Shown here: piece after piece, positions 1-64,000 of the stretch
How positions within the stretch are numbered: the stretch's first letter is position 1
Layout of the letters: each line of letters starts with the position of its first letter
DNA from: Nitrospirota bacterium
GTDB lineage: Bacteria > Nitrospirota > UBA9217
Direction: 5' to 3'
DNA length: 64,000 nucleotides
Assembly: GCA_029858565.1 (NCBI GenBank)
Contig: JAOUEV010000003.1
Span: 49,967 to 113,966, forward strand
Program-made: the position numbers and the translations under genes
The notes under the pieces: generated by a model
Database searches by the model: none
Seen by the model: only the letters and a program-made list of their open reading frames with translations
What the model was told of the DNA's origin: nothing

Positions 1-9
1 ACGACTTGT

Positions 10-1946
10 GTACGCCCGGCACGGGCGTGAACTAATGGGGTGCAAGTCCCCTGTACGAGAACCACAGTAGCACAAGTACCAGCCCAAGGCAAGGGCGGAA
101 GGGCGACCGACCGTCCGAAGGAAGCCTACGGCAAACGTGCGAGCCGACGAACAGAAACCGCATATAAGGCTCAGTCCCCGGGCGAGTCAGCACTACATGA
201 CGAAGCCCGCCGGTTCAGGGGATAGGGTAAATGCGGCGGTTGTGCACGGACAGTTCACGTTCTTATCCGGGGAGATCTGCACGCCATGCGATAGGACCGT
301 CATGAGAGATTCCGGATCGGGCCAACCGGTATAAGGCCCCGGCGTATCAACGGCTGTCGCTTGATACGAGTCCCTCGGGAAACACGAAACAGACAGCATC
401 TCATGATGATTCCCTATAGCGCCGTCTCTGGAAACAGAGGCGGTGTGCGCGCAGAAGTCAGCAGACGGCATAGTACCCGGAATCCGCTCCGGGGAAGGCC
501 AGAACGCGGAAAGGAGGAACGGCAGTCCATAAGCTTCGGCACGGTGATGAGTTCGTCAGGATGAGCCGCGTCCGGGCGCGTTGTGGAACAAAGCCCCCTC
601 AAATGACCACAGTGGAACAAGTAGTAAGCAGTGAGAACATGAAGCTCGCATGGCAACAGGTCAGGACGAACGCAGGAGCAGCCGGCATCGACGATATGTC
701 GATTACGGACTATCCCGTCTTCGCCCGAGCCAACTGGGCGCGGATCAAAGACTCTTTGCTGGACGGGACCTATGTTCCCGCTCCGGTCAAAAGGGTCGAA
801 ATCCCCAAAGACAACGGGGGAACCAGGCCACTCGGTATCCCCACGGTCTCCGATCGCGTGATCCAGCAGGCGATCACCCAGATACTCGTCCCCGTTTTCG
901 ATCCTCAGTTCTCGGAGTCGAGCTATGGATTCAGGCCAGGCCGTTCGGCGCACCAGGCGGTAAAGAAGGTGGTTGAGTCGATCAACCAAGGATACCATTA
1001 CGCCGTGGACATCGACCTTGCCAAGTTCTTCGACACGGTCGATCACGATGTGCTGATGCAGAGAGTCAGCCGTCGGGTAACGGACAAAGGCATTCTGAAG
1101 TTGATCGGCAAGTACCTTCGGGCCGGGGTGGTCGTAAACGGAAGGCTGAACCAGACATCCAAAGGAGTGCCGCAGGGCGGGCCGTTATCACCGCTCTTGA
1201 GTAATATCCTTTTGGACGATCTCGACAAAGAACTGGAGAAGCGAGGGCATCGGTTCTGCCGATACGCCGACGACCTCATCGTTCTGGTGAAGTCCAAGCG
1301 CAGCGGAGAGCGCGTGATGGAGAGCATCAGCCGGTTCCTTGAAAAGAAGCTCAAGGTGCAGGTCAACCGAGACAAGAGTCGAGTGGTGCGGTCCGAGAAG
1401 AGCACCTTTCTCGGGTTCACATTCACCGGCAGGAGACTGACGGTCTCGGAAAAGTCCCTCACGCGCTGCAAGAACGAGCTGCGCCGCCTTACGTGGCGCA
1501 GTTGGGGCGTTGCCATGGAATACCGGTACCGGAAAATCCGCACCTACGTGCAGGGGTGGATGAACTATTTCGGTATCGGGATGAGGTACAAGACCGCCAA
1601 CGAGTGGGATCAATGGTTCCGCCGCCGCGTTCGGATGTGCTACTGGAAACAGTGGCGCAAGACGAGGACGCGGGTCAGGGAAATGATGAAACTCGGGGTC
1701 GGTGAGCGGCACGCGGTCAAGGCCGGGATGAGCAGGAAAGCGTACTGGCATCTTGCGAAGACCGAGGCCTTGAACGTGGCATTGTCCAATCGCTATCTCA
1801 AAGAGCAGGGACTCACGTCGCTACGAACACTGTGGATCAAGATACACCACCCGGCCACGGCCCGGTGATTTCCGCGAACCGCCTAGTGCGTACCCGCATG
1901 CTAGGTGGTGTGGGGGCTGGGGGAGAGAATCCCCCGGCTACCCGAT
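10..1946 (+). mobile_element. Group II intron, class IIC, full length
   Basis: 5' end GTACGCCCGGC at 10 (GUGYG variant). Short domain V GAACCGCCTAGTGCGTACCCGCATGCTAGGTGGT (~1876-1909) with the IIC-type CGC triad. Domain VI ends CTACCCGAT at 1946. RT ORF lies inside. Exons read TTGT|intron|T. Confidence 0.9.
561..1868 (+). CDS. ltrA: Group II intron reverse transcriptase/maturase, no endonuclease domain
   Basis: Motifs GAAGID, RPLGIPTVSDRVIQQA, SYGFRPGRS, DLAKFFD, GVPQGGPLSPLL, RYADD; domain X GWMNYF and RRRVRMCYWKQW; no C-terminal HNH. True start may be 603. Confidence 0.95.
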   Translation: MSRVRARCGTKPPQMTTVEQVVSSENMKLAWQQVRTNAGAAGIDDMSITDYPVFARANWARIKDSLLDGTYVPAPVKRVEIPKDNGGTRPLGIPTVSDRVIQQAITQILVPVFDPQFSESSYGFRPGRSAHQAVKKVVESINQGYHYAVDIDLAKFFDTVDHDVLMQRVSRRVTDKGILKLIGKYLRAGVVVNGRLNQTSKGVPQGGPLSPLLSNILLDDLDKELEKRGHRFCRYADDLIVLVKSKRSGERVMESISRFLEKKLKVQVNRDKSRVVRSEKSTFLGFTFTGRRLTVSEKSLTRCKNELRRLTWRSWGVAMEYRYRKIRTYVQGWMNYFGIGMRYKTANEWDQWFRRRVRMCYWKQWRKTRTRVREMMKLGVGERHAVKAGMSRKAYWHLAKTEALNVALSNRYLKEQGLTSLRTLWIKIHHPATAR

Positions 1947-1961
1947 TGGAATTCTGCATTA

Positions 1962-2516
1962 TCAAGAGAAAGCAAAATTACCCATTGTTTGGCGAGTGAC
2001 ATTTGTAGTCACATTAATAAACAGATCCACATGAGTCGAATCTACATTTGGCTCGAGTAACTGTTCGGTTCTAACTGCAACAGCAGTTACCAAGTTGTCG
2101 TCTTCCAACAAGCAAAAAAATGGATTTTCATCCGTAGTCGGGCTTGACTCTCGTGGTAGGGCATTTTCATGCCGCGGCATTGTTAAAGCGTCAAATAGGG
2201 TCTTTAGTCTATTATCAATATCTCCACCCTGCGTAATTAAATGCCCCGGTGATTCAGGTCGCAGAAGTGTTATGGAAAGCTCAGCAACAACGTTCATTTC
2301 ATTTGTAATAAGAGGCGCAAAGATAAAAGAACCTAGTGGACGAAGCAGGGAATACTCACCTGTTCTCCTTTCACCAAGCAATCCTGGTTGATCAGAAAGA
2401 GGTGCTTGTTTCCACAGCGTTGCAAGCTGTTGATGGAAATGCCTACGCAGATCGTGCTTGTGATCTGGCTTGCCATTTGCGTTCAACTTACCACGATAGT
2501 GCAGTACAAGTTTCAT
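1962..2516 (-). CDS. Hypothetical protein, RusA-like nuclease fold
   Basis: DIDNRLKTLFDAL matches the RusA DxDNxxKxxxDAL catalytic pattern; AT-rich, cassette-like. Confidence 0.6.
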   Translation of the reverse strand: MKLVLHYRGKLNANGKPDHKHDLRRHFHQQLATLWKQAPLSDQPGLLGERRTGEYSLLRPLGSFIFAPLITNEMNVVAELSITLLRPESPGHLITQGGDIDNRLKTLFDALTMPRHENALPRESSPTTDENPFFCLLEDDNLVTAVAVRTEQLLEPNVDSTHVDLFINVTTNVTRQTMGNFAFS

Positions 2517-2588
2517 TGTTTATTTCTCTCAAACAAAATCGCCTGACGCGGTTCGGGCAATGCACTGATGCTGTGTTTGCTGGTAACT

Positions 2589-3344
2589 TTATATGCCATG
2601 CATAATTCTTGACCAGTCAATGGCTTTGCCCTGATCACGATAGCTATATCCTGTACCCGTGTATCCGCAGTCTTCACGTTGAATTACATCATGGAGCTGA
2701 TGTAGAAGTTCCACATGAGCTTTGTAGAACTTGTCAAAATCTCTGTCATCTAAGATTACCGGGCATGGCTTAGTCTGGTCAGCTTTCCATTCAACATAGT
2801 CTTTATGCAGATCAAACTTTCCGCGTATCGGAAGTGCGGTGGTCTCGTATTTCGAATTGTACAATCCGTTGTTGTGAAGATAGCAATTCCGAAACCGTCT
2901 AACGTGGTCAACGTCTCTCCTGTTTTGATCTAAACGTGCCAACATGCCCTGCGACCCGTATGTTGTTTTAGTCAGTCTGTCAAAAGCCCAGTCTAGCCGT
3001 GGCTTGTAATCGGGATTGCTGCCCTTTGCTTGATGAATATTTCTAGACTCCAATAGCTCCCAGAAATCGGCAAGGACGCCTTCGAATATCGCTGCAATTG
3101 CAATAAGGCAACTGCGGACATGGTAGTATGGGAAAGTACTTCTCATCACGGCCACTAGGGCAACGGGGTCATAAGCTCTACTCCAATCATTCGTCATTGG
3201 ATGAAGAGGAGGCAATTTAGACACAAGGTCACTATCTTTGGTGCAACTATAGGAGGCTGCGGCAAACGCAAAATAAGCCCAAACGCCATGAAGCGCATCA
3301 TCCGCTCTTTCAAATAAAACTTGGGCATCTGGGTCGAAATCCAT
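2589..3344 (-). CDS. Hypothetical protein, putative HEPN domain
   Basis: RNCYLH fits the HEPN RxxxxH motif; upstream helix AIFE; GAGGGTGAG RBS-like sequence before the ATG. Confidence 0.55.
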   Translation of the reverse strand: MDFDPDAQVLFERADDALHGVWAYFAFAAASYSCTKDSDLVSKLPPLHPMTNDWSRAYDPVALVAVMRSTFPYYHVRSCLIAIAAIFEGVLADFWELLESRNIHQAKGSNPDYKPRLDWAFDRLTKTTYGSQGMLARLDQNRRDVDHVRRFRNCYLHNNGLYNSKYETTALPIRGKFDLHKDYVEWKADQTKPCPVILDDRDFDKFYKAHVELLHQLHDVIQREDCGYTGTGYSYRDQGKAIDWSRIMHGI

Positions 3345-3364
3345 ATCTCACCCTCATCAAAACG

Positions 3365-3423
3365 GACTAATACGCGCCTGACGCGCCGCCTTCAGTTCGT
3401 CGCCGTCGAGGCGCTGGTTGTGA
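3365..3423 (-). repeat. Degenerate attC-like site (59 bp)
   Basis: Minus strand reads TCACAAC-CAGCG-CCTCGACG...CGTCAGG-CGCGT-ATTAGTC: R''/L''/L'/R' layout with one extrahelical base in L''. R' GTT appears as ATT. Confidence 0.5.
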
Positions 3424-3425
3424 TT

Positions 3426-3638
3426 AGTCGTAGGTTGGGCTGAGTTACACGAAGCCCAACACTCCTATTCGCGACCCTATCGCAGCTTCCAGTCAGGCAG
3501 GGTAAAAGCTTACCCTGCCCACAATTTCTCGAACATGATTCGTTGGGCTTCACACGAACCGTTCAGCACAACCTACGACTGATGCACTCAATAATCAATC
3601 ACGTCGGATTTCGCCTGGCTCTATCCGACCTACGACTG
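3426..3638. repeat. GTAG-family REP cluster (inverted pair 3426-3580 plus a third copy)
   Basis: AGTCGTAGGTTGGGCTGAG...GCCCAAC pairs with GTTGGGCTT...TTCAGCACAACCTACGACT; a third copy ...TCCGACCTACGACT supplies the stop codon of the adjacent gene. Confidence 0.75.
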
Positions 3639-4637
3639 GTCAATATTATCTTCCAAGTAGGTTTTGATGATTTCTTTTTTTGAAATCGGCCTCACTTGGC
3701 CTCTTTCAATAATAATGTCCATTTTTACGTGGCTGACTCCAACAGTTTCCTTCCAAGGCAATTCGAAAGTCTCACTAGTTTCCGGATTTTCAAAACGACA
3801 CTTGTCTCCCGAGATCCCATTTATCATACGGAGCCAGCTAATCACATTATTGATGGATGCTGATATCAGTAGAAGCCCATTGGCTAAATTGACTGGGTTC
3901 CAGTTATGCGCGTGCCTGCTTGGTCGGAAATTATACTTGTCGCTCGGGTCAATACGATCCGGAACAAAGTATGACGACCCATACAGACTACTTCCTATCA
4001 ATTCCATTTTTTCTGGTGCTGCCGGGACACCCGGTTTATCTTCTATTCCAAATGCTAGATGAAAGCCACCTGGCCTCACTCGGAATCCATGTTTTAATCC
4101 GTTATATTCTAAAATCATATCGGCATTGACAAAATCACTTGCAAAGTGTCGCCATAACCTCCCAAACCCAGATTGAATCCATTCTTTCTTTTCTTCATCA
4201 TATTTAAGATAGGTGTGGACAAGCTTAGCCAAATACTCCCACGTAACCGGCCGGTCCTTCATTCTTGTATAAATTGATTTATCAAGTGATATTTTTCTGA
4301 CAAGATCCACAAGATCATTATTTCGATAGCAGAGAATCCATCCAAGCGAGCACTGAGGGGCCTGTACTGCTGAACAGAGTAACGCGAATAGAGTTTCCAA
4401 ACCATGGTAATAGGCAAGTCGCAACGACAAAGCCGCCTTTTGTTTGTCTGCCCCTTCCAGATGATCTGACTGCGTCCTTACAATATAGTCGAAATAATCG
4501 GGTTCGAATCCTTCAAGAAACTCTAGATTCTTTTTCACCAATTCCATATCCCAAAAGGCAAAAGGTGTTTCATTGACTACAAACCTAATCACTTCCATAA
4601 TCATATTCCTCGTAGAGTCTGATAACGGGGTAGCCAT
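3630..4637 (-). CDS. Hypothetical protein (possible HEPN variant)
   Basis: 335 aa AT-rich ORF; YNGLKHG resembles NxxKH HEPN-variant motifs. Confidence 0.6.
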   Translation of the reverse strand: MATPLSDSTRNMIMEVIRFVVNETPFAFWDMELVKKNLEFLEGFEPDYFDYIVRTQSDHLEGADKQKAALSLRLAYYHGLETLFALLCSAVQAPQCSLGWILCYRNNDLVDLVRKISLDKSIYTRMKDRPVTWEYLAKLVHTYLKYDEEKKEWIQSGFGRLWRHFASDFVNADMILEYNGLKHGFRVRPGGFHLAFGIEDKPGVPAAPEKMELIGSSLYGSSYFVPDRIDPSDKYNFRPSRHAHNWNPVNLANGLLLISASINNVISWLRMINGISGDKCRFENPETSETFELPWKETVGVSHVKMDIIIERGQVRPISKKEIIKTYLEDNIDQS

Positions 4638-4971
4638 GGGATCGCTTTTTGATAGGCTAATTCCGGGACGTTGATGCTTTTAATGCATTGCGACCAAAAT
4701 TACGGAATGTAATCTGTATCAGCCTATCACGTTCGTCCGCTGTAGCTTACAGGAAGTTATCTTGGTTAGTGGTTCGCGACGGTTAGGAGTATATCAGAAA
4801 CCTACGAACGGATAAAGCGAAATAATGGGAGTATGCCGGGACTTCGGTCACGATCGGAGAGCTTGCATAAACGTTGAGCGCGGACTGCGGACGGTCGGGC
4901 AGGGACTGCGATTTAGCTCTTGTAAACACACGATACTATCAGGTAAAATCTTCATCGTTGGAGGGGGACCC

Positions 4972-5817
4972 ATGCGGATCGCGGGCATACAAACAGGCGC
5001 TTCTCACGACGTGGACAGGAACATCACCCACGCTGTGGAGCTTGCCGAGATAGCGGCGGAAAAAGGCGCAAAGTCCATTTGCTTCTCCGAACTGTGCCTC
5101 ACGCCGTGGTTCCTGCGGCATGAGGACAAGAAATACCTGGAGCTTGCCCGTGAGCGTTCCAGCGGCATCCTTGATCCTTTCCTGGCATCATCGCTCAAGA
5201 CCAAGACCGTCATCGTACTCCCCTTTTTCGAGAGGTATGATGGCAGGTTTTTCAGCAGCGCGGCCGTCATGGACTGCGGCGTTCTGAAGGGTGTTTACCG
5301 CAAGGTCCATATTCCCGATCTTCCCCTGTACAAGGAGCGGTTCTATCTCAGCTCCGGAGACGGCGACTTTCCGGTCTTCGAGACCTCGCACGGCAGGATC
5401 GGCGTGCAGCTCTGCTGGGACAACCTGTTCCCCGAAGGAACGCGCATCCTGGCGCTCAAGGGCGCGGATTTGGTCTTTGCTCCCACGGCCGCGTCGCAGG
5501 ATACCCATGCGCACTGGGAACGGGCGATCTCCGCGAACGCTTTTGCGAACAACCTGACCGTGTTCCGGGTGAACCGCGTGGGGACCGAGGACGGGCTTGT
5601 GTTCTACGGCAGGAGTTTCTGCGCAGGACCCTGGGGAGACATGGTCTCGGAGCTGGCAGGCAGCAAGGAGGCGATCGTGATGGCCGAGGTCGACCCTCGC
5701 GAGCGCGACACGGCGCGGGAGACCTGGGGATTCCTGAACCATCGGCAACCGTCAGCGTACAGGGATATTATCAATGACCGGCCGGGGCCGGGCGCATCAA
5801 GGGAGCAGAAGAACTGA
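4972..5817 (+). CDS. Carbon-nitrogen hydrolase family (N-carbamoylputrescine amidase-like)
   Basis: Nitrilase triad: FSEL (Glu), YRKVHIP (Lys), LCWD (Cys); GGAGGGGG RBS before ATG 4972. Confidence 0.9.
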   Translation: MRIAGIQTGASHDVDRNITHAVELAEIAAEKGAKSICFSELCLTPWFLRHEDKKYLELARERSSGILDPFLASSLKTKTVIVLPFFERYDGRFFSSAAVMDCGVLKGVYRKVHIPDLPLYKERFYLSSGDGDFPVFETSHGRIGVQLCWDNLFPEGTRILALKGADLVFAPTAASQDTHAHWERAISANAFANNLTVFRVNRVGTEDGLVFYGRSFCAGPWGDMVSELAGSKEAIVMAEVDPRERDTARETWGFLNHRQPSAYRDIINDRPGPGASREQKN

Positions 5818-5819
5818 TC

Positions 5820-6488
5820 ATGGGAAATGTCCAGCAGATAGAGTTCATGAAAGACCTTGCCCCGAGACTCCGGGGGCCTATCCTCGAGATCGGCAGCAAG
5901 CGCTATGGCGGCTACCCGATGTTCTTTGACTACCGGACCCTCTTCCCCGAGGGTACGAAGTATGTTGGCGCGGACATGGAGGCAGGCGACGGTGTCGATG
6001 CGGTTGCCGATCTGACGGAGGATATCGAGGTGATCCGTCAGAAGCTTGGTACGGCGAGCTTCCAGACCATTATCTGCTTGAGCGTAATGGAGCACGTCGG
6101 CGACATAGCGGCTTTTTCCCGCAACGTGGAAGCCTTGCTGGAGCCCGGCGGCACGCTGGTGCTCTCGGTGCCCTTTGTCTGGGAGATCCACGCGTATCCT
6201 TACGATTACTGGCGCTTCACGCCCCGCGCCATCGAATTCCTCTACCGGAACATTGCATTTGATCCCGCGATCAGCCGCCTGCATACTGACACCGGGCGGG
6301 TGGCGAGCCTGCGTGATGTCGGGGATGACATGAACCGGTTCGTGAAGATGATCTACAAGCCCGGCGGCAAGAAGACGATCGGCCAGCGGGTCCGGATCAT
6401 GGGCTACTCCCTGTTCCGCAGGATGCTCGGCCTTGGCAAGAATCCCCTCTATAACACCCATATCGAGATGGTCGGACGCAGGAAGTAG
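5820..6488 (+). CDS. Class I SAM-dependent methyltransferase
   Basis: ILEIGS motif I, SVMEHV, LEPGG, PYDYWRFT. Confidence 0.85.
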   Translation: MGNVQQIEFMKDLAPRLRGPILEIGSKRYGGYPMFFDYRTLFPEGTKYVGADMEAGDGVDAVADLTEDIEVIRQKLGTASFQTIICLSVMEHVGDIAAFSRNVEALLEPGGTLVLSVPFVWEIHAYPYDYWRFTPRAIEFLYRNIAFDPAISRLHTDTGRVASLRDVGDDMNRFVKMIYKPGGKKTIGQRVRIMGYSLFRRMLGLGKNPLYNTHIEMVGRRK

Positions 6489-6543
6489 GGTCCGCAGCAG
6501 TACACGCCTCAGCTTAATTACGGGTTTACATTCCCTCCATGCT

Positions 6544-9336
6544 ATGTTACAAATCATCATGACGCAGTTTCTCCGTCTGTGCTCCGCTCTCTGCCTTACC
6601 CTGCTGCTCCTTCCCGTCTCCGCCGCGGCCGGGGATCTCTTTGGCCTCCCCATACGATCGATCATGCATGTTGATGAAGACGGCGCGCCCTGGCCCGAGG
6701 CAGACAGTCTTCTGCCGCTTCTCATGGTCAAGCCGGGCGATCGCCTCGACGCTGAGACGGTCCGCGAAGGGATCACGAACCTCTATCTCAAGCGGCAGTT
6801 CCGGGACGTCCGGGTCGAGGCCTATGGGGAGAACGGCGGCGTGGCGCTTGTTGTACACTTGACACCAGTCACCATCGTGGACAAGATCGTTCTGCGGGGC
6901 AACCACTCCCTGTCCGATCGGGCGATCAAGGATGCCATGGCCGGCATGGTAGGCAGGGAGCTTCGCGAGGAACAGTATCCCGACATCAGGATGAGCATCC
7001 AGGCGCTTTATCAGGCTGAGGGCTTCTACGGCGTGCGCGTGAACTTCAGGTCGGAGAAAGCCTCCCGGCCCCATGCCGTGCATCTGTATGTCTATGTGAT
7101 CGAACCGAAGCGGACGGTTATCGAGAAGGTCCGTTTCAGGGGAAATACCGTGTTCGCGGAGAAGGAACTGGCTTCCGCGATGCAGAACAGGGCAGGGACA
7201 CCGCTCCTGACCAATGTCCTGTTCGAGCAGGACCTGCCCGCGATCCAGCGGATATATGCAGAGGCCGGGTACCCGGCTGCCCAGCCCGGACCGGTCAGCA
7301 TGAGCTTTAAGGAGGAGCGGGCGTTCCTGGATATCGGCGGCAGTGAGGGGCCGAAGGTGACGGTTTCCTTTGGCGGCAACCGGGTGTTCAGCGATAGAGA
7401 GCTCGGGGAGCTTCTGATACTGCGTCAGGAGCATGATGTGTCGGACACGGTGATCGAGAGCAGCGCGGAAAAGATCCGCAACGCCTACCGGGACGAAGGC
7501 TACGCCGATGTGAAGGTCGAAACAGCAAAAAGGACCGGCAGTCCGGCGGCATTGCACATTCACTTCGCGGTCACCGAAGGCCCGCGGGTGATCGTGGAAA
7601 CCGTGCGCGTGGAGGGCAACAGCAGTCTGGGCACCACGGAGATCCTCGACATCATGGAGACCAAGGGTACCCGCTGGTACCGTCGAGCAAGGCCTTTTCG
7701 CGAAGACCTGCTTGAAAAGGACCGTGATCACGTCCTGGACCGTTATAATGCCGCCGGCTTTCTCAACGCCGAGGTCAAGATTATCGTAGCGCGGTCCGCG
7801 GATGGGAAAACAGCGACCATCACGCTGAAGATCGTTGAGGGGATGAAGACCCTGGTGGGGAACATTTCCTTTGAAGGAAATGCACTTTTCCCGAGGGAAG
7901 AACTGGCCTCGATTGTGGCTGTCAAGTCCGGAATGCCCTACAGCGACCGCATGGTGGAGGAGGATAAATACCGCCTGCTGACGCGCTACGCTGCAAAAGG
8001 ATACCTCTATGCCCGGGTGGATGCGGAAAAGCGATCCGTTGCCGGAGAAGGCCAGACAGAGGTAATGGACATCCAGTTCCGCATCACCGAGGACAAGCTG
8101 GTCACGGTCGGCACGGTCATCCTTCGGGGAAACGCCTATACCCGCGACTGGGTCCTGATGCGGGAGCTGGAGCCGAAAAAAGGCGAACCTTACAGCTACG
8201 AAAAGATACTGCAGAGCCAGCAGCGGGTCTACCGGTACGGTTATTTCAGCCAGGCGCGATACGAGCCCATAAAACCCTTTGAACGGACCTACCAGAAGGA
8301 TATGCTTTTCACAGTGGAGGAGCGCCCCGCAGGCGCCGTGGAGTTCGGCGTGGGGTACGGCGACCTGGACCGCTTGCGCGGGTTCGTGGAGCTGTCCCAC
8401 CGCAACCTCTGGGGCACGGCGCGTTACGCGAGCCTGCGGCTCGAGGGAAGCGATATCCTGAAGCGCGCGGCGGCAACGTTCCAGGAGCCCTGGTTCCTGG
8501 GACATCGGCTCCAAAGCCACCTTACCCTTGCATGGTCGGACCGTAAGAACATCAACCAGGACACGCGGGACGTGAACTACCAGACCAGGAAGACCACCGC
8601 GGCCTACGGTATTGACAAGCTCTACAACGGTTTCAAGAGCTCCCTGACCTACCAGTTCGAGAACGTGGACAACTACAACGTCAAGCCCGAGGCGCAGCTC
8701 AGCTTCGAGGACAGCGGCAGGGTCCTGATCTCCAGCCTGAACCCGGCGGTCATCTGGGACCTGCGCGACGATCCTTTCAATCCTACCCGCGGCGGCATTC
8801 ACGGCATCGTGGTGAAGGAATCAATGAAGGAGCTGGGTTCCGAGGCGGTATTCACCAAGGCTTCGGTCCAGAGCTCCTGGTTCTTCGGGCTTTTCGGCAG
8901 ATCCGTTCTTGCCCTGTCGGGCCGCGCCGGAATGGCCTGGGCCCACCAGGACACCGAGGTCGTCCCCATCCACGAGCGGTTCTATCTTGGCGGCGGTACC
9001 ACGATCCGGGGCTACACGCAGGATTCCGTCGGGCCCTACATCGTTGATGCGGCAGGCGAGCGGATCCCGACCGGCGGCTCCAGCATGGCGCAATTGAACG
9101 CCGAAGTCCGGGTGAACAGTACCACCGGAGGAGGGGGGATCGTCCTTTTCACCGACGGAGGCAACGTGTGGATCGACAAGAAGATCCGGCCCGACGATCT
9201 CCGGGCATCCTACGGCATCGGTCTCCGGTACAATACGCCGGTCGGCCCGCTGCGCGTGGATTACGGCCAGAAGATCCACCGGAGGTCGGGCGAGACACCC
9301 GGGGAACTGCATTTCAATATCGGCCATGCGTTCTGA
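6544..9336 (+). CDS. BamA/TamA (Omp85) family outer-membrane assembly protein
   Basis: Signal peptide, repeated POTRA units (GN...Y..GY), ERFYLGGGTTIRGY, TPVGPLRVDYG, terminal FNIGHAF. Start 6544 or 6559. Confidence 0.9.
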   Translation: MLQIIMTQFLRLCSALCLTLLLLPVSAAAGDLFGLPIRSIMHVDEDGAPWPEADSLLPLLMVKPGDRLDAETVREGITNLYLKRQFRDVRVEAYGENGGVALVVHLTPVTIVDKIVLRGNHSLSDRAIKDAMAGMVGRELREEQYPDIRMSIQALYQAEGFYGVRVNFRSEKASRPHAVHLYVYVIEPKRTVIEKVRFRGNTVFAEKELASAMQNRAGTPLLTNVLFEQDLPAIQRIYAEAGYPAAQPGPVSMSFKEERAFLDIGGSEGPKVTVSFGGNRVFSDRELGELLILRQEHDVSDTVIESSAEKIRNAYRDEGYADVKVETAKRTGSPAALHIHFAVTEGPRVIVETVRVEGNSSLGTTEILDIMETKGTRWYRRARPFREDLLEKDRDHVLDRYNAAGFLNAEVKIIVARSADGKTATITLKIVEGMKTLVGNISFEGNALFPREELASIVAVKSGMPYSDRMVEEDKYRLLTRYAAKGYLYARVDAEKRSVAGEGQTEVMDIQFRITEDKLVTVGTVILRGNAYTRDWVLMRELEPKKGEPYSYEKILQSQQRVYRYGYFSQARYEPIKPFERTYQKDMLFTVEERPAGAVEFGVGYGDLDRLRGFVELSHRNLWGTARYASLRLEGSDILKRAAATFQEPWFLGHRLQSHLTLAWSDRKNINQDTRDVNYQTRKTTAAYGIDKLYNGFKSSLTYQFENVDNYNVKPEAQLSFEDSGRVLISSLNPAVIWDLRDDPFNPTRGGIHGIVVKESMKELGSEAVFTKASVQSSWFFGLFGRSVLALSGRAGMAWAHQDTEVVPIHERFYLGGGTTIRGYTQDSVGPYIVDAAGERIPTGGSSMAQLNAEVRVNSTTGGGGIVLFTDGGNVWIDKKIRPDDLRASYGIGLRYNTPVGPLRVDYGQKIHRRSGETPGELHFNIGHAF

Positions 9337-9499
9337 GCTAATTTCCCCTTAGAGATCACGTCATGATCCAGCTTTTCCAATCCTGGCAGTAGAGCTTCAA
9401 AAACATTGACTCCGCTCCCTTGCCCAACTGGACGTTCCTCCCAGGCGGTGGTATTATTGAGTACGCGGACCCGCTGTCCGGTCCCTTCCCTATTACAAT

Positions 9500-11431
9500 A
9501 TGAAGATCCATAGAAGACTGATCGTCCTTGTCGGCCTCGGTATGCTGCTCATCATGAGCATCACCGTGCTGTCGCTGCTCAACATAACGGCCGAGTTTAC
9601 GGCGTCCATGCGGCGGATGGGGCAGATATCGCTGGAGGTCAAGCGGATATGGACCATCGAGCAGAGGATCGGCGACGCGACGCGGGCGGTGCGCAGATAC
9701 GTTGAGACCGGCGACAGCCGCTTCAAGGCGAACTATGCGAGCTTTCATGACGAGATCAAGCGGGAGCTGGACGAGACCCGTTCCCTGACGCTGGTCGACC
9801 GGGAACTTGTGCTCATTACGGCTTTGATCAATGATTTCCGCACGATGGAAGAGCAGGCGGAGCGGATCTTTTCACTGCCCCTGAATTCTTCCCGCGACCG
9901 CGCAGCTGCGAAGCCCATCCTTGCGGACCTGGACAATCTGGTCATCTGGACGCAGCACGATATCGAACGCTACCGCGAGGACAATGCCACCAAGCTCGAC
10001 GAGGTTGCATCGGAGCTGGGCGGGACGAAAGTCCGCATCAGTTTCCTCTTTGGTCTGATCCTGGTCACCATGGTCGGGCTTCTTTTCGCTTTGGGGATCT
10101 ATCTCTACCGCAAGGTCTCCCTGCCGTTGTCCCAGCTCTGGGCCGGCACCGGCGAGATCAGCCGGGGAAACCTTGATTATCAGGTGCAGGTCCGCGGCGA
10201 GAACGATATTGTGCACCTTGCTGAACGGTTCAATGAGATGTCGCAAAAGCTCAAGGTCTCCTATGCGGCCCTTGAAGATCGGCTCCTGGATCGGACAAAG
10301 CAGCTCACCGCGCTGAACTCGGTCTCCCTGACCCTGGGCCAGGGCGGCTCCCTCCGTGAGGTGCTGCAGCGTTCGCTGACAACGGTCCTCCAGAGCTTTG
10401 CGGACATGGCGCCGCGCGGCGGCATCTTTTTGTGCGAACCCGACGGCGAAACGCTCCATCTCGTCGCCCATGTGGGCCTGCCCCGCGATTTCGCGGTCAA
10501 GGAAGAGCGGATCCGGATGGGTGAATGCCTCTGCGGCATCGCGGCCCAGACCGGCGAGGTCATCTACACCGAGCAGGGATGCAGCGATCCCCGCCATACG
10601 CGGCAGGCCTGGTCTGTGGCCGGGGCTCATATCGTCGTGCCGATAAAATCACGCGGGATCGTGCTGGGCGTCATGTTCCTCTATCCGGCGCGACAGTTCA
10701 GCCTGAAGCAGTCCGACCTGCAGCTGTTCGATACTATCGGCGCCGGCCTCGGCATGGCCGTGGAGAACCTGCGGCTCTACGGCGAGGTGAAGCAATCCAG
10801 CCACCGCTACTGGGACCTTTTTGAAAAGTCCCGTGACATCCTGTTCACCATGGACATGGAGGGACGGCTTACCTCGGCGAACGAGGCAATGGAGCATTTC
10901 ACCGGCAGGCCCAAGTCCGGCATCATCGGCGCCAACATCGTCGATTTCCTTGCCGATGACGGGAAAGCGCTGATCCGCCGCATCCTGATCGGAGAGGAGC
11001 CCCTTGCCGACCGGATCCATGAGATCGAGATGACGCGGCCCAACGGGGAGCGGGCGTTCCTCGAGATCAGCGGCAGGAGCCTGTTCCAGCTCAATAAGCC
11101 GCTGGGATTCCAGATCGCCGCGCGGGACGTGACCGAGCAGAAGATCCTTCGCGAATTGGTGGTCCAGGCGGAACGGCTCGCGGCCATCGGACAGATCATG
11201 GTCACGGTCCGGCACGAGGTCAACAATCCGCTCACCACCGTGATCGGGAATATCGAGCTTCTGATCGACCGGTACGGACAGGGCGACGGCGATCTCAAAA
11301 GGCGCCTCGAGACGGTGCTGGACAATTCGCTGCGCATCTCCGAGATCATCAAACGGCTTCAGGAGATCAAGGAGGTCAAGACCGTTGACTATGTGAAGGG
11401 TGTGAAAATGACCGATCCGGGGTCCCGCTAG
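9500..11431 (+). CDS. Membrane sensor protein HAMP-GAF-PAS-HisKA, lacking HATPase domain
   Basis: Two TM helices, HAMP (LAERFNEM), GAF (GECLCG), PAS (RDVTE), H-box RHEVNNPL; ends about 70 aa later with no N/G boxes. Confidence 0.85.
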   Translation: MKIHRRLIVLVGLGMLLIMSITVLSLLNITAEFTASMRRMGQISLEVKRIWTIEQRIGDATRAVRRYVETGDSRFKANYASFHDEIKRELDETRSLTLVDRELVLITALINDFRTMEEQAERIFSLPLNSSRDRAAAKPILADLDNLVIWTQHDIERYREDNATKLDEVASELGGTKVRISFLFGLILVTMVGLLFALGIYLYRKVSLPLSQLWAGTGEISRGNLDYQVQVRGENDIVHLAERFNEMSQKLKVSYAALEDRLLDRTKQLTALNSVSLTLGQGGSLREVLQRSLTTVLQSFADMAPRGGIFLCEPDGETLHLVAHVGLPRDFAVKEERIRMGECLCGIAAQTGEVIYTEQGCSDPRHTRQAWSVAGAHIVVPIKSRGIVLGVMFLYPARQFSLKQSDLQLFDTIGAGLGMAVENLRLYGEVKQSSHRYWDLFEKSRDILFTMDMEGRLTSANEAMEHFTGRPKSGIIGANIVDFLADDGKALIRRILIGEEPLADRIHEIEMTRPNGERAFLEISGRSLFQLNKPLGFQIAARDVTEQKILRELVVQAERLAAIGQIMVTVRHEVNNPLTTVIGNIELLIDRYGQGDGDLKRRLETVLDNSLRISEIIKRLQEIKEVKTVDYVKGVKMTDPGSR

Positions 11432-12094
11432 ATGACCTGGAGGCGCGGCAAGAGGGACAGGCCGTGGACCGGTCTGCTCGCGGCGGTGGCGGCTGTTGCG
11501 CAGCTCCTCATCGCGGCACCTGCCGGCGCGGAGCTGGTCGACCGGGTTATCGCCGCGGTGAACAACGATGTGATCACCCGCAGCGAGCTCCGGCAGGCGG
11601 TCATGTTCAACCTCAGCCTGTCCGGCGGGAGCGAGGCCGGCCGCAAGGTCGAAGCAGAGACGCTGGAAGGCCTGATCAACCGGAAGCTGCTGCTGCAGGA
11701 AGCCTATCGTCTGCGCTATGTCGAGGTGACCGATCAGGACGCGGCTGAGGAGGTCAAGAAGCTCCGCGCCAGGCTCGGAACGGAGCAGGCGTTCCAGGAC
11801 CTGCTGGAGCGCACCGGCATGACCGGGGACAGGCTTGCCCGCCTTCTGGGAGAGCGCCTCCTGGTGGAGCGTTTCATTGACAAGAAGATCGGGATCTTTG
11901 CCCGTGTCAACCGCGACGAGGTCGAGCAGTACTACCGCGAGCATGGGACGGAATTCAGCGGCAAGCGTTTCCCCGAGGTCCAGAAGCAGATCACCGCTTT
12001 CCTGACCCAGCAGAAGACGCTCCAGCAGCTCGATCTGTATATCGCTGAACTGCGGGGCAGGGCGGATATACGGATCAATGGGATGGAAGAGTGA
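11432..12094 (+). CDS. SurA N-terminal domain chaperone
   Basis: VDRVIAAVNNDVITRSEL, LINRKLLLQEA, ELRGRADIRI. Confidence 0.85.
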   Translation: MTWRRGKRDRPWTGLLAAVAAVAQLLIAAPAGAELVDRVIAAVNNDVITRSELRQAVMFNLSLSGGSEAGRKVEAETLEGLINRKLLLQEAYRLRYVEVTDQDAAEEVKKLRARLGTEQAFQDLLERTGMTGDRLARLLGERLLVERFIDKKIGIFARVNRDEVEQYYREHGTEFSGKRFPEVQKQITAFLTQQKTLQQLDLYIAELRGRADIRINGMEE

Positions 12095-12128
12095 CTAGTG
12101 ACGAGAGACGAGTGAGGAAAAGGGCTTT

Positions 12129-13067
12129 ATGAAAAAAATCATCATATCCGCGGTCGCGATTGCCCTGCTTGCCGGTCTGTCCGGTTGCACGTTGCTCAAA
12201 GTGAACGTTCTGGAGGAGCTCCAGCCCTTTGAAGAGAAGGTCATCGCCGGCAGCGGCAGCGACAAGGTCCTGGTCATCGACCTCACCGGCGTGATCATGA
12301 GCGGCGACAGCGGCGGGATCGGCGACCGGAAAAAACCCGGCCTTCTGGCAAAGATGCGCGAGACCCTGGATTGCGCGCGGTCGGACAAGAGCATCAAGGC
12401 TGTGGTACTCCGGATCAGCAGCCCCGGAGGCGGGGTCACGGCATCGGACACGCTCTATCATGAACTGAAGCGTTACAAGCAGGAAGCCGGGGTGACCCTG
12501 GTCGCCCATATCATGGATGTGGGGGCTTCAGGCGCCTATTACGCCGCGCTCGCGGCGGACGCGATCACAGCCCAGCCTACGAGCATTACCGGCAGCATCG
12601 GCGTGATCATGTACCGCGTGGATGCCACCGCGCTCATGCAGAAGATCGGGGTCCAGGCCGTTGCCATCGCTTCGAACGAGCGCAAGAGCATGGGTTCTCC
12701 CTTCCGTCCCTTTACCGAGGAAGAGCGCAAGCATTTCCAGGGAGTGATCGACACGCTCTACGGCCGCTTCGCAGGTCTTGTTGCCGAGGAACGCAAGATG
12801 ACCCCCGATGCGGTGAAGCTGGTGGCCGATGGCAGGATCCTTATGAGCGATGAGGCGCGCAAGGCCGGCCTGATCGACGGGATCGGATATCTCGATGATG
12901 CGGTCGCGCTGGCGAAGAAGAAGGCCGGGCTCAAGGAAGCATCGGTCGTCATGTACCATCGCCCGGGTGAATACCGCGCCAACCTCTACTCCCAGAACCT
13001 GGTATCCATAGACATGGGCGCATGGACCGATGCCGGCGCGCAGTTCCTCTATCTGTGGTGGCCCTGA
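12129..13067 (+). CDS. sppA: Signal peptide peptidase SppA (lipoprotein)
   Basis: Lipobox LSGC; LRISSPGG, ASGAYY, TGSIGV. Confidence 0.9.
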   Translation: MKKIIISAVAIALLAGLSGCTLLKVNVLEELQPFEEKVIAGSGSDKVLVIDLTGVIMSGDSGGIGDRKKPGLLAKMRETLDCARSDKSIKAVVLRISSPGGGVTASDTLYHELKRYKQEAGVTLVAHIMDVGASGAYYAALAADAITAQPTSITGSIGVIMYRVDATALMQKIGVQAVAIASNERKSMGSPFRPFTEEERKHFQGVIDTLYGRFAGLVAEERKMTPDAVKLVADGRILMSDEARKAGLIDGIGYLDDAVALAKKKAGLKEASVVMYHRPGEYRANLYSQNLVSIDMGAWTDAGAQFLYLWWP

Positions 13068-13168
13068 CCTGCATAAGCCGGAAGCAAAGCGCTTGTGACC
13101 ACGGGCGTCGACGCCGCGCATTGATGGCAACGAAATCTGGGCACCACTTTTTAACAAGATGCCGGTCA

Positions 13169-13252
13169 GCCACAAAAAGCACATAACGCGCAAAAGGGAT
13201 TAAAGGCAACAATTGGCTGCCTTTTTTTTGTGAATTCTGTGCCTTTTGCGGC
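13169..13252. repeat. Palindromic element with 9-bp periodic arms
   Basis: GCCACAAAAAGCACATAACGCGCAAAA pairs with TTTTGTGAATTCTGTGCCTTTTGCGGC. Confidence 0.75.
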
Positions 13253-13300
13253 CAATCCCGTTCCCTCCTCCTTCCTGTTCACTACAATCCAAGATATTTC

Positions 13301-13329
13301 TTGCAGAGGTCTGGGGTATTGTGTAAAAT
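13301..13329 (+). promoter_or_regulatory. Sigma70-type promoter
   Basis: TTGCAG-17 bp-TAAAAT upstream of the TPR gene. Confidence 0.55.
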
Positions 13330-13356
13330 TCGACACAGTCTGTTCAAGGGAGCGCG

Positions 13357-13917
13357 ATGATGAAAAAAGGTGTATGTTCGCTATTGTTCATCCTGTTCCT
13401 GTGGTCCGGTGTTGCCGGCGCGGCCGTAAGCCGTCCGACGTCGGACTATAAACAGGCTGACGAGCTTTTTTCCGGACAGCAATACGAAAAGGCCCTTGCC
13501 CTGTATCAGCGGGCGCTCACCACTCCTCCCGCCGGCATCCCTGCCGGCGACATTCACACCAAGATCGGGGACAGCCATTTCCGGCTCGGCCGATATGCGT
13601 CAGCGCTATCAGCCTACCGCGAAGCGGACAAGGACCGCCGCACCTCGGACCGCGCAAGGGTCCAGTACTGGATCGGTTTCTGCTGCTTTCTCACCGGCCG
13701 CGATGCCGAGGCGGTATCAGAGCTGCTGAAGGTTCCCAAGCTGTACCCTGACGCCGGCATGTGGGTCAGCACCTCCTACTACTGGGCAGGCAAGGCCAGC
13801 GAGCGCATGGGACGGAAGGACCTTGCGGCGGAGTATTATAAAAAAGCAAGCGGCAACGGCAAGTCGGCACAGGGGAAGTACGCGATGAAGAAGGCGGAAG
13901 CTGCGAGAGGAAAATAA
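13357..13917 (+). CDS. Exported tetratricopeptide repeat protein
   Basis: Signal peptide; TPR-like helices (IGDSHFRLGRY..AL..Y, YWIG, YWAG). Confidence 0.8.
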   Translation: MMKKGVCSLLFILFLWSGVAGAAVSRPTSDYKQADELFSGQQYEKALALYQRALTTPPAGIPAGDIHTKIGDSHFRLGRYASALSAYREADKDRRTSDRARVQYWIGFCCFLTGRDAEAVSELLKVPKLYPDAGMWVSTSYYWAGKASERMGRKDLAAEYYKKASGNGKSAQGKYAMKKAEAARGK

Positions 13918-14057
13918 AGGAGTATAAGTAAGAACAAGGATCAAAGGATTAGAGGGCTAAGTATAGAAGCAATAAATTGAAGCGACAAACAATTAGCAAA
14001 CAAAGACTTACCTGATGATTAAACGGCAGGAGTAACGCAGCAGCAAAGGAGGTAGGT

Positions 14058-14237
14058 GTGGACACACTAAAACAAGAGGCGATCAAGGTAATATCGAAAC
14101 TCCCTGACACGGTGAAGATCGAAGACATTATGTACGAACTTTACGTTGTCGATAAAGTGCGCAAGGGGAGGGATGCCGCGGCAAAGGGTGAAGTCGTTTC
14201 TCTTGAGGAACTGAAGAGGGACATGCAGACATGGTAA
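14058..14237 (+). CDS. Putative antitoxin, 59 aa (below ORF-track cutoff)
   Basis: GGAGGT RBS, GTG start; MDTLKQEAIKVISKLPD...GEVVSLEELKRDMQTW; overlaps the toxin start. Confidence 0.8.
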   Translation: MDTLKQEAIKVISKLPDTVKIEDIMYELYVVDKVRKGRDAAAKGEVVSLEELKRDMQTW

Positions 14238-14536
14238 AGTGGGCTGCTCCGGCCCGGGAGGATCTGCGGCAGATCTTCGACTATATCGCGAGGGACTCGC
14301 GGCTCTATGCGCAGCGGGTTACGCAGGATATCGTTGAAAAGACCGAAAAGCTCGACCGCTTTCCCGAGATCGGGCGGATTGTGCCGGAGTTAGGCGAGCC
14401 AAATGTGCACGAGTTGATTATAGCGCCTTATCGTATCATCTACGAAATTCATCCTGAAATGATCGTAGTCCTTGCTGTTATTCATGGCCGGCGGAACCTG
14501 CTTGCCGAGGAAATTGCTACCCGCAAGGGAATATGA
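14231..14536 (+). CDS. RelE/ParE family toxin
   Basis: AREDLRQIFDYIA, FPEIGR, YRIIY, VIHGRR. Confidence 0.9.
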   Translation: MVKWAAPAREDLRQIFDYIARDSRLYAQRVTQDIVEKTEKLDRFPEIGRIVPELGEPNVHELIIAPYRIIYEIHPEMIVVLAVIHGRRNLLAEEIATRKGI

Positions 14537-14560
14537 AATAACGGGTACCATCCATTAATC

Positions 14561-16261
14561 ATGTTGAAAGAATTAAATATCAAGAACTTCGCCATCATCG
14601 ACCAGCTCCGCGTGGAGTTCGGACCGGGGCTGAACGTGTTCACCGGCGAGACCGGGGCGGGCAAGTCGATCGTTGTGGACGCGCTGAACCTTGCCCTGGG
14701 CGAGCGGGCGAGCGGGGACCTGATACGGACCGGGGCTCAAGAGGCCGTGGTGGAGGCGGCGTTCGAACTGAACAGTCATGCTCCGACGGCGATCGGCCGG
14801 ATACTGTCGGAACAGGGCATTGAGATGAACGAGGGCGATGATCTCATTGTCCGGAGGATCCTTGCAGCTTCGGGCAAGAACAAGGTCTACATCAACGGCA
14901 GCCTGGCGAATCTCGCTACGCTCGCCGCAATCGGAGCGCACCTCGCGGATATCCATGGACAGCACGAACACCAGTCGCTTCTTTCTCTGGAACAGCAGAT
15001 GGAGATGCTTGATTCCTTTGGAAACCTGCTGAAACTGAGGAGCGCGTTCGGCGAGCTTTTCATCGGACTTCGGACCCTTCGGGAAGAACTCTCGGGGCTG
15101 GAGGCAGGAGAGCGGGAAAAGGCGCAGCGCGAGGACCTGCTGCGGTACCAGGTGAACGAGATCGAGGCTGCCCGGCTCAAGCCGGGCGAGGACGAGGAGC
15201 TTCTTGCCGAGCAGCGGGTGCTGGCGAACGCGGAAAAGCTCGGCGGTCTGGCACAGGCGGCCGACCAGGTACTGTACTCGTCCGAAGGTTCGGCACTGGC
15301 CGGATTGAAACGGGCGATCACGAGCATTCGGGACATCGTTGCCATTGACCCGACCCTTTCCCCGACGCTGGAGATGCTTGAATCAGGCAAGGCGCAGCTC
15401 GAAGAGGCGGCACGCGAAGTTGCCACCTACGCAGACCGGGTCGAGTTCGATCCCGCACGGCTTGAATCGATCGGTGACCGGCTCGACCTTATCCAGAAGC
15501 TCAAAAAGAAGTACGGGGCGACGCTTGCCGAGATCATCGCGTTTGGTGAGACAGCGGCTGCTGAGCTGGAAAAGATCGAGCGGAGCGGGGAAGAAATGGA
15601 CCGTCTCCGGAAAGAGATCGCCGGGCTAAAGGACCAGATCACGGTCAAAGCAGCCGAGCTGACGAAAAAGCGCGCCGCAGCGGCACGGGAGCTGGAAAAG
15701 AAGGTGGAAACGGAACTGGGCCACCTGGGCATGAAAAAGACGACCTTTGCGGTGCGGATCGAGCAGGAGGCGGGAGACGATACCGCTGACGGACACAAAG
15801 CCGGTCCCCGCGGCGCGGACCGGATCGAGTTCCTGATCTCCGCCAATCCCGGAGAGGAGCCCCGGTCACTGGCAAAGATCGCGTCAGGCGGTGAACTGTC
15901 CCGGATCATGCTGGCGCTCAAGACCATCCTGGTGGAAGGCGATCCCATTCCCACGCTGGTGTTCGATGAAGTGGACGCGGGCATCGGCGGCGCGGTGGCC
16001 GAGGAAGTGGGCAGGAAGCTCAAGCGGATAGCGGGAAAACGGCAGGTCTTCTGCATCACCCACCTTGCCCAGATCGCGAGCATGGCATCGAGCCATTACG
16101 GCGTTGCCAAGGCGGTAAAGAAGGACCGGACCAGCACGGAAGTGAGGCTGCTGGAGCAGCGCGAACGGATCGACGAGGTCGCCCGCATGCTTGGCGGCAA
16201 GACCATTACCGATGCAACGATTAAGCACGCCCAGGAAATGATCGAACGAGGGATGAATTAA
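14561..16261 (+). CDS. recN: DNA repair protein RecN
   Basis: TGETGAGKS, IHGQHEHQ, ASGGELSR, FDEVDAGIGG, ITHLAQIA. Confidence 0.97.
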   Translation: MLKELNIKNFAIIDQLRVEFGPGLNVFTGETGAGKSIVVDALNLALGERASGDLIRTGAQEAVVEAAFELNSHAPTAIGRILSEQGIEMNEGDDLIVRRILAASGKNKVYINGSLANLATLAAIGAHLADIHGQHEHQSLLSLEQQMEMLDSFGNLLKLRSAFGELFIGLRTLREELSGLEAGEREKAQREDLLRYQVNEIEAARLKPGEDEELLAEQRVLANAEKLGGLAQAADQVLYSSEGSALAGLKRAITSIRDIVAIDPTLSPTLEMLESGKAQLEEAAREVATYADRVEFDPARLESIGDRLDLIQKLKKKYGATLAEIIAFGETAAAELEKIERSGEEMDRLRKEIAGLKDQITVKAAELTKKRAAAARELEKKVETELGHLGMKKTTFAVRIEQEAGDDTADGHKAGPRGADRIEFLISANPGEEPRSLAKIASGGELSRIMLALKTILVEGDPIPTLVFDEVDAGIGGAVAEEVGRKLKRIAGKRQVFCITHLAQIASMASSHYGVAKAVKKDRTSTEVRLLEQRERIDEVARMLGGKTITDATIKHAQEMIERGMN

Positions 16262-16299
16262 TGCGGAATTCGGAATAATAACAAGGGGCAGGGACTGTA

Positions 16300-16506
16300 A
16301 TGGGGAAAGTCGTCATCAACTTGGAATATTGCAAAGGATGCGAACTGTGCACCACGGCGTGCGCCAAGAAACTGCTGAAGCTGGGGAAGCAGTTCAATAA
16401 GAGCGGTTATTATTTCGTCGAATATTGCGACGAAAAAGGCGAGTGCACCGGGTGCACGCTCTGCGCTGAGATGTGCCCTGATGTTGCGATAGAAGTGTGG
16501 AAGTAG
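16300..16506 (+). CDS. 2x[4Fe-4S] ferredoxin-like delta subunit of 2-oxoacid oxidoreductase
   Basis: CKGCELCTTAC and CTGCTLCAEMCPDVAI; precedes the alpha subunit. Confidence 0.9.
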   Translation: MGKVVINLEYCKGCELCTTACAKKLLKLGKQFNKSGYYFVEYCDEKGECTGCTLCAEMCPDVAIEVWK

Positions 16507-16558
16507 CAGATCAGGAACCGGTAGCCAGTAGCCGGTAGCCAGGAGAGGTTACGAAAGA

Positions 16559-17623
16559 ATGTCCAAAGTCTTGATCACGGGAAACGAAGCCCTTGCCGAG
16601 GCAGCGGTGCGCGCAGGCTGCCGCCGCTATTTCGGCTATCCCATAACTCCGCAGAACGAGATCCCCGAGTATATGTCCCGGCGCATGCCCGAGGTAGGAG
16701 GGACGTTCCTGCAGGCAGAGAGCGAGCTTGCAGCCATCAATATGGTCTACGGCGCGGCCGCAGTCGGGGAGCGGGCAATGACGTCGTCGTCCGGTCCGGG
16801 CATCAGCCTGATGCAGGAGGCGCTTTCGTTCATCGCGGCATCGGAGCTTCCCGCGGTGATCGTGAACGTTCAGCGCGGGGGTCCGGGACTGGGCAGCATC
16901 TCCGCGTCCCAGGCAGATTACTTCCAGGCGGTCAAGGGAGGAGGCCACGGCGACTATCATCTGCTGGTGTACGCACCGTCGAACCTGCAGGAGATCGTAG
17001 ACCTGACCATCAGGGCCTTTGACAAGGCCGACGAATACCGCACGCCGGTCATGATCCTGGCGGATGGCGTGCTTGGCCAGATGATGGAGCCCGTGGAGTG
17101 GCCCGATATCACGCCAAAGGTGTTCGAGAAACCCTGGGCGCTCACGGGCGCGAAGGACGGCGAGCCGGGCAAAGTGATCCGATCGCTCTTCATGCTTCCG
17201 GGCGAGGACGGCATGCTGGAACAGCACAACTACAGGCTCCGGGAAAAATATGAACGCATGGCAGCGCATGAGGTCATGGTGGAGCAGATGCTCATGGATG
17301 ACGCGGAGATCTCGGTCGTTGCTTACGGGACCGCGGCGCGTATAGCCAAGTCCGCGATCGCCGCGGCGCGTTCTGAAGGGATACGCGTCGGACTCATCAG
17401 GCCCATCACGCTCTTCCCGTTCCCGGAAAAGGCCGTTGCGGCTGCTGCAGCGAAGGTCAGCCGGTTCCTGGTGACGGAGATGAACCTCGGGCAGATGGTG
17501 GAAGATGTGCGGCTCGCGGTGAACGGTAAGTCGCCGGTGGCATTCTACGGCAGGCCGGGCGGCGCGATCCTGGCGGTGAATGATATTGTGAAGAAAATCA
17601 AAGAAGCAGCAGGCAAGGGGTAA
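16559..17623 (+). CDS. vorB: 2-oxoacid:ferredoxin oxidoreductase alpha subunit (VorB-like)
   Basis: GYPITPQ, QAESE, TSSSGPGISL, GGHGDY, EMNLGQM. Confidence 0.85.
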   Translation: MSKVLITGNEALAEAAVRAGCRRYFGYPITPQNEIPEYMSRRMPEVGGTFLQAESELAAINMVYGAAAVGERAMTSSSGPGISLMQEALSFIAASELPAVIVNVQRGGPGLGSISASQADYFQAVKGGGHGDYHLLVYAPSNLQEIVDLTIRAFDKADEYRTPVMILADGVLGQMMEPVEWPDITPKVFEKPWALTGAKDGEPGKVIRSLFMLPGEDGMLEQHNYRLREKYERMAAHEVMVEQMLMDDAEISVVAYGTAARIAKSAIAAARSEGIRVGLIRPITLFPFPEKAVAAAAAKVSRFLVTEMNLGQMVEDVRLAVNGKSPVAFYGRPGGAILAVNDIVKKIKEAAGKG

Positions 17624-17676
17624 GTGGTAAGGGGTAAGCAAGCTGCAGGTAACGACCAAGAGAACAAAAACCTTGA

Positions 17677-17760
17677 ACCGTCAAGGCGCGAAGGTCGCCA
17701 AGGAAAACAGGGGCGAACGTTTTTTGCAGACCTCCTTCGCGTTCTTTGCGATTTCGCGGT
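17677..17760. repeat. Palindromic element with 9-bp periodic arms
   Basis: ACCGTCAAGGCGCGAAGGTCGCCAAGG pairs imperfectly with CCTTCGCGTTCTTTGCGATTTCGCGGT. Confidence 0.65.
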
Positions 17761-17798
17761 GAGAACGAACTTTGATCTTCATTCATTCGAGGTGTCCC

Positions 17799-18719
17799 AT
17801 GGCTAAGGTAAAAACCATTCTCGACATGATCGGCAATACGCCGATGGTGCGGTTGACCCGGGTAGCGGACAGTGCCGGCGCCGAGATCTGGGCAAAGCTC
17901 GAAGGGCTCAATCCCGGCGGCAGCGTCAAGGACCGGCCGGCGCTCGCCATGATCGAGGATGCCGAACGCAGGGGCAGGCTCAAGAAAGGCATGAAGATCG
18001 TGGAGCCCACGAGCGGCAACACAGGCATCGGGCTCGCCATGGTCGCCGCGATCAAGGGCTATCCCATCATCCTGACCATGCCCGAGACCATGACCCTGGA
18101 ACGAAGGCAGCTCCTGCAGGCCTATGGCGCGGAACTGGTCCTCACCGAGGGCGCCAAGGGCATGAAAGGCGCCATTGCCAGGGCAGAGGAGCTTGTTGCG
18201 TCGGGGAAAGAGTACTTCATGCCCCAGCAGTTCGAGAATCCCGCGAACCCCATGGTTCACCGGCAGACGACAGCGCGCGAGATCCTGGCATTCATGGGCG
18301 GGAAGCGGGTGGACGCTTTTGTCGCCGGCGTGGGCACGGGCGGCACGATCACCGGCGTGGGCGAGGTGCTCAGAAAGAAGTTCAAAGGCGTAAAAATATT
18401 CGCTGTGGAGCCGGCTGCGTCCCCGGTGCTCTCCGGCGGCCAGGCCGGTCCGCATACGATCCCCGGCATCGGCGCGGGGTTCGTGCCCAGGATCCTGAAC
18501 AGGGCGGTCTACGATGAGATCATCAAGGTCTCGAACGACGACGCGAAAGCGACCACCAAGCGCCTGGCGCTGGAGGAAGGCCTGCTCGTCGGCGTCTCCT
18601 CGGGCGCGGCCTGCTGGGCAGCGCTCCTGGTGGCTGCGAAGCTCGGCAAGGGTAAGCGGGTGGTGACGCTTTTCCCCGACGGCGGGGATAGGTATCTGTC
18701 GTTGGGAGTGTTTGGATGA
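17799..18719 (+). CDS. cysK: Cysteine synthase A
   Basis: NPGGSVKDR (PLP Lys), [22 protein letters not shown]. Confidence 0.93.
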
Positions 18720-19837
18720 CCCGCATCTACCTCGACTACAACGCCAGCACCCCTATCGCGCCTCAGGTACTTGAGGCGATGATGCCGTTCCTTACGTCGA
18801 AGTTCGGCAATCCCTCGTCATCCCACAGCTTCGGTGTGGAATGCCGCGAGGCCATTGAGCAGGCGCGGGAACGGGTCGCGGCCCTCGTTGGCTGCGCCGC
18901 AGGGGAGATCTTTTTCACCAGCGGCGCCACGGAATCGAACAACATGGTGCTCAAGGGGATCGCCAAGGCAGCGGGCAAGGGCAAACACATCATCACCTCC
19001 CGGGCCGAGCACCCTGCGGTGCTCGAACCGTGCAAACACATCGAACGGTTCGGCTACACCGTGACCTATCTTCCCGTGGACCGTTCCGGCAGGATGGATC
19101 CCGGCGATCTTGAGAAGGCGATCCGTCCGGAGACCGCGCTGATCACGATCATGCACGCGAACAACGAGGTCGGCACAATTCAGCCGATCGCGGAACTGAC
19201 GAAGGTGGCCGCGGCCCGTGGAGTGCCCTTTCACACCGACGCGGCGCAGAGCGTCGGCAAGGTGATGTGCCGGGTCGACGTACTGGGCGTGGATTTCCTG
19301 ACGCTCGCCGGCCACAAGTTCTATGCGCCCAAGGGAATCGGCGCGCTCTATATCCGCCAGGGAAAGCATCTTCCGCCGATGCTGCATGGCGCGGGACATG
19401 AGCGGGGGATGCGGCCCGGGACCGAGAACCTGGCGAGCATCGTCGGTCTCGGCGCTGCCTGCGATCTCGCCGGCCCGCTGCTCGAATCCGAAGGGAACCG
19501 TCAACGGCAGCTCGGGAACCGGCTGATGGAAGGTCTCAAAACCGCCGGGTTCAAGGTCCATCTGAACGGCCATCCCAAGGAACGGCTTCCGAACACATGG
19601 AATATAAGCTTCGAGGGATACAATACATCTCGGATCATGGAAGCGCTTGGCAAGGACATCGCGGTCTCCGCAGGCGCCGCCTGCCACGGGGACAAGGTCA
19701 CGGCATCCCATGTGCTCGTTGCCATGGGCGTGCCGCCCGAGCTCATGAAGGGAGCCATCCGCTTCAGCTTGGGCAGGGAGACGACAGAGGCGGAGATCGA
19801 TAGGGTGGTGGAGATTCTTGTAAAGAATCTTCATTAA
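18716..19837 (+). CDS. Cysteine desulfurase (IscS/NifS family)
   Basis: [38 protein letters not shown]. Confidence 0.92.
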
Positions 19838-19859
19838 CCGCAAAAACAGCGGGGGATAT

Positions 19860-20129
19860 ATGCCGGTCATATCGATGTTCTATGGTATCATCATCCTGAT
19901 GTTCAACTTCGATAATAAGAAACACCACCTTCCGCATATTCATGCTCAATATGCTGAGCATACCGCTGTAATTTCAATAGAAAACGGCGAAGTGCTGGAT
20001 GGCGCCCTCCCCGGATCAAAAATGAAACTTGTTCAGGCATGGATGGAGATACATCGGGATGAGCTGATGGCAGACTGGCAGCTTGCACTGGAAGGGAATA
20101 AGCCTTTCAAAATCGAGCCGCTTAAGTGA
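19860..20129 (+). CDS. DUF4160 family protein (putative TA component)
   Basis: MPVISMFYGI, HHLPHIHAQY, IEPLK. Confidence 0.85.
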   Translation: MPVISMFYGIIILMFNFDNKKHHLPHIHAQYAEHTAVISIENGEVLDGALPGSKMKLVQAWMEIHRDELMADWQLALEGNKPFKIEPLK

Positions 20130-20138
20130 GGTGAAGCT

Positions 20139-20405
20139 ATGATTAAAGTCATTTCAGTGGAGCCTGTCGAACAATTTAAACTGAACATCGTACTGTCCAA
20201 TGGTAAAAAGGGCTTGTTCGATGTCTCTCCCTATCTTGAGCTGGGGGCCTTTCACGAGTTGAACGACCAGACGTATTTTCGCCGCGTCAAGATCTCTTTC
20301 GGCGGGATTGCATGGCCGAATGAACAGGACCTGAGCGCCGATACCATTGAACATGAATTGCAGGAATCAACGGAAACGAACGCGGGGAAAATAAACGCGG
20401 CATGA
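20139..20405 (+). CDS. DUF2442 family protein (partner of DUF4160)
   Basis: FDVSPYL, GIAWPNEQDLS; usual DUF4160-DUF2442 pairing. Confidence 0.85.
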   Translation: MIKVISVEPVEQFKLNIVLSNGKKGLFDVSPYLELGAFHELNDQTYFRRVKISFGGIAWPNEQDLSADTIEHELQESTETNAGKINAA

Positions 20406-20605
20406 GCGTGCTATGCTGTTCGGCTGAGCGAGATTAGTGTGCTTTGCGCAACACGCGCACGTGTAGATGTGTTGTTTGGATAAGCCGTTGGGTATCACGG
20501 AGTTCACCCAACCTACTACTGTGCGAACACAGATGCAAATAGACGTTTTCGAATAAACTGAATAGGTTGGATAATTGAGAGCCCTTTTATCAACAGGTCC
20601 AGGAA

Positions 20606-20929
20606 ATGTCTGAGATTATAGCTTCAACTCAGGTTGAGTGCAGTCGTAGGTCTGGAAAACGACATCTTGTGGCTATAGAACTGGGTCGTCCATATCAAAC
20701 ACAATCTGGAGACTGGGCTTGTCCTCTCGCTATGCGAGGTTTGTACGATAGTCTGCGTGACGTCAGAGGAGAGGATTCCTTTCAAGCAGTTTGTTTGGCG
20801 TTGACTCTCGCACGACGGTTACTTGAAGGTGTTGTCAATGAGGGCGACCGGATTGTGGTTGTAGGTACAAACCAAAATCATCCAATTGAAGCCGTTTTCT
20901 CAGCAATAGGAAAAACTAGTGGTCTGTGA
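20606..20929 (+). CDS. Hypothetical protein (DUF6968-like)
   Basis: LGRPY...DWAC...GEDSFQAVCLAL; AGGA RBS; AT-rich and flanked by REP-like sequences. Confidence 0.6.
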   Translation: MSEIIASTQVECSRRSGKRHLVAIELGRPYQTQSGDWACPLAMRGLYDSLRDVRGEDSFQAVCLALTLARRLLEGVVNEGDRIVVVGTNQNHPIEAVFSAIGKTSGL

Positions 20930-21081
20930 TAATCCAGCTTCGTTTTCGTAACGTGCAGTCTCTCATTAGTTGGGCTGTACGTCCGTAGGTCGGGTACGAC
21001 GCAAAGTTTGAAGCAACTTTTCGGAAACATGTTGGTGTCACTACGTTCAGGCTAACCAACCATTATTAAATTACTAACTCT

Positions 21082-22464
21082 ATGCCAATCGAAACCATAC
21101 TCATAATCGACGACGAAGAGTCCATCCGGAAATCCCTCAAGGACATCTTGATGGACGAGGGATACGAGGTCGCGACCGCGGCATCGGGCCGCGAGGCACT
21201 GGACCTGTTGTCCGAGGCGCAGCCTGCCCTGGCGCTCCTGGACATCGCCATGCCGGACATGGACGGCATCGAGACGCTCAAACGGATCAAGGAAACGCGG
21301 CCCGAGATGCAGGTCATCATGATCACCGGCCACGGCACCATCGACACGGCGGTCCAGACCACGAAGATGGGAGCCTATGATTTCCTGCAAAAGCCGCTGT
21401 CCCTCGAACGGGTGACGCTTGCGGTGAAGAACGGCCTTGAAGAGCACCGGCTCAGGCAGGAGAACGAAGCGCTCAAAAGGAACATCGAGCGGCGCTATGA
21501 GATCGTGGGGGAGAGCGCGGCCATCGTGGCGCTCAAACGCCAGATCTCCCTGGCCGGTCCGACGAACGGCTGGGTCCTGATCCATGGAGAGAGCGGGTCA
21601 GGCAAGGAGCTGGTTGCCCGGGCGATCCACCGCCAGAGCAGGCGCGCGTCAGGTCCTTTCGTCGAGGTGAACTGCGCGGCCATACCCCAGGAACTGATCG
21701 AGAGCGAATTGTTCGGCCATGAAAAGGGCGCATTCACCGGCGCCACGGGAATGAAGCGGGGCAAGTTCGAACTCGCGAACAGCGGCACGATCTTCCTGGA
21801 CGAGATCGCGGACATGAGCCTTGCGACCCAGGCCAAGGTGCTGCGCGTTCTGGAGGGCCAGGAATTCCAGCGCGTGGGCGGGACCCGGAACCTGAAGACC
21901 GATGTGCGGGTCATTGCGGCCTCGAACAAGGACCTGAACGAGGAGATCGGAAGGGGCGCTTTCCGCGAGGACCTCTTTTACCGTCTGAACGTCGTCCCCC
22001 TTGAGGTCCCGCCGCTCCGGGAGCGGAAGGACGACATCCCGGTGCTGGCCGAACACTTTCTGCGCGAGTTCGCCGCCGAATACGGCCAGCGTCCCAAGTC
22101 GCTGTCGCCCGAGGCCATTGACCTGTTCCTCCGCCACCCCTGGAAGGGCAATGTGCGCGAGCTCAGGAACCTTACCGAACGCCTGGTGATCATGGTGCCC
22201 GGTCCGGTCATAGATGCGTCCGATGTGCCGCCGCCCGTGGCCAGGCAGCAGACCGGCCGGCCGCAAACGGGCGGATGTGCGGACCAGGCCATGTATACGG
22301 GATACGCAACGCTCAAAGAGGCCCGCGCCGCGTTCGAAAAGGAATATATCACCCGGAAGCTCAAAGAGAACAACGGCAACGTGAGCAAGACCGCTGACGA
22401 GATCGATGTGGAGCGCAGCAACCTGCATCGGAAGATCAAGGCATTGAACATAGAAACGGATTAG
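21082..22464 (+). CDS. Sigma54-dependent response regulator, NtrX-like
   Basis: Receiver (IIDDE, LDIAMP, QKP), GESGSGKE, ESELFGHEKGAFTGA, C-terminal ERSNLHRKIK. Confidence 0.92.
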   Translation: MPIETILIIDDEESIRKSLKDILMDEGYEVATAASGREALDLLSEAQPALALLDIAMPDMDGIETLKRIKETRPEMQVIMITGHGTIDTAVQTTKMGAYDFLQKPLSLERVTLAVKNGLEEHRLRQENEALKRNIERRYEIVGESAAIVALKRQISLAGPTNGWVLIHGESGSGKELVARAIHRQSRRASGPFVEVNCAAIPQELIESELFGHEKGAFTGATGMKRGKFELANSGTIFLDEIADMSLATQAKVLRVLEGQEFQRVGGTRNLKTDVRVIAASNKDLNEEIGRGAFREDLFYRLNVVPLEVPPLRERKDDIPVLAEHFLREFAAEYGQRPKSLSPEAIDLFLRHPWKGNVRELRNLTERLVIMVPGPVIDASDVPPPVARQQTGRPQTGGCADQAMYTGYATLKEARAAFEKEYITRKLKENNGNVSKTADEIDVERSNLHRKIKALNIETD

Positions 22465-22563
22465 AACACCAAAACAAGGATTAAGGATTGAAGGATCAGC
22501 CAGGTGTTTGTGTGGTTGTAATCCTATGATCCTTACTCCTCCTAATCCTTCACTTGCAGTCCT

Positions 22564-23403
22564 ATGATAGAGACCATCAACCTCACCAAGCAGTTCGGCA
22601 GCCTCACGGCGGTCAAAGAACTTCATATCGCTGTCAAAGATGGCGAGGTCTTCGGCCTTCTGGGGCCGAACGGCGCGGGCAAGACCACGACGATCCGGAT
22701 GCTCACCACGCTTTCCCGTCCTGCTTCAGGCACTGCCAGGATAGCCGGTTTTGACATCATCAACGACCCCCTTGCTGTCAAGAGCATTATCGGCGTTGTT
22801 CCCCAGATGCTGAACCTCGATATCGACCTCACGGCAGCGGAGAACCTGGAGTACCACGGAAGGCTGCACCGCATGGAGGCGGCAGATCGCCGCGGCCGTG
22901 CCGAGGAACTGCTCCGGTTCACGGGCCTCTGGGAAAAGCGGGACACCCATGTGGAGCATCTGTCCGGCGGCATGCGGCGCAGGCTCCTGATCGCCCGCGG
23001 GCTGATGCACCGGCCCAAGGTGGTCTTCCTGGACGAGCCGACCGTGGGGCTCGATCCCCAGGCGCGGCGCATGATCTGGGGCATGCTCCTTGATCTGAAG
23101 CGGAGCGGCATCACCATCCTGCTCACGACCCATTACATCGAGGAGGCCGACGCGCTGTGCGACCGCGTGGCGATCCTGCGGCAGGGAACGGTCATCGCGC
23201 TGGACAGGCCGTCGGCGCTCAAGTCGAACGTCGGCGCGTTCGCGCTTGAGTGCCTGGGCAGGCAGGACATTGCCCGGAAGTTCTTTCGCTCGCGCGAAGA
23301 GGCGATCGAGGCCGGCAAAGATGTTTGCACCGACATCGTTGTCCGCGACGTGACCCTGGAGGACGTGTTCATCAAATTGACCGGGGAACGGATTGAAACA
23401 TGA
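22564..23403 (+). CDS. ABC-2 exporter ATP-binding protein (NodI-like)
   Basis: GPNGAGKT, LSGGM, LDEPTVGLDP. Confidence 0.92.
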   Translation: MIETINLTKQFGSLTAVKELHIAVKDGEVFGLLGPNGAGKTTTIRMLTTLSRPASGTARIAGFDIINDPLAVKSIIGVVPQMLNLDIDLTAAENLEYHGRLHRMEAADRRGRAEELLRFTGLWEKRDTHVEHLSGGMRRRLLIARGLMHRPKVVFLDEPTVGLDPQARRMIWGMLLDLKRSGITILLTTHYIEEADALCDRVAILRQGTVIALDRPSALKSNVGAFALECLGRQDIARKFFRSREEAIEAGKDVCTDIVVRDVTLEDVFIKLTGERIET

Positions 23404-24134
23404 ACTTCTACCCCATCTTCTGGAAAGACCTGCTCTTGATCCGCAAGAAGCCCTGGAAGTTCCTCGCATCCAGCATGGTGATGCCGGTGCTCTACCTGGT
23501 CACTTTCGGCTGGGGGCTCGGCAGGGGGATGGCCATGGCCAACGGCGGGACCTATCTCGACTTTGTGCTGCCGGGCCTGCTCGTCATGTCGGCGATGAAC
23601 AACAGCTTCGGCCCGGTGTCCACGTCGGTGAACGTGAGCAAGCTTTACACCAAGACTATCGAGGAGGTGCTGGTCTCGCCGGTGAGCCACTGGGACATTG
23701 CCCTGGGCCGCGCGCTCATGGGGCTTGTGCGCGGCATGTTCTCCGCGCTGCTCCTGCTCGTGGTGGGACTGCTGTCCGGAGCGCGCCTGCATCTGTCGCC
23801 CGGTCTGGTGCTCGTGCTCGGCCTCACGTCGTTCTGCTTTGCCTCCGCTGCCGTCGCAGCCGCCATGGTCGCCAAGTCCCACGAGGACATGTCGAACTTC
23901 AACAGCTTTGTGATCATCCCCATGTCCTTTCTCGCGGGTACGTTCTTCACCCCTGACAAACTGCCCGAGCCCTTCCACAGCGCGGTGCTGATCTATCCGC
24001 TGACCCACGCCAGCATGCTCTTGCGCGCGTTCGCTGCGGGAGAAGTCCCGTCGATCCCGTCCCTGCTGATTCTCACGGCCTATGCAGCGCTGTTCTTCTA
24101 TCTCGCCGGCAGAATGGTGAAGCGGGCCGTGTAG
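23400..24134 (+). CDS. ABC-2 exporter permease
   Basis: Hydrophobic; YLDFVLPG, FLAGTFF, PLTH; ATGA overlap with the ATPase. Confidence 0.9.
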   Translation: MNFYPIFWKDLLLIRKKPWKFLASSMVMPVLYLVTFGWGLGRGMAMANGGTYLDFVLPGLLVMSAMNNSFGPVSTSVNVSKLYTKTIEEVLVSPVSHWDIALGRALMGLVRGMFSALLLLVVGLLSGARLHLSPGLVLVLGLTSFCFASAAVAAAMVAKSHEDMSNFNSFVIIPMSFLAGTFFTPDKLPEPFHSAVLIYPLTHASMLLRAFAAGEVPSIPSLLILTAYAALFFYLAGRMVKRAV

Positions 24135-24319
24135 CCGCGGTGATCGAGGGAAAGCAGTATAGCATCGATCTTACCGCCTCCGGAATCGAAGAGATCGATC
24201 GACGCTCCACCTGATCCCCATTTGCCCGTCCAACCCCCTCATCGGGAGACAACTAGTCCAAAATTAACCTCTGCAGCCAGCGCAGACCGTTTCTTTCCCC
24301 TCCAACGCCTTGTTTTGGA

Positions 24320-24348
24320 TTGACTTTTCAGGCCCTGAGGGCTAATAT
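24320..24348 (+). promoter_or_regulatory. Sigma70-type promoter
   Basis: TTGACT-17 bp-TAATAT upstream of the GH57 gene. Confidence 0.6.
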
Positions 24349-24402
24349 TTCAGACTGTATATCCGCCGTAACTATTTAAAAAAAGCAGGGTTTTCCAAGC
24401 AC

Positions 24403-26580
24403 ATGCCCAAGGTCCAGTTCATCTTTGCCATACATAACCATCAGCCTGTGGGCAACTTCGACTTCGTCGCCGAGGAGGCGTACCAGAAGTCCTACCTCCC
24501 CTTTGTCAATGTTCTTCAGCGTCACAAGGGCATCAAGATCACGCTCCACTACACCGGTATTCTCTACCGGTTCTTCGAGGAAAAGCATCCTGAGTACCTG
24601 GACATGCTGCGGCAGCTGGTGAAGGAAGGACGGGCGGAGATCCTTTCCGGCGGGTTCTATGAGCCTATCCTGGCCGTGCTTCCTGACGAGGACAAGGTCG
24701 GCCAGGTGCGGGCCCTGTCGGATTATGTGCGCAAGCAGATCGGGTACGACTGCCAGGGCATGTGGCTTGCCGAGCGGGTATGGGAGCCCCATTTGCCCCG
24801 GTTCATCGCTGCGGCGGGCATAGACCACGTGGTGGTGGACGACTACCATTTCAAGGCGGCCGGGCTTCGGGACCAGGAGCTGGACGGCTACTTCCTCACC
24901 GAGGAACAGGGCGCCCTGGTCCGCATCTTCCCGGGCAGCGAGCGGCTTCGCTATCTCATCCCGTTCCATGCTCCCGAGGACACCATCGCCCATCTCGCGA
25001 CGCTCAAGTCACCGGAGCGGAACCGTCTCATCGTGATGGCCGATGACGGCGAGAAGTTCGGGGTCTGGCCCGAGACCTATCGCACGGTCTATGAGGAAGG
25101 GTGGCTCGACCGGTTCTTCACGCTCCTGGAGCAGAACAGCGACTGGCTCGAGACAACAACCTTCTCCGGGTTCATCGCGAAGGAAGGGCCGCGGGGCAGG
25201 GTATATCTGCCCACGGCCTCGTACATGGAAATGGGCGAGTGGACGCTGCCGACGGCCACGATGCGGGAATACGACGACGCCCTCGCGGTGATCAAGACCC
25301 TGCCCGAGGCCGACCGCATCAAGCCCTTCATGAAGGGCGGGACCTGGAGGAACTTCCAGGTCAAGTATCCCGAGAGCAACCACATGCACAAGCGGATGCT
25401 CATGGTGAGCGAGAAGGTCCACCGGGTGCTTGATGCGCCGGGCGCCCTGGCGCGCTTCGACCGCGAAACAGCCAGCATGCTCGACCACCTGTACCAGGGC
25501 CAGTGCAATGACGCATACTGGCACGGCGTCTTCGGCGGACTGTATCTTCCCCATTTGCGGACCGCGGTGTACGAACATCTGATCCGGGCGGAATATCTCG
25601 CGGACAAGGCGCGGAAGACCCTGGGGCCGGTGCTGCGGGCCAAGGCGCAGCAGCAGCGGAAGCGCGAGTCCGACGGGTGGCTCGACATCGAACAAGGCGA
25701 CTTCGACCGCGACGGCAGCGACGAGGTGATGCTCAATTCCGAACTTCTGAACGTACTGGTGGATCCCGCCGAAGGCGGCCGGATCACGGAGCTCGACTGG
25801 AAACCCCTGTCCTTCAACCTCATGAACACCCTGACCCGCAGGCCCGAAGGCTACCATGACAAGATCGCGCTTGCCGGAAAGGGAACCACCGGGGTCAAGA
25901 CCATCCATGACCGGGTCGTGGTGAAGGAAGAGGGGCTCCAGCACCATCTCCATTACGACTGGTACACCCGGGCTTCGCTCATCGACCATTTCCTGGAGAC
26001 CGGCGTGGACCTGCAGAGCTTCATGCGGTCGGAGTACTATGAGGCCGGGGACTTCGTGCTGGGCTCCTACGAAGCAACGACACGGAAACAGCGGAGCGTG
26101 GCCCTGGTCGTGCTGGAACGCGAGGGGAGCGCCGCGGGTATTTCCATCAAGCTCCGGAAGACGCTGTTCCTGCGCGCGGGAGCTGCCGAGGTCATTATCC
26201 GGTACGAGATCGCGAACCAGGACCGGTCGGAGCTGAACACCACCTTCGGCTGCGAGTTCAATTTTTCGCTGCTGGCCGGCAACGCCCACGACCGGTACTA
26301 CGAGATCCCGGGGCACATGCTCGAGAAGCGAAACCTGGCGTCCATCGGCGAAACGAACAATGTAAGCAGTCTGAGCCTGGTGGACGAATGGTTGAAGCTG
26401 ACGGTTGGGCTCTCCTTCTCCCGGCCCGCGGTGCTGTGGCGGGCGCCGGTGGAAACGGTCTCCCAGTCCGAGGCGGGATTCGAGCGGGTGTACCAGAGCT
26501 CCCTGGTGATGCCGTTGTGGAAGATCTCGCTCCGGCCCGGCGGGATCTGGGACGCCGAGATCCGGGTGAGTTTGACGTAA
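24403..26580 (+). CDS. GH57 4-alpha-glucanotransferase/alpha-amylase
   Basis: HNHQPVGNF, WLAERVWEP, DDGEKFGVWP, QCNDAYWHGVFGG, SQSEAGFERVYQ. Confidence 0.92.
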   Translation: MPKVQFIFAIHNHQPVGNFDFVAEEAYQKSYLPFVNVLQRHKGIKITLHYTGILYRFFEEKHPEYLDMLRQLVKEGRAEILSGGFYEPILAVLPDEDKVGQVRALSDYVRKQIGYDCQGMWLAERVWEPHLPRFIAAAGIDHVVVDDYHFKAAGLRDQELDGYFLTEEQGALVRIFPGSERLRYLIPFHAPEDTIAHLATLKSPERNRLIVMADDGEKFGVWPETYRTVYEEGWLDRFFTLLEQNSDWLETTTFSGFIAKEGPRGRVYLPTASYMEMGEWTLPTATMREYDDALAVIKTLPEADRIKPFMKGGTWRNFQVKYPESNHMHKRMLMVSEKVHRVLDAPGALARFDRETASMLDHLYQGQCNDAYWHGVFGGLYLPHLRTAVYEHLIRAEYLADKARKTLGPVLRAKAQQQRKRESDGWLDIEQGDFDRDGSDEVMLNSELLNVLVDPAEGGRITELDWKPLSFNLMNTLTRRPEGYHDKIALAGKGTTGVKTIHDRVVVKEEGLQHHLHYDWYTRASLIDHFLETGVDLQSFMRSEYYEAGDFVLGSYEATTRKQRSVALVVLEREGSAAGISIKLRKTLFLRAGAAEVIIRYEIANQDRSELNTTFGCEFNFSLLAGNAHDRYYEIPGHMLEKRNLASIGETNNVSSLSLVDEWLKLTVGLSFSRPAVLWRAPVETVSQSEAGFERVYQSSLVMPLWKISLRPGGIWDAEIRVSLT

Positions 26581-26607
26581 AGGCTGGACAACACCGGAAA
26601 GCTCATG

Positions 26608-26689
26608 TCGCACGAAGAAACAAAGACACGAAGAAAGTCGTTCCGGAAAAGGTGACAGCATTTCTCCGTGGCTTCGTGAATTCGTGCGA
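26608..26689. repeat. Palindromic element with 8-bp periodic arms (CACGAAGN)
   Basis: TCGCACGAAGAAACAAAGACACGAAGAAA pairs with TTTCTCCGTGGCTTCGTGAATTCGTGCGA. Confidence 0.75.
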
Positions 26690-26735
26690 GAACAGGTCTG
26701 ACTATGTCAATCTTTTGTGAAGGAATGAAAAATCC

Positions 26736-28535
26736 ATGAAGAAGTTCGCGGCAGTTCTTATCGGTTTTCTGCTCCTGATGCCTCTCGCGGTGCGCGCGGA
26801 AAAAGCGCTCGGCCCCGAGGAGGTCACCTCGGTCGACGAGATCGCCGTGTCGATCGCTTCCTACTTCCCGAAGGTGCAGGGAGAAGTGAGTGCCCTGCAG
26901 GGCGACCGGCTCACGCTGTCCGTGGGCAGGAAAGAAGGATTGCTGCCCGGCATGGTGTTGTCGCTCTGGCGCGAGGGCAGGGAATTCCAGCACCCGGTCA
27001 CCAAGGCGGTGCTTGGCCACGTGGAGGATGAGATTGGGTCCGTGGAGGTCCTGACCGTGGCAGAGGGCTCATCCACCGCGGTGATGAAGAACAAACTGAA
27101 GGACCCGAAGCAGGGCGATCGGGCGCGCATTTCGCCGCGCAAGCTCGCGCTCGGGGTGCTTCCGGTCGTGGCCGACCGGCCGGAGATCATCCAGGGGCTT
27201 TCGGACCGGCTGCAGGAACTGGGAAGGTTCTCGGTCCTTGAGACCCAGAAGACGGTATCCTTTCTGAAAGGCAAAAAACAGCGTGACACGTCGCTTGTGC
27301 GCGAGATGATCGACGCCTACAAGCTTGATGCGGTCACTGCAGTGGGTCTCTATCCCGTGGGAGAGAAGCTCCTGGTCACCGCGCGGGTGTTTTACGCCAA
27401 TGAATCGGATCCGGTGGACACGATAGTCGTTCTGCTGTCGCTTGCTTCAAAACGCGAAGCGCTGGGCGACGTACGTCCCTTCTTCGCTCCGGTGCAGGCG
27501 GCGCAGGAAAAGCTTCCCGACCTTCCGGTGGCTGCGCGGTATTTCGGCGCCGGCGATCTTGATGGGGACGGTGCCCTGGAGTATGTTTTTTCCGACGAGA
27601 TGAGGCTCCATATCTACCGGCCGGAACCGTCGGGATGGAAGGAAGCATGGACGGAACAGGTCCCGATGGGTGAAAAGGAAGGCCGGCAGTTCCACCTGGA
27701 TGTCGCGGATATCGATGGCAACGGGAAACCGGAGATCTACGTCACCCGCATGCTGAACAGCAGGGTCTCGACCGTTATTCTCGAGCACCAGGGCAAGGGA
27801 TTCCAGCGTGTCGCGGAGATGAACGGGTTCCTCCGGGTCCTGCGTCAGCCCGGCAGGGGCATGGTCCTCATCGGCCAGGACTATGACCCGGCGACCTTCT
27901 ATGCCGGGCCGGTGCGTGAATATGCCTGGTCCGGTGGCAAGATTGCGGCGGGGCAGACGATCGCGCTCCCGAAGGATGTGAACCTCTATGGATTCACCTT
28001 TGCTGATTTCGGCGAAGCCCGTCCGTTGCTCGTCCTGTTCGATCGCGACAACCGGTTATCGGTCTACTCCGGGGACACGGTGCTCTGGAGGAGCGAAGAG
28101 CGGTATGTTGCGGTTGACGCTGTGGTGATCAAGCCCCTCTCCGGTCTTGACTCCGCTGTCGGCCGCACGGCAAGCGATCTGGACCGTGCCATGGGCAGTG
28201 CCGCGGCCCAGCGCGAGAAGGACAGGGAGATACGCATCCCGGGCGACATCCAGGCACTGGACCTGGACGGGAACGGGAAGGATGAACTGGTGCTCCCCCG
28301 GAACACACCGGTCCCGCTGCTCGGCGGATACAAGGGCGGCGAAGTGCACAGTCTCGCGTGGACCGGAAGCAGGCTGGAGCCCCGGTGGACGGTGAAGGAC
28401 CTGGCAGGCCCGGTCCTGGCAGCGCAGATACTGCCGCCGGTCAGGGGCGCCGCGACGGTCGCAGCCCTGGTCCAGATCCCCGGCGGTCTGTTCAGCAAGG
28501 ACGCCTACCGGGTGGAGCTGTACGAAGGGAAGTAG
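26736..28535 (+). CDS. Exported FG-GAP/VCBS repeat protein
   Basis: Signal peptide; GDLDGDGALE, ADIDGNGKPE, LDLDGNGKDE repeats. Confidence 0.8.
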   Translation: MKKFAAVLIGFLLLMPLAVRAEKALGPEEVTSVDEIAVSIASYFPKVQGEVSALQGDRLTLSVGRKEGLLPGMVLSLWREGREFQHPVTKAVLGHVEDEIGSVEVLTVAEGSSTAVMKNKLKDPKQGDRARISPRKLALGVLPVVADRPEIIQGLSDRLQELGRFSVLETQKTVSFLKGKKQRDTSLVREMIDAYKLDAVTAVGLYPVGEKLLVTARVFYANESDPVDTIVVLLSLASKREALGDVRPFFAPVQAAQEKLPDLPVAARYFGAGDLDGDGALEYVFSDEMRLHIYRPEPSGWKEAWTEQVPMGEKEGRQFHLDVADIDGNGKPEIYVTRMLNSRVSTVILEHQGKGFQRVAEMNGFLRVLRQPGRGMVLIGQDYDPATFYAGPVREYAWSGGKIAAGQTIALPKDVNLYGFTFADFGEARPLLVLFDRDNRLSVYSGDTVLWRSEERYVAVDAVVIKPLSGLDSAVGRTASDLDRAMGSAAAQREKDREIRIPGDIQALDLDGNGKDELVLPRNTPVPLLGGYKGGEVHSLAWTGSRLEPRWTVKDLAGPVLAAQILPPVRGAATVAALVQIPGGLFSKDAYRVELYEGK

Positions 28536-28608
28536 ATCCCGGACGATCGACCGGGTGTGGAGCGGGGGCCAGGAGAGACCCGGCCGCTCTTGAGAGGATC
28601 GCAGCACT

Positions 28609-29409
28609 ATGAAGAAAAAAGAATCTACCGTGGAGGATCTGCGGGGGATGATCGACATGCAGAAGCTGCCGCGCCACATCGCCATCATCATGGATGGGAA
28701 CGGCAGATGGGCGCAGCGCCGGGGCATGCCGCGGGTGTTCGGGCATAAGCGCGGTGCCGAGCGCGTCAAGAACGTGGTGGAGCAGTGCCGCGCCCTGGGC
28801 ATCCAGATCCTGACGCTGTACGCCTTTTCCGACGAGAACTGGGGCCGTCCCCGTGAGGAAGTGAGCTTCCTCATGGACATGCTCGGCAGCTATCTCCGCT
28901 CAGAGATAGATTCCATGAAGAAGAACGGGATCCGGTTCCGCACCATCGGCAGGATCGAACGGCTGCCCGCAAGCGCTTCCACCTGGATCGAGAAGGCCAG
29001 GTCCGAGACCGAGCAGAACTCGGGCATGGTCCTGAACCTGGCGCTGTCCTACGGCGGACGGGGAGAGATCCTGCAGGCCATCCGGAGGCTGCAGAGCGCG
29101 GGAGGGATACCGGAGGAACTTCGCGAGGAGCATCTGTCCCGCCATCTGGACACCGCGGGCCTGCCGGACCCCGACCTGATGATCCGCACGAGCGGCGAGC
29201 AGCGCATCAGCAATTTCCTGCTTTGGCAGGCCGCCTATGCCGAACTTTACTTCACCGAGGTGCTGTGGCCGGATTTCGACGAAAAGGAACTGCTGTTGTC
29301 CATCGTCGATTACCAGAAGCGACACCGGCGTTTCGGCCTGACCGGGGAACAGCTTCCGCAGGGCGTCGGTCGCGACGACGCTCCGACAGCCGCAGAATCC
29401 CATCGTTAA
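28609..29409 (+). CDS. uppS: Undecaprenyl diphosphate synthase
   Basis: IIMDGNGRWA, YAFSDENW, IRTSGEQRISNFLLWQ. Confidence 0.96.
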   Translation: MKKKESTVEDLRGMIDMQKLPRHIAIIMDGNGRWAQRRGMPRVFGHKRGAERVKNVVEQCRALGIQILTLYAFSDENWGRPREEVSFLMDMLGSYLRSEIDSMKKNGIRFRTIGRIERLPASASTWIEKARSETEQNSGMVLNLALSYGGRGEILQAIRRLQSAGGIPEELREEHLSRHLDTAGLPDPDLMIRTSGEQRISNFLLWQAAYAELYFTEVLWPDFDEKELLLSIVDYQKRHRRFGLTGEQLPQGVGRDDAPTAAESHR

Positions 29410-29421
29410 CGGAGACCTTGC

Positions 29422-30222
29422 ATGAGCGGAACCCGCGTTGCCACCAGCGTCGTGCTGATCCCCCTGCTGTTCATCATTGTGTGGGTCCTGCCGCCGATCT
29501 ATTTCGCGGGGCTCGCGGTCGTTGCCGCGGTCGTCGGGCTGCAGGAGTTCTACGGCATGGTCAAGGCGCGCGGTCTCAAGCCGCTCGAAACGATCGGTTT
29601 CCTGCTCGGCGCGGTCCTTATCCTGGAGTTTTCCCGTACCGGCATGCAGCGCCTCGGGTATGACCTTGTCCTGACGTTTAGCGTGCTCGCGGTCCTGTGC
29701 GCGCGGCTCTTCTCCCGGCGGCCCGTGGAAGGGGCGCTCGAGGAGATCGCCGTGACCCTGCTGGGCGTTCTCTATGTTGCGCTGCTCTTCGGGTTCCAGG
29801 TTGCCATCCACCGGGGCTCCCAGGGCAAGTACTGGCTCATGTTCATGTACCTGGTGATCTGGGCGTCCGATACCGGCGCGTATTATGTGGGCAGCGCGTT
29901 CGGAAAGCACCGGCTCTACGAAAAGATCAGCCCCAAGAAGAGCGTCGAGGGACTTGCAGGCGGCGTTGCGGCATCGGTGCTTGTCGCGGTCCTGTGCAAG
30001 CTCTGGCTCGTCAAAGGCCTGGGCTGGGGACCGGCGATCGCGCTTGGCGCGGTTCTCGCGCTGGTCGGGACCGTGGGCGACCTTGCGGAGTCCCTGCTCA
30101 AGCGGAGCGCCGGCGTAAAGGACTCGGGAGCGCTCATCCCCGGACATGGCGGTATCCTGGACCGCATGGACAGCATGCTGTTCGCCGCGCCGGTGCTCTA
30201 TTATTATCTCAAGATGAGGTGA
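29422..30222 (+). CDS. cdsA: Phosphatidate cytidylyltransferase
   Basis: DTGAY, ISPKKSVEG, KDSGALIPGHGGILDRMDS. Confidence 0.96.
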   Translation: MSGTRVATSVVLIPLLFIIVWVLPPIYFAGLAVVAAVVGLQEFYGMVKARGLKPLETIGFLLGAVLILEFSRTGMQRLGYDLVLTFSVLAVLCARLFSRRPVEGALEEIAVTLLGVLYVALLFGFQVAIHRGSQGKYWLMFMYLVIWASDTGAYYVGSAFGKHRLYEKISPKKSVEGLAGGVAASVLVAVLCKLWLVKGLGWGPAIALGAVLALVGTVGDLAESLLKRSAGVKDSGALIPGHGGILDRMDSMLFAAPVLYYYLKMR

Positions 30223-30264
30223 AACAGTGTGGAGTGCGGAGTGCGAAGTGCGGAGTAAAAAGAC

Positions 30265-31422
30265 GTGAAGCGGATATCCATCCTCGGTTCCACCGGGTCC
30301 ATCGGAACGTCGACGCTCGCGGTCGCGGAGCAGTTCCCTGACCGGTTCAAGGTCGTTGCCATTGCCGGCGGGAACAACAGCGAACTGCTCGAAGCGCAGA
30401 TCAGGAAATTCCGGCCTTCCCTGGCGGCGATCGTGAGCGAACGGTCCGCTGCTGATCTCCGTGAACGGTGCAAAGACCTGCCGGTGCGCATCCTCTCGGG
30501 CGTCGAGGGCATGATCGCGGTCGCGGCAGCCGACGAGGCGGACATCACGGTCTCGGCCATCGTGGGGACCGCGGGGCTTGTGCCGACCATGGCCGCGGTC
30601 CAGGCGGGCAAGGATATCGCGCTGGCGAACAAGGAAGTGCTGGTCACGGCGGGCGAACTGGTCATGGAAGAATGCCGGACCCGCAACGTCCGCCTGTTCC
30701 CCGTGGACAGCGAGCACAGCGCCATATTCCAGAGCCTCCAGGCCGGTGAGCGGAAGGACGTGAAACGCCTGGTCCTCACGGCCTCGGGAGGCCCGTTCCG
30801 GAACCACTCTGCCGCGGACCTGGCAAAGGTGACGCTTCAGCAGGCCCTGAAGCACCCGAACTGGAACATGGGCAAGAAGATCACGATCGATTCCGCCACG
30901 CTCATGAACAAGGGGCTCGAGGTCATTGAGGCGCACTGGCTCTTTGGCGTGCGGCCCGAACAGATCAGCGTGCTGGTCCACGCACAGAGCATCATCCATT
31001 CGCTCGTGGAGTTCCAGGACGGCTCCGTGATCGCCCAGCTCGGCATGCCTGACATGAAGGGGCCCATTGCCTATGCGCTTTCGTGGCCCCACCGGCTTCC
31101 CGACGTTTCACCGGGCCTCGATCTGGCGTCGATAGCGACGCTCACCTTCAAGGAGCCGGACCTCGAACTCTTCCCGTGCCTGGGATACGCATACGACGCC
31201 ATCCGCACCGGCGGAAGCATGCCCGCGGTCCTGTCGGCGGCGAACGAGGTGGCGGTCAAGTATTTTCTGGAAGAGAAGATCGGGTACCATGACATCGCGA
31301 GGACGATCAAAGCGACCATGGACGCCCACCGCCCCGTGCAGTTCAAGACCGTGGAGGACGCGCTGAAAGCGGACCTCTGGGCACGGGGAGAAGCGGAGAA
31401 AATCATAGCAAGCAAGGATTAA
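30265..31422 (+). CDS. dxr: DXP reductoisomerase
   Basis: LGSTGSIG, LANKE, PVDSEH, WNMGKKITIDSATLMNKGLE. Confidence 0.97.
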   Translation: MKRISILGSTGSIGTSTLAVAEQFPDRFKVVAIAGGNNSELLEAQIRKFRPSLAAIVSERSAADLRERCKDLPVRILSGVEGMIAVAAADEADITVSAIVGTAGLVPTMAAVQAGKDIALANKEVLVTAGELVMEECRTRNVRLFPVDSEHSAIFQSLQAGERKDVKRLVLTASGGPFRNHSAADLAKVTLQQALKHPNWNMGKKITIDSATLMNKGLEVIEAHWLFGVRPEQISVLVHAQSIIHSLVEFQDGSVIAQLGMPDMKGPIAYALSWPHRLPDVSPGLDLASIATLTFKEPDLELFPCLGYAYDAIRTGGSMPAVLSAANEVAVKYFLEEKIGYHDIARTIKATMDAHRPVQFKTVEDALKADLWARGEAEKIIASKD

Positions 31423-31492
31423 AGGAGTAAAGGATTAATAGGATTAAGGTGATGTACCGGTAATCCTCGTAATCCTCTAATCCTGTAATCCT
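31414..31492. repeat. Inverted pair of AGGATTA tandem arrays
   Basis: AGGATTA-like units x4, then TAATCCT x4; a similar element lies at ~22477-22550. Confidence 0.75.
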
Positions 31493-31509
31493 GGTTTTCT
31501 GGAGGTTTC

Positions 31510-32793
31510 ATGACTTTAGTCTATTTTCTTATTGTGATCGGCATTCTCGTGTTCGTGCATGAGCTGGGACACTTCATCACCGCCAAGCGCGCAGGCGTGC
31601 GGGTGGAGAAGTTCTCGCTCGGCATGGGGCCGAAGCTTTTCGGATACAAGAAGGGCGACACGGAGTATGTGCTGTCCGCGCTGCCGCTGGGCGGGTACGT
31701 GAAGATGGCTGGCGAGAATCCCGATGAAGAACCGACCGGCGCGCCTGACGAGTTCCACTCCAAGACCGTATGGCAGCGCGCCAAGATCGCCGCGGCGGGG
31801 TCGCTCACGAACATCGTGCTCGCGTTCGTCCTGATGCCGCTGGTTTATATGGTCGGCACCTATGCCGAGGGACCTGCCAAGGTCGGATTCGTGGAAAAGG
31901 GTTCACCTGCCGCCAAGGCGGGATTCCTGGCCGGCGACGTGATCACCGAGATCAACAACCGGACCATTTCCGACTGGACCAAGGCGTTATCCCTCATAGC
32001 CGTGAATCCCGACACCGATGTGACCGTAACACTTGAGCGGGGGAGCGAGAAGAAGGTGCTGACGCTCAGACCGGAAGCGGCAACAGAGCTCAGGATCGGC
32101 ACCGCGGGTCTCATGCCGGACATGCCGGCCGAGATCGGCAGGCTGCGGTCAGGTTTGCCCGCTGAAAAGTCCGGCTTGAAGGTGAATGACAAGATCCTGG
32201 CTGTCGACAATGTCACGATCTACCACTGGAACCAGTTCTCCCTTGCGGTAAAGGAGAGCGGGGGCAAGGCGCTGAACCTCAGGATCGAGCGTGCGGGGAA
32301 ACGGCAGGATATGACCATTATCCCGGTCATGGATAGCGGAAGATACGTGATCGGTGTGGAGCCCTATATCCGCTATGTGTTCAAGAAGTTTGGCTTCTTC
32401 GAATCCATCCGGCTCGGATTCACCAAGACGCTCGAGACCGCGGACCTGACGTTCATCACCCTCAAGAAGCTCCTGTCCTTTGGACTTTCGATCAAGACCC
32501 TGGGCGGTCCGGTGATGATAGCCCAGATGTCCGGAGCTGCCGCAGCGGCCGGTCTTTCGGCCTTTATCGCCCTCATGGCGACCATCAGCCTGTCGCTCGG
32601 CATGCTGAACCTGCTTCCGATCCCGGTGCTGGACGGCGGCATGCTGCTGTTCCTGGCCATCGAGGCCGTGCGCAAGAAGCCCATGAGCCAACGGGTCATG
32701 GAAGTGAGCCAGGGGATCGGCGCCGCGCTCCTGATCACGCTGATCGCGGTGGTATCGTACAATGATGTGATGCGGTTGTTCTTCAATAAATAG
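31510..32793 (+). CDS. rseP: RIP metalloprotease RseP
   Basis: HELGH, PLGGYVKM, two PDZ domains, NLLPIPVLDGG. Confidence 0.95.
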   Translation: MTLVYFLIVIGILVFVHELGHFITAKRAGVRVEKFSLGMGPKLFGYKKGDTEYVLSALPLGGYVKMAGENPDEEPTGAPDEFHSKTVWQRAKIAAAGSLTNIVLAFVLMPLVYMVGTYAEGPAKVGFVEKGSPAAKAGFLAGDVITEINNRTISDWTKALSLIAVNPDTDVTVTLERGSEKKVLTLRPEAATELRIGTAGLMPDMPAEIGRLRSGLPAEKSGLKVNDKILAVDNVTIYHWNQFSLAVKESGGKALNLRIERAGKRQDMTIIPVMDSGRYVIGVEPYIRYVFKKFGFFESIRLGFTKTLETADLTFITLKKLLSFGLSIKTLGGPVMIAQMSGAAAAAGLSAFIALMATISLSLGMLNLLPIPVLDGGMLLFLAIEAVRKKPMSQRVMEVSQGIGAALLITLIAVVSYNDVMRLFFNK

Positions 32794-32799
32794 AGGCAG

Positions 32800-33888
32800 A
32801 TGAATCCCATTCCCCGAAAAAAAACCCGTCAGATCAGCGTAGGCCCGGTGAAGATCGGCTGGGGCGCGCCGGTGGTCGTGCAGTCCATGTGCAACACCGA
32901 CACGCGCGATGCCGCTGCCACGATCGGTCAGATCAACCGGCTGCAGGCGGTCGGGTGCGAGCTTGTGCGGCTTGCGGTCCCTGATGAGGATGCTGCACGG
33001 ACGCTCGGAAGGATCAAGCAGGGTACGACCATGCCGCTGATCGCGGACATTCACTTCAGCCATACGCTGGCTTTGGAAGCGATCAAGCAGGGCGTGGACG
33101 GGCTCAGGATCAATCCCGGGAACATCGGCGGCAAGGACAAAGTGAGCGAGGTCGTTGCAGCATGCAGGGACCGGAACATCCCGATCCGGATCGGCGTGAA
33201 CGCGGGCTCGCTGGAAAAACATCTGCTCGAAAAATACGGCCATCCCACGCCCGAGGCAATTGTTGAGAGCGCCTTCGGCCATATCCGCATCCTTGAAGAG
33301 CTTGATTATCAGAACATCAAGGTCTCGCTCAAGGCATCGGACGTGCTGACCACGGTTGAATCCTACCGGTTGTTCTCGAAACGATCCGATTATTCGGTGC
33401 ATATCGGCATTTCCGAGGCAGGCACACTTCACTCGGGAACGATCAAGTCCAGTGTCGGTCTGGGCATTCTCCTGTCCGAAGGCATCGGCGACACCATGCG
33501 GGTATCGCTTACGGCCGATCCGGTCGAGGAGGTCCGCGTTGCTTACGAGATCCTGAAGTCACTCAGGATCCGGCAGCGGGGCGTGAACATCATCTCCTGC
33601 CCCACCTGCGGCAGGACGGAGATCGATATTATCGGCCTGGCCGAGACCGTGGAAAAGCGGCTCAGCCATATCACCGAACCGCTCACCGTGGCGGTAATGG
33701 GCTGCGTGGTGAACGGGCCGGGCGAAGCGCGCGAGGCCGACATCGGCATCGCCGGCGGCAAGGGAACCGGTCTCCTGTTCAAGCATGGGGAGATCGTGAA
33801 GAAGTTCGATGAGAAGGAACTGGCGGATGTGCTGGTGAGGGAAGTGGAAAAGATCGTGAGGGAGAAAGAATCGTCTCGTTGTGATTGA
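32800..33888 (+). CDS. ispG: HMBPP synthase
   Basis: ADIHF, RINPGN, GIGDTMRVSLT, SCPTCGR, MGCVVNGPGE. Confidence 0.97.
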   Translation: MNPIPRKKTRQISVGPVKIGWGAPVVVQSMCNTDTRDAAATIGQINRLQAVGCELVRLAVPDEDAARTLGRIKQGTTMPLIADIHFSHTLALEAIKQGVDGLRINPGNIGGKDKVSEVVAACRDRNIPIRIGVNAGSLEKHLLEKYGHPTPEAIVESAFGHIRILEELDYQNIKVSLKASDVLTTVESYRLFSKRSDYSVHIGISEAGTLHSGTIKSSVGLGILLSEGIGDTMRVSLTADPVEEVRVAYEILKSLRIRQRGVNIISCPTCGRTEIDIIGLAETVEKRLSHITEPLTVAVMGCVVNGPGEAREADIGIAGGKGTGLLFKHGEIVKKFDEKELADVLVREVEKIVREKESSRCD

Positions 33889-33913
33889 CAGGAATCGGGG
33901 CAACTCGGATAAT
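33885..33913 (+). promoter_or_regulatory. Sigma70-type promoter of the MNT-HEPN module (probably leaderless)
   Basis: TTGACA-17 bp-GATAAT, 7 nt before ATG 33921, no SD. Confidence 0.6.
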
Positions 33914-33920
33914 AACTGCC

Positions 33921-34211
33921 ATGGGAATCGACGAACTTATAAAAGATAAACGAACTGAAATCCTCCGCATCGCCGAGAAGCACGGTGCCTACAATGTCCG
34001 TATTTTCGGGTCAGTAGCCCGCGGCGAAGCAGGCCCTGCCAGCGACATTGACATCCTGGTCGAGGTGGGGCAAAAGCATTCGTCCTTTTTCCCCGGCGGT
34101 CTTGTCGCTGATCTCGAAGAGCTCCTCGGCCGGCGTGTGGATGTGGTCACCGTGAAGGGATTGAACAAGTTTCTCCGCGATCGGGTGCTGAGGGAGGCTG
34201 TGGCGCTTTGA
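33921..34211 (+). CDS. Minimal nucleotidyltransferase (MntA-type antitoxin)
   Basis: IFGSVARGE...SDIDIL, LEELLGRRVDVVT. Confidence 0.9.
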   Translation: MGIDELIKDKRTEILRIAEKHGAYNVRIFGSVARGEAGPASDIDILVEVGQKHSSFFPGGLVADLEELLGRRVDVVTVKGLNKFLRDRVLREAVAL

Positions 34212-34412
34212 AGGACGATCGTATCTACCTTTAAACTCAAACACCCTGAAATCGATTGGAGAAACATCTCGGGATTTCGCAACGTAGTAGTTCACGACTA
34301 TCTCGGCATAGACGTTGAGCAAGTCTGGGATATTGTCGAACGTGATTTGCCGAAGCTGAATGCCGCGGTTAACGCAATGATCAGCGAATTAGGCGATCCT
34401 GCCACGAAGTAA
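34208..34412 (+). pseudogene. HEPN/DUF86 (HepT-type) toxin pseudogene with internal deletion
   Basis: TTG start MKDDRIYL then TAA at 34232; another frame continues HPEIDWRNISGFRNVVVHDYLGID...VWDIVERDLPKL to 34412. Confidence 0.85.
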
Positions 34413-34454
34413 AGCCATTCATTGATAATGAAATAAGCTGGAAGTGGAGGTTGT

Positions 34455-36149
<1,695 letters not shown>

Positions 36150-36198
36150 GGACGTGACACGTGATGCGTATGACGTGGAGCGTAAGGGGTACGGGGAA

Positions 36199-36453
36199 AT
36201 GCAGGAGCAGGACCTAGCGAAGATCAGAGCAATCATAGAAGAGCGGAACGTCCGTTATGCTCCCAAGGGAGGCAGCGTTACCCTTGCGGGTATCGAGGGC
36301 GGGACCGTGAAGATCGCGCCTGCGGGATTCTGCTGGCGGTGACATGTGACCCGTATAGCCCTGGTCGAGGGCTTGCAGGAAAAGTTGAAAAAGGAGTTTC
36401 CCTGGGTTGAACAGGTCATTGTGATCAACCTGGATAAGACAAAAAAAGCTTGA
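36199..36453 (+). CDS. NifU C-terminal-domain protein with in-frame UGA (putative CxxU selenoprotein, 84 aa)
   Basis: GGSVTL...GTVKI...GFCWR[TGA 36340-42]HVTRIALVEGLQEKLKKEFPWVEQV aligns with NifU GG..G.CxxC...T....G.E..L....P.V..V. Confidence 0.75.
36357..36373 (+). promoter_or_regulatory. Candidate bacterial SECIS hairpin
   Basis: AGCCCT-GGTCG-AGGGCT; G-initiated loop begins 21 nt after the UGA. Confidence 0.6.
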
Positions 36454-36478
36454 ATTTCAAGGACAAAGTTCCTATAAT
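36450..36478 (+). promoter_or_regulatory. Sigma70-type promoter
   Basis: TTGAAT-17 bp-TATAAT upstream of ORF 36508. Confidence 0.6.
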
Positions 36479-36507
36479 TAAATTCGTCATCGGAGGGAGC
36501 GCAACCC

Positions 36508-36735
36508 ATGGACGAGTCTATCAAGATCTCGCTTACGCCCCAGCAGAGCGCGGAGATCAAGAAACAGATCGGATTCGAACTTACCGAGATATACCTCACC
36601 AAACGTTCACTGAACAAGCTTCGTGTCTTCCGGCTGCGCCTGAGCGAGGAACAGCAGGAGCAGATCACCGAGGCTTGGGGTCAAAAGGTGAAAGAATTGA
36701 CCGTGACCCGCTCAGTCGCCACCCGGATAATGTAA
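36508..36735 (+). CDS. Small hypothetical protein with two-fold internal repeat
   Basis: GGAGG RBS and own promoter; ISLTPQQSAEIKKQIGFELTEI vs LRLSEEQQEQITEAWGQKVKEL. Confidence 0.7.
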   Translation: MDESIKISLTPQQSAEIKKQIGFELTEIYLTKRSLNKLRVFRLRLSEEQQEQITEAWGQKVKELTVTRSVATRIM

Positions 36736-36814
36736 TTGAGAGAATGATCGCGCCGCGCAAGGGGCGCGCAGGTTTATTGTTGGTCCAGACCGAATGCGAA
36801 GGGAGGTGATTCCT

Positions 36815-37015
36815 GTGAAAAAGGCATTTTCGCTCCTGCTTTCATTGGTTATTGTTGCTACATTTGTCATGATCGGCTGTGAGAAGAAGCCCGAACCCCC
36901 GAAGCCGGCCCCGGCTCCGGCGGTAACGCCTCCTCCACCGCCCCCGGCTCCGGCACCTGCTCCGGCTCCCGCGCCGAAGCCTGCCCCGGCCCCCGCAAAA
37001 CCGGCAAAGAAGTAG
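36815..37015 (+). CDS. Small Pro/Ala-rich lipoprotein
   Basis: GGAGGTGA RBS, GTG start, MKKAFSLLLSLVIVATFVMIG-C lipobox, PAPAP tail. Confidence 0.8.
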   Translation: MKKAFSLLLSLVIVATFVMIGCEKKPEPPKPAPAPAVTPPPPPPAPAPAPAPAPKPAPAPAKPAKK

Positions 37016-37050
37016 CGGTCCGCGGGATGTACAGTATGGCGATCAGCTCA

Positions 37051-37077
37051 AGGCCCCCATATGGGGGCCTTTTCTTT
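37051..37077 (+). terminator. Rho-independent terminator
   Basis: AGGCCCCC-ATAT-GGGGGCCT followed by TTTCTTT. Confidence 0.85.
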
Positions 37078-37197
37078 CGATGGTGTCGGTGGGAGTCCGA
37101 CTTGGAAGCAGTGGAAACCGGGATGCCGGAGGGTGTGATGCTCCGGGACCACGGTGTCCCTTGCTGGCAGTCTCTACGCGAACGTGCGGGAATCCCT

Positions 37198-38994
37198 ATG
37201 AACAAACTGACAACGGACATTCTGTGCGATATCCTGCTCAAAGCCAAGGAGATCACGGCCGAACAGGCGCGGGAGATCAAGCTCAAACAGGACCATCAGC
37301 GCATGAAGATCCTGCGCTCCCGGGGCGAATCGGTCCACCGCGGCAGGGTGCATCTCGAGGAGGAGGTGTCGGCCATCGAGGTCGCGGCATCCTTTGAATT
37401 TCCGTCAGCGGCTGCAGCAGGAAGGGTGCTGAACGAGGACACGGTGACCGAGATCGTGGCTCGCCACGCGGGCCTGCCCTTTCGCAAGATCGACCCCCTG
37501 AAGCTCAATCCGGAGATAATCACCCAGATCCTGTCCCGGGCGTTCGCCCGAAAGAACACCGCCGTTCCCATCGAGCGGACCGACGACCAGCTCGTTGTTG
37601 CCGTCGCCGATCCCTACAACCTCGAAGTGGTCGAGAACATCGGGCGCATGGGCTACAAGGTGGCGCGTGTCATGTCGCCCAAATCGGACCTGGTCAAGAT
37701 CATCACCGAGTTCTACGGATTCCGTTCGTCGGTGAGCGCCGCCGCCAAGGAGATCTCCGGCGAGGTGGACCTGGGAAACCTCGAGCAGTTCGTCAAGATG
37801 AAGGCCGTGTCCGAGATCGAGGCCACGGACAAGCATATCGTGAACGCCGTGGAGTTCCTGTTCCGGTACGCTTTTGACCAGCGGGCAAGCGACATCCACA
37901 TCGAGCCAAAACGGGAGACCTCGGAAGTGCGCCTCCGGATCGACGGAATGCTCCATTCGATCCACAAAGTGCCCCGCCAGATCCACCCGGCGCTCGTTTC
38001 CCGCGTCAAAATGCTGTCGCGCATGGATATCGCCGAGAAGCGCAGGCCCCAGGACGGACGCATCAAGACCGAGTACAAGGGCAGGGAGGTCGAGCTTCGC
38101 GTGTCGACCATGCCGGTCGCGTTCGGCGAGAAGGTCGTGGTCAGGATCTTCGATCCCGATGTGCTGCTCCAGGACCTGGAAGAGCTGGGATTCGCGCCCC
38201 GGGAATATGAGCTTTTCCGTTCGTTCATTGCCCGGCCCCACGGCATCGTGCTGGTGACCGGGCCGACGGGAAGCGGCAAGACCACGACGCTCTACTCGGC
38301 GCTCAAGACCATTGCCGTGCCGGAAGTGAACGTGGTCACCATCGAGGACCCGATCGAAATGGTCCATGACCGGTTCAACCAGGTGGCGGTCCAGCCCCAG
38401 ATCGGGGTGACCTTCGGCAGCACGCTCAGGACGATCCTCCGCCAGGACCCGGACATCATCATGGTGGGCGAGATCCGGGACCTGGAAACCGCAGAGAACG
38501 CGGTGCAGGCAGCCCTGACCGGCCACCTGGTGTTCTCCACGCTGCATACGAACGACGCGGCGAGCGCTGTGACACGGCTCCTGGACCTCGGTCTCCCCGC
38601 CTATCTGATAGCATCGACCGTGATCGGGATCATGGCCCAGCGGCTGGTCCGCAAGGTGTGCAAACATTGCGAGCGGACCTATGAGCTGCTGCCCGAGGAG
38701 GCTGAAGCGGTCGGGCTCACGTCGGACTCGCGCAAGCCGGTGACGGTGAAATACGGCGAAGGATGCGCGCAGTGCCGGGGAACGGGCTACCTGGGCAGAA
38801 GCGGCATCTACGAAGTCATGGAAGTGAACGAGAAAGTACGCCCGCTCATCACCGAGAAGGTGGATGCAGACCGCATTAAAAAGACCGCTGTCGGCGACGG
38901 CATGGTTACCCTGCGCGCGGCGGCGGTGCACAAGATGATTGAGGGTGAGACCACCTTTGACGAGGTCATCCGGGTAACAGGGGAGAAGATTTGA
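37198..38994 (+). CDS. GspE/PilB family secretion ATPase
   Basis: ASDIHIEP, PQDGRI, GPTGSGKTTTLY, LRQDPD, STLHTN, tetracysteine motif. Confidence 0.93.
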   Translation: MNKLTTDILCDILLKAKEITAEQAREIKLKQDHQRMKILRSRGESVHRGRVHLEEEVSAIEVAASFEFPSAAAAGRVLNEDTVTEIVARHAGLPFRKIDPLKLNPEIITQILSRAFARKNTAVPIERTDDQLVVAVADPYNLEVVENIGRMGYKVARVMSPKSDLVKIITEFYGFRSSVSAAAKEISGEVDLGNLEQFVKMKAVSEIEATDKHIVNAVEFLFRYAFDQRASDIHIEPKRETSEVRLRIDGMLHSIHKVPRQIHPALVSRVKMLSRMDIAEKRRPQDGRIKTEYKGREVELRVSTMPVAFGEKVVVRIFDPDVLLQDLEELGFAPREYELFRSFIARPHGIVLVTGPTGSGKTTTLYSALKTIAVPEVNVVTIEDPIEMVHDRFNQVAVQPQIGVTFGSTLRTILRQDPDIIMVGEIRDLETAENAVQAALTGHLVFSTLHTNDAASAVTRLLDLGLPAYLIASTVIGIMAQRLVRKVCKHCERTYELLPEEAEAVGLTSDSRKPVTVKYGEGCAQCRGTGYLGRSGIYEVMEVNEKVRPLITEKVDADRIKKTAVGDGMVTLRAAAVHKMIEGETTFDEVIRVTGEKI

Positions 38995-39076
38995 GAAGCG
39001 TGAGGCGTAAGTGGTAAGGGGTAAGGGGTAAACAGGATCGACCCCCCGCAGCTCGGCAGGATCGACCGTATAATTT

Positions 39077-40360
39077 ATGATTGAATCTTTGATCTCAGCC
39101 CTTTCCGGCCAATGGCCGATGCTCGCCGGGGCGTTCGCGAGCGTTCTGCTCGCGGCGTTCTTCGCTGCGTCGGAAACGGCCATGCTTTTCGCGAACAAGG
39201 CGCGCCTGCACCAGCTGGCCGAACAGGGAAATACGCGGGCGGACGCCGCACTGAAGCTTTCCCACGAACGGAACAATCTGCACAGCACTCTCCTGCTGAT
39301 CGAGAATTTCTTCCTCGTCCTCTCCGTTGTGCTGGCAACCGCGGTGCTGCTCCGCATCTTTGCCGGGAAACTGTCAGCGGTCGCCCTGACAGCGGTCACC
39401 ATGAGCCTCATTATCGTCCTGTTCGCGAAACTGGCGCCCAAGGGACTTGCGTCGCGCGACCCCGACCGGCTCGCGCTGGCTGTTGCCTATCCCATGCTCC
39501 TGCTGGTGAAGCTGGTCGCGCCGGTCTCGGGAGTTGTCGCGGCGACCGCGGAATTCTTTGCCGGGCCCGCTTCCGCGAGGCCGCTGTCCTGCACCGCCGT
39601 AGTGACGGAAGAGGACATCAAGGCAATGATCAATCTCGGCGAGGAAGAGGGCGCCCTCAAAGAGGAGGAGAAGGAACTGCTGCACAAGGTCTTCGAGTTC
39701 GGTGATACGCTGGCGGTGGAAGCCATGCGGCCGAGGACCGAGATCGTCAGCGTGCCCACGGCGGCGACGGTCCATCAGGTACTGTCGCTGGTGTCCCAGT
39801 ACGGCTACTCCCGGTACCCGGTGATCGATAAGTCCGTCGACTCCGTGGTCGGCATCCTCTATATCAAGGACATCCTGGTCGCCATGGCCGAGGACGATGT
39901 CAAGCGCGAGGACCCGATCCAGCCGTTCATACGCCAGGCTTACTTCATTCCCGGGAACAAGCGGGTGAGCGAACTGCTGACCGAAATGCAGCGGGACAAG
40001 TTCCAGATCGCGATCGTCATCGACGAGTTCGGGGGGACCGCGGGACTGGTGACCCTGGAGGACCTGATCGAGGAGATCGTGGGGAGCATCCATGACGAGC
40101 TGGATGCCGTGGACAGGGACGTGCAGATCGTTGACGAGAAGAACCTGGTGGTGGCGGGCCAGTCAGCGATCGACGAGGTGAACGAGCTTCTGGGCTCGCA
40201 ACTGCAGTCCAAGGATTTCAACACCATCGGAGGCCTGTTGTTCGGGCTCTTCGGCAGAATGCCGCGGGTAGGCGAGCAGCTCCGGTACAAGGACCTTAAA
40301 TTCGAGGTCCTGGAGCTGGACGGAAGGAAGATCGATAAGATCAAGATAACGAAACTGTAA
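39077..40360 (+). CDS. CNNM/CorC (hemolysin-family) CBS-domain transporter
   Basis: FFAASETA (DUF21), YSRYPV, DEFGGTAGLVTLEDLIEEIVG. Confidence 0.9.
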   Translation: MIESLISALSGQWPMLAGAFASVLLAAFFAASETAMLFANKARLHQLAEQGNTRADAALKLSHERNNLHSTLLLIENFFLVLSVVLATAVLLRIFAGKLSAVALTAVTMSLIIVLFAKLAPKGLASRDPDRLALAVAYPMLLLVKLVAPVSGVVAATAEFFAGPASARPLSCTAVVTEEDIKAMINLGEEEGALKEEEKELLHKVFEFGDTLAVEAMRPRTEIVSVPTAATVHQVLSLVSQYGYSRYPVIDKSVDSVVGILYIKDILVAMAEDDVKREDPIQPFIRQAYFIPGNKRVSELLTEMQRDKFQIAIVIDEFGGTAGLVTLEDLIEEIVGSIHDELDAVDRDVQIVDEKNLVVAGQSAIDEVNELLGSQLQSKDFNTIGGLLFGLFGRMPRVGEQLRYKDLKFEVLELDGRKIDKIKITKL

Positions 40361-40362
40361 TC

Positions 40363-40437
40363 GAGAGTGACGAGTGACAAGAGACGAGATACGAGAAGAA
40401 GGCAAGGCTTCTCGCTTGTCACTTGTCTCTTGTCGCT
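40363..40437. repeat. Inverted pair of heptamer arrays (AGTGACG-like)
   Basis: GAGTGACGAGTGACAAGAGACGAG pairs with CTCGCTTGTCACTTGTCTCTTGTCGC; same unit at ~12091-12117. Confidence 0.7.
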
Positions 40438-40456
40438 GAATTTACGGAGGTAGACT

Positions 40457-41380
40457 GTGCGGAAGAAAGTGACTATTGCAGGAGCAGGGAATGTGGGCGC
40501 CACGCTGGCGCAGCGGATCACCGAACGGGACCTGGTGGATGTGGTGATGATCGACGTGACCGAGGGCGTGCCGCAGGGCAAGGCGCTTGATCTGCTGGAA
40601 GCGGGCCCGGTGCTGGGGTACGACACCTGCGTCACCGGGACCAATAACTATGACGACACGGCGAATTCCGACATGATCGTGATCACCGCAGGCCTGGCGC
40701 GGAAGCCCGGCATGAGCCGTGACGACCTGCTTGCCGCGAACGCGGGCATCGTGAAGGAGGTGGCCGCAGAGACCGCGAAGCGGTCGCCGAACGCGGTCAT
40801 GATCGTGGTGACCAATCCCATGGATGTGATGGCCTTTGTGGCCATGCAGGCCAGCGGATTCCCCAAGGAGCGGGTGATCGGTATGGGCGGGGTGCTCGAT
40901 TCCGCCCGCTTCCGGACCTTCATTGCCACGGAGCTTGCCGTATCCGTCGAGAACGTGCATGCTTTTGTAATGGGCGGCCACGGGGATACCATGGTGCCGC
41001 TGCCGCGCTATTCCTCGGTGGCGGGGATCCCGCTTCCGGAACTGCTTCCGGCGGACCGGATCAACGCGCTTGTCGAGCGGACCCGGAACGGCGGCGCCGA
41101 GATCGTGGCACTGCTCAAAACCGGCAGCGCCTACTACGCGCCCTCTGTCGCGACCCTGGAAATGATGGAGTCGATCCTCCAGGACAAGAAAAAGATCCTT
41201 CCCTGCTCCGTGCGGCTCGACGGCGAATACGGCGTGAACGGCGTTTTTGCCGGCGTGCCGGTGAAGCTGGGCGCGAAGGGCATCGAACAGATCATCGAGG
41301 TCAAGCTGAACGCTGATGAGAAAGCTGCGTTCATGAAGTCCGTGGAGGCGGTGCGGTCAGGATGCGCGAAATTCACGTAG
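40457..41380 (+). CDS. mdh: Malate dehydrogenase (LDH-like)
   Basis: [33 protein letters not shown]. Confidence 0.96.
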
Positions 41381-42201
41381 AAGAGATCCGCGACAATGTC
41401 GCGCGCATGTGCGTCGAGGCGTCCTGCGACCTCTCCGAGGATGTGGAGACCGCTTTTGACCGGGCGCTCGAAGCGGAGACCGCGCCGACAGGCAGGGAGA
41501 TCATCGGCCTCCTGAAGGAGAACGCGCGGATCGCCCGGGAGGACCGCATCCCGATCTGCCAGGACACGGGTATTGCCGTGTTCTTTGTCGAGATCGGACA
41601 GGACCTGAGGATCAAGAACGGTTTCATCACCGACGCGATCAACGAAGGGGTCCGGAAGGGCTATAGGGAAGGATATCTCCGCAAGTCCGTTGTCGAACCC
41701 CTGACGCGCAAGAACACCGGGGACAATACGCCGGCGGTCGTCTACACGGAACTGGTGCCCGGGGACAGGCTCAGGATATCCTTCATGCCCAAGGGCGCGG
41801 GAAGCGAGAATATGAGCGCCATCCGCATGCTGCGGCCGACCGACGGCGTGGAGGGCATAAAGGAATTCGTGGTCGAATGCGTCAGGAACGCAGGGGCCAA
41901 TCCCTGTCCTCCTATTGTTGTCGGCGTCGGCATCGGCGGGACCTTTGAGAAAGCGGCGCTTCTGGCGAAAAAATCGCTTCTCCGATCCATCGGGAGCCCG
42001 AATTTGAAACTTGAGCTGGCTTCCCTGGAAGAGGAACTGCTGAAGGCGGTGAACCGGACCGGCATCGGACCCGAGGGCCTTGGCGGCAGGGTAACAGCAA
42101 TGGCGGTTCACGTGGAGACCTTCCCCTGTCATATCGCGAGCCTGCCGGTGGCGGTGAACATCAACTGCCACGCGGCGAGACATAAAACAATAATTCTTTA
42201 A
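41362..42201 (+). CDS. Class I Fe-S fumarate hydratase alpha subunit
   Basis: PICQDTG, KGAGSEN, NPCPP, CHAARH. Confidence 0.92.
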
Positions 42202-42203
42202 GA

Positions 42204-42259
42204 GCCGTGAGGCGTGAGGCGTGAGGGGTAAGGCGTAAGACGTGAGACGTGAAATGTGA
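42204..42259 (+). repeat. Heptamer tandem repeat (GCGTGAG/GGGTAAG)
   Basis: About 8 degenerate 7-mers between the fumarase subunits; related tracts at ~17615, ~36145 and ~38997. Confidence 0.8.
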
Positions 42260-42307
42260 AGAACCAGTGACCCTGTGTTCATTTGCTGTTAAGGAACGTG
42301 ATCTGAT

Positions 42308-42868
42308 ATGTCTTCTCCAATAAAAATAGCATCCCCCTTGACCGACGAGGCCGTGTCCAAGCTCCGGGCCGGTGACCGCGTGCTGATCACCGGGACCATC
42401 TATACGGGCAGGGACATGGCTCACAAGTACATGGTCGAGGGACATCAGAAAGGCGAGAAAGTGCCTTTTGATCTCAAGGGACAAGTCCTTTACTACACCG
42501 GTCCGACGCCGGCGCCTCCGGGCAAGCCGATCGGTGCGGCCGGCCCTACCACGAGCTACCGCATGGACAAATACGCGCCCTACCTTCTCGATCTGGGGCT
42601 CAAGTGCATGATCGGCAAAGGTCCTCGCGGCGCAGCGGTGCGGGAGTCGATCAAAAAGAACAAGGCCCTGTATCTTGCCGCCATCGGCGGGGCAGGCGCG
42701 CTCATATCAAAGTCCATCAAAAAGGCCGAAGTGATCGCTTATCCCGAGCTTGGGACCGAGGCGGTGATGCGGCTCGAGGTCGAAGACTTCCCCGCTATTG
42801 TCGTGAACGATATTGTCGGCGGGGACCTGTATGAGCTGGGCGTGGCGGAGTACCGGGAAGAGAAATAA
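42308..42868 (+). CDS. Class I Fe-S fumarate hydratase beta subunit
   Basis: TGRDMAH, GPTTSYRM, MIGKG, LGTEA. Confidence 0.92.
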   Translation: MSSPIKIASPLTDEAVSKLRAGDRVLITGTIYTGRDMAHKYMVEGHQKGEKVPFDLKGQVLYYTGPTPAPPGKPIGAAGPTTSYRMDKYAPYLLDLGLKCMIGKGPRGAAVRESIKKNKALYLAAIGGAGALISKSIKKAEVIAYPELGTEAVMRLEVEDFPAIVVNDIVGGDLYELGVAEYREEK

Positions 42869-42880
42869 CTGCTATTTGTC

Positions 42881-42950
42881 GACGCTGAGGACACTGAGAA
42901 AGCTTATGAAAATTCGCTTTTTTCATAACTTCGTCTGTGTCCTCAGTGTC
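42881..42950. repeat. Palindromic element with 9-bp periodic arms (GACACTGAG)
   Basis: GACGCTGAGGACACTGAG...TATGAAAA pairs with TTTTCATAA...TGTGTCCTCAGTGTC. Confidence 0.75.
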
Positions 42951-42978
42951 AAAGAATATTTACTGTCAAGGAGAAGTC

Positions 42979-43512
42979 ATGTCGATCAAATCAAAGATCA
43001 GAACCGTACCGAACTACCCGAAAAAAGGCATCATGTTCCGCGATATCACCACGCTCATCAAGGACCCCGTCGGATTCCGTCTGGTGATCGATACGATCAC
43101 GCAGCGCTATATCCATGACGATTATAACTTCAACGTCATCGTTGGCATCGAGTCCCGGGGCTTCATCATCGGCGGAGCCCTGTCCTACACGCTCGGAAAG
43201 GGTTTTGTGCCGATCCGGAAGAAGGGCAAGCTTCCGGCTGAGGTCGTTTCCCAGGAATACGAACTTGAGTACGGCACGGACAAGATCGAGGTGCACAAGG
43301 ACGCGCTCAAGCAGGGGGACCGCGTGCTGTTGATCGACGATCTGCTCGCTACCGGCGGCACTGCCATGGCGGCAGCCGCGCTTATCGAGAAGCTGGGCGC
43401 CAAGGTCGTGGAGATGGCATTTATCGTGGATCTGCCTGATGTGGGAGGGCGGAAGAAGCTTGAAGCAAAGGGATACAAGGTCTACGCTCTTACGGAGTTC
43501 GAAGGTGATTGA
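42979..43512 (+). CDS. apt: Adenine phosphoribosyltransferase
   Basis: GIMFRDIT, ESRGF, RKKGKLP, YELEYG, IDDLLATGGT. Confidence 0.96.
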   Translation: MSIKSKIRTVPNYPKKGIMFRDITTLIKDPVGFRLVIDTITQRYIHDDYNFNVIVGIESRGFIIGGALSYTLGKGFVPIRKKGKLPAEVVSQEYELEYGTDKIEVHKDALKQGDRVLLIDDLLATGGTAMAAAALIEKLGAKVVEMAFIVDLPDVGGRKKLEAKGYKVYALTEFEGD

Positions 43513-43543
43513 TACGGTTTGATCGGATTAATTATCCTGATGG

Positions 43544-43580
43544 AAAAGGCGAAGCATGAAACGCATGCTTCGCCTTTTTT
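43544..43580 (+). terminator. Rho-independent terminator after apt
   Basis: AAAAGGCGAAGCATG-AAACG-CATGCTTCGCCTTTTTT. Confidence 0.85.
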
Positions 43581-43634
43581 GTTTGAAAATTCAATTGGTT
43601 GGATAGGCCGGGTGTAATGGGAGGCAAAGAATTG

Positions 43635-43693
43635 TTGACAATTGTCAATTATTCTAACATCTACTTGACAGATAATCTAACTCATGGTATGGT
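43635..43693 (+). promoter_or_regulatory. Promoter/operator of the Xre-Panacea TA
   Basis: Perfect palindrome TTGACAATTGTCAA (43635-48); TTGACA(43665)-17 bp-TATGGT. Confidence 0.6.
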
Positions 43694-43716
43694 GGCTCCA
43701 TGGTAGGAGGGCTGCT

Positions 43717-44505
43717 ATGAGTGTTTCCAATAAAATAGGCCGGCGGATCAAAGAGTTGAGGGAAAAGGCCGATATGAGCCAGGATGCGTTGGCGATCGCG
43801 ATGAAACTGCCGCGACCCGCGATTGTTCTCATCGAGAAAGGATCGAGAAAGGTGTCCGCCGATGAACTTGTCGGTTTTTCCAAGTTGTTCCATGTGGCAG
43901 TGGATGAGCTGTTGAATCCCGGGAAAGAACCGGATGTTCGGCTGCCCGAGGAGAGGGCAGAAATAGCTGCTAAACCGGGTCTGCGGATCAGTGTGCCGCA
44001 GAAAAACCTCGTGAAGTTCAAGGAAGTGCTGCTATACATCCTGAACAAGGTCGGCGCCAAGGAGAATATCGGCGAGACGGTCATCTATAAGCTGCTTTAT
44101 TTTATCGATTTCGACTATTACGAGAAATACGAAGAACAGCTGATCGGCGCCACGTATATCAAGAACAAGTTCGGACCAACGCCGGTCGAGTTCGTCAAGA
44201 TCGTCGAGAAGATGATCAAGAACGGGGAGATCGAAAAGGTCAAAAGCGAGTACTTCAAGCTGCAGCAGACCAAGTATCTGCCCCGTAGAAAAGCGGACCG
44301 CGCGAAACTCACGGCTGGAGAGGTCGAAGTGATCGATGACGTGCTGAACCGGCTCTCGGACATGAATGCCAACCAGATCAGCGCATATTCGCACAGCGAC
44401 GTGCCCTGGATGTCAACAAAGGATGGCGAGACCATTGATTATGAATCGGTCTTCTATCGCACACCGCCCTATTCCGTGCGGGCTTACGCGGAAGAGAACG
44501 GATGA
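43717..44505 (+). CDS. Xre-HTH + DUF4065 (Panacea/SocA-type) antitoxin
   Basis: IKELRE...SQDALA...IEKGSRKV HTH; KLLYFIDF, FGP, SAYSH..PW; GGAGG RBS. Confidence 0.88.
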   Translation: MSVSNKIGRRIKELREKADMSQDALAIAMKLPRPAIVLIEKGSRKVSADELVGFSKLFHVAVDELLNPGKEPDVRLPEERAEIAAKPGLRISVPQKNLVKFKEVLLYILNKVGAKENIGETVIYKLLYFIDFDYYEKYEEQLIGATYIKNKFGPTPVEFVKIVEKMIKNGEIEKVKSEYFKLQQTKYLPRRKADRAKLTAGEVEVIDDVLNRLSDMNANQISAYSHSDVPWMSTKDGETIDYESVFYRTPPYSVRAYAEENG

Positions 44506-44867
44506 GCGGTCCGTTCTACAGAGAATTCTCCGGCACACTGTTTAAAAAGATCACCCATGTGCCGGAGTTCGAAAAGGACCTGAAGAAGTTGCTGAAACGC
44601 TTCTCTTCTCTGGAAGAGGACCTGCAGACCTTCATCAAGGTTGCAATGAGCCTGTTCCATAAGCAGAAGATCGACAGCAACGCCATCTTTCACGTATCCG
44701 ATCTCGGGATTAAATCTCCGAAAATATATAAAGCTAAGAAGTTCGCCTGTAAGGCGCTGAAAGGCAAGGGCGCACAATCGGGGATCAGGGTCATTTATGC
44801 GTATCATGAGGAAGAGGATTGGGTGGAGTTTGTGGAAATCTACTGTAAAGAGGATAGGGAAAGATGA
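44502..44867 (+). CDS. RelE-like toxin
   Basis: EFEKDLKKLLKRF, KGAQSGIRVIYAY, VEIY; ATGA overlap with the antitoxin. Confidence 0.8.
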   Translation: MSGPFYREFSGTLFKKITHVPEFEKDLKKLLKRFSSLEEDLQTFIKVAMSLFHKQKIDSNAIFHVSDLGIKSPKIYKAKKFACKALKGKGAQSGIRVIYAYHEEEDWVEFVEIYCKEDRER

Positions 44868-44869
44868 TG

Positions 44870-44911
44870 AGAATAACTTCCTCAGAATAATTTCATCAGA
44901 ATAATTTCATC
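44870..44911 (+). repeat. Three tandem 14-bp repeats
   Basis: AGAATAACTTCCTC AGAATAATTTCATC AGAATAATTTCATC. Confidence 0.85.
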
Positions 44912-44965
44912 CGATTGAATGTTTTGCATATAAATGATATACTCTTTCATTCGTTAGGAGTCGTT

Positions 44966-45874
44966 ATGAATTTCCCTCCACCTACAGCTGAAGATATCAA
45001 GGTGCTGTTTCCTCAGTTCCAGGAAGTCCGCTTCCTTAAAACTGGCGGTTTTAAAGCAGTTTACAAGGCTGTTGTAAAGGACAGACCAGAAGCCTTCAAG
45101 CTTGTTTACGTTCCGGAAGTGAATGGAGTCGATCCGGAAGTTGCTAAGGAAATCCGAAAAGAATCGCTCGGAAGAATTACGCGAGAAATAAAAATACTTA
45201 ATAACTGCAAGTCCCCAGAAATAGTGAAACTCGGTTCTATGCAACCATCTCCCGTCTCAATTGGGGGGCGTGAATATATCGCGTACTCTGAGGAGTATCT
45301 TGATGGGAATGCGCTGAGGGAGTTAATTAATCAATCAACAAAACCGACAGAAGATGATATTCGAGCCCTATTTCTGAGTCTGCTTAAAGCTATTCGTGAA
45401 CTTTGGTCTTTCAATGTTATCCATCGAGACATAAAACCTGATAACGTTATGAAGCTAAATCAAAAAGATAGACGATTTGTGGTTCTTGATCTGGGGATTG
45501 CATTTTCCCCTGCCGATACTCCACTTACCTTCGATGCATCGCATCGTTTGCCACCGGGAACGTTTCGCTATATTGCACCCGAAATGCTCCAGCCGGGATT
45601 CCGCGATTCAATAGATTTCAGAAGCGACATTTATACCGCAGCAATGACTGTTTATGAATATGCTGCTTGGCAACACCCGCTTGCTAAGGATAAAGATGAT
45701 CTTATCGCAACACTATCGCGAATCGTTCGCGAGTCTCCTAAGTCACTAAAAGAACATAGGCCAGATCTTTCTCAGTTGGTTATAGGAACGGTAGATCAAA
45801 TGCTAAAAAAGATACCAGCATTAAGGCCTTCAAACATAAATATGCTAATCGATAAATTAGAGAGAAACATATGA
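44966..45874 (+). CDS. Hanks-type Ser/Thr protein kinase (stand-alone catalytic domain)
   Basis: GGFKAVY, AFK, REIKIL, HRDIKPDN, DLG, GTFRYIAPE, RSDIY; AGGAG RBS. Confidence 0.92.
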   Translation: MNFPPPTAEDIKVLFPQFQEVRFLKTGGFKAVYKAVVKDRPEAFKLVYVPEVNGVDPEVAKEIRKESLGRITREIKILNNCKSPEIVKLGSMQPSPVSIGGREYIAYSEEYLDGNALRELINQSTKPTEDDIRALFLSLLKAIRELWSFNVIHRDIKPDNVMKLNQKDRRFVVLDLGIAFSPADTPLTFDASHRLPPGTFRYIAPEMLQPGFRDSIDFRSDIYTAAMTVYEYAAWQHPLAKDKDDLIATLSRIVRESPKSLKEHRPDLSQLVIGTVDQMLKKIPALRPSNINMLIDKLERNI

Positions 45875-47052
45875 AACTATATGCGCAACACGGATATGGG
45901 GAAGGTGAAAAAATAAGCCAAGGACTGCAAAAAGGATTAATTTCTGGTGTTGTCTATGGCGCAAAGGATATAAACCCAGACCGGCTTAGGGAACGACTAG
46001 GTGGGATTGCCACTAGTATGCCAACTGCCGGTAGAGTATTAGATCCCCAATATTATGTTAGTTTAATCGGGTCTGACCCAAATATTAGGCTCGGCAAACT
46101 GGAGGAATATCCCTATTTTACTGTCAGACGCCGGAGTCAATTAGAATCAAACGACTTGATAAAAGAAGAAATACGCAAAGTAATAGAATTTCAAGCAGGT
46201 TTGCCAGTTTCAGCTATCATTGCTCCTAATATATTGATCTCTCGGTCTTTTGATTCCGTTGAGGCAGTTATTGCGAAGAATTTTATTCGACAAGCGAAGG
46301 GGATATATGAGGAGTACTCGGATAAAAGGCCACTGTATGTAACACTAGCAATATCAAGAGAAGCCTTAATCGATTTTACCGAATTAGAGGCTTTTCTGAA
46401 CGATGTTACACTCCTAGATAAACAGCCGGACGGATTTTACCTCCTAGTCGGAGCACGCAGCGTTGAAGCGAGGACGGACCTTTATAATGCAGATGTTATT
46501 GCCGCTTGGATGTTGCTTAATCATTCTCTAAAAATAAACGGGTATGAAATTATTAATGGTTATTCCGACCTCATATCGCCTTTTCTCGGCGCTGTAGGCG
46601 GTGATATCGGCTGTACTGGCTGGTGGTCGAATCTAAGGACATTTTCAATGGATCGTTTTGCTCCTGAATCCACGGGGGGGCGACAGCCTGTACAGCGATA
46701 CCTATGCACTAAATTACTCAATCGCATTACTTTTTATGAATTAGACGCTTTGCGTCGGATCTTCCCAGAGGTGGTAAACGGGCTATCTGTGGACACCGAG
46801 TATCTAGGTGAACCGGAGCGCTCTATTGAGGTTCTCCAGTCATGGGAAGCCTTAAACAGTTTATTATCTACCCTTACCGCTAGTAGTGATCCATCCAGAA
46901 ATGTTGGAAAATGCACAGATGCCATCAATTATGCAAACGACTTATACATATCAATCAGGGCTCGCTATCGGTTAGACCCAAAGTCTGATGATAGCCATCT
47001 GGAAGCGCTTCAAGAAGGGATGAGTCTTTTTAAGAAGCGGGCAGAGTTGTAA
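45871..47052 (+). CDS. Hypothetical protein coupled to the kinase (possible TIM-barrel-like fold)
   Basis: 393 aa, ATGA overlap with the kinase; motifs YAQHG, LDPQYY, GWWSNLRTF. The fold is an inference. Confidence 0.7.
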   Translation: MKLYAQHGYGEGEKISQGLQKGLISGVVYGAKDINPDRLRERLGGIATSMPTAGRVLDPQYYVSLIGSDPNIRLGKLEEYPYFTVRRRSQLESNDLIKEEIRKVIEFQAGLPVSAIIAPNILISRSFDSVEAVIAKNFIRQAKGIYEEYSDKRPLYVTLAISREALIDFTELEAFLNDVTLLDKQPDGFYLLVGARSVEARTDLYNADVIAAWMLLNHSLKINGYEIINGYSDLISPFLGAVGGDIGCTGWWSNLRTFSMDRFAPESTGGRQPVQRYLCTKLLNRITFYELDALRRIFPEVVNGLSVDTEYLGEPERSIEVLQSWEALNSLLSTLTASSDPSRNVGKCTDAINYANDLYISIRARYRLDPKSDDSHLEALQEGMSLFKKRAEL

Positions 47053-47560
47053 GTTGAAGACCCAGAAGGGATAACGCTTTTGTATATGCAGTCTCGCTTA
47101 TGGGTTTATCCTTCTTTGGGCTATAAATTTTGTTAATGATGCCACTTTCAGCATCAAAGGCCCAAAGACCCACATTGAAAGTCCGAAAATCCGATAACGC
47201 TTGTTTCGCCTTATCTGCTTCATCCGGAGGCAGGACCACATATACGGAATCCGCGAAGTATTTGTACCGATACGATTGAGCCAGAGCTTTTCGCCAATCC
47301 CTGATTTTCATCTCAAATGCTTGAAGAGTCTTTTTCCTGGGGCTAATGCATACAGACACGATATCCGCTATTCCGAGGCCGGGAACATGAAGTTCGCGAG
47401 CCATGTCGAAAGCATGGCATCGGGCTGTTGATTTCCCCTGTTCTTCACGTTGGTAGGTACGTCCGAAGGCCAAAACAAAATCAGCTTCTTGCCGCTTTCT
47501 TGATGTATTTATCGGCAAGTTTCTCCTCGGATGTTTATTGAAAGGGATTAAATATCTCAT
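47030..47560 (-). CDS. PD-(D/E)XK nuclease-fold protein (MmcB/sce7726-like)
   Basis: E...GIADIV...AFEMK..WRKALAQ..RY..FADSVYVV; TGnTATTAT 6 nt before the ATG suggests a leaderless start at 47560. Confidence 0.7.
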   Translation of the reverse strand: MRYLIPFNKHPRRNLPINTSRKRQEADFVLAFGRTYQREEQGKSTARCHAFDMARELHVPGLGIADIVSVCISPRKKTLQAFEMKIRDWRKALAQSYRYKYFADSVYVVLPPDEADKAKQALSDFRTFNVGLWAFDAESGIINKIYSPKKDKPISETAYTKALSLLGLQLTTLPAS

Positions 47561-47660
47561 GTTTCTATAATAGCACACGGTTGAAATCATCGCCAATGAA
47601 TTTCGATAAAGATAAAACCTAGTCAAAGTTGGAGGCGGGCATGCTTGCAGAGAGCATCAC

Positions 47661-48935
47661 TCAATGCACCGAGCAGGAAATGCAGGGATCATAAGACCGG
47701 ACCAGCATCTGGGCCAATAGCTCGATGTCCCGGTCCTTCTTTCCTTCCTTGGCGTACTTCTCCGCTAATGCAGCCAGGTCATGCTGGATGTTCGCATGGT
47801 TCTGGCTCGTGGGGATCACGCAGTCGCTCTTGACGATCCTGCCGTCCTTGTCGAACTCGTAGCAATGATAGAGGATCCCCCTCGGCACTTCCACGGCGCC
47901 CACACCGGTCCCTGCCTTTGGCTCCACCGTTTGTCTTGGCTCTTTCCATTCCATATCAAGCATACTGTTGATCATATCGATCGATTCCAGAACCACATGT
48001 ACGCATTCCACAAGCTGGGCAATGTTGTTCATGTAGGGGTTGTGATTCACCGGCTGAAGGCCGAAGGACCGGGCGATATCCTGTGCTGCCGGATGGAGGG
48101 CCGCGAAGTTGTTGTTGATCCGCGCCAGGGCTCCCACGGCAAAGGATTGACGTGAGAGCTTGCTCCATTTGGATGTGGACTGGTCAACCAGGTACTCGTT
48201 CGTCATCAGCCTGTATTCGCTCTCCTTTTTTACCACGCCGTCGGTCGAGACCAGGTCCCCGCCGATGAAGGGATACGAACCGGCGGCCTTCAGGGAAACG
48301 AACTCGGTCTCGCGCTTAAAATCAGGGATCGTGAACACGCGGAAAAGCTCCGCGGTCTTGACCAGGTCATCGACCACATCCTGGAGCCGGTACTTGTAGC
48401 GCACCAGATCGTTCTTCTCGGGCAGCATGGTGAATCCGCCGATAACGGTACGCGTGGGATGCATGCGCCTGCCGCCGATGCCGTCGCAAAGATCGTTTGC
48501 CAGGAGTTTTACCTTTGCCGCCCGTTTGACCACATCGGGATGGGAATCGATCAGCGGGAACACGCTGCCGACGTTCAGGAAGTCCGGCGCTGCGAGGAAA
48601 TAGAGGTGGAGTACATGGCTCTGGAGCGTCTCCATGTGCTTGAGCAGGAGGCGGAGCTTCTGCGTCTGTTCAGAAGGCACGAATCCGAAGGCATTCTCCA
48701 CTGCGCGGATGCTGGCCAGGGTATGGCCGATGGAACAGATGCCGCAGATCCTGGCGCAGATCCAGGGCGCGTTCTCCCACTTCTTGCCCACGAGCATTGC
48801 TTCGAAGAACCGGGGAGTCTCGACCACTTCCCACCGGGCCTGCTCGACCTTGCCGTCCTTGATCGAGATCTTGATGTTGCCGTGGCCTTCGACCCGGGTG
48901 AGGTGTTTGATATCGATCGTTTGGTTGAGCTTCAT
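47661..48935 (-). CDS. Group 3b [NiFe] hydrogenase large (alpha) subunit
   Basis: RVEGHG, L1 RICGIC, EVPRG, L2 DPCISCSVH. Confidence 0.93.
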   Translation of the reverse strand: MKLNQTIDIKHLTRVEGHGNIKISIKDGKVEQARWEVVETPRFFEAMLVGKKWENAPWICARICGICSIGHTLASIRAVENAFGFVPSEQTQKLRLLLKHMETLQSHVLHLYFLAAPDFLNVGSVFPLIDSHPDVVKRAAKVKLLANDLCDGIGGRRMHPTRTVIGGFTMLPEKNDLVRYKYRLQDVVDDLVKTAELFRVFTIPDFKRETEFVSLKAAGSYPFIGGDLVSTDGVVKKESEYRLMTNEYLVDQSTSKWSKLSRQSFAVGALARINNNFAALHPAAQDIARSFGLQPVNHNPYMNNIAQLVECVHVVLESIDMINSMLDMEWKEPRQTVEPKAGTGVGAVEVPRGILYHCYEFDKDGRIVKSDCVIPTSQNHANIQHDLAALAEKYAKEGKKDRDIELLAQMLVRSYDPCISCSVH

Positions 48936-48972
48936 GAATTCCTCATTTTATAGTCACTTTTAAAAGCAGTTT

Positions 48973-49060
48973 TCTCACGAAGCCACGAAGTCACGAAGAA
49001 CGGCTTATAATCAGATACTTGTCAGTGTCATTCTTCGTGTCTTCGTGCCTTCGTGTGAGA
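48973..49060. repeat. Palindromic element with 8-bp periodic arms (CACGAAGN x3)
   Basis: TCTCACGAAGCCACGAAGTCACGAAGAA pairs with TTCTTCGTGTCTTCGTGCCTTCGTGTGAGA. Confidence 0.85.
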
Positions 49061-49079
49061 CAACGTTGCCGTTCGGAAG

Positions 49080-49904
49080 TTATGCTTTTGTTTTGATCGC
49101 TTTTCTCATTTCGCCAGCATGCTGACTGAACCCTCCGAAGCACTCCAGGCGGTCGAGCATGGTCTCCTCGGAGAAGCCGTTCTTCTTCATGATCTCCTTC
49201 ATCTGTTCGATGTTCGCGTCCACCGCCGGTCCGCGGCAGCCCCAGCAGCCGAACCGGTTATTGGGACACCAGGAATCGCAGCCGCCGCGGGTGATCGGGC
49301 CCAGGCAGGGTTCGCCGAGGTCGTAGAGGCAGGTGTTCTCATTTGCCTTGCACTCCATGCAGACCGGATACTTGGGCTGCACAATGGCCTTGCCGAGGAC
49401 CACGTTCGTAACGATTTTCTCGACCTCTTCCTTCTTTACCGGACAGCCGAATATCTGGAGGTCCACTTTCACATGGGCATCGAGCGGCTGGGCAATATCG
49501 TTCGTCTCGATCGCATGAGAGCCGTAAACCTCCTTTTTGACCCAGGTCGGATCGTTGAAACGGTTCTTGAGCTGGTTCACGCCGCCAAAACAGGCGCAGG
49601 AACCAAAAGCAACAAGCACCTTGGCCCGCTCGCGGATCGTCTTGATCCGGTCGACCTCGTCGGAACGGGTTACACTTCCTTCAATGAACGCGATATCGTA
49701 ATCTTCGTTCTTCTCGGTCATGGCCTCGCGGAAGGCGCGCACATCCACGAGCGACAGGAAGTCCAGAAGCGATGCCTCGTTGTTCACGATCTGGAGCTGG
49801 CATCCTTCGCAGGAGGACAGCTCGAAAAAGGCCACTTTCGGCTTTGAAACTGGAATCCCCAGGTAGGTCCGCTGTACTGTCTGGTTCGCGCTCAAGTTGA
49901 TCAC
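49080..49904 (-). CDS. Group 3b hydrogenase small (delta) subunit
   Basis: SCEGC, EGS, GSCA, GCP, VCMEC, CLGPITRGGC, CWGCRGP. Start uncertain. Confidence 0.92.
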   Translation of the reverse strand: MINLSANQTVQRTYLGIPVSKPKVAFFELSSCEGCQLQIVNNEASLLDFLSLVDVRAFREAMTEKNEDYDIAFIEGSVTRSDEVDRIKTIRERAKVLVAFGSCACFGGVNQLKNRFNDPTWVKKEVYGSHAIETNDIAQPLDAHVKVDLQIFGCPVKKEEVEKIVTNVVLGKAIVQPKYPVCMECKANENTCLYDLGEPCLGPITRGGCDSWCPNNRFGCWGCRGPAVDANIEQMKEIMKKNGFSEETMLDRLECFGGFSQHAGEMRKAIKTKA

Positions 49905-49925
49905 CTCAAAGGCAAAACAATATTA

Positions 49926-50084
49926 GCCACGGAAGATGCGGATAAAAACAAATCTAAAATAAATTATGACACTGAAGACACTGACAAAGCTATGAAACAT
50001 CTTTTGATCGTTCTTAGTATTTTTTAGTGTCCTCAGTGTCTAATTCCTCCGCCTCTTCAGGCCGTTATCCGCATCTTCCGTGGC
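49926..50084. repeat. Nested palindromic elements
   Basis: Outer perfect 20-bp IR GCCACGGAAGATGCGGATAA (49926-45/50065-84); inner GACACTGAAGACACTGA...TAGTGTCCTCAGTGTC (49968-50040). Confidence 0.85.
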
Positions 50085-50094
50085 AAAAGAAATT

Positions 50095-51000
50095 TCAAAT
50101 TGCCTCTTTCAGGTTCATAACGGTCCAGTAATCGAACACCGGCCCCTTGAGGCAGGTGTAGGTGGAGCCGACGTTGCAGCGACAGCATTTGCCCATGCCG
50201 CAGTGCATGCGCCGCTCCAGGGAAACGAACATCTTCTGCATGGGCACGCCGCGTTCGGCCAGCATGGTGCAGACAGACTTGAACATCACCGGCGGGCCGC
50301 AGACAATGGCGTAGGTCTGCTCGATGAAGGTATCGGGCCTGCTCTTGATGATATCCTCCAGGATCTTCGGAATGTACCCCACCGGGCCGTCCCAGCCGTT
50401 GTCGGTTTTTTCGAGGATAACGTGAAGGTTGATATCGTCCTTTTTCCACATTTCATACTGGAACTTGAAAAGCATCCGGGACTGGTCGCGCGTGCCGTAC
50501 ACGATGTCCACGTGCTCGAACATGCTGCGGTGCTCCTGCACATGGGCGATGGGAGACCGGAGCGGGGCAAGGCCCAGACCGCCGGCGATCAGCAGGATGT
50601 TGCCGCCGTGCATCCGTTCCATGGGGAAGCTGGTGCCGAAAGGGCCGCGAATGCCGACCCGCGCGCCCCGGGCAGCGCGGGACAGGACGCCGGTGAGATT
50701 TCCTGCGGTCCTGATGCAGAGCTCCATGTCCTCGTGGTTGCTTGGCGATGAAGAGATCGAAAAAGGCGCTTCGCCGATGCCCGGCAGTTCGAGCATGATG
50801 AACTGGCCGGGCCGGAAGGAGAAGTGCCTGCGGTCCTCGGCGTCAATGATGCGGATGCGGTAGAGGTTCTCTAATTCCGTAAGCTTGTACACACTGGTGA
50901 TCTCAGCCTTGTAGGTGTACTCGAAACTGCCGAGGTCGGAGATGCGGTGGTACTTATGATGGCGGGGCACGACATCGTGAAATGCCAGACGGTGGTCCAT
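50095..51000 (-). CDS. Group 3b hydrogenase gamma subunit (FAD/NAD(P)-binding)
   Basis: [45 protein letters not shown]. Confidence 0.92.
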
Positions 51001-51002
51001 GT

Positions 51003-52061
51003 TTACTGCTCCTCTCCCCGGACGCTGGCGATCACCTCGGGTACGGTGATCCCTGCGAGACAGGCTTCGCCGCAGCGGCCGCAGCCCACGCACAGCGACT
51101 CCTCATAGGCCTCAACGAATCCGCGGTGCTTGTGGTAGTAGCGGTACTTGAGACGGCTGCTCCTCTCGGGCCGGAAGTTGTGGCCGCCGGCGACCTCGGC
51201 AAAGTCCACGACATTGCAGGAATAGAGCGTCTTGGTCTTGACCGCCTTCTGGAGCGACGGGTCAACGGATTCCTCGACCCCGTAGCAGTAGCAGGTGGGG
51301 CAGACATTGGCGCAGGTTCCGCAACCCAGGCATTTGTCGCCCCACTGCTTCCAGACCGGGGACTGGAACTCCATGTCCAGAATCTTGGTCAGGTCCGTGG
51401 TGTCCACACGCGCGGTGAACTTCCGGTTCTTCTCCGCGATGGTCTTCATGTACTGCACGTGGTCGTCCTCGGAAAGGTCAGCGGTCCGGAGGTCCTTCAC
51501 CATCTCAAAAGCCTCGGCGGACTGGATCTCGATGAAGTACTTGTCGCCGATGTCAGTGATATTCAGATCAAAACCGTGATGGACCGTGTCGGCGCCCATG
51601 GACCTGCAAAAGCAAAAAGGCTGGGGCTCGCATCCCGTGCCGATGATGAACATGTTCATCCGCTTTGCCGCGTAGTAAGGCATGGGATAGACCGGCCCCA
51701 TCAGCACCTTGTCGAGTTTATTGAGCGCGTTGATGTCACAGGCATGGAGCCCGAAGAACACCAGCGGCTTGTCGATGTTATAATCGATGGTCTTGGTCCA
51801 GTCGTCGTCCTTCATCCGGAATGTGGCAAGTTCCTCGCGGAAGGGAAGGAAGTAGCGCTTTGCCGGAAGCTTGGTGGTGGTGTAGTCAAGCCGGAGGATC
51901 TTGAAATCCTTTACTTCCTCAAAAGCATAGAGCGGCCTGCCGTTGCGGTCTTTGCCTGTTTCAACCGGTCCCACGACAGTGTTCTTCTCAGCGAGCATAT
52001 CAAAAAGCGATCTGAGCTCAGGCTTGTCAATAACGCGGAACAGCATGGCGACCTCGTTCAA
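51003..52061 (-). CDS. Group 3b hydrogenase beta subunit (4Fe-4S)
   Basis: [30 protein letters not shown]. Start may be 52046. Confidence 0.92.
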
Positions 52062-52168
52062 TGGATGCTGATGTGATGGCGGTGCGTGTTACAAAGTAAT
52101 TATAGCAGGAGATATTACGTGGGAGTGCAATTTACTGTTCTTTGGCAGGTCAGAAAGGGCGTGGGGGC

Positions 52169-54136
52169 CTACAAGGATTGCGCAAGTCGGTGAAGCGTCG
52201 GAAAAGAGTCAGCGACCGCCGCAGTTTCTTCCTTCAAAAGCCTGATTGCTTCGGGAATGTGTTTCCTGAAATATGCTTTGCCTTTCACCATGGTCAGGAA
52301 TCCATAGGCGCCGAGCGCCTGCATGTGCCTCTGGAGACGGCAGGGGATCAGGCTTCGGCGGAAGATCTGCTCGTCGAATCCAAGAGCAGCCTTCTTCATC
52401 TCTTCTATATAGTAAACAAGCAGCCGGTCGCGCAGGAGGTCATGCAGCCGGTAATAAGGGTCCCAGAGGATCGATGCGATGTCGTAGGCAGGCGGGGCCA
52501 TGCGCGCTCCCTGGAAATCGATCACCTGAACGGTGTGATCGCTGATCATGATGTTCTGGGACTGGAAGTCACGGTGGATGATGGTCCTGGGACAGTCATC
52601 AACGGTCCTGGCAAGCCTGTGGAACTCCTCTTCCAGCTCCGGCCTGTTCTTGAGATCGATCCCTAGATATCCCTGAACAAACCGGTCGAGAAAATAGTTC
52701 GTTTCCCACCGCAGATACTCGTAATCAAAGATCCGCGCCTGGAGCAGGGGGCAGGAACCGACACCCTCCGTTGCACGGGAGTGGAGCTTGACCGCAACAT
52801 CCAGTACGCTTTTGTAAATGTTCCTGATCTGATCAGCTGTGCGCGGGAGCTTGAGATAAGCGTACAACGACCGGTCTCCCAGGTCCTCGAACAGTGCCCG
52901 TTTTGCAGTGTGGTGAGACGCGAGCAGCTTCGGCACCGGCACGGCATGGGATTCGAAGAACCGCGTATAGACCAGGTGCCGCTCGAAGTCCGGATCATCG
53001 GGCCGGCATTCCATCAGGACTGCGGAACGCTCCCCCTGCCTGATGCGATAGTAGCGGCGGTCCGAGCCGCCGAGACCGATCAAGAAAGCAGGGACAGGAA
53101 GTGCGGAGTGCGGAGTGCGGAATGCGAAATGGGAGTCGGAAGCGAAATGCGGGGCAAAAAGAGGGTCCGACAGGTGCACGGTTATTGTTTCAGCAGCGGT
53201 TTTCGCTGGCTGCATTTCCGATTCGTGAAGATCGATCGCATAGTCCGGTCCGATGATCCGGTTCCGGTGTTCGCCGGTCACGATGGCGCCGGGCATGATA
53301 ATGCAGTTCCTGAGCTTCGCGCCTGCTCCCACGGTGCTGTAGTTCTCCGCCGCGAGGTAGCCGTCGGCCTCGATGTCTCCGCAGGACGCGGAAGGGGAAA
53401 TATAGATCGTCTCGCCGTCCTTTGCAAGCGCATCAAGCACTGCCCTGCTGTAGGTCGCGGGATTGCCCACGTCGTTCCAGTATGCTCCGGTGACGTCATA
53501 GGCCCGGACCTTGTGGCCGGCCCTTGACGCGGCGATCCAGGCAACGGTTGCGTGGGAAACGCCGTCGGGCAGGAACTTCAGAATTTCAGGCGAATACACG
53601 GCGATGCCGGTATAGGCAACCTTGTCGGCAACCTTCGTGGGGTCGGGTCTAGATGCGCCGGGATTCTCGACATCGATTATCTGGTCCTGTTTGTCGATGA
53701 CCACATTGCTCAGTTCCGGCAGCCTGTGGCAGACCAGCGTTGCCATATTGCCTGAAGATAAATGTGTCTCGATCAGCTTGGCAAAATCGATATCCAGCAG
53801 GATGTCCGAGTTGTGGACAATGAAGTGGTTGCCCAGGAGAAAGCTTTCAGCGTTCTTGAGCGCTCCGCCGGTGCCGAGGATCGGGTCCTCAGGAAAGAAG
53901 GTGAAGCGATCCCGCCAGGGAGACATGGCAGCCCAGTTCATGAGCATCCGGGGCTTCCAGTGCAAATTCATGCCGATCTTGTTGTCGCAGACCTCGGTCA
54001 GTTTCTCGGCAATGCCCTGGATGATAGGCTTGCCCAGGACAGGAAGGAGCGGTTTGGGGATATGGTTCGTGGCCGGCCGGAGCCGTTCGCCGAGCCCGGC
54101 AGCGGGGAGGAAGATGTTGATGGGGAATTTATTCAT
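52169..54136 (-). CDS. Fused MurU-like nucleotidyltransferase / AmgK-like anomeric kinase
   Basis: N-terminal AAGLGERLRP..PKPL; C-terminal GGSDRRYYR, EDLGD, HRDFQSQN, IDFQGA, MQALGAYGFL. Confidence 0.88.
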   Translation of the reverse strand: MNKFPINIFLPAAGLGERLRPATNHIPKPLLPVLGKPIIQGIAEKLTEVCDNKIGMNLHWKPRMLMNWAAMSPWRDRFTFFPEDPILGTGGALKNAESFLLGNHFIVHNSDILLDIDFAKLIETHLSSGNMATLVCHRLPELSNVVIDKQDQIIDVENPGASRPDPTKVADKVAYTGIAVYSPEILKFLPDGVSHATVAWIAASRAGHKVRAYDVTGAYWNDVGNPATYSRAVLDALAKDGETIYISPSASCGDIEADGYLAAENYSTVGAGAKLRNCIIMPGAIVTGEHRNRIIGPDYAIDLHESEMQPAKTAAETITVHLSDPLFAPHFASDSHFAFRTPHSALPVPAFLIGLGGSDRRYYRIRQGERSAVLMECRPDDPDFERHLVYTRFFESHAVPVPKLLASHHTAKRALFEDLGDRSLYAYLKLPRTADQIRNIYKSVLDVAVKLHSRATEGVGSCPLLQARIFDYEYLRWETNYFLDRFVQGYLGIDLKNRPELEEEFHRLARTVDDCPRTIIHRDFQSQNIMISDHTVQVIDFQGARMAPPAYDIASILWDPYYRLHDLLRDRLLVYYIEEMKKAALGFDEQIFRRSLIPCRLQRHMQALGAYGFLTMVKGKAYFRKHIPEAIRLLKEETAAVADSFPTLHRLAQSL

Positions 54137-54172
54137 GTGCTAGTATCAATAAGCCTTAAAAGTCAACTGCAT

Positions 54173-54914
54173 TCTCGCGCGGAGGCGCAGAGGCGCAGGG
54201 GACGTCAAAGGCAATTTCTTGGGTTAGAAACTAAAAAATCAATCTTCAAGTCCATTTACGCAGCGAGTTATCCCGTTCTTCATTAGTTCTTCGCCGAAGT
54301 TCAGAAGGTATCCGAGTTTAAGGCCGGTCAAACGGATATGTGTTTGAACCTGCTTTTTGTGCGCTGCGGATGCGTGTTCAACTGATTTCAGCTCGACGAT
54401 AACTTTACTTTCAACAATAACGTCAGCCCGGAATCCCTCATCGAACTGTATCCCTCGAAACTGTATCGGAATGGGTATCTGGCGGTCAACAGTCAAGCCC
54501 TGTTCTCGCAAGACATGAACCAAGGCAACCTCATAGACGCTTTCCAGCAAGCCCGGTCCCAATTCTCGATGGACTTCAATCGCCGCTTCGACAATGATCG
54601 TCCCGATCTCGTTCTCTGTCATTCAGGTTCCCTGTGTCTATTCTTGGCACCCGAAACATGTTTTTTGGTTCCAATAGAGCAAATTCGATTACGAAAAGCC
54701 AAAACAAGAAAAGCTCTCTCGCGCAGAGGCGCTGAGGCGCTGAGTATTGCTTTGAGACCAGGACCTGATTCTAAGATTGTGCCTTCCCTGCGAGCTCTGC
54801 GCCCCTGCGCGAGACCGTTTCGAGGTTCGCTTCTTCCTTCCATGACAGCGTCAAGTTGTTTGCGTTCTTGAACTAGATTGGCTTTCCCCTGCGGCTCCGC
54901 GCCTCTGCGGGAAA
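54173..54914. mobile_element. Putative GxxExxY element bounded by 29-bp periodic inverted repeats
   Basis: Arms 54173-54201 and 54886-54914 match 24/29 as an IR; they enclose the GxxExxY gene and a nested empty copy (54717-54814). Mobility is inferred. Confidence 0.55.
54239..54622 (-). CDS. GxxExxY protein (PD-(D/E)XK fold)
   Basis: LGPGLLESVYE, FRAD, IVELKSVE, GYLLNFG. Confidence 0.93.
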   Translation of the reverse strand: MTENEIGTIIVEAAIEVHRELGPGLLESVYEVALVHVLREQGLTVDRQIPIPIQFRGIQFDEGFRADVIVESKVIVELKSVEHASAAHKKQVQTHIRLTGLKLGYLLNFGEELMKNGITRCVNGLED

Positions 54915-54926
54915 ACCGGTTTTGTT

Positions 54927-56111
54927 CTATTTATACAACAGATAATGCTTCCGAATCTTCTCGAATTCCCTCGCCTCTTCTTTCCACCATGCCTCCATCT
55001 CCTTCACATCCTTCCACGCCTCGATGTCCTTTCGCAGACGGTCGGTGCCGGCGAGGATGTCAATGGGCATGTTGATCTCTTCATATTCATAGGGCGGCTG
55101 TTTCCAGGCGAACTCCCGGGGCCAGGTATTGTGGATCGCTTTCAGGATCGCCACGCCGGTCCTGAAAGGCAGGAACTTCTCCCGGTCCGTGATGTGGATC
55201 TGGGCTCCGCCGCAGAGCCTGCCGCAGTGCTTCTGGAACGTGGGCTGGAAATACATGGGGCGGAACACCACGCCAGGCAGCTTGAACTCCTTCAACAGGT
55301 TGACGAGGGTCTCGGGATGGATAAAAGGCGCGCCGAAGATCTCAAAAGGACGCGTTGTGCCGCGGCCTTCGGAAAGGTTCGTGCCTTCGAGCAGGCACAT
55401 GCCCGGGTACACGATCGCGCTGTCGAGTATCGGAATGTTCGGCGACGGCAGGACCCAGGGAAGGATTGTTTCGTCGAACCACATCTTCCTTTTCCATCCC
55501 TCCATGGGCACCACCCGATAATGCATGCCGGGATAGAAAGCGTCTTCCAGGTAATGGCCGATCTCGGCAATGGTCATTCCATGGCGCACAGTGATGGGAC
55601 GGAGTCCGACAAAGGAGGCAAAACCGGGCTTCAGGACCGGTCCCTCGGTAAAGCGACCGGTGATCGGATTCGGCCGGTCAAGGACCACCACGGCTTTGCC
55701 CGCCTCGTGGCAGGCCTGCATGCAGAGATCAAGGGTCCAGATAAAGGTGTAGTACTTGCTGCCGATGTCCTGCATGTCAATGGCCAGGACATCGATATGC
55801 TTCAGCATTTCCAATGTCGGCTTCCGCACTTCCCCGTAAAGGCTGTAGACCGGCAGGCCGGTGGCGGGATCGCGGAAACCCTGCCACTCGACCATGTTGT
55901 CCTGGGTCTGGCCAAGGATGCCGTGCTGGGGGCCGAAGAGCGCTGCAAGCTTGAACTTCTTCGATCTTCTGAAGACGTCAACAGCATGCTCAAGCTTGCT
56001 GTTCACGCTCGCAGGATGGGCAACGAGCCCCACACGGCTGTTTTTGAGGTCTTTGGGCCAGAGTTTCTCGACAAGGTCGAGTCCGGTAAAGGTTTTCCTA
56101 GGTGACGGCAT
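54927..56111 (-). CDS. namZ: Exo-beta-N-acetylmuramidase (DUF1343/NamZ)
   Basis: FGPQHG, YSLYG, QDIG, LDRPNP, RHGMT, PSPN, SEGRGTTRPFE. Confidence 0.88.
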   Translation of the reverse strand: MPSPRKTFTGLDLVEKLWPKDLKNSRVGLVAHPASVNSKLEHAVDVFRRSKKFKLAALFGPQHGILGQTQDNMVEWQGFRDPATGLPVYSLYGEVRKPTLEMLKHIDVLAIDMQDIGSKYYTFIWTLDLCMQACHEAGKAVVVLDRPNPITGRFTEGPVLKPGFASFVGLRPITVRHGMTIAEIGHYLEDAFYPGMHYRVVPMEGWKRKMWFDETILPWVLPSPNIPILDSAIVYPGMCLLEGTNLSEGRGTTRPFEIFGAPFIHPETLVNLLKEFKLPGVVFRPMYFQPTFQKHCGRLCGGAQIHITDREKFLPFRTGVAILKAIHNTWPREFAWKQPPYEYEEINMPIDILAGTDRLRKDIEAWKDVKEMEAWWKEEAREFEKIRKHYLLYK

Positions 56112-56152
56112 GGACGGATTATAGTTGCTCACTCCGGGAAGTGCAACAGGAA

Positions 56153-56213
56153 ATTCCGGGAAACCCATTCCGGGAAACCCTGCTTGACAGGCTTTGAACA
56201 TGGATGATACACT
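56153..56213 (+). promoter_or_regulatory. Promoter with tandem 14-bp direct repeats upstream of -35
   Basis: ATTCCGGGAAACCC x2 (56153-56180), TTGACA at 56184, TGnTACACT at 56205-13. Confidence 0.55.
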
Positions 56214-56268
56214 GAAGCTGTTTTGATCATCATGTCGGTGTCGCGAGTTCCTGCCTAAAGGGGATACC

Positions 56269-57045
56269 ATGAAAAAAGCGTTCTTCCTGCTCTTTCTCTG
56301 TGGCTTGATCCTTGCCCTGAACAACACTGCCCTTGCCCTGTATCAATGGGTAGATAAAGAGGGCAATCTCCATATCTCTGATTATCCTCCGGGGGAGAGT
56401 AAAGCGGCAGAGGAACAGGCTGCTCCGGAACCGGAAAAACCGCGAGCTGTTCCGCAACCATCACCAGCTGTGATACCGCCTCCACCATCGCCGGTTAAAG
56501 CATCTCCAGCGCCAGCACCCGCTGCACCAGGACCGACCCAGCAGGCGCCTGAGGCGGTAATTCCCCAGCCCGCATCGGTCCCGACGATCACCATGCAAGC
56601 TGCTCCAGTGACGCAGCCTGCGCCGATAGAGACCCAGCCGCAACCCATGCCTTTCAGCGCGCCACAACCGGGGCAAAACCCTCCGCCAGGGCTGGTAGCT
56701 GCTGTAGTCGGCGGTTTTTTAATGGTGATCATGGTCATCGGTTTAGCGGTATATATCTATTCTTCGCTCTGCCTGTATCTGATCGCCAAGAAGCGGAACC
56801 TTGACGAGGCCTGGGCAGCCTGGATCCCGCTCCTGCAGATGTGGCCTCTCATGAGCGCAGCGGGAAAACCGCTCTGGTGGATCATCCTGTTGTTCATTCC
56901 CTTTGTCAACGCCGTTATCGGCATCTATCTCTGGATGTGTATTGCCGAGAACCTGGGAAGGAACAAGTGGCTCGGCCTGCTCATGCTGATACCTGTCGTG
57001 AACTTTGTGTTCATGGGCGTGTTGGCGTTTTCCAAGTCGGAGTGA
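56269..57045 (+). CDS. DUF4124 + Pro-rich linker + DUF5684-like membrane protein
   Basis: Signal peptide, LYQWVDKEG..HISDYPP, AWAAWIP, GKPLWWIILLFIPFVN. Confidence 0.8.
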   Translation: MKKAFFLLFLCGLILALNNTALALYQWVDKEGNLHISDYPPGESKAAEEQAAPEPEKPRAVPQPSPAVIPPPPSPVKASPAPAPAAPGPTQQAPEAVIPQPASVPTITMQAAPVTQPAPIETQPQPMPFSAPQPGQNPPPGLVAAVVGGFLMVIMVIGLAVYIYSSLCLYLIAKKRNLDEAWAAWIPLLQMWPLMSAAGKPLWWIILLFIPFVNAVIGIYLWMCIAENLGRNKWLGLLMLIPVVNFVFMGVLAFSKSE

Positions 57046-57294
57046 TCTTGAGTCGGCGGGTGGGTTGGGTAGAACGTCCTTATGTAAAATCCGACGTCGA
57101 TTTGGCAGAATACTCGTAGTAGCGCAAGGGACCGAAAATCTCGGGCTTTAATGCGTTACATCCGACTTACCGACTAACTCCAGCGTGCAATTCTAGGATT
57201 TTGTAGAGATTTATTCCCCACCTAATAACATTCGCTGTTTTCTTATAAATCCGTTGACAAGGAATCAATTCCGTGTGAAATTAGCTAGCAAACT

Positions 57295-58224
57295 ATGACT
57301 AAATCAATACATCGTAAGAAACACAGCATAACAAAGGCGAATGTAGTAAGAGAAACAGCTCGCCAGTATTTGCCTCCAATCAAGTTGGTGGACTCTGTGA
57401 TTTTTCAGGGCGACGCGCAGCACATTTTAGCTCGTTTACCGAAAGAATCTGTTCAATGCGTTGTAACATCTCCTCCCTATTGGGGACTTAGGGACTATAA
57501 CATCGACGGTCAAATTGGGCTTGAAGAGACCCTTCCGCAGTTCATTAATAGGCTTGTGACGATATTCCGGGAAATCCATCGTGTTCTTAAACCTTCAGGT
57601 ACTGTATGGCTTAATATCGGAGACGGATATACGAGTGGCAATCGAGGTTGGCGTGCTCCCGATAAGAAGAATCCAGCGCGGGCTATGTCTGTGAGGCCAA
57701 ATACCCCCGAAGGCCTGAAGCCGAAAGATCTTATAGGAGTTCCTTGGAGATTAGCTCTTGCTTTGCAACAGGATGGCTGGTTTTTGCGTAGCGACATCGT
57801 CTGGAATAAGCCAAATGCCATGCCCGAGAGCGTCAAGGATCGTCCAACGCGCGCGCATGAGTATATCTTCATGTTTTCAAAGAATGAGAAGTACTACTAC
57901 GATTATGAAGCTATAAAGGAGCCACGTGACGACGGAAAGGGGCAGCGGAACAAGCGAAGTGTATGGGACATCAATACGGAACCGTTCAAAGAAGCTCATT
58001 TCGCAACCTTCCCTTCTAAATTGATTGAGCCTTGTATTAGCGCTGGAAGTCGAGCTGGCGATTTTGTGCTTGATCCCTTCTTTGGCTCGGGCACAGTCGG
58101 TGTCGTCTGCAATCGGCTCGGTCGGAAGTATATAGGCATTGAATTGCATCCGGCGTACATTGCTCTCGCAGAAAAAAGGATGGCATCGAATAATGGGACG
58201 AATGGTGACAATAAGTCTAAGTAA
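57295..58224 (+). CDS. Beta-class N4-cytosine DNA methyltransferase
   Basis: TSPPYW precedes HFATFP and VLDPFFGSGT. Confidence 0.92.
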   Translation: MTKSIHRKKHSITKANVVRETARQYLPPIKLVDSVIFQGDAQHILARLPKESVQCVVTSPPYWGLRDYNIDGQIGLEETLPQFINRLVTIFREIHRVLKPSGTVWLNIGDGYTSGNRGWRAPDKKNPARAMSVRPNTPEGLKPKDLIGVPWRLALALQQDGWFLRSDIVWNKPNAMPESVKDRPTRAHEYIFMFSKNEKYYYDYEAIKEPRDDGKGQRNKRSVWDINTEPFKEAHFATFPSKLIEPCISAGSRAGDFVLDPFFGSGTVGVVCNRLGRKYIGIELHPAYIALAEKRMASNNGTNGDNKSK

Positions 58225-59203
58225 TCCGGACCTACAGGTTGATTTTGCTGCAGCATTAGTGCAACTGCGAGATACGTATCTTCAAGAGGCACTCTTTACT
58301 ACAGTGAAGAAGATAACGTTGCGATTAGTAGACAGGGATCTGGCGGAATTCGCGACAGATTCTGATTTGGCACTACTTGCCTCGAAAGGACTTCGCGGGG
58401 AAATCATCTTTGCAACTCCTACGATTCTGCGCGCCAACCCGTATTTGCTGGGTTACTATCGGTTGCTCCTGGGCTACAGTCAAAAACAGTTCTATACGGC
58501 TAGTACAGGGTGTGGCAAATTTAAAGCAATGGAGGCGGACGGTCAGTTGTCATCGACTTGTGAAACTTCGCTTAAAGACTTGTGTAATGGGCTAAACAAG
58601 GCCTCATCCTACCTATTGAATTCGATGCTCGCTACTTCTCTAACGAGATCATTTCTAGATGATCTGACTCTCCTGACGCTCGGGCCTCAATTAAGAGGTG
58701 GGACAAACGTAAAGATTGGCGCACGTGGTATTGTGCTCGTATTTGATGCGATAAAGGCTATTGTTGAGGATAATGTCACTCGAACTTCCACAAGAGTCAT
58801 TGAGATAGTTAATGCAGCCTCTCGGAAAGTATTGATTGAGTTTGCATCGGACCCAGATATTGTCATTCGGGAACAGCTCTGCTCTCGCAAAGAGGATTAC
58901 AGAAATATCATCGCTATTGAGATAAAAGGCGGAACGGATTTTTCTAACATACATAACAGAATTGGTGAAGCTGAAAAAAGCCACCAAAAAGCGAAGGCAC
59001 AAGGTTTTGCCGAATGCTGGACGGTTGTAAATGTCGATCGGATTGATATTCCTACTGCGATGCGAGAATCACCCTCTACTAACAGGTTCTATCGTCTGTC
59101 TCAAATAGTTAGTGGGGAAGGTGCTGAGTACAGTGATTTCGAAGGTCGAATACGATCACTAACAGGAGTGCCAAGCAAGTCGAAAAAACGAAAGAAGAAG
59201 TAA
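58202..59203 (+). CDS. Type II restriction endonuclease, XcyI/XmaI/Cfr9I-like (probably CCCGGG)
   Basis: GLRGE, YYRLLLGYSQK, LGPQLRGG.N, SDPD, EIKGG.D.SNIHNRIGEAEKSHQKA. Specificity inferred from family recall. Confidence 0.8.
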   Translation: MVTISLSNPDLQVDFAAALVQLRDTYLQEALFTTVKKITLRLVDRDLAEFATDSDLALLASKGLRGEIIFATPTILRANPYLLGYYRLLLGYSQKQFYTASTGCGKFKAMEADGQLSSTCETSLKDLCNGLNKASSYLLNSMLATSLTRSFLDDLTLLTLGPQLRGGTNVKIGARGIVLVFDAIKAIVEDNVTRTSTRVIEIVNAASRKVLIEFASDPDIVIREQLCSRKEDYRNIIAIEIKGGTDFSNIHNRIGEAEKSHQKAKAQGFAECWTVVNVDRIDIPTAMRESPSTNRFYRLSQIVSGEGAEYSDFEGRIRSLTGVPSKSKKRKKK

Positions 59204-59249
59204 TGCAATTGTTCCAATCAGTGTGCTCCTACCCCCGGTTTGGTCAACT

Positions 59250-59399
59250 CGTAGGTTGGGTCGAACGGTTCATATGGAGCCCAACGAATCATGATTGAGA
59301 GATGTTGGGCAAGATGAATCCTTTTACCAAACCTACCAACTCAGGGTATCGCAAGAGACCGAAGATGTCGGGTCTCGTTGCGCTCTACCCTACCTACGA
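59250..59399. repeat. GTAG-family REP cluster
   Basis: CGTAGGTTGGGTCG...GCCCAAC; GTTGGG...AACCTACC; GTCGGG...TACCTACG. A degenerate pair also lies at ~57051-57175. Confidence 0.7.
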
Positions 59400-59486
59400 A
59401 TCCTGCTCATCAGAACCACCCCACCTAACCTCCCCTTATTACCAAAAGTAGGCGCCTCTAGGGGGAGGGAGGCATCTGCCCCTACC

Positions 59487-59515
59487 TTGACACCTGCCCG
59501 CCGCTCTCCTACAAT
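59487..59515 (+). promoter_or_regulatory. Sigma70-type promoter
   Basis: TTGACA-17 bp-TACAAT upstream of the Lon-like gene. Confidence 0.75.
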
Positions 59516-59536
59516 TGAACCAGAGATACCCGTCAC

Positions 59537-62026
59537 GTGGAGGATTCCGTGAACATCAAGGATTTCGAGGTCGCACTTGCTGATCTTCGCCGCACTGCCG
59601 ATCCCGCGGAGTTTCCCTTTGCTACGACCGCGGAACTGTCCACACGCGAGGATGTGATCGGCCAGCAGCGCGCGGTGAGCTCTTTGGAGTTCGGCCTGGG
59701 GATCAAGAACCACGGCTACAATATCTACGTGTCCGGCGTGCCGGGTACGGGCAGGAACAGCATTGTCCGGTCCATTGTAAAGCGGATCTCCCTGGGACGG
59801 CCGGTGCCCGAGGACTGGTGCTTCATAAACAACTTCAAGGACGCAGACCGGCCCCACTCGATCAAGCTCGCGCCGGGCAGGGGGCGGGAGTTCCAGCATG
59901 ACATGGAAAAGTTCATAGAGCTCATGCTGGCCGAGATCCCCAAGGTATTCGAATCCAAGGAGTATGAAGAGCAGAAGACCGGGGTCCAGGAACAGCTTGA
60001 GCACGCCAAGGAGGTCCTGTTCGAGGACACAGCGCACCGGGCGCAGGACCTGTCCTTCCAGCTTACGGTGACGCGGACCGGGATCGTGAAGGTCCCGCTG
60101 TTCAAAGGCAAGACCTTGCAACCCGAGGACGCGGAAAAGTTCACGCCCGAGCAGCGGCTCGAGATCGAGGACCGCGAAAAGAAGGTCGATGCCGAGATCC
60201 GCGATTTCCTGTCCAAGGCGCGCCTGCTCGACAAGGAGGCGCAGGAGAAGATCCGCGAGCTGAACCGCAAGATCGCCCACTTTGCCATGGGTCACCAGCT
60301 GGATGACCTGAAGGTGAAATATCGGGATAATCCGCGCATACCCGACTATCTGAGCGAGGTGGAGGAGGACATTCTCGGGAATCTGAAGGAGTTCCTTGGC
60401 CAGACGCCGGAACTGCCGTTCCATATCGAGGGAATGGACCGCCAGGCCCTGCTGGAACGCTACCGGGTAAACGTGCTCGTTGATAATTCCAGGACCAGGG
60501 GCGGGCCGGTCGTGGAAGAAGCGAACCCGACCTACAATAACCTCGTCGGCAGGATCGAACGGAAAGCGCGGTTCGGCGCGCTGTTCACGAACTTCACCAT
60601 GATCAAGTCGGGCTCCGTGCTCCAGGCGAACGGCGGATATCTGATCATGAACGCGCTGGACGTGCTGCGGAACCCCTTTTCCTGGGACGCGCTCAAAAGG
60701 ATCATCAAGAAGAGCGAAGTGAAGATCGAGGATATCGCCGAGCTCTACGGCGTTTCCACGGCCGGGATCAAACCCGAACCGATCCCGGTTTCGGTCAAGG
60801 TCATCATGCTCGGCAGTCCCTGGCTGTACTACCTGCTGTACTCCTATGATGAGGACTTCCGGAGCATCTTCAAGGTCCGGTCGGATTTTGACACACAGGT
60901 AAATGATTCGGCCGATGAAAAGCAGCGGTACGCGAATTTCATAGGAAACATGGCGGCGGAGGAGAAACTGCTGGCATTCACCCGCGAGGCGGTCGCGGGG
61001 ATCGTGGACCACGCGGCCCGGCTTGCGGAGAAGAAGGGTAAGCTTTCCCTGCGCTTCAGCGATATTTCCGATATTGTGCGTGAGGCATCGTACTGGGCAG
61101 GAGAGGGCGGAGCAGCGGTTGTCGGAGCGGATCATGTGGACAAGGCGCTTGATGCCAGGATCTACCGGGGAAATCTTCTTGAAGAACGCATCCAGGAACT
61201 CCTGACCGACGGGACCATCCTGGTGGATGTGAGCGGCGCGGTAGCCGGCCAGGTGAACGGCCTGTCGGTCTACGACCTTGGGGACTTTTCCTTTGGCAAG
61301 CCGTCGCGGATAACCTGCAGTGTTCATCTGGGGAAGGCCGGCGTGGTGGACATCGAGCGGGAGGCCAAGCTCTCCGGCCGGATCTACAACAAGGGCGTGC
61401 TGATCCTGTCAGGCTATCTTGGCGGAACCTATGCACGGGACAGGCAGCTTTCCCTTTCCGCGAGCATTGCCTTTGAACAAAGCTACGGAGATATTGAAGG
61501 CGACAGCGCCTCGATCGCCGAGCTGGTCGCGCTTCTGTCGGCGGTCACCGGCGTCCCGGCGCGGCAAGACTTCGCGATCACGGGATCGATCAACCAAAAG
61601 GGAGAGGTCCAGCCCATCGGCGGAGTGAACGAGAAGATAGAAGGATTCTTCGCAGTATGCAAGGCACGGGGGCTTACCGGCGACCAGGGCGTGGTGATCC
61701 CCCGGAAGAATGTCATGCACCTCATGCTGAAAAAAGAGGTCGTCCAAGCGGTCAAAGAAGGGAAGTTCCGTATCTACGCGGTCTCGACCGCGGATGAGGC
61801 GCTCTTCCTCATGACCGGAGTCGTTGCTGGAGAGCGGAAGACCGACGGGACCTGGCCTGAGGGGACGTTGAATTATCTTGTGGACAAGCGGCTGAAGGAA
61901 ATAGCGAAGAAGCTTAAGGCCGATGAAAAGGCCGAGGCCAAGGATAAGGAAAAGGAAAAAGAAAAGAAGGAAGAGAACAACGAGACACCGCCGCCCAAGC
62001 CGACCGTGCCGGGTGGACCGGGATAA
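59537..62026 (+). CDS. Lon-like (LonC/AAA_32) protease
   Basis: IGQQRA, GVPGTGR, GQVNGLSV, EGDSAS (Ser), GGVNEKIEGFF (Lys). Start 59537 or 59549. Confidence 0.9.
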   Translation: MEDSVNIKDFEVALADLRRTADPAEFPFATTAELSTREDVIGQQRAVSSLEFGLGIKNHGYNIYVSGVPGTGRNSIVRSIVKRISLGRPVPEDWCFINNFKDADRPHSIKLAPGRGREFQHDMEKFIELMLAEIPKVFESKEYEEQKTGVQEQLEHAKEVLFEDTAHRAQDLSFQLTVTRTGIVKVPLFKGKTLQPEDAEKFTPEQRLEIEDREKKVDAEIRDFLSKARLLDKEAQEKIRELNRKIAHFAMGHQLDDLKVKYRDNPRIPDYLSEVEEDILGNLKEFLGQTPELPFHIEGMDRQALLERYRVNVLVDNSRTRGGPVVEEANPTYNNLVGRIERKARFGALFTNFTMIKSGSVLQANGGYLIMNALDVLRNPFSWDALKRIIKKSEVKIEDIAELYGVSTAGIKPEPIPVSVKVIMLGSPWLYYLLYSYDEDFRSIFKVRSDFDTQVNDSADEKQRYANFIGNMAAEEKLLAFTREAVAGIVDHAARLAEKKGKLSLRFSDISDIVREASYWAGEGGAAVVGADHVDKALDARIYRGNLLEERIQELLTDGTILVDVSGAVAGQVNGLSVYDLGDFSFGKPSRITCSVHLGKAGVVDIEREAKLSGRIYNKGVLILSGYLGGTYARDRQLSLSASIAFEQSYGDIEGDSASIAELVALLSAVTGVPARQDFAITGSINQKGEVQPIGGVNEKIEGFFAVCKARGLTGDQGVVIPRKNVMHLMLKKEVVQAVKEGKFRIYAVSTADEALFLMTGVVAGERKTDGTWPEGTLNYLVDKRLKEIAKKLKADEKAEAKDKEKEKEKKEENNETPPPKPTVPGGPG

Positions 62027-62060
62027 AGAATCCTTGAAACTACAAAGGCGAGGCCCTGTT

Positions 62061-62249
62061 TTCGCGCAGAGACGCGGAGACGCAGAGAAAAGCAGATCAG
62101 GAACCTTTAATTCAGCCACGGAAGACGCGGAAGAAGCAAAGCATTTCCTCCGTTGGTTTTAAAGCCGAGATTAAGGCTTTTGATTTTTCCGCCTCTTCCG
62201 TGGCCATTTTTCTTTTGCCGTTCCCTGCGCCTCTGCGTCTCCGCGCGAG
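62061..62249. repeat. Nested palindromic elements
   Basis: Outer CGCAGAGA x3 arms (62061-89/62221-49); inner GCCACGGAAGACGCGGAA...TTCCGCCTCTTCCGTGGC (62115-62204). Confidence 0.85.
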
Positions 62250-62348
62250 AATGGTTTTGTTTCGATGTTTCTCCAGGATCTATGCCCCTATAACCGGCCT
62301 TCCATGGTATAATGCTTCCGCTGTTGGTCATGGGGACAGCAACACTTC

Positions 62349-63407
62349 ATGTACGAATCCATCATTTCCTCGTTCCAGATACCCGGCAGGCTCCTTTCCG
62401 CGGAGCGCTTTGGTGCCGGTCTGATCAACGACACCATCCTCTGCGAGTACTCAGCCGATGGCGAGGTGCGCAAGTATATTCTCCAGCGCATCAATGGACA
62501 GGTATTTCTCCATCCCGGGCAGGTGATGCAGAACGTTGAGCTCGTGACCGGACATATCCAGGACCGGATGCGGCAGGAGGGGATCGCTGATCCCGAGAGC
62601 CTGACGCCGGCCCTGATCTGGACCCGCTCAGGAGGATCCTGTCATGTGGACCAGGGCGGCGGTCACTGGCGCATGTTCCACTTCATCGAGAGCGGAGAGG
62701 TATTCGACCGCGTCAGGGACGGGAACCACGCGTACGAGGTCGGAAGGGCGCTCGGACGGTTCCAGGCGCTCGTTGCCGATCTTTCTCCTGAAAAGCTTCA
62801 CGATACACTTCCGGGTTTTCACGAAACACCCCGTTATCTCGCGGAGCTTGACCGGGCCGTGAAGACCCATGGAGAACATGCGTCCGCAGTCGGTCCGGAG
62901 CTTGCTTTTGTTGCGGTCAGGAGGTCGCTTGCGGACAGCCTTCTTGATCCGCTTCGCTCGGCCGCGATCCCGCTCCGGGTCGTGCATAATGATCCCAAGG
63001 TGAACAACATCCTGATCAGCAAGGTCACGGGCAAGGCGCTCTGCATGGTGGACCTGGACACGGTGAAGCCGGGTATCGTGCATTTCGACTTCGGCGACTG
63101 CGTCCGCTCGGCAGCGAATCCGGCGGGAGAGGATGCGGAAGACCTGAACAGCGTGGCTTTTGAGACGGGCTGGTACGAAGCCCTGACCCGGGGATACCTT
63201 GAAGAAGCAAAGTTCCTGACCACGGCCGAGATCGAACTCCTCCCCCTGTCCGTGCGTGTCATAACCTTTGAGCTTGGCATCAGGTTCCTTTGCGATCATG
63301 TTCAGGGAGACACCTATTTCAGGACACGCTATCCCGGGCACAATCTGCACAGGGCGCGGGTGCAGTTCCGGTTGCTGGAGAAGATGGAAGAGGCGTTGAA
63401 TAAATAA
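62349..63407 (+). CDS. APH-family phosphotransferase (N-acetylhexosamine 1-kinase-like)
   Basis: GLINDT, YILQRIN, HNDPKVNN, DLDTVKPG, DFGD, HNLHRARVQ. Confidence 0.85.
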   Translation: MYESIISSFQIPGRLLSAERFGAGLINDTILCEYSADGEVRKYILQRINGQVFLHPGQVMQNVELVTGHIQDRMRQEGIADPESLTPALIWTRSGGSCHVDQGGGHWRMFHFIESGEVFDRVRDGNHAYEVGRALGRFQALVADLSPEKLHDTLPGFHETPRYLAELDRAVKTHGEHASAVGPELAFVAVRRSLADSLLDPLRSAAIPLRVVHNDPKVNNILISKVTGKALCMVDLDTVKPGIVHFDFGDCVRSAANPAGEDAEDLNSVAFETGWYEALTRGYLEEAKFLTTAEIELLPLSVRVITFELGIRFLCDHVQGDTYFRTRYPGHNLHRARVQFRLLEKMEEALNK

Positions 63408-63421
63408 GTATCAAGACCTGT

Positions 63422-63517
63422 TTCGCGCAGGGACGCAGAGCTCGCAGGGAAGACAAGTATCAAAGAACATGACCACGTCTTTGAGGTTTTCCCAGCGTCT
63501 CAGCGCCTCTGCGCGAG
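63422..63517. repeat. Palindromic element, close copy of 54717-54814
   Basis: TTCGCGCAGGGACGCAGAGCTCGCAGGGAA...CAGCGTCTCAGCGCCTCTGCGCGAG resembles the reverse complement of 54717-54814. Confidence 0.85.
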
Positions 63518-63565
63518 GACGGTTTTGGTGTGTCAGCCTTGTCTCATAATAAAGGAGCAGCCATC

Positions 63566-63940
63566 ATGCCGACCAAGATCGTGATCACCGTGAACCGCGT
63601 AAAGCTCGACGGGGAACTGTACGATACCCCCTGCGCTCAGGCGATCGCTAAACTGCTGCCGCTGTCCGAGCGGCCGTCCGAGTGGGGCGATGAGTTCTAC
63701 TTCGAGATCCCGGTCACCTGCGCGTCAGATCCCACTGCGACCACGAAAGTGCGGGTAGGGGACATCGGGTACTGGCCCCAGGGAAAAGCTCTTGCCATCT
63801 TCTTCGGCCGTACGCCCATGAGCACCGGGCCGGAACCGGTGCCTGCGGGACCGGTGAATTCCGTTGGGAGGATCATCGGAGACGCAGCGGTTTTGCAAAA
63901 GGAAAAGGGAACACGGAAGATCAGGATCGAGAAGGCGTGA
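63566..63940 (+). CDS. Cyclophilin-like fold protein (DUF369-like)
   Basis: WGDEFYF, GDIGYWP.G.AL.IFFG.TP; AGGAG RBS. Confidence 0.85.
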   Translation: MPTKIVITVNRVKLDGELYDTPCAQAIAKLLPLSERPSEWGDEFYFEIPVTCASDPTATTKVRVGDIGYWPQGKALAIFFGRTPMSTGPEPVPAGPVNSVGRIIGDAAVLQKEKGTRKIRIEKA

Positions 63941-63964
63941 TGAGCGGATCAAGAACCTTTTTCT

Positions 63965-63987
63965 GCCACGGAAAATGCGGAAGAAGC
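63965..63987 (+). repeat. Left arm of a GCCACGGAA-type element (cut by window end)
   Basis: GATCAAGAACCTTT...GCCACGGAAAATGCGGAAGAAGC resembles ~62096-62137. Confidence 0.7.
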
Positions 63988-64000
63988 AGGGCGATTGCTC

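Follow-up and report, generated by a model that had tools for sequence, protein, structure and literature searches.

Proteins of the NifU/Nfu family are known as carriers of iron–sulfur (Fe–S) clusters, Nfu proteins serve radical-SAM clients, and the NFU C-terminal domain has thioredoxin-like activity. Bacterial SECIS hairpins carry a G (GU) in the apical loop and are spaced roughly 16–37 nt from the UGA, with E. coli fdhF as the type for comparison. For selenocysteine (Sec) in an Fe–S carrier family, the consulted parts of the 2022 and 2026 selenoproteome reviews list a single precedent, the HesB-like selenoprotein (motif UxGP in the review table), which is unrelated to the protein described here.

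The locus analysed lies in a 64,000-nucleotide stretch of DNA from a Nitrospirota bacterium (GCA_029858565.1 JAOUEV010000003.1:49967-113966; hereafter the window), on contig C62 of a 3.92-Mb assembly in 144 contigs that is 100% complete by marker genes. We put at about 0.9 the probability that it encodes one 84-residue Sec-containing Nfu protein (Sec-Nfu; Table 1), the UGA-48 of which would be decoded through SelB and a SECIS hairpin; this figure covers identity and decoding mechanism, with function excluded. Selenocysteine would in that case sit in the Nfu Fe–S carrier family at the residue that normally ligates the cluster.

Table 1. Features of the Sec-Nfu locus and its downstream neighbours, in window coordinates.
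Feature	Position	Strand	Description	Evidence
Possible Shine–Dalgarno sequence AAGGGG	36184..36189	+	9 nt before ATG 36199	By eye from sequence only
Probable Sec-Nfu coding sequence	36199..36453	+	84 codons and stop, UGA-48 read as selenocysteine	Translation, Pfam, ortholog alignment
Cys45, codon TGC	36331..36333	+	Opens the C-W-R-U motif	Invariant in 30/30; matches first Cys of CxxC in 2z51 and 1xhj
Probable Sec48, in-frame TGA	36340..36342	+		Column identical across 31 loci
Possible lower-stem extension GUA...UGC	36353..36376	+	Not conserved in alignment	Single-sequence fold, window's sequence only
Probable SECIS hairpin core	36357..36373	+	Stem AGCCCU/AGGGCU, loop GGUCG from +21 after UGA	Covariation, RNAalifold, third-position dip
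Promoter-like site TTGAAT-17-TATAAT	36450-36478		Before the 75-residue ORF; −35 hexamer overlaps Sec-Nfu stop
Terminal TGA stop	36451..36453	+	No SECIS-type hairpin behind; overlaps −35 hexamer of next gene's promoter-like site
75-residue ORF	36508-36735	+	No Pfam or NCBIfam match	72–89% identity among f1
73-residue ORF	36794-37015	+	Pro/Ala-rich
T2SSE/MshEN secretion or pilus ATPase gene	37027-38994		Downstream of the 73-residue ORF

A NifU-domain frame continuing through TGA

Under translation table 11, the open reading frame at 36154-36342 terminates as ...AGFCWR-TGA. A first-pass annotation, made from the sequence alone, had pointed out that the frame stays open for 36 codons beyond this TGA, that these codons complete a NifU C-terminal domain and that the UGA falls at the second Cys of a CxxC motif, and all three points were borne out. 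Translated with TGA as U from the ATG at 36199 (aligned with the Met of several orthologs), the frame reads MQEQDL...AGFCWR-U-HVTRIALVEGLQ...KTKKA, that is, 47 residues, U48 and 36 codons before the terminal TGA. NifU (PF01106) was the sole match in a Pfam search of the read-through protein, scoring 38.2 bits (gathering cut-off 27; E 1.6e-9) and running across the TGA from residue 10 to residue 74 (profile positions 2-67 of 67). In the C-x-x-C ligand pair of this domain the first Cys is kept and the second site is the UGA, corresponding to Sec, the selenium analogue of Cys; in the family-profile alignment, C45 and U48 fall on the CxxC of the solved Nfu domains 2z51 and 1xhj.

Structure prediction gave a concordant picture. 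AF2 run on a 30-sequence alignment (pLDDT 78.1, pTM 0.61) yielded a helix-strand-strand-helix-strand arrangement (H3-23, E26-33, E36-42, H46-66, E72-75) that, because the second helix is predicted to span 46-66, places C45 and U48 at the start of that helix. The best Foldseek matches in the PDB were 2z51 (E 8.2e-5, TMq 0.69) and 2m5o (TMq 0.73, rmsd 1.8), further matches (1veh, 1xhj, 2jnv and 1th5) were all Nfu domains, and the family profile searched against PDB sequences returned the same entries, with 2z51 at 1.4e-10. As modelled, Sec-Nfu has the Nfu fold.

Among 401 Nitrospirota genomes searched at a threshold of E≤1e-12, 34 (the window's genome included) had a match, and every one of these 34 matches held one in-frame TGA. 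The matches fell in three taxonomic families, namely f1, to which the window belongs (23 of 63 genomes besides the window's own), f13 (3 of 5) and f24 (7 of 14), with none in the other Nitrospirota families of the sample. At the 31 loci that were read (G381, G281 and G169 were left out), the motif G-[FYL]-C-[WY]-[RQS]-U-H-x-T-R-x-x-L-V was present throughout, with the TGA in a single column that was invariant in all 31 aligned sequences although nearby synonymous sites vary. A nearer set of 61 genomes (60 relatives and the window's own) held, besides the window's copy, 15 full-length f1 matches at 52–70% identity, each again with one in-frame TGA, and a sixteenth f1 copy (in G031) broken by a frameshift ahead of the motif; a contig scan with a single Sec-Nfu protein gave two loci, duplicates of G002 and G012. 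Four weaker matches with one TGA (G038, G055, G015 and G048) were all excluded from the counts; in the first three, which were read, the TGA proved to be the terminal stop of a canonical CxxC Nfu (GACGSCPMS type) and not a Sec codon.

Coding constraint extended well past the TGA. Orthologs of 40–68% identity could be aligned end to end, there were no indels across the TGA, and 8 of the 14 columns invariant among 30 sequences (I9, G25, P41, G43, C45, U48, H49, T51, R52, L55, V56, W69, V70 and V75) lie beyond it (H49 onwards). Mean pairwise differences at codon positions 1/2/3, which were 0.313/0.287/0.55 before the TGA and 0.308/0.172/0.486 after it, show that the coding signature persists. Two checks proposed with the first-pass annotation were thereby answered: no close homolog had TGC or TGT in place of the TGA (34 of 34 matches, and the same column in 31 of 31 loci), and conservation beyond the UGA was strong, with eight invariant residues.

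Alternatively, the in-frame TGA might reflect an error of sequencing or assembly, a nonsense mutation of recent date or reassignment to a standard amino acid; all that can be cited for this is that the TGA occurs in an assembly of MAG quality with 144 contigs. Against it, 34 genomes from three families share this TGA. In addition, contigs from two other DNA samples cross the site (X2 record 12, 36219-36559; X3 record 21, 36301-36544) and list no changed letter at 36340-36342 (an unlisted position is not proof of identity, although both contigs cover the site), the changes beside the TGA, 36339 G>C and 36345 T>C, both being at synonymous third positions. TGA is also the commonest terminator of open frames of at least 400 codons in this genome (697 of 1,449) and ends Sec-Nfu itself, which excludes general reassignment. 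We consider error, mutation and reassignment effectively refuted. Metatranscriptome run X18 (word share 0.05) does not cover 36020-36811 and is uninformative on expression either way.

The machinery for selenocysteine that the first-pass annotation had suggested looking for (selA, selB, selC and selD) is all present in the window's genome. The tRNA-Sec scored 64 bits, above the Rfam cut-off, and was called tRNA-SeC(tca) by ARAGORN; selA (604 bits) adjoins selB (389 bits); and there are two copies of selD and three fdhA-like genes, each of the five with an in-frame TGA. The genome is rich in selenoproteins. Its selD and fdhA-like loci (genome G000) lie at C3:2376-3290, C14:90529-91446, C41:35343-37343, C7:6454-8460 and C24:36982-37425. 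Across the wide sample, selA turned up in 191 of 401 genomes, among them 31 of the 34 Sec-Nfu carriers; it was not found in carriers G009 (96% complete) and G005 (89% complete), and in carrier G036 it is in frameshifted pieces. Two genomes of lower completeness in few contigs, G031 (71%) and G036 (77%), have the frameshifted Sec-Nfu (L027) and the frameshifted selA (G036:C10:284212-285600), frameshifts that may be assembly indel errors instead of real decay.

The hairpin behind the UGA

The hairpin AGCCCT/GGTCG/AGGGCT that had been proposed as a SECIS element, with its loop 21 nt after the UGA, was found in its place. Considered alone, the window's hairpin folds no better than chance (z = 0.17; 99 of 200 shuffles were equally or more stable), and single-sequence folding energy was dropped as SECIS evidence; any significance of the hairpin comes only from comparison across genomes. 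That comparison used an alignment of 31 sequences and 60 columns, with the TGA at columns 10-12 and the helix at columns 27-32/38-43. RNAalifold returned the identical helix from 16 and from 31 sequences, and 92.5% of its 186 cells were paired. Half of the six pairs were changed on both sides, with counts of AU 12, GC 9, GU 2 and UA 1 for pair 27-43, GC 28, AU 1 and GU 1 for pair 28-42, and CG 23, AU 2 and GC 1 for pair 29-41. Column shuffles reached the observed value in 0 of 500 trials on four of five measures and in 10 of 500 on the fifth, statistics that overstate independence, given related sequences, a coding region of conserved residues and a structure predicted from this very set. With the 3' partner displaced by −1 or +1 column, pairing was lowered to 57.5% or 75.3%. 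Most of the unpaired cells came from five f13/f24 sequences, in which RNAfold moved the helix by one position and left an A bulged.

Variation at third codon positions fell to 0.236 in the six hairpin codons, versus 0.596 before and 0.546 after them, as predicted for an RNA structure overlapping coding sequence. The genome's own selenoprotein genes offered an independent check: in selD1 a 7-bp stem bears the loop AGGUC, with its GGU at +21, in fdhA1 and fdhA2 the loop is GGUCU, with its GGU at +19, and selD2 and fdhA3 have other folds, so that loop type and spacing are common to three of the five reference genes. The Sec-Nfu hairpin, with loop GGUCG at +21, has the layout of a bacterial SECIS.

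Database records, distribution and gene neighbourhood

The suggestion that annotation pipelines would truncate this protein is supported by the public record. Among 5.8 billion clustered proteins there were 17 matches, every one of 46–63 residues and covering 53–55% of the query. Searched with a profile, 1.84 billion representatives yielded 376 matches at E≤1e-3, of which the 12 at E≤1e-10 were all confined to approximately profile positions 1-46, the part before the TGA. The best 150 of the 376 comprised 128 canonical GxCxxC proteins, 13 pieces ending in GxCxx (cut at the TGA), 2 C-terminal pieces starting with xTRxxLV, 1 frameshifted piece, 1 contig-cut piece and 5 other variants; a Cys form of the Sec-Nfu subfamily was found 0 times among these best 150 of the 376 matches. 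Half-length pieces scored 60–74 bits and the top full-length match 50.6 bits; a Cys ortholog would have ranked first. Cys lines up with Sec only in canonical Nfu, within the wider domain family. The pieces are named "hypothetical protein" or, for some of 49 residues, "Fe-S cluster biogenesis protein NfuA". One 421-residue protein unrelated to Nfu (P0172) is filed with 49-residue Sec-Nfu pieces in a cluster made at 90% identity, a membership that looks like a clustering artefact.

Curated models and the literature were likewise silent. In NCBIfam, Sec-Nfu scored far under the cut-offs of NfuA (TIGR03341, NF008392) and NifU (TIGR02000), at 19.5, 18.1 and 15.7 bits against 268–273, and, as a single domain, it lacks the architecture of the NfuA and NifU equivalogs. 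Since the NCBIfam matches are all below threshold, no curated NCBIfam model describes Sec-Nfu; whether the family was already catalogued, which the first-pass annotation had left open, was answered in the same sense by the two selenoproteome reviews. In the available part of the 2026 prokaryotic review the terms NifU, Nfu and PF01106 occur 0 times, the family is likewise absent from the available part of the 2022 review, and literature searches on NifU selenoproteins and on Nitrospirota selenoproteins, with subscription-only papers outside their scope, returned nothing relevant. As a selenoprotein gene Sec-Nfu is well supported, and it represents a new family, absent from the consulted parts of these reviews. 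Every database entry found for it is mis-annotated, and an annotation rule would repair the gene in its carriers (34 of the 401 sampled Nitrospirota genomes). That no Cys ortholog was found among these matches also makes Sec-Nfu a clean system for asking what selenium can do and sulfur cannot, whether in cluster binding or in redox chemistry.

In family f1 the gene order, from 23 distinct loci, is proS, Sec-Nfu, the 75-residue ORF, the 73-residue ORF and the T2SSE/MshEN ATPase gene, the set being incomplete at some loci, where a contig ends or a neighbour has been lost. Always next to Sec-Nfu in f1, the 75-residue ORF was considered as a functional partner and rejected: it occurs independently of Sec-Nfu (in 60 of 63 f1 genomes, regardless of the 23 of 63 with Sec-Nfu, and in 0 genomes of the other Nitrospirota families sampled) and has its own promoter-like site. 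The product of the 73-residue ORF resembles a lipoprotein, with a hydrophobic N-terminus followed by a Cys, and has a long tail rich in Pro, Ala and Lys; Pfam gave no match, and conservation across f1 loci is weak.

Four f1 genomes without Sec-Nfu have only 118–230 nt between proS and the 75-residue ORF. In G014 and G035 this gap holds decayed Sec-Nfu remnants (L065 of G014, 2060-2256; L064 of G035, 770-1015), recognisable by a C-terminal ...EEQIIVV-like stretch and by an H-V-T-R stretch followed by a stop. These remnants point to loss of Sec-Nfu in G014 and G035, not to original absence.

Such remnants, together with the database pieces, are also what could be cited for taking the TGA as a real stop, whether of a truncated or decaying gene or of the first of two small ORFs (47 aa, and 35 aa from the GTG at 36346): gene callers cut here, all 17 database matches are 46–63 aa long, C-terminal VTR... 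pieces are called separately, and decay is documented in G014 and G035. However, true remnants look different, with extra stops and a lost frame, whereas at the loci in question both pieces are always in frame, with no indel, and jointly make up a single Pfam domain and a single predicted fold. A real stop would also have to be reconciled with a TGA that is invariant in 31 of 31 sequences while adjacent synonymous sites vary, and with a conserved, covarying hairpin behind it. We therefore regard a real stop as very improbable, and favour read-through of the TGA as selenocysteine.

Families f13 and f24 offer a different neighbourhood. At five loci (L053–L056 and L059), Sec-Nfu lies downstream of a same-strand radical-SAM gene, the L055 copy of which scored 289 bits to TIGR01212 (MnmL/YtqA tRNA-modification enzyme) and the L053 copy of which matched Pfam radical-SAM domains. 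The radical-SAM gene directly adjoins Sec-Nfu in f13; in the f24 loci L055 and L056 the two are separated by a complete nitroreductase gene of opposite strand, and Sec-Nfu is followed by a TIGR00725/SLOG gene in L055 and a similar ORF in L056. Linkage to a radical-SAM gene is absent in family f1, the window included, and the MnmL of the window's genome is on contig C9. As a pointer to function, the MnmL linkage is a weak hint.

Candidate functions and comparison with known systems

In the mechanism that we propose, UGA-48 would be decoded as selenocysteine by SelB and Sec-tRNA(Sec), as directed by the hairpin within the coding sequence, its GGUCG loop 21 nt after the UGA. The product would present C45-W-R-U48-H where strand 2 meets helix 2, in place of the G-A-C-x-x-C-P of canonical Nfu. 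In a putative dimer, a [4Fe-4S] cluster could be bridged by Cys45 and Sec48 of two subunits and handed on to clients, for example radical-SAM proteins.

Given a selenoprotein, we would place not far below even odds the possibility that Sec-Nfu acts as an Nfu-type Fe–S carrier with Sec as a cluster ligand. The framework G-x-C-x-x-U-x-x-T is kept, with T51 and L55 aligned to the S/T and L of canonical Nfu, carrying clusters is what the family is known for, and a radical-SAM gene is a neighbour in f13 and f24. Speaking against a carrier are the bulky W/Y and R that replace small residues between the ligands, the invariant His that replaces the Pro after the second ligand, the lack of a radical-SAM link in f1, and the evolutionary distance from canonical Nfu, a paralog of which (GACGSCPMS) is retained in the same genome (C74:114642-114827). 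In a tree of 30 Sec and 15 canonical rows (the latter cut to their last 78 residues; frameshifted L027 and duplicates L044 and L045 left out), the two groups were split by a long branch with support 100/100.

Several of these features would fit another chemistry for the same selenoprotein, in which Cys45 and Sec48 form a selenenylsulfide redox centre of a thiol/selenol oxidoreductase or persulfide reductase; this too seems a real possibility, if clearly short of an even chance. The CxxU pair lies at the N-terminus of the modelled helix 46-66, and the Sec is surrounded by His49 and Arg52, both invariant, and by Trp46 and Arg47, both nearly so, instead of the Gly/Ser/Pro of cluster-binding Nfu. 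The long branch and the retained canonical paralog are consistent with such a departure, and the available part of the 2026 review describes many uncharacterised selenoproteins as resembling thiol oxidoreductases or carrying UxxC/CxxU. However, a purely redox role has been demonstrated for none of the PF01106 members checked, the ligands keep their framework, G-x-C-x-x-C/U-x-x-[ST], and the gene for a [4Fe-4S] radical-SAM protein is a neighbour in two of the three families.

Taking the two chemistries together, we tentatively propose, as a conjecture we hold to be rather less likely than not, that Sec-Nfu represents an obligately selenium-dependent branch of Nfu, the selenolate of which either ligates a [4Fe-4S] cluster for radical-SAM clients (for example, MnmL) or serves a Cys-Sec redox or persulfide enzyme. 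If true, the former would be a selenium-coordinated carrier with altered lability or redox potential, and the latter would be a redox or persulfide chemistry not described for the Nfu fold.

Compared with described systems, the HesB-like selenoprotein (TIGR01911) is likewise small, belongs to an Fe–S-biogenesis carrier family (as an A-type relative) and occurs with Sec, but it is unrelated to Sec-Nfu in fold and family and has a different motif; TIGR01911 had no match to Sec-Nfu at E≤1, and its best match in the window's genome was elsewhere, below the cut-off and with no TGA. The CxxU/UxxC redox selenoproteins (SelW-like, AhpD-like and Trx/Grx-like) are also small, have a CxxU derived from CxxC and use a bacterial SECIS, but the predicted fold of Sec-Nfu is not thioredoxin-like. 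The SECIS elements of selD1, fdhA1 and fdhA2 in the window's genome resemble that of Sec-Nfu in being intra-ORF hairpins directly 3' of the UGA, with a 5-nt loop carrying GGUC at +19 to +21, whereas the Sec-Nfu stem is short (six conserved pairs) and shifts register in f13 and f24. The canonical Cys-type Nfu proteins (Arabidopsis CnfU 2z51, the human NFU1 C-terminal domain 2m5o, S. epidermidis 1xhj and the C74 paralog) are like Sec-Nfu in domain, fold, ligand positions and size (about 75–85 residues) but are only about 30% identical to Sec-Nfu, stand across a long branch with 100/100 support, and have the motif G-A-C-x-x-C-P-x-S where Sec-Nfu, with UGA/Sec as the second ligand, has G-[FY]-C-[WY]-R-U-H-x-T-R.

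What the first reader, a model, noticed from the sequence alone, without database searches (positions are those of the whole stretch)
54173..54914. GxxExxY nuclease gene enclosed by the arms of a dispersed palindromic repeat: candidate REP/RAYT-like mobile system
Seen: the GxxExxY ORF sits between inverted arms TCTCG(CGCRGAGG)x3 (54173-54201 and 54886-54914, 24/29 identity), between namZ and murU-amgK. Gene-less copies with the same arms occur at 54717-54814, 62061-62249 and 63422-63517. Known: GxxExxY is a PD-(D/E)XK-fold family of unknown function. Inference: this is an autonomous element, and the empty palindromes are its non-autonomous partners, by analogy to RAYT and REPINs but with a different enzyme fold.
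Basis: partly seen in the sequence, partly recalled or inferred. Interest (0 to 1): 0.85.

Follow-up and report, generated by a model that had tools for sequence, protein, structure and literature searches.

The report
Nuclease gene inside periodic palindrome element
A small nuclease gene sits in the loop of a palindrome whose arms are three 8-base repeats, and this gene-plus-arms package recurs across many bacterial phyla together with dozens of gene-less copies, so it looks like an undescribed kind of selfish DNA element related to the old puzzle of ribosomal RNA intervening sequences.

Summary
A 127-aa GxxExxY / PD-(D/E)XK gene (54239-54622, minus) lies between inverted arms (54173-54201 and 54886-54914, 24 of 29 complementary). 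Each arm is a short cap plus three 8-nt units (CGCNGAGN).

- All 7 GxxExxY genes of this genome, and 15 of 15 inspected in five relatives, are enclosed in the same way, with different unit sequences.
- Of the 74 closest homologues with usable flanks (named hosts span 18 phyla), 63 carry such arms on both sides; control windows: 15 of 275.
- Arm type follows the protein tree far better than host phylum does.
- Ten related genomes have murU|namZ adjacent, 91-217 nt apart, without the gene. This copy is an insertion.
- In the same bacterial family, 6 genomes without the gene have 0-1 three-unit arms. Nine relatives with it have 3-106; this genome has 93.

Not shown: that the nuclease acts on the arms. 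Four-helix-bundle genes sit in analogous 7-nt-periodic palindromes, the architecture published for the 23S rRNA intervening sequence. No target-site duplication was seen.

Best reading (about 0.5): a compact selfish palindromic element, IVS-like in anatomy, with gene-less non-autonomous relatives. The RAYT/REPIN analogy is partly supported. I found no description in print.

The parts
54886..54914 (-). Upstream (5') arm in gene orientation: CCCGCAGAGG CGCGGAGC CGCAGGGG, a purine-rich reading of three 8-nt units just after the namZ stop codon.
   Evidence: (I5)
54717..54814 (.). Complete gene-less palindrome of the same unit type (arms about 54717-54745 and 54786-54814, loop about 40 nt). It is nested between the upstream arm and the ORF.
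   Evidence: (I18)
54239..54622 (-). GxxExxY / PDDEXK_3 gene, 127 aa, with motif residues G24, E27, Y30 and the nuclease triad D67, E77, K79. An AGGGA Shine-Dalgarno-like stretch lies about 8 nt before the ATG.
54173..54201 (-). Downstream (3') arm in gene orientation: CCCCTGCG CCTCTGCG CCTCCGCG CGAGA. It ends 35 nt before the murU/amgK-like start codon.
   Evidence: (I5, I1)
52169..54136 (-). Host gene downstream of the element: MurU/AmgK-like fusion (NTP_transferase + APH).
54927..56327 (-). Host gene upstream of the element: NamZ exo-beta-N-acetylmuramidase.
62061..62253 (.). Gene-less palindrome with CGCAGAG-type outer arms. Its 3' arm plus about 16 inner bases is 89% complementary to 54170-54214. 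It encloses a second palindrome of another unit type (GCCACGGAAGACGCGGAAG, 62115-62140 / 62179-62204).
   Evidence: (I1, I7)
63413..63520 (.). Gene-less palindrome of the CGCAGAG/CGCTGAG type. It is 78% identical over 98 nt to 54718-54815.
   Evidence: (I2, I9)
48976..49055 (.). Gene-less palindrome of the CACGAAG unit type, which is the arm type of another GxxExxY paralog of this genome (C100).
26611..26686 (.). Gene-less palindrome of the CACGAAG/CACAAAG unit type.

Best explanation
The gene and its arms form one compact selfish element. The canonical form, seen in other genomes, is [cap (T/A)NCTC(G/C) + three 8-nt units C-R-C-N-R-A-G-N] - ATG...GxxExxY ORF...stop - 5 to 8 nt - [the same in inverted orientation].

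Shown:
- The package is inherited and horizontally transferred as a unit across many phyla.
- It sits between genes, mostly co-oriented with them.
- It is present or absent at orthologous sites.
- It co-occurs, genome by genome, with tens of gene-less palindromes built from the same kind of arms.
- The protein is under strong purifying selection and keeps its nuclease triad.

Inferred:
- (a) The nuclease acts on the periodic arms at the DNA level, with each 8-bp unit a binding module. In this way it moves or maintains its own element and, in trans, the gene-less palindromes. This works like RAYT/REPIN or transposase/MITE, but with a PD-(D/E)XK enzyme.
- (b) In the host operon's transcript the arms pair into a stem of about 28-32 bp. 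The stem hides the ORF's Shine-Dalgarno sequence (GGAGG of the second unit, about 8 nt before the ATG) and is a likely RNase III substrate, as was shown for 23S rRNA intervening sequences. This would keep the nuclease level low and the insertion tolerable.
- (c) The 3' end of the element (GGGAGAA) supplies a ribosome-binding-like stretch for the next host gene.

The window's copy is a nested, older-looking form. A gene-less palindrome and about 95 nt separate the upstream arm from the ORF.
For: Enclosure:
- 7 of 7 paralogs in this genome.
- 15 of 15 genes in relatives G094, G013, G021, G121 and G012.
- The five ORF-bearing nuoF|nuoG orthologues fetched from relatives.
- Of 74 usable cross-phylum loci, a tolerant arm pattern lies upstream in 68, downstream in 68 and on both sides in 63. 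Far-flank control windows: 15 of 275.
- Exact-pattern density is 6.9 per kb near the gene against 0.20 per kb beyond 500 nt.

Architecture:
- 43 of 62 parsed loci have 3+3 units.
- Polarity is strict: 18 proper pairs against 0 opposite in this genome.

Transfer as a unit:
- Relatives at 65-80% amino-acid identity occur in genomes of many phyla.
- Among the 68 tree rows with a named phylum there are 18 phyla.
- On those 68 rows host phylum needs 33 changes on the protein tree and the arm label only 12.
- The CGC/CAC arm prefix needs 5 changes, against 21-31 in 200 shuffles.

Insertion:
- murU|namZ are adjacent with 91-217 nt between them and no GxxExxY in ten relatives. This genome has 790 nt.
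- nuoF|nuoG is truly empty in G015, where stop and start overlap.

Co-occurrence (three-unit arms per genome):
- Without PF13366: G082 0, G100 1, G110 0, G063 0, G005 0, G151 0.
- With PF13366: G000 93, G012 21, G019 42, G141 54, G117 106, G106 40, G013 3, G094 27, G021 17, G121 43.
- In G094 both genes have CAC-AAG arms, and all 27 arms listed in that genome are of the AAG class.
- Five genomes reached through loci in other phyla hold 2-10 genes and 8-92 arms.

Functional protein:
- Median dN/dS is 0.10 over 107 pairs.
- D67, E77 and K79 are kept in 77 of 77 sequences.
- The AF2 model has pLDDT 92.4 and a PD-(D/E)XK fold. Best matches are 3ijm (Z 8.5), the BpuSI nuclease domain (Z 8.4) and Cas4 (Z 7.6).

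RNA stem:
- The outer arms pair in both the MFE and the centroid structures.
- z is -3.6 for the window's copy and -6.9 for the compact copy L070.

Co-orientation with neighbours:
- Upstream 50 of 68, downstream 51 of 65.
- No promoter-like site lies upstream of the ORF and there is no terminator.

Precedent:
- The Coxiella 23S IVS has a 28-bp terminal stem cut by RNase III.
- It has three tandem heptamers directly before the ORF's ATG (PMC4990558, passages read).
Against: - No biochemical or genetic evidence links the nuclease to the arms.
- Reading the junctions showed no target-site duplication and no conserved target sequence.
- Four-helix-bundle (PF05635) genes, which are not nucleases, occupy analogous periodic palindromes. 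Mobility of this class of element may therefore not need a nuclease.
- The 7-nt TGCGRAD arms do not dissociate cleanly from or with PF05635. G010 has 20 arms and no PF05635 found, while G019 and G141 have 5-7 genes but only 1-2 arms.
- Gene-less copies share arms but not loops, unlike a typical MITE family.
- The nuoF|nuoG copy is shared by six genomes of five genera at 70-74% DNA identity. It is an old, mostly vertical resident.
- At that site G010 has a G000/G012-like protein but G001/G019-like arms.
- In G021 the AAG-class arms, and in G121 the GAG-class arms, have no resident gene with matching arms. G121 is 91% complete.
- Arm mismatches show no sense-strand G-U excess (67 G-U against 50 A-C, p = 0.14).
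- The variable unit positions are barely more complementary in register (182 of 340) than out of register (320 of 676). Selection for an exact RNA stem is therefore not demonstrated.
- Genomes are related, so the co-occurrence counts are not independent.
- The 74-locus set was fetched with this protein and is dominated by one clade.
Confidence: 0.5

Rival explanations
1. Passenger model. The periodic palindromes are the real elements, spread or kept by host functions or by some other factor. Small ORFs such as GxxExxY and the four-helix-bundle gene are cargo or secondary invaders of their loops, and the nuclease does something unrelated to the arms.
For: - Two unrelated protein families occupy the same kind of palindrome.
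- Most palindromes are gene-less: 92 distinct arms against 7 genes.
- Loops are unrelated between copies.
- Nested palindromes show that loops accept insertions.
- Nearly every relative has some gene-less periodic palindrome at murU|namZ.
Against: - Arms travel with the gene between phyla and follow its tree.
- In compact copies the arm abuts the ATG and supplies its ribosome-binding site. The ORF is therefore built into the element.
- Family-mates without the gene have 0-1 arms.
- The genome's 12 Y1_Tnp genes carry other inverted repeats.
Confidence: 0.2
2. Domesticated RNA device. The palindromes are operon-internal RNA hairpins that serve the host, for example as processing sites, mRNA stabilisers or translational-coupling modules. 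GxxExxY is then a host-useful nuclease whose expression they gate.
For: - Palindromes persist at the same intergenic positions in many genera.
- 46 of 64 arm-bearing gaps lie between co-directional genes.
- 7-nt palindromes lie between the 7 tRNA genes of one cluster.
- Strong predicted stems hide the Shine-Dalgarno sequence.
- The protein is under purifying selection.
- One copy is an old vertical resident at nuoF|nuoG.
Against: - Gap classes are close to the genome baseline of 1577/468/434.
- Closely related genomes do without them entirely, and G015 has a tight nuoF|nuoG junction.
- There is no G-U excess on the sense strand.
- An exact stem is not selected at the variable positions.
- At least 33 host-phylum changes occur on a tree of 68 rows.
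- There is no PADLOC or PHROG match.
Confidence: 0.15
3. RNA-level excision. The protein is an endoribonuclease that cuts its own element out of the host transcript, as an intron-like entity, with the host ligating or simply tolerating the cut.
For: - The fold class includes tRNA-splicing endonucleases, matched at Z 5.0-5.3.
- The elements sit in operons and, for the 7-nt class, in a tRNA cluster.
- The IVS precedent of RNA excision (PMC4990558).
Against: - The kept D...ExK triad is, from general knowledge, the metal-dependent DNase motif rather than the splicing-endonuclease triad.
- The best fold matches are DNA nucleases.
- IVS excision is done by host RNase III.
- There is no G-U bias.
- The single RNA contig that was laid gives no joint.
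Confidence: 0.05

Closest known systems
23S rRNA intervening sequences (IVS) carrying the S23p / four-helix-bundle ORF (PF05635), e.g. in Coxiella, Leptospira and Salmonella
   Same: - A single small ORF lies in the loop of a terminal inverted repeat that forms a stem of about 28 bp.
- Short tandem repeats (three heptamers GACAGAT in Coxiella) lie directly upstream of the ATG.
- The element sits inside a host transcript.
- It has been suspected for decades of being a selfish or mobile element whose ORF serves mobility (PMC4990558, passages read).
- This genome's own PF05635 genes sit in 7-nt-periodic palindromes, for example GACGAGA at C7.
   Different: - The ORF here is a PD-(D/E)XK nuclease, not a four-helix bundle.
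- The units are 8-10 nt, not 7.
- The sites are between protein genes, not in 23S helix 25 or 45.
- The ORF is under strong purifying selection, whereas the Coxiella ORF is reported as decaying.
- RNase III processing is not shown here.
REP / REPIN sequences and their RAYT (HUH Y1) transposases
   Same: - A single-copy-type gene is flanked by inverted copies of a short palindromic repeat.
- That repeat is also dispersed, gene-less, in tens of intergenic copies.
- Repeat subtype goes with gene subtype.
- Genomes without the gene lack the repeats.
   Different: - The enzyme fold and chemistry differ: PD-(D/E)XK, not HUH Y1.
- The arms are periodic arrays of 8-nt units with a CTCG/CTCC cap. From recall, a REP is an imperfect hairpin with a GTAG head.
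- There are several paralogs per genome, each with its own arm type.
- Horizontal transfer is rampant.
- The genome's Y1_Tnp genes have unrelated ends.
MITEs and their autonomous TIR transposons, including transposon ends with several subterminal binding repeats
   Same: - Inverted ends are made of repeated short modules.
- There are gene-bearing and gene-less forms.
- Orthologous sites show presence or absence of the element.
   Different: - There is no DDE or serine/tyrosine transposase.
- No target-site duplication was seen.
- Gene-less copies do not share internal sequence.
- The whole element is only about 450 nt.
Free-standing and intron-borne homing endonuclease genes. From recall these include PD-(D/E)XK examples such as I-Ssp6803I.
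   Same: - A small nuclease gene behaves as a selfish insert.
- There are filled and empty alleles and frequent horizontal transfer.
   Different: - There is no intron or intein.
- The insertion sites differ from copy to copy (namZ|murU, nuoF|nuoG and others), so no single homing site is evident.
- Periodic inverted arms are not a feature of homing endonuclease genes.

Membership tests
GxxExxY / PDDEXK_3 (TIGR04256, PF13366) | Profile match above the curated cut-off | tested here: met
   PF13366 134.1 bits against a cut-off of 22. TIGR04256 135.9 bits against a cut-off of 35.
PD-(D/E)XK nuclease superfamily | Catalytic D ... (D/E)xK motif on the restriction-endonuclease-like alpha-beta core | tested here: met
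   D67, E77 and K79 are invariant in the 7 paralogs and in 77 of 77 homologues. The model has pLDDT 92.4. Best fold matches are 3ijm (Z 8.5), the BpuSI nuclease domain (Z 8.4) and Cas4 (Z 7.6, Foldseek E 7.6e-4). Activity itself was not tested.
REP/RAYT system | The associated enzyme is an HUH Y1 (IS200-like) transposase | tested here: not met
   The enclosed gene is PF13366 only. The genome's 12 PF01797 genes are flanked by other inverted repeats, not by periodic arms.
REP/RAYT system | The gene is flanked by inverted copies of a repeat that is also dispersed gene-less in the genome | tested here: met
   (92 distinct arms, 7 genes).
REP/RAYT system | The repeat is a REP hairpin with a conserved 5' GTAG head (feature recalled, not from a call) | tested here: not met
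   The arms start with a (T/A)NCTC(G/C) cap followed by three C-R-C-N-R-A-G-N units.
23S rRNA IVS element | Located in helix 25 or 45 of the 23S rRNA gene | tested here: not met
   The element lies between the namZ and murU/amgK-like protein genes.
23S rRNA IVS element | ORF of the S23p four-helix-bundle family (PF05635) | tested here: not met
   The ORF is PF13366. PF05635 genes in sibling palindromes of the same genome do meet this feature.
23S rRNA IVS element | Terminal inverted repeats form a long stem, with short tandem repeats just upstream of the ORF | tested here: met
   The arms pair in the MFE and centroid folds. Three 8-nt units abut the ATG in compact copies. Compare PMC4990558.
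23S rRNA IVS element | Excision from the transcript by RNase III | not testable with these tools
   Only one 220-nt contig of one RNA run lay on the region.
TIR transposon / MITE | Target-site duplication at the element borders | tested here: inconclusive
   Reading the junctions showed no duplication. The relatives are too diverged (about 70-80% DNA identity) for base-exact borders.
Homing endonuclease gene | One conserved cognate target site that is empty in gene-less alleles | tested here: inconclusive
   Empty alleles exist. However, the 7 paralogs sit at 7 different junctions and no shared target motif was seen.
Known anti-phage defence or phage protein families | Match to a PADLOC or PHROG profile | tested here: not met
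   0 families in each library.

The most novel reading that the evidence does not exclude
GxxExxY genes with their periodic arms are a previously unrecognised, pan-bacterial class of autonomous mobile element. Its transposase or homing enzyme would be a minimal 125-aa PD-(D/E)XK nuclease that reads arrays of 8-bp modules. The classical 23S rRNA intervening sequences would be the four-helix-bundle branch of the same superfamily of periodic-arm palindromic elements. This would finally explain what IVSs are and where dispersed palindromes in many uncultured phyla come from.
Probability: 0.35. Interest if true: 0.9.

Novelty: new variant of a known kind. Interest (0 to 1): 0.8.

Why it matters
GxxExxY (PF13366/TIGR04256) is a large family with no known function. 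In the searchable library only a handful of papers name it, and none connects it with repeats.

The data here give it a concrete, testable context. The gene is the coding core of a package of about 450 nt with defined, modular ends. That package crosses phylum boundaries and seeds genomes with tens of palindromes.

If the nuclease works on its arms, three things follow:
- It would be a new enzyme class for repeat mobilisation, alongside RAYTs and DDE transposases.
- It would give a simple modular protein-DNA recognition code: the 8-bp units vary together with the protein clade.
- It would give an origin for many intergenic palindromes in environmental bacteria.

The shared architecture with the 23S rRNA IVS also makes a 30-year-old question directly testable in genomes that hold both kinds of element: are IVSs mobile, and what is their ORF for? 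The shared features are the stem, the tandem short repeats before the ATG, and the single small ORF.

There is also a practical point. These repeats break assemblies and create spurious ORFs, for example peptides that read through the arms.

Tried and rejected
- RNA evidence. The look-up of sequencing runs gave one metatranscriptome run holding 0.19 of the words. Laying it gave a single 220-nt contig at 54754-54973 and nothing on the ORF or the other arm. This is no evidence either way on expression or processing.
- G-U test for an RNA-only stem. 67 G-U against 50 A-C mismatches in 53 loci, p = 0.14. No support, and not a refutation.
- In-register against shifted complementarity at the variable unit positions: 182 of 340 against 320 of 676. 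Only a weak excess.
- Double dissociation of 7-nt arms with PF05635 and 8-nt arms with PF13366. This was not clean: G010 has 20 7-nt arms with no PF05635 found, and G019 and G141 have many PF05635 genes but 1-2 such arms.
- Gene-less palindromes as simple deletion derivatives. blastn of four gene-less copies against the element matched only the arms and about 10-16 inner bases.
- Terminator-like role. No terminator-like site lies in 54000-55100, and convergent gaps are not enriched (7 of 64 against a baseline of 468 of 2479, on a crude ORF map).
- Solved structures by sequence: none (best E 0.12). Rfam: only chance-level miRNA hits. PADLOC and PHROGs: none.
- Y1_Tnp (RAYT-like) genes as the mobiliser: 12 genes, all with other inverted repeats.
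- Literature. Searches for GxxExxY, PDDEXK_3, PF13366, PF05635/TIGR02436/TIGR04256 and six literal arm strings found no paper on this association. The library lacks most subscription journals, and supplements were closed. A mention elsewhere is therefore possible.
- I did not name the window's organism.
Full report
**What is in the window**

The ORF at 54239-54622 (minus strand, 127 aa) is a clear GxxExxY / PDDEXK_3 protein: PF13366 E 3.7e-39 and TIGR04256 E 7.4e-40. On the same strand it follows namZ (54927-56327; NamZ_N and NamZ_C). It precedes a fusion of a nucleotidyltransferase with an APH-type kinase (52169-54136). That fusion's best NCBIfam hits are MurU and AmgK, below their cut-offs.

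The repeat finder reports 54172-54202 / 54885-54915, 31 nt, 84% complementary. Read by hand, 54173-54201 against 54886-54914 is 24 of 29.

In gene orientation the order is:
- namZ stop
- purine-rich arm R1
- about 70 nt
- a complete small palindrome (54814 down to 54717)
- about 95 nt
- the ORF
- 37 nt
- pyrimidine-rich arm Y1
- 35 nt
- the murU-like ATG

Further gene-less palindromes with the same unit lie at 62061-62253 and 63413-520. The first has another palindrome nested in its loop. CACGAAG-type palindromes lie at 26611-26686 and 48976-49055. A three-unit pattern with up to 1 mismatch finds 10 arms in the window, against 0.00 expected from shuffles.

**The same anatomy around every paralog**

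The genome (3.92 Mb, 144 contigs, 57% G+C) has 7 PF13366 genes. I printed the flanks of all seven. Each is enclosed by inverted arms made of short periodic units, and each has a different unit:
- CACAGAGR
- CACGGAAGA...CGGATA
- CACGGATACA
- CACGAAGG
- CGCAGAGG
- CGCTAAGC / CGCAAAG
- CACGGATGAA

All seven genes read in the same direction as their neighbours. One sits exactly between nuoF and nuoG.

The seven proteins are 32-50% identical to the window's copy. All keep G24, E27, Y30, D67, E77, K79 and Q91. Fifteen further genes, fetched from five relatives, are all enclosed in the same way, with units of 8-10 nt.

**Gene-less copies**

A periodicity-plus-inverted-repeat scan found 89 pairs genome-wide, most with loops of 30-120 nt.

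The exact pattern (CRCDRAG N) x3 occurs 93 times, against once in the reversed-sequence control. These are 92 distinct arms:

| Class | Arms |
|---|---|
| CAC-AAG | 32 |
| CGC-AAG | 30 |
| CAC-GAG | 19 |
| CGC-GAG | 11 |

Each of the four classes has a resident gene-bearing copy.

Polarity is strict. In 18 pairs the purine-rich reading comes first on either strand, and in 0 pairs it is the other way round. Gene-less copies share the arms and about 10-16 inner bases, but not the loops.

**It is an insertion, and the site is a hot spot**

A DNA search in 40 relatives matched 24 of them, and the two flanks lie side by side in most of those. In the ten I read base by base, namZ and the murU-like gene are 91-217 nt apart, against 790 nt here. 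None of the ten has GxxExxY there. So the namZ-GxxExxY-murU order is not conserved.

Nearly every relative has a gene-less periodic palindrome at that junction. Each has another unit (CACGGAGA, CGCAAAGA, CACGAAGG, CGCAGAG, CACGGATAA, CGCAGAT, CGCTAAGG), and some are nested.

The states of the nuoF|nuoG junction are:

| State | Genomes |
|---|---|
| Gene-bearing, 70-74% DNA identity through the ORF | G000, G001, G012, G014, G019, G010 (five genera) |
| Truly empty, stop and start overlap (ATGA) | G015 |
| Plain 73-nt spacer | G005 |
| Gene-less periodic palindromes of other units | G003 (same genus as the window), G018, G013, G022 |

Orthologous gene-bearing copies there have arms that changed on both sides together. 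G001, G019 and G010 have GACACTGAGGACACTGA / TCAGTGTCCTCAGTGTC. G000 has CCACGGAAGAGGCGGATA / TATCCGCCTCTTCCGTGG. Some copies are therefore old residents, and their arms evolve in concert.

**The package crosses phyla**

A scan of one genome per species with the window's protein found 276 relatives. The best 80 are 65-80% identical and lie in genomes of many phyla. Among the 68 tree rows with a named phylum there are 18 phyla.

Of the 74 loci with at least 120 nt on both sides:
- The exact two-unit pattern lies upstream in 49, downstream in 44 and on both sides in 37.
- With up to two substitutions the counts are 68, 68 and 63. Far-flank control windows score 15 of 275.

The compact form is striking: (T)CTCG CGCAGAGG CGCGGAGG CGCAGAGR | ATG ... 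stop, 5-8 nt, then CCTCTGCG CCTCNGCG CCTCTGCG GGAGA. By my count from the table, the arm ends within 13 nt of the ATG in at least 27 of the 74 loci.

An anchored parse gives a cap plus 3+3 units in 43 of 62 loci. The four Bacillota copies have only degenerate arms.

A tree of 103 proteins gave these numbers of label changes:

| Label | Changes on tree | In 200 shuffles |
|---|---|---|
| CGC / CAC arm prefix | 5 | 21-31 |
| Unit core | 19 | 30-35 |
| Host phylum (68 rows) | 33 | 43-53 |
| Arm label (same 68 rows) | 12 | not run |

Related sequences share labels, so this shows linkage of arms and gene through transfers, not co-evolution as such. G010 is a counter-example at the nuoF|nuoG site.

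**Genomes without the gene lack the arms**

In a sample of 150 genomes of the phylum, PF13366 is found in 20 of 27 family-mates and in 7 of 123 others. Three-unit arms per genome are:

| Genome | PF13366 | Three-unit arms |
|---|---|---|
| G082 | no | 0 |
| G100 | no | 1 |
| G110 | no | 0 |
| G063 | no | 0 |
| G005 | no | 0 |
| G151 | no | 0 |
| G000 | yes | 93 |
| G012 | yes | 21 |
| G019 | yes | 42 |
| G141 | yes | 54 |
| G117 | yes | 106 |
| G106 | yes | 40 |
| G013 | yes | 3 |
| G094 | yes | 27 |
| G021 | yes | 17 |
| G121 | yes | 43 |

Two genera (g11, g19) contain both kinds of genome, which gives two within-genus contrasts.

In G094 both genes have CAC-AAG arms, and all 27 arms listed are of the AAG class. 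In G021 and G121, however, one abundant arm class has no resident gene with matching arms.

Five genomes reached through loci in other phyla hold 2-10 genes and 8-92 arms.

**The protein**

- There is no relative with a solved structure by sequence.
- The AlphaFold model is confident (pLDDT 92.4, pTM 0.86).
- The fold is a minimal restriction-endonuclease-like one. By VIA-align: 3ijm Z 8.5, BpuSI nuclease domain Z 8.4, Cas4 SSO0001 Z 7.6, HsdR nuclease domain Z 7.5, Hjc Z 6.4. By Foldseek: Cas4, E 7.6e-4.
- These middling scores show the fold class, not a function.
- Median dN/dS is 0.10 over 107 pairs, and D67, E77 and K79 are kept in 77 of 77 sequences. The gene is kept working.
- There is no PADLOC or PHROG match.

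**RNA or DNA?**

Points on the RNA side:
- The outer arms pair in the MFE and centroid folds of the whole element (z -3.6). In a compact copy the stem of about 30 bp starts right at the ATG (z -6.9).
- The GGAGG of the second unit lies about 8 nt before the ATG, so the stem would hide the ribosome-binding site.
- The 3' cap reads GGGAGAA just before the next gene. This goes with a conserved G.G mismatch between the caps (CTCG against CTCC).
- Neighbours are co-oriented: upstream 50 of 68, downstream 51 of 65.
- No promoter-like site lies upstream of the ORF and there is no terminator.

Points against a purely RNA-level constraint:
- Mismatches show no sense-strand G-U excess (67 against 50, p = 0.14).
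- The variable unit positions are hardly more complementary in register than shifted (182 of 340 against 320 of 676).
- A plain hairpin needs no periodicity. Arrays of a conserved 8-nt module in inverted orientation are what one expects of repeated protein-binding sites at element ends.

I therefore think both levels matter. This is inference.

**Link to the 23S rRNA intervening sequence**

The genome also has 5 PF05635 (four-helix-bundle, 'S23p') genes above the cut-off. By my reading, all five lie among short periodic repeats, and three of them are enclosed by arms with a 7-nt unit (GACGAGA, TGCGRAG, AAGAATT).

The paper on the Coxiella IVS (PMC4990558; abstract and passages read) describes:
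- a 428-nt 'selfish' element with an S23p ORF
- terminal inverted repeats forming a 28-bp stem
- excision by RNase III
- three tandem heptamers (GACAGAT) directly upstream of the ATG

It also cites the older idea that the ORF serves mobility. The architecture is the same. The GxxExxY element therefore looks like a sister of the IVS with another ORF, living in operons rather than in rRNA. The 7-nt palindromes also sit between the seven tRNA genes of one cluster.

This cuts both ways. It supplies a precedent for RNA processing. It also shows that a non-nuclease can occupy the same niche.

The attempted double dissociation (7-nt arms with PF05635, 8-nt arms with PF13366) was not clean.

**Other candidates**

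The genome's 12 Y1_Tnp (IS200/RAYT-type) genes have their own, different inverted repeats and no periodic arms. Rfam has nothing for the palindromes. RNA data were uninformative.

**In print?**

- Full-text searches for GxxExxY (3 papers), PDDEXK_3 (1) and PF13366 (2) were run, and I read passages of two of the hits.
- PF05635/TIGR02436/TIGR04256 and the protein's name gave 5 papers, seen as listings only.
- Six literal arm strings gave 0 papers.
- None gave a description of this association.
- The library omits most subscription journals, and supplements were closed.

**Verdict**

The element as a heritable, horizontally mobile package with gene-less relatives is well supported (I put this at about 0.85). 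That the nuclease is the enzyme acting on the arms is the most economical reading but is untested (about 0.4-0.5). It is not a REP/RAYT member. It works, at most, like one. Its closest anatomical relative is the IVS.

Noticed in passing
G000:C7:9116-9626; G000:C93:8415-8908; G000:C94:141-656 (loci L020, L022, L021); not in the window: Four-helix-bundle (PF05635, 23S rRNA IVS protein type) genes are enclosed by inverted arms with a 7-nt unit (GACGAGA, TGCGRAG, AAGAATT). Tandem heptamers before the ATG inside terminal inverted repeats are what is published for the Coxiella 23S IVS.
   Followed up: partly
G000:C14:127700-129500: A cluster of 7 tRNA genes (Pro, Arg, His, Arg, Arg, Lys, Leu by aragorn) has 7-nt-periodic palindromes (ATTGCGG / AGTGCGG units) in several of the spacers. 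The last 33 or so bases of tRNA-Arg(tct) are duplicated around an insert of about 140 nt.
   Followed up: partly
window 62115-62204 inside 62061-62253: One palindrome (unit GCCACGGAAGACGCGGAAG) is nested in the loop of another (unit CGCAGAG). Similar nesting occurs at murU|namZ in relatives (L005, L008, L009). Loops seem to be preferred landing places.
   Followed up: no
L001-L012 (murU|namZ junction of relatives): The same intergenic junction holds a periodic palindrome in nearly every genus, but with a different unit each time. All six units of a palindrome therefore change together, either by replacement from another copy or by concerted evolution. I have no explanation for the homogenising step.
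   Followed up: partly
G000: 12 places, e.g. C88:30680-31009, C72:2197-2520, C123:6489-6812: There are twelve Y1_Tnp (IS200/RAYT-type) matches, eight of them in open frames of about 290-340 aa. They are flanked by their own inverted repeats (e.g. GGGTCAGGTCTAC..., GGGACGTTGTTACTTACGTTGCG...) and are unrelated to the periodic arms. This is a second repeat system in the same genome.
   Followed up: partly
G167:C1:315800-351000 (Verrucomicrobiae record reached through L089): Dozens of CGCAGAGG-type arms alternate in strand every 50-150 nt over about 35 kb around one GxxExxY gene (319437-319784). This is a dense field of palindromes.
   Followed up: no
L044:1030-1640 (Nitrospirota MAG): A complete GxxExxY element with CGCAGAG arms lies inside a further, unrelated 25-nt perfect inverted repeat (AGATTAATCGTAACTATTCAGCATA). 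The element may have inserted into another palindromic element.
   Followed up: no
L013 (G000:C142:9700-9760) and many database-type ORFs: The open frame of one paralog runs upstream through its arm (reading ...HHRDTEE...). Repeat arms can therefore be mis-annotated as N-terminal extensions, and stand-alone arms as small proteins.
   Followed up: no
window 56153-56180: An exact 14-nt tandem duplication (ATTCCGGGAAACCC x2) lies inside the 5' part of the namZ reading frame. A third, 93% identical copy lies at 57564-57577 (D13).
   Followed up: no
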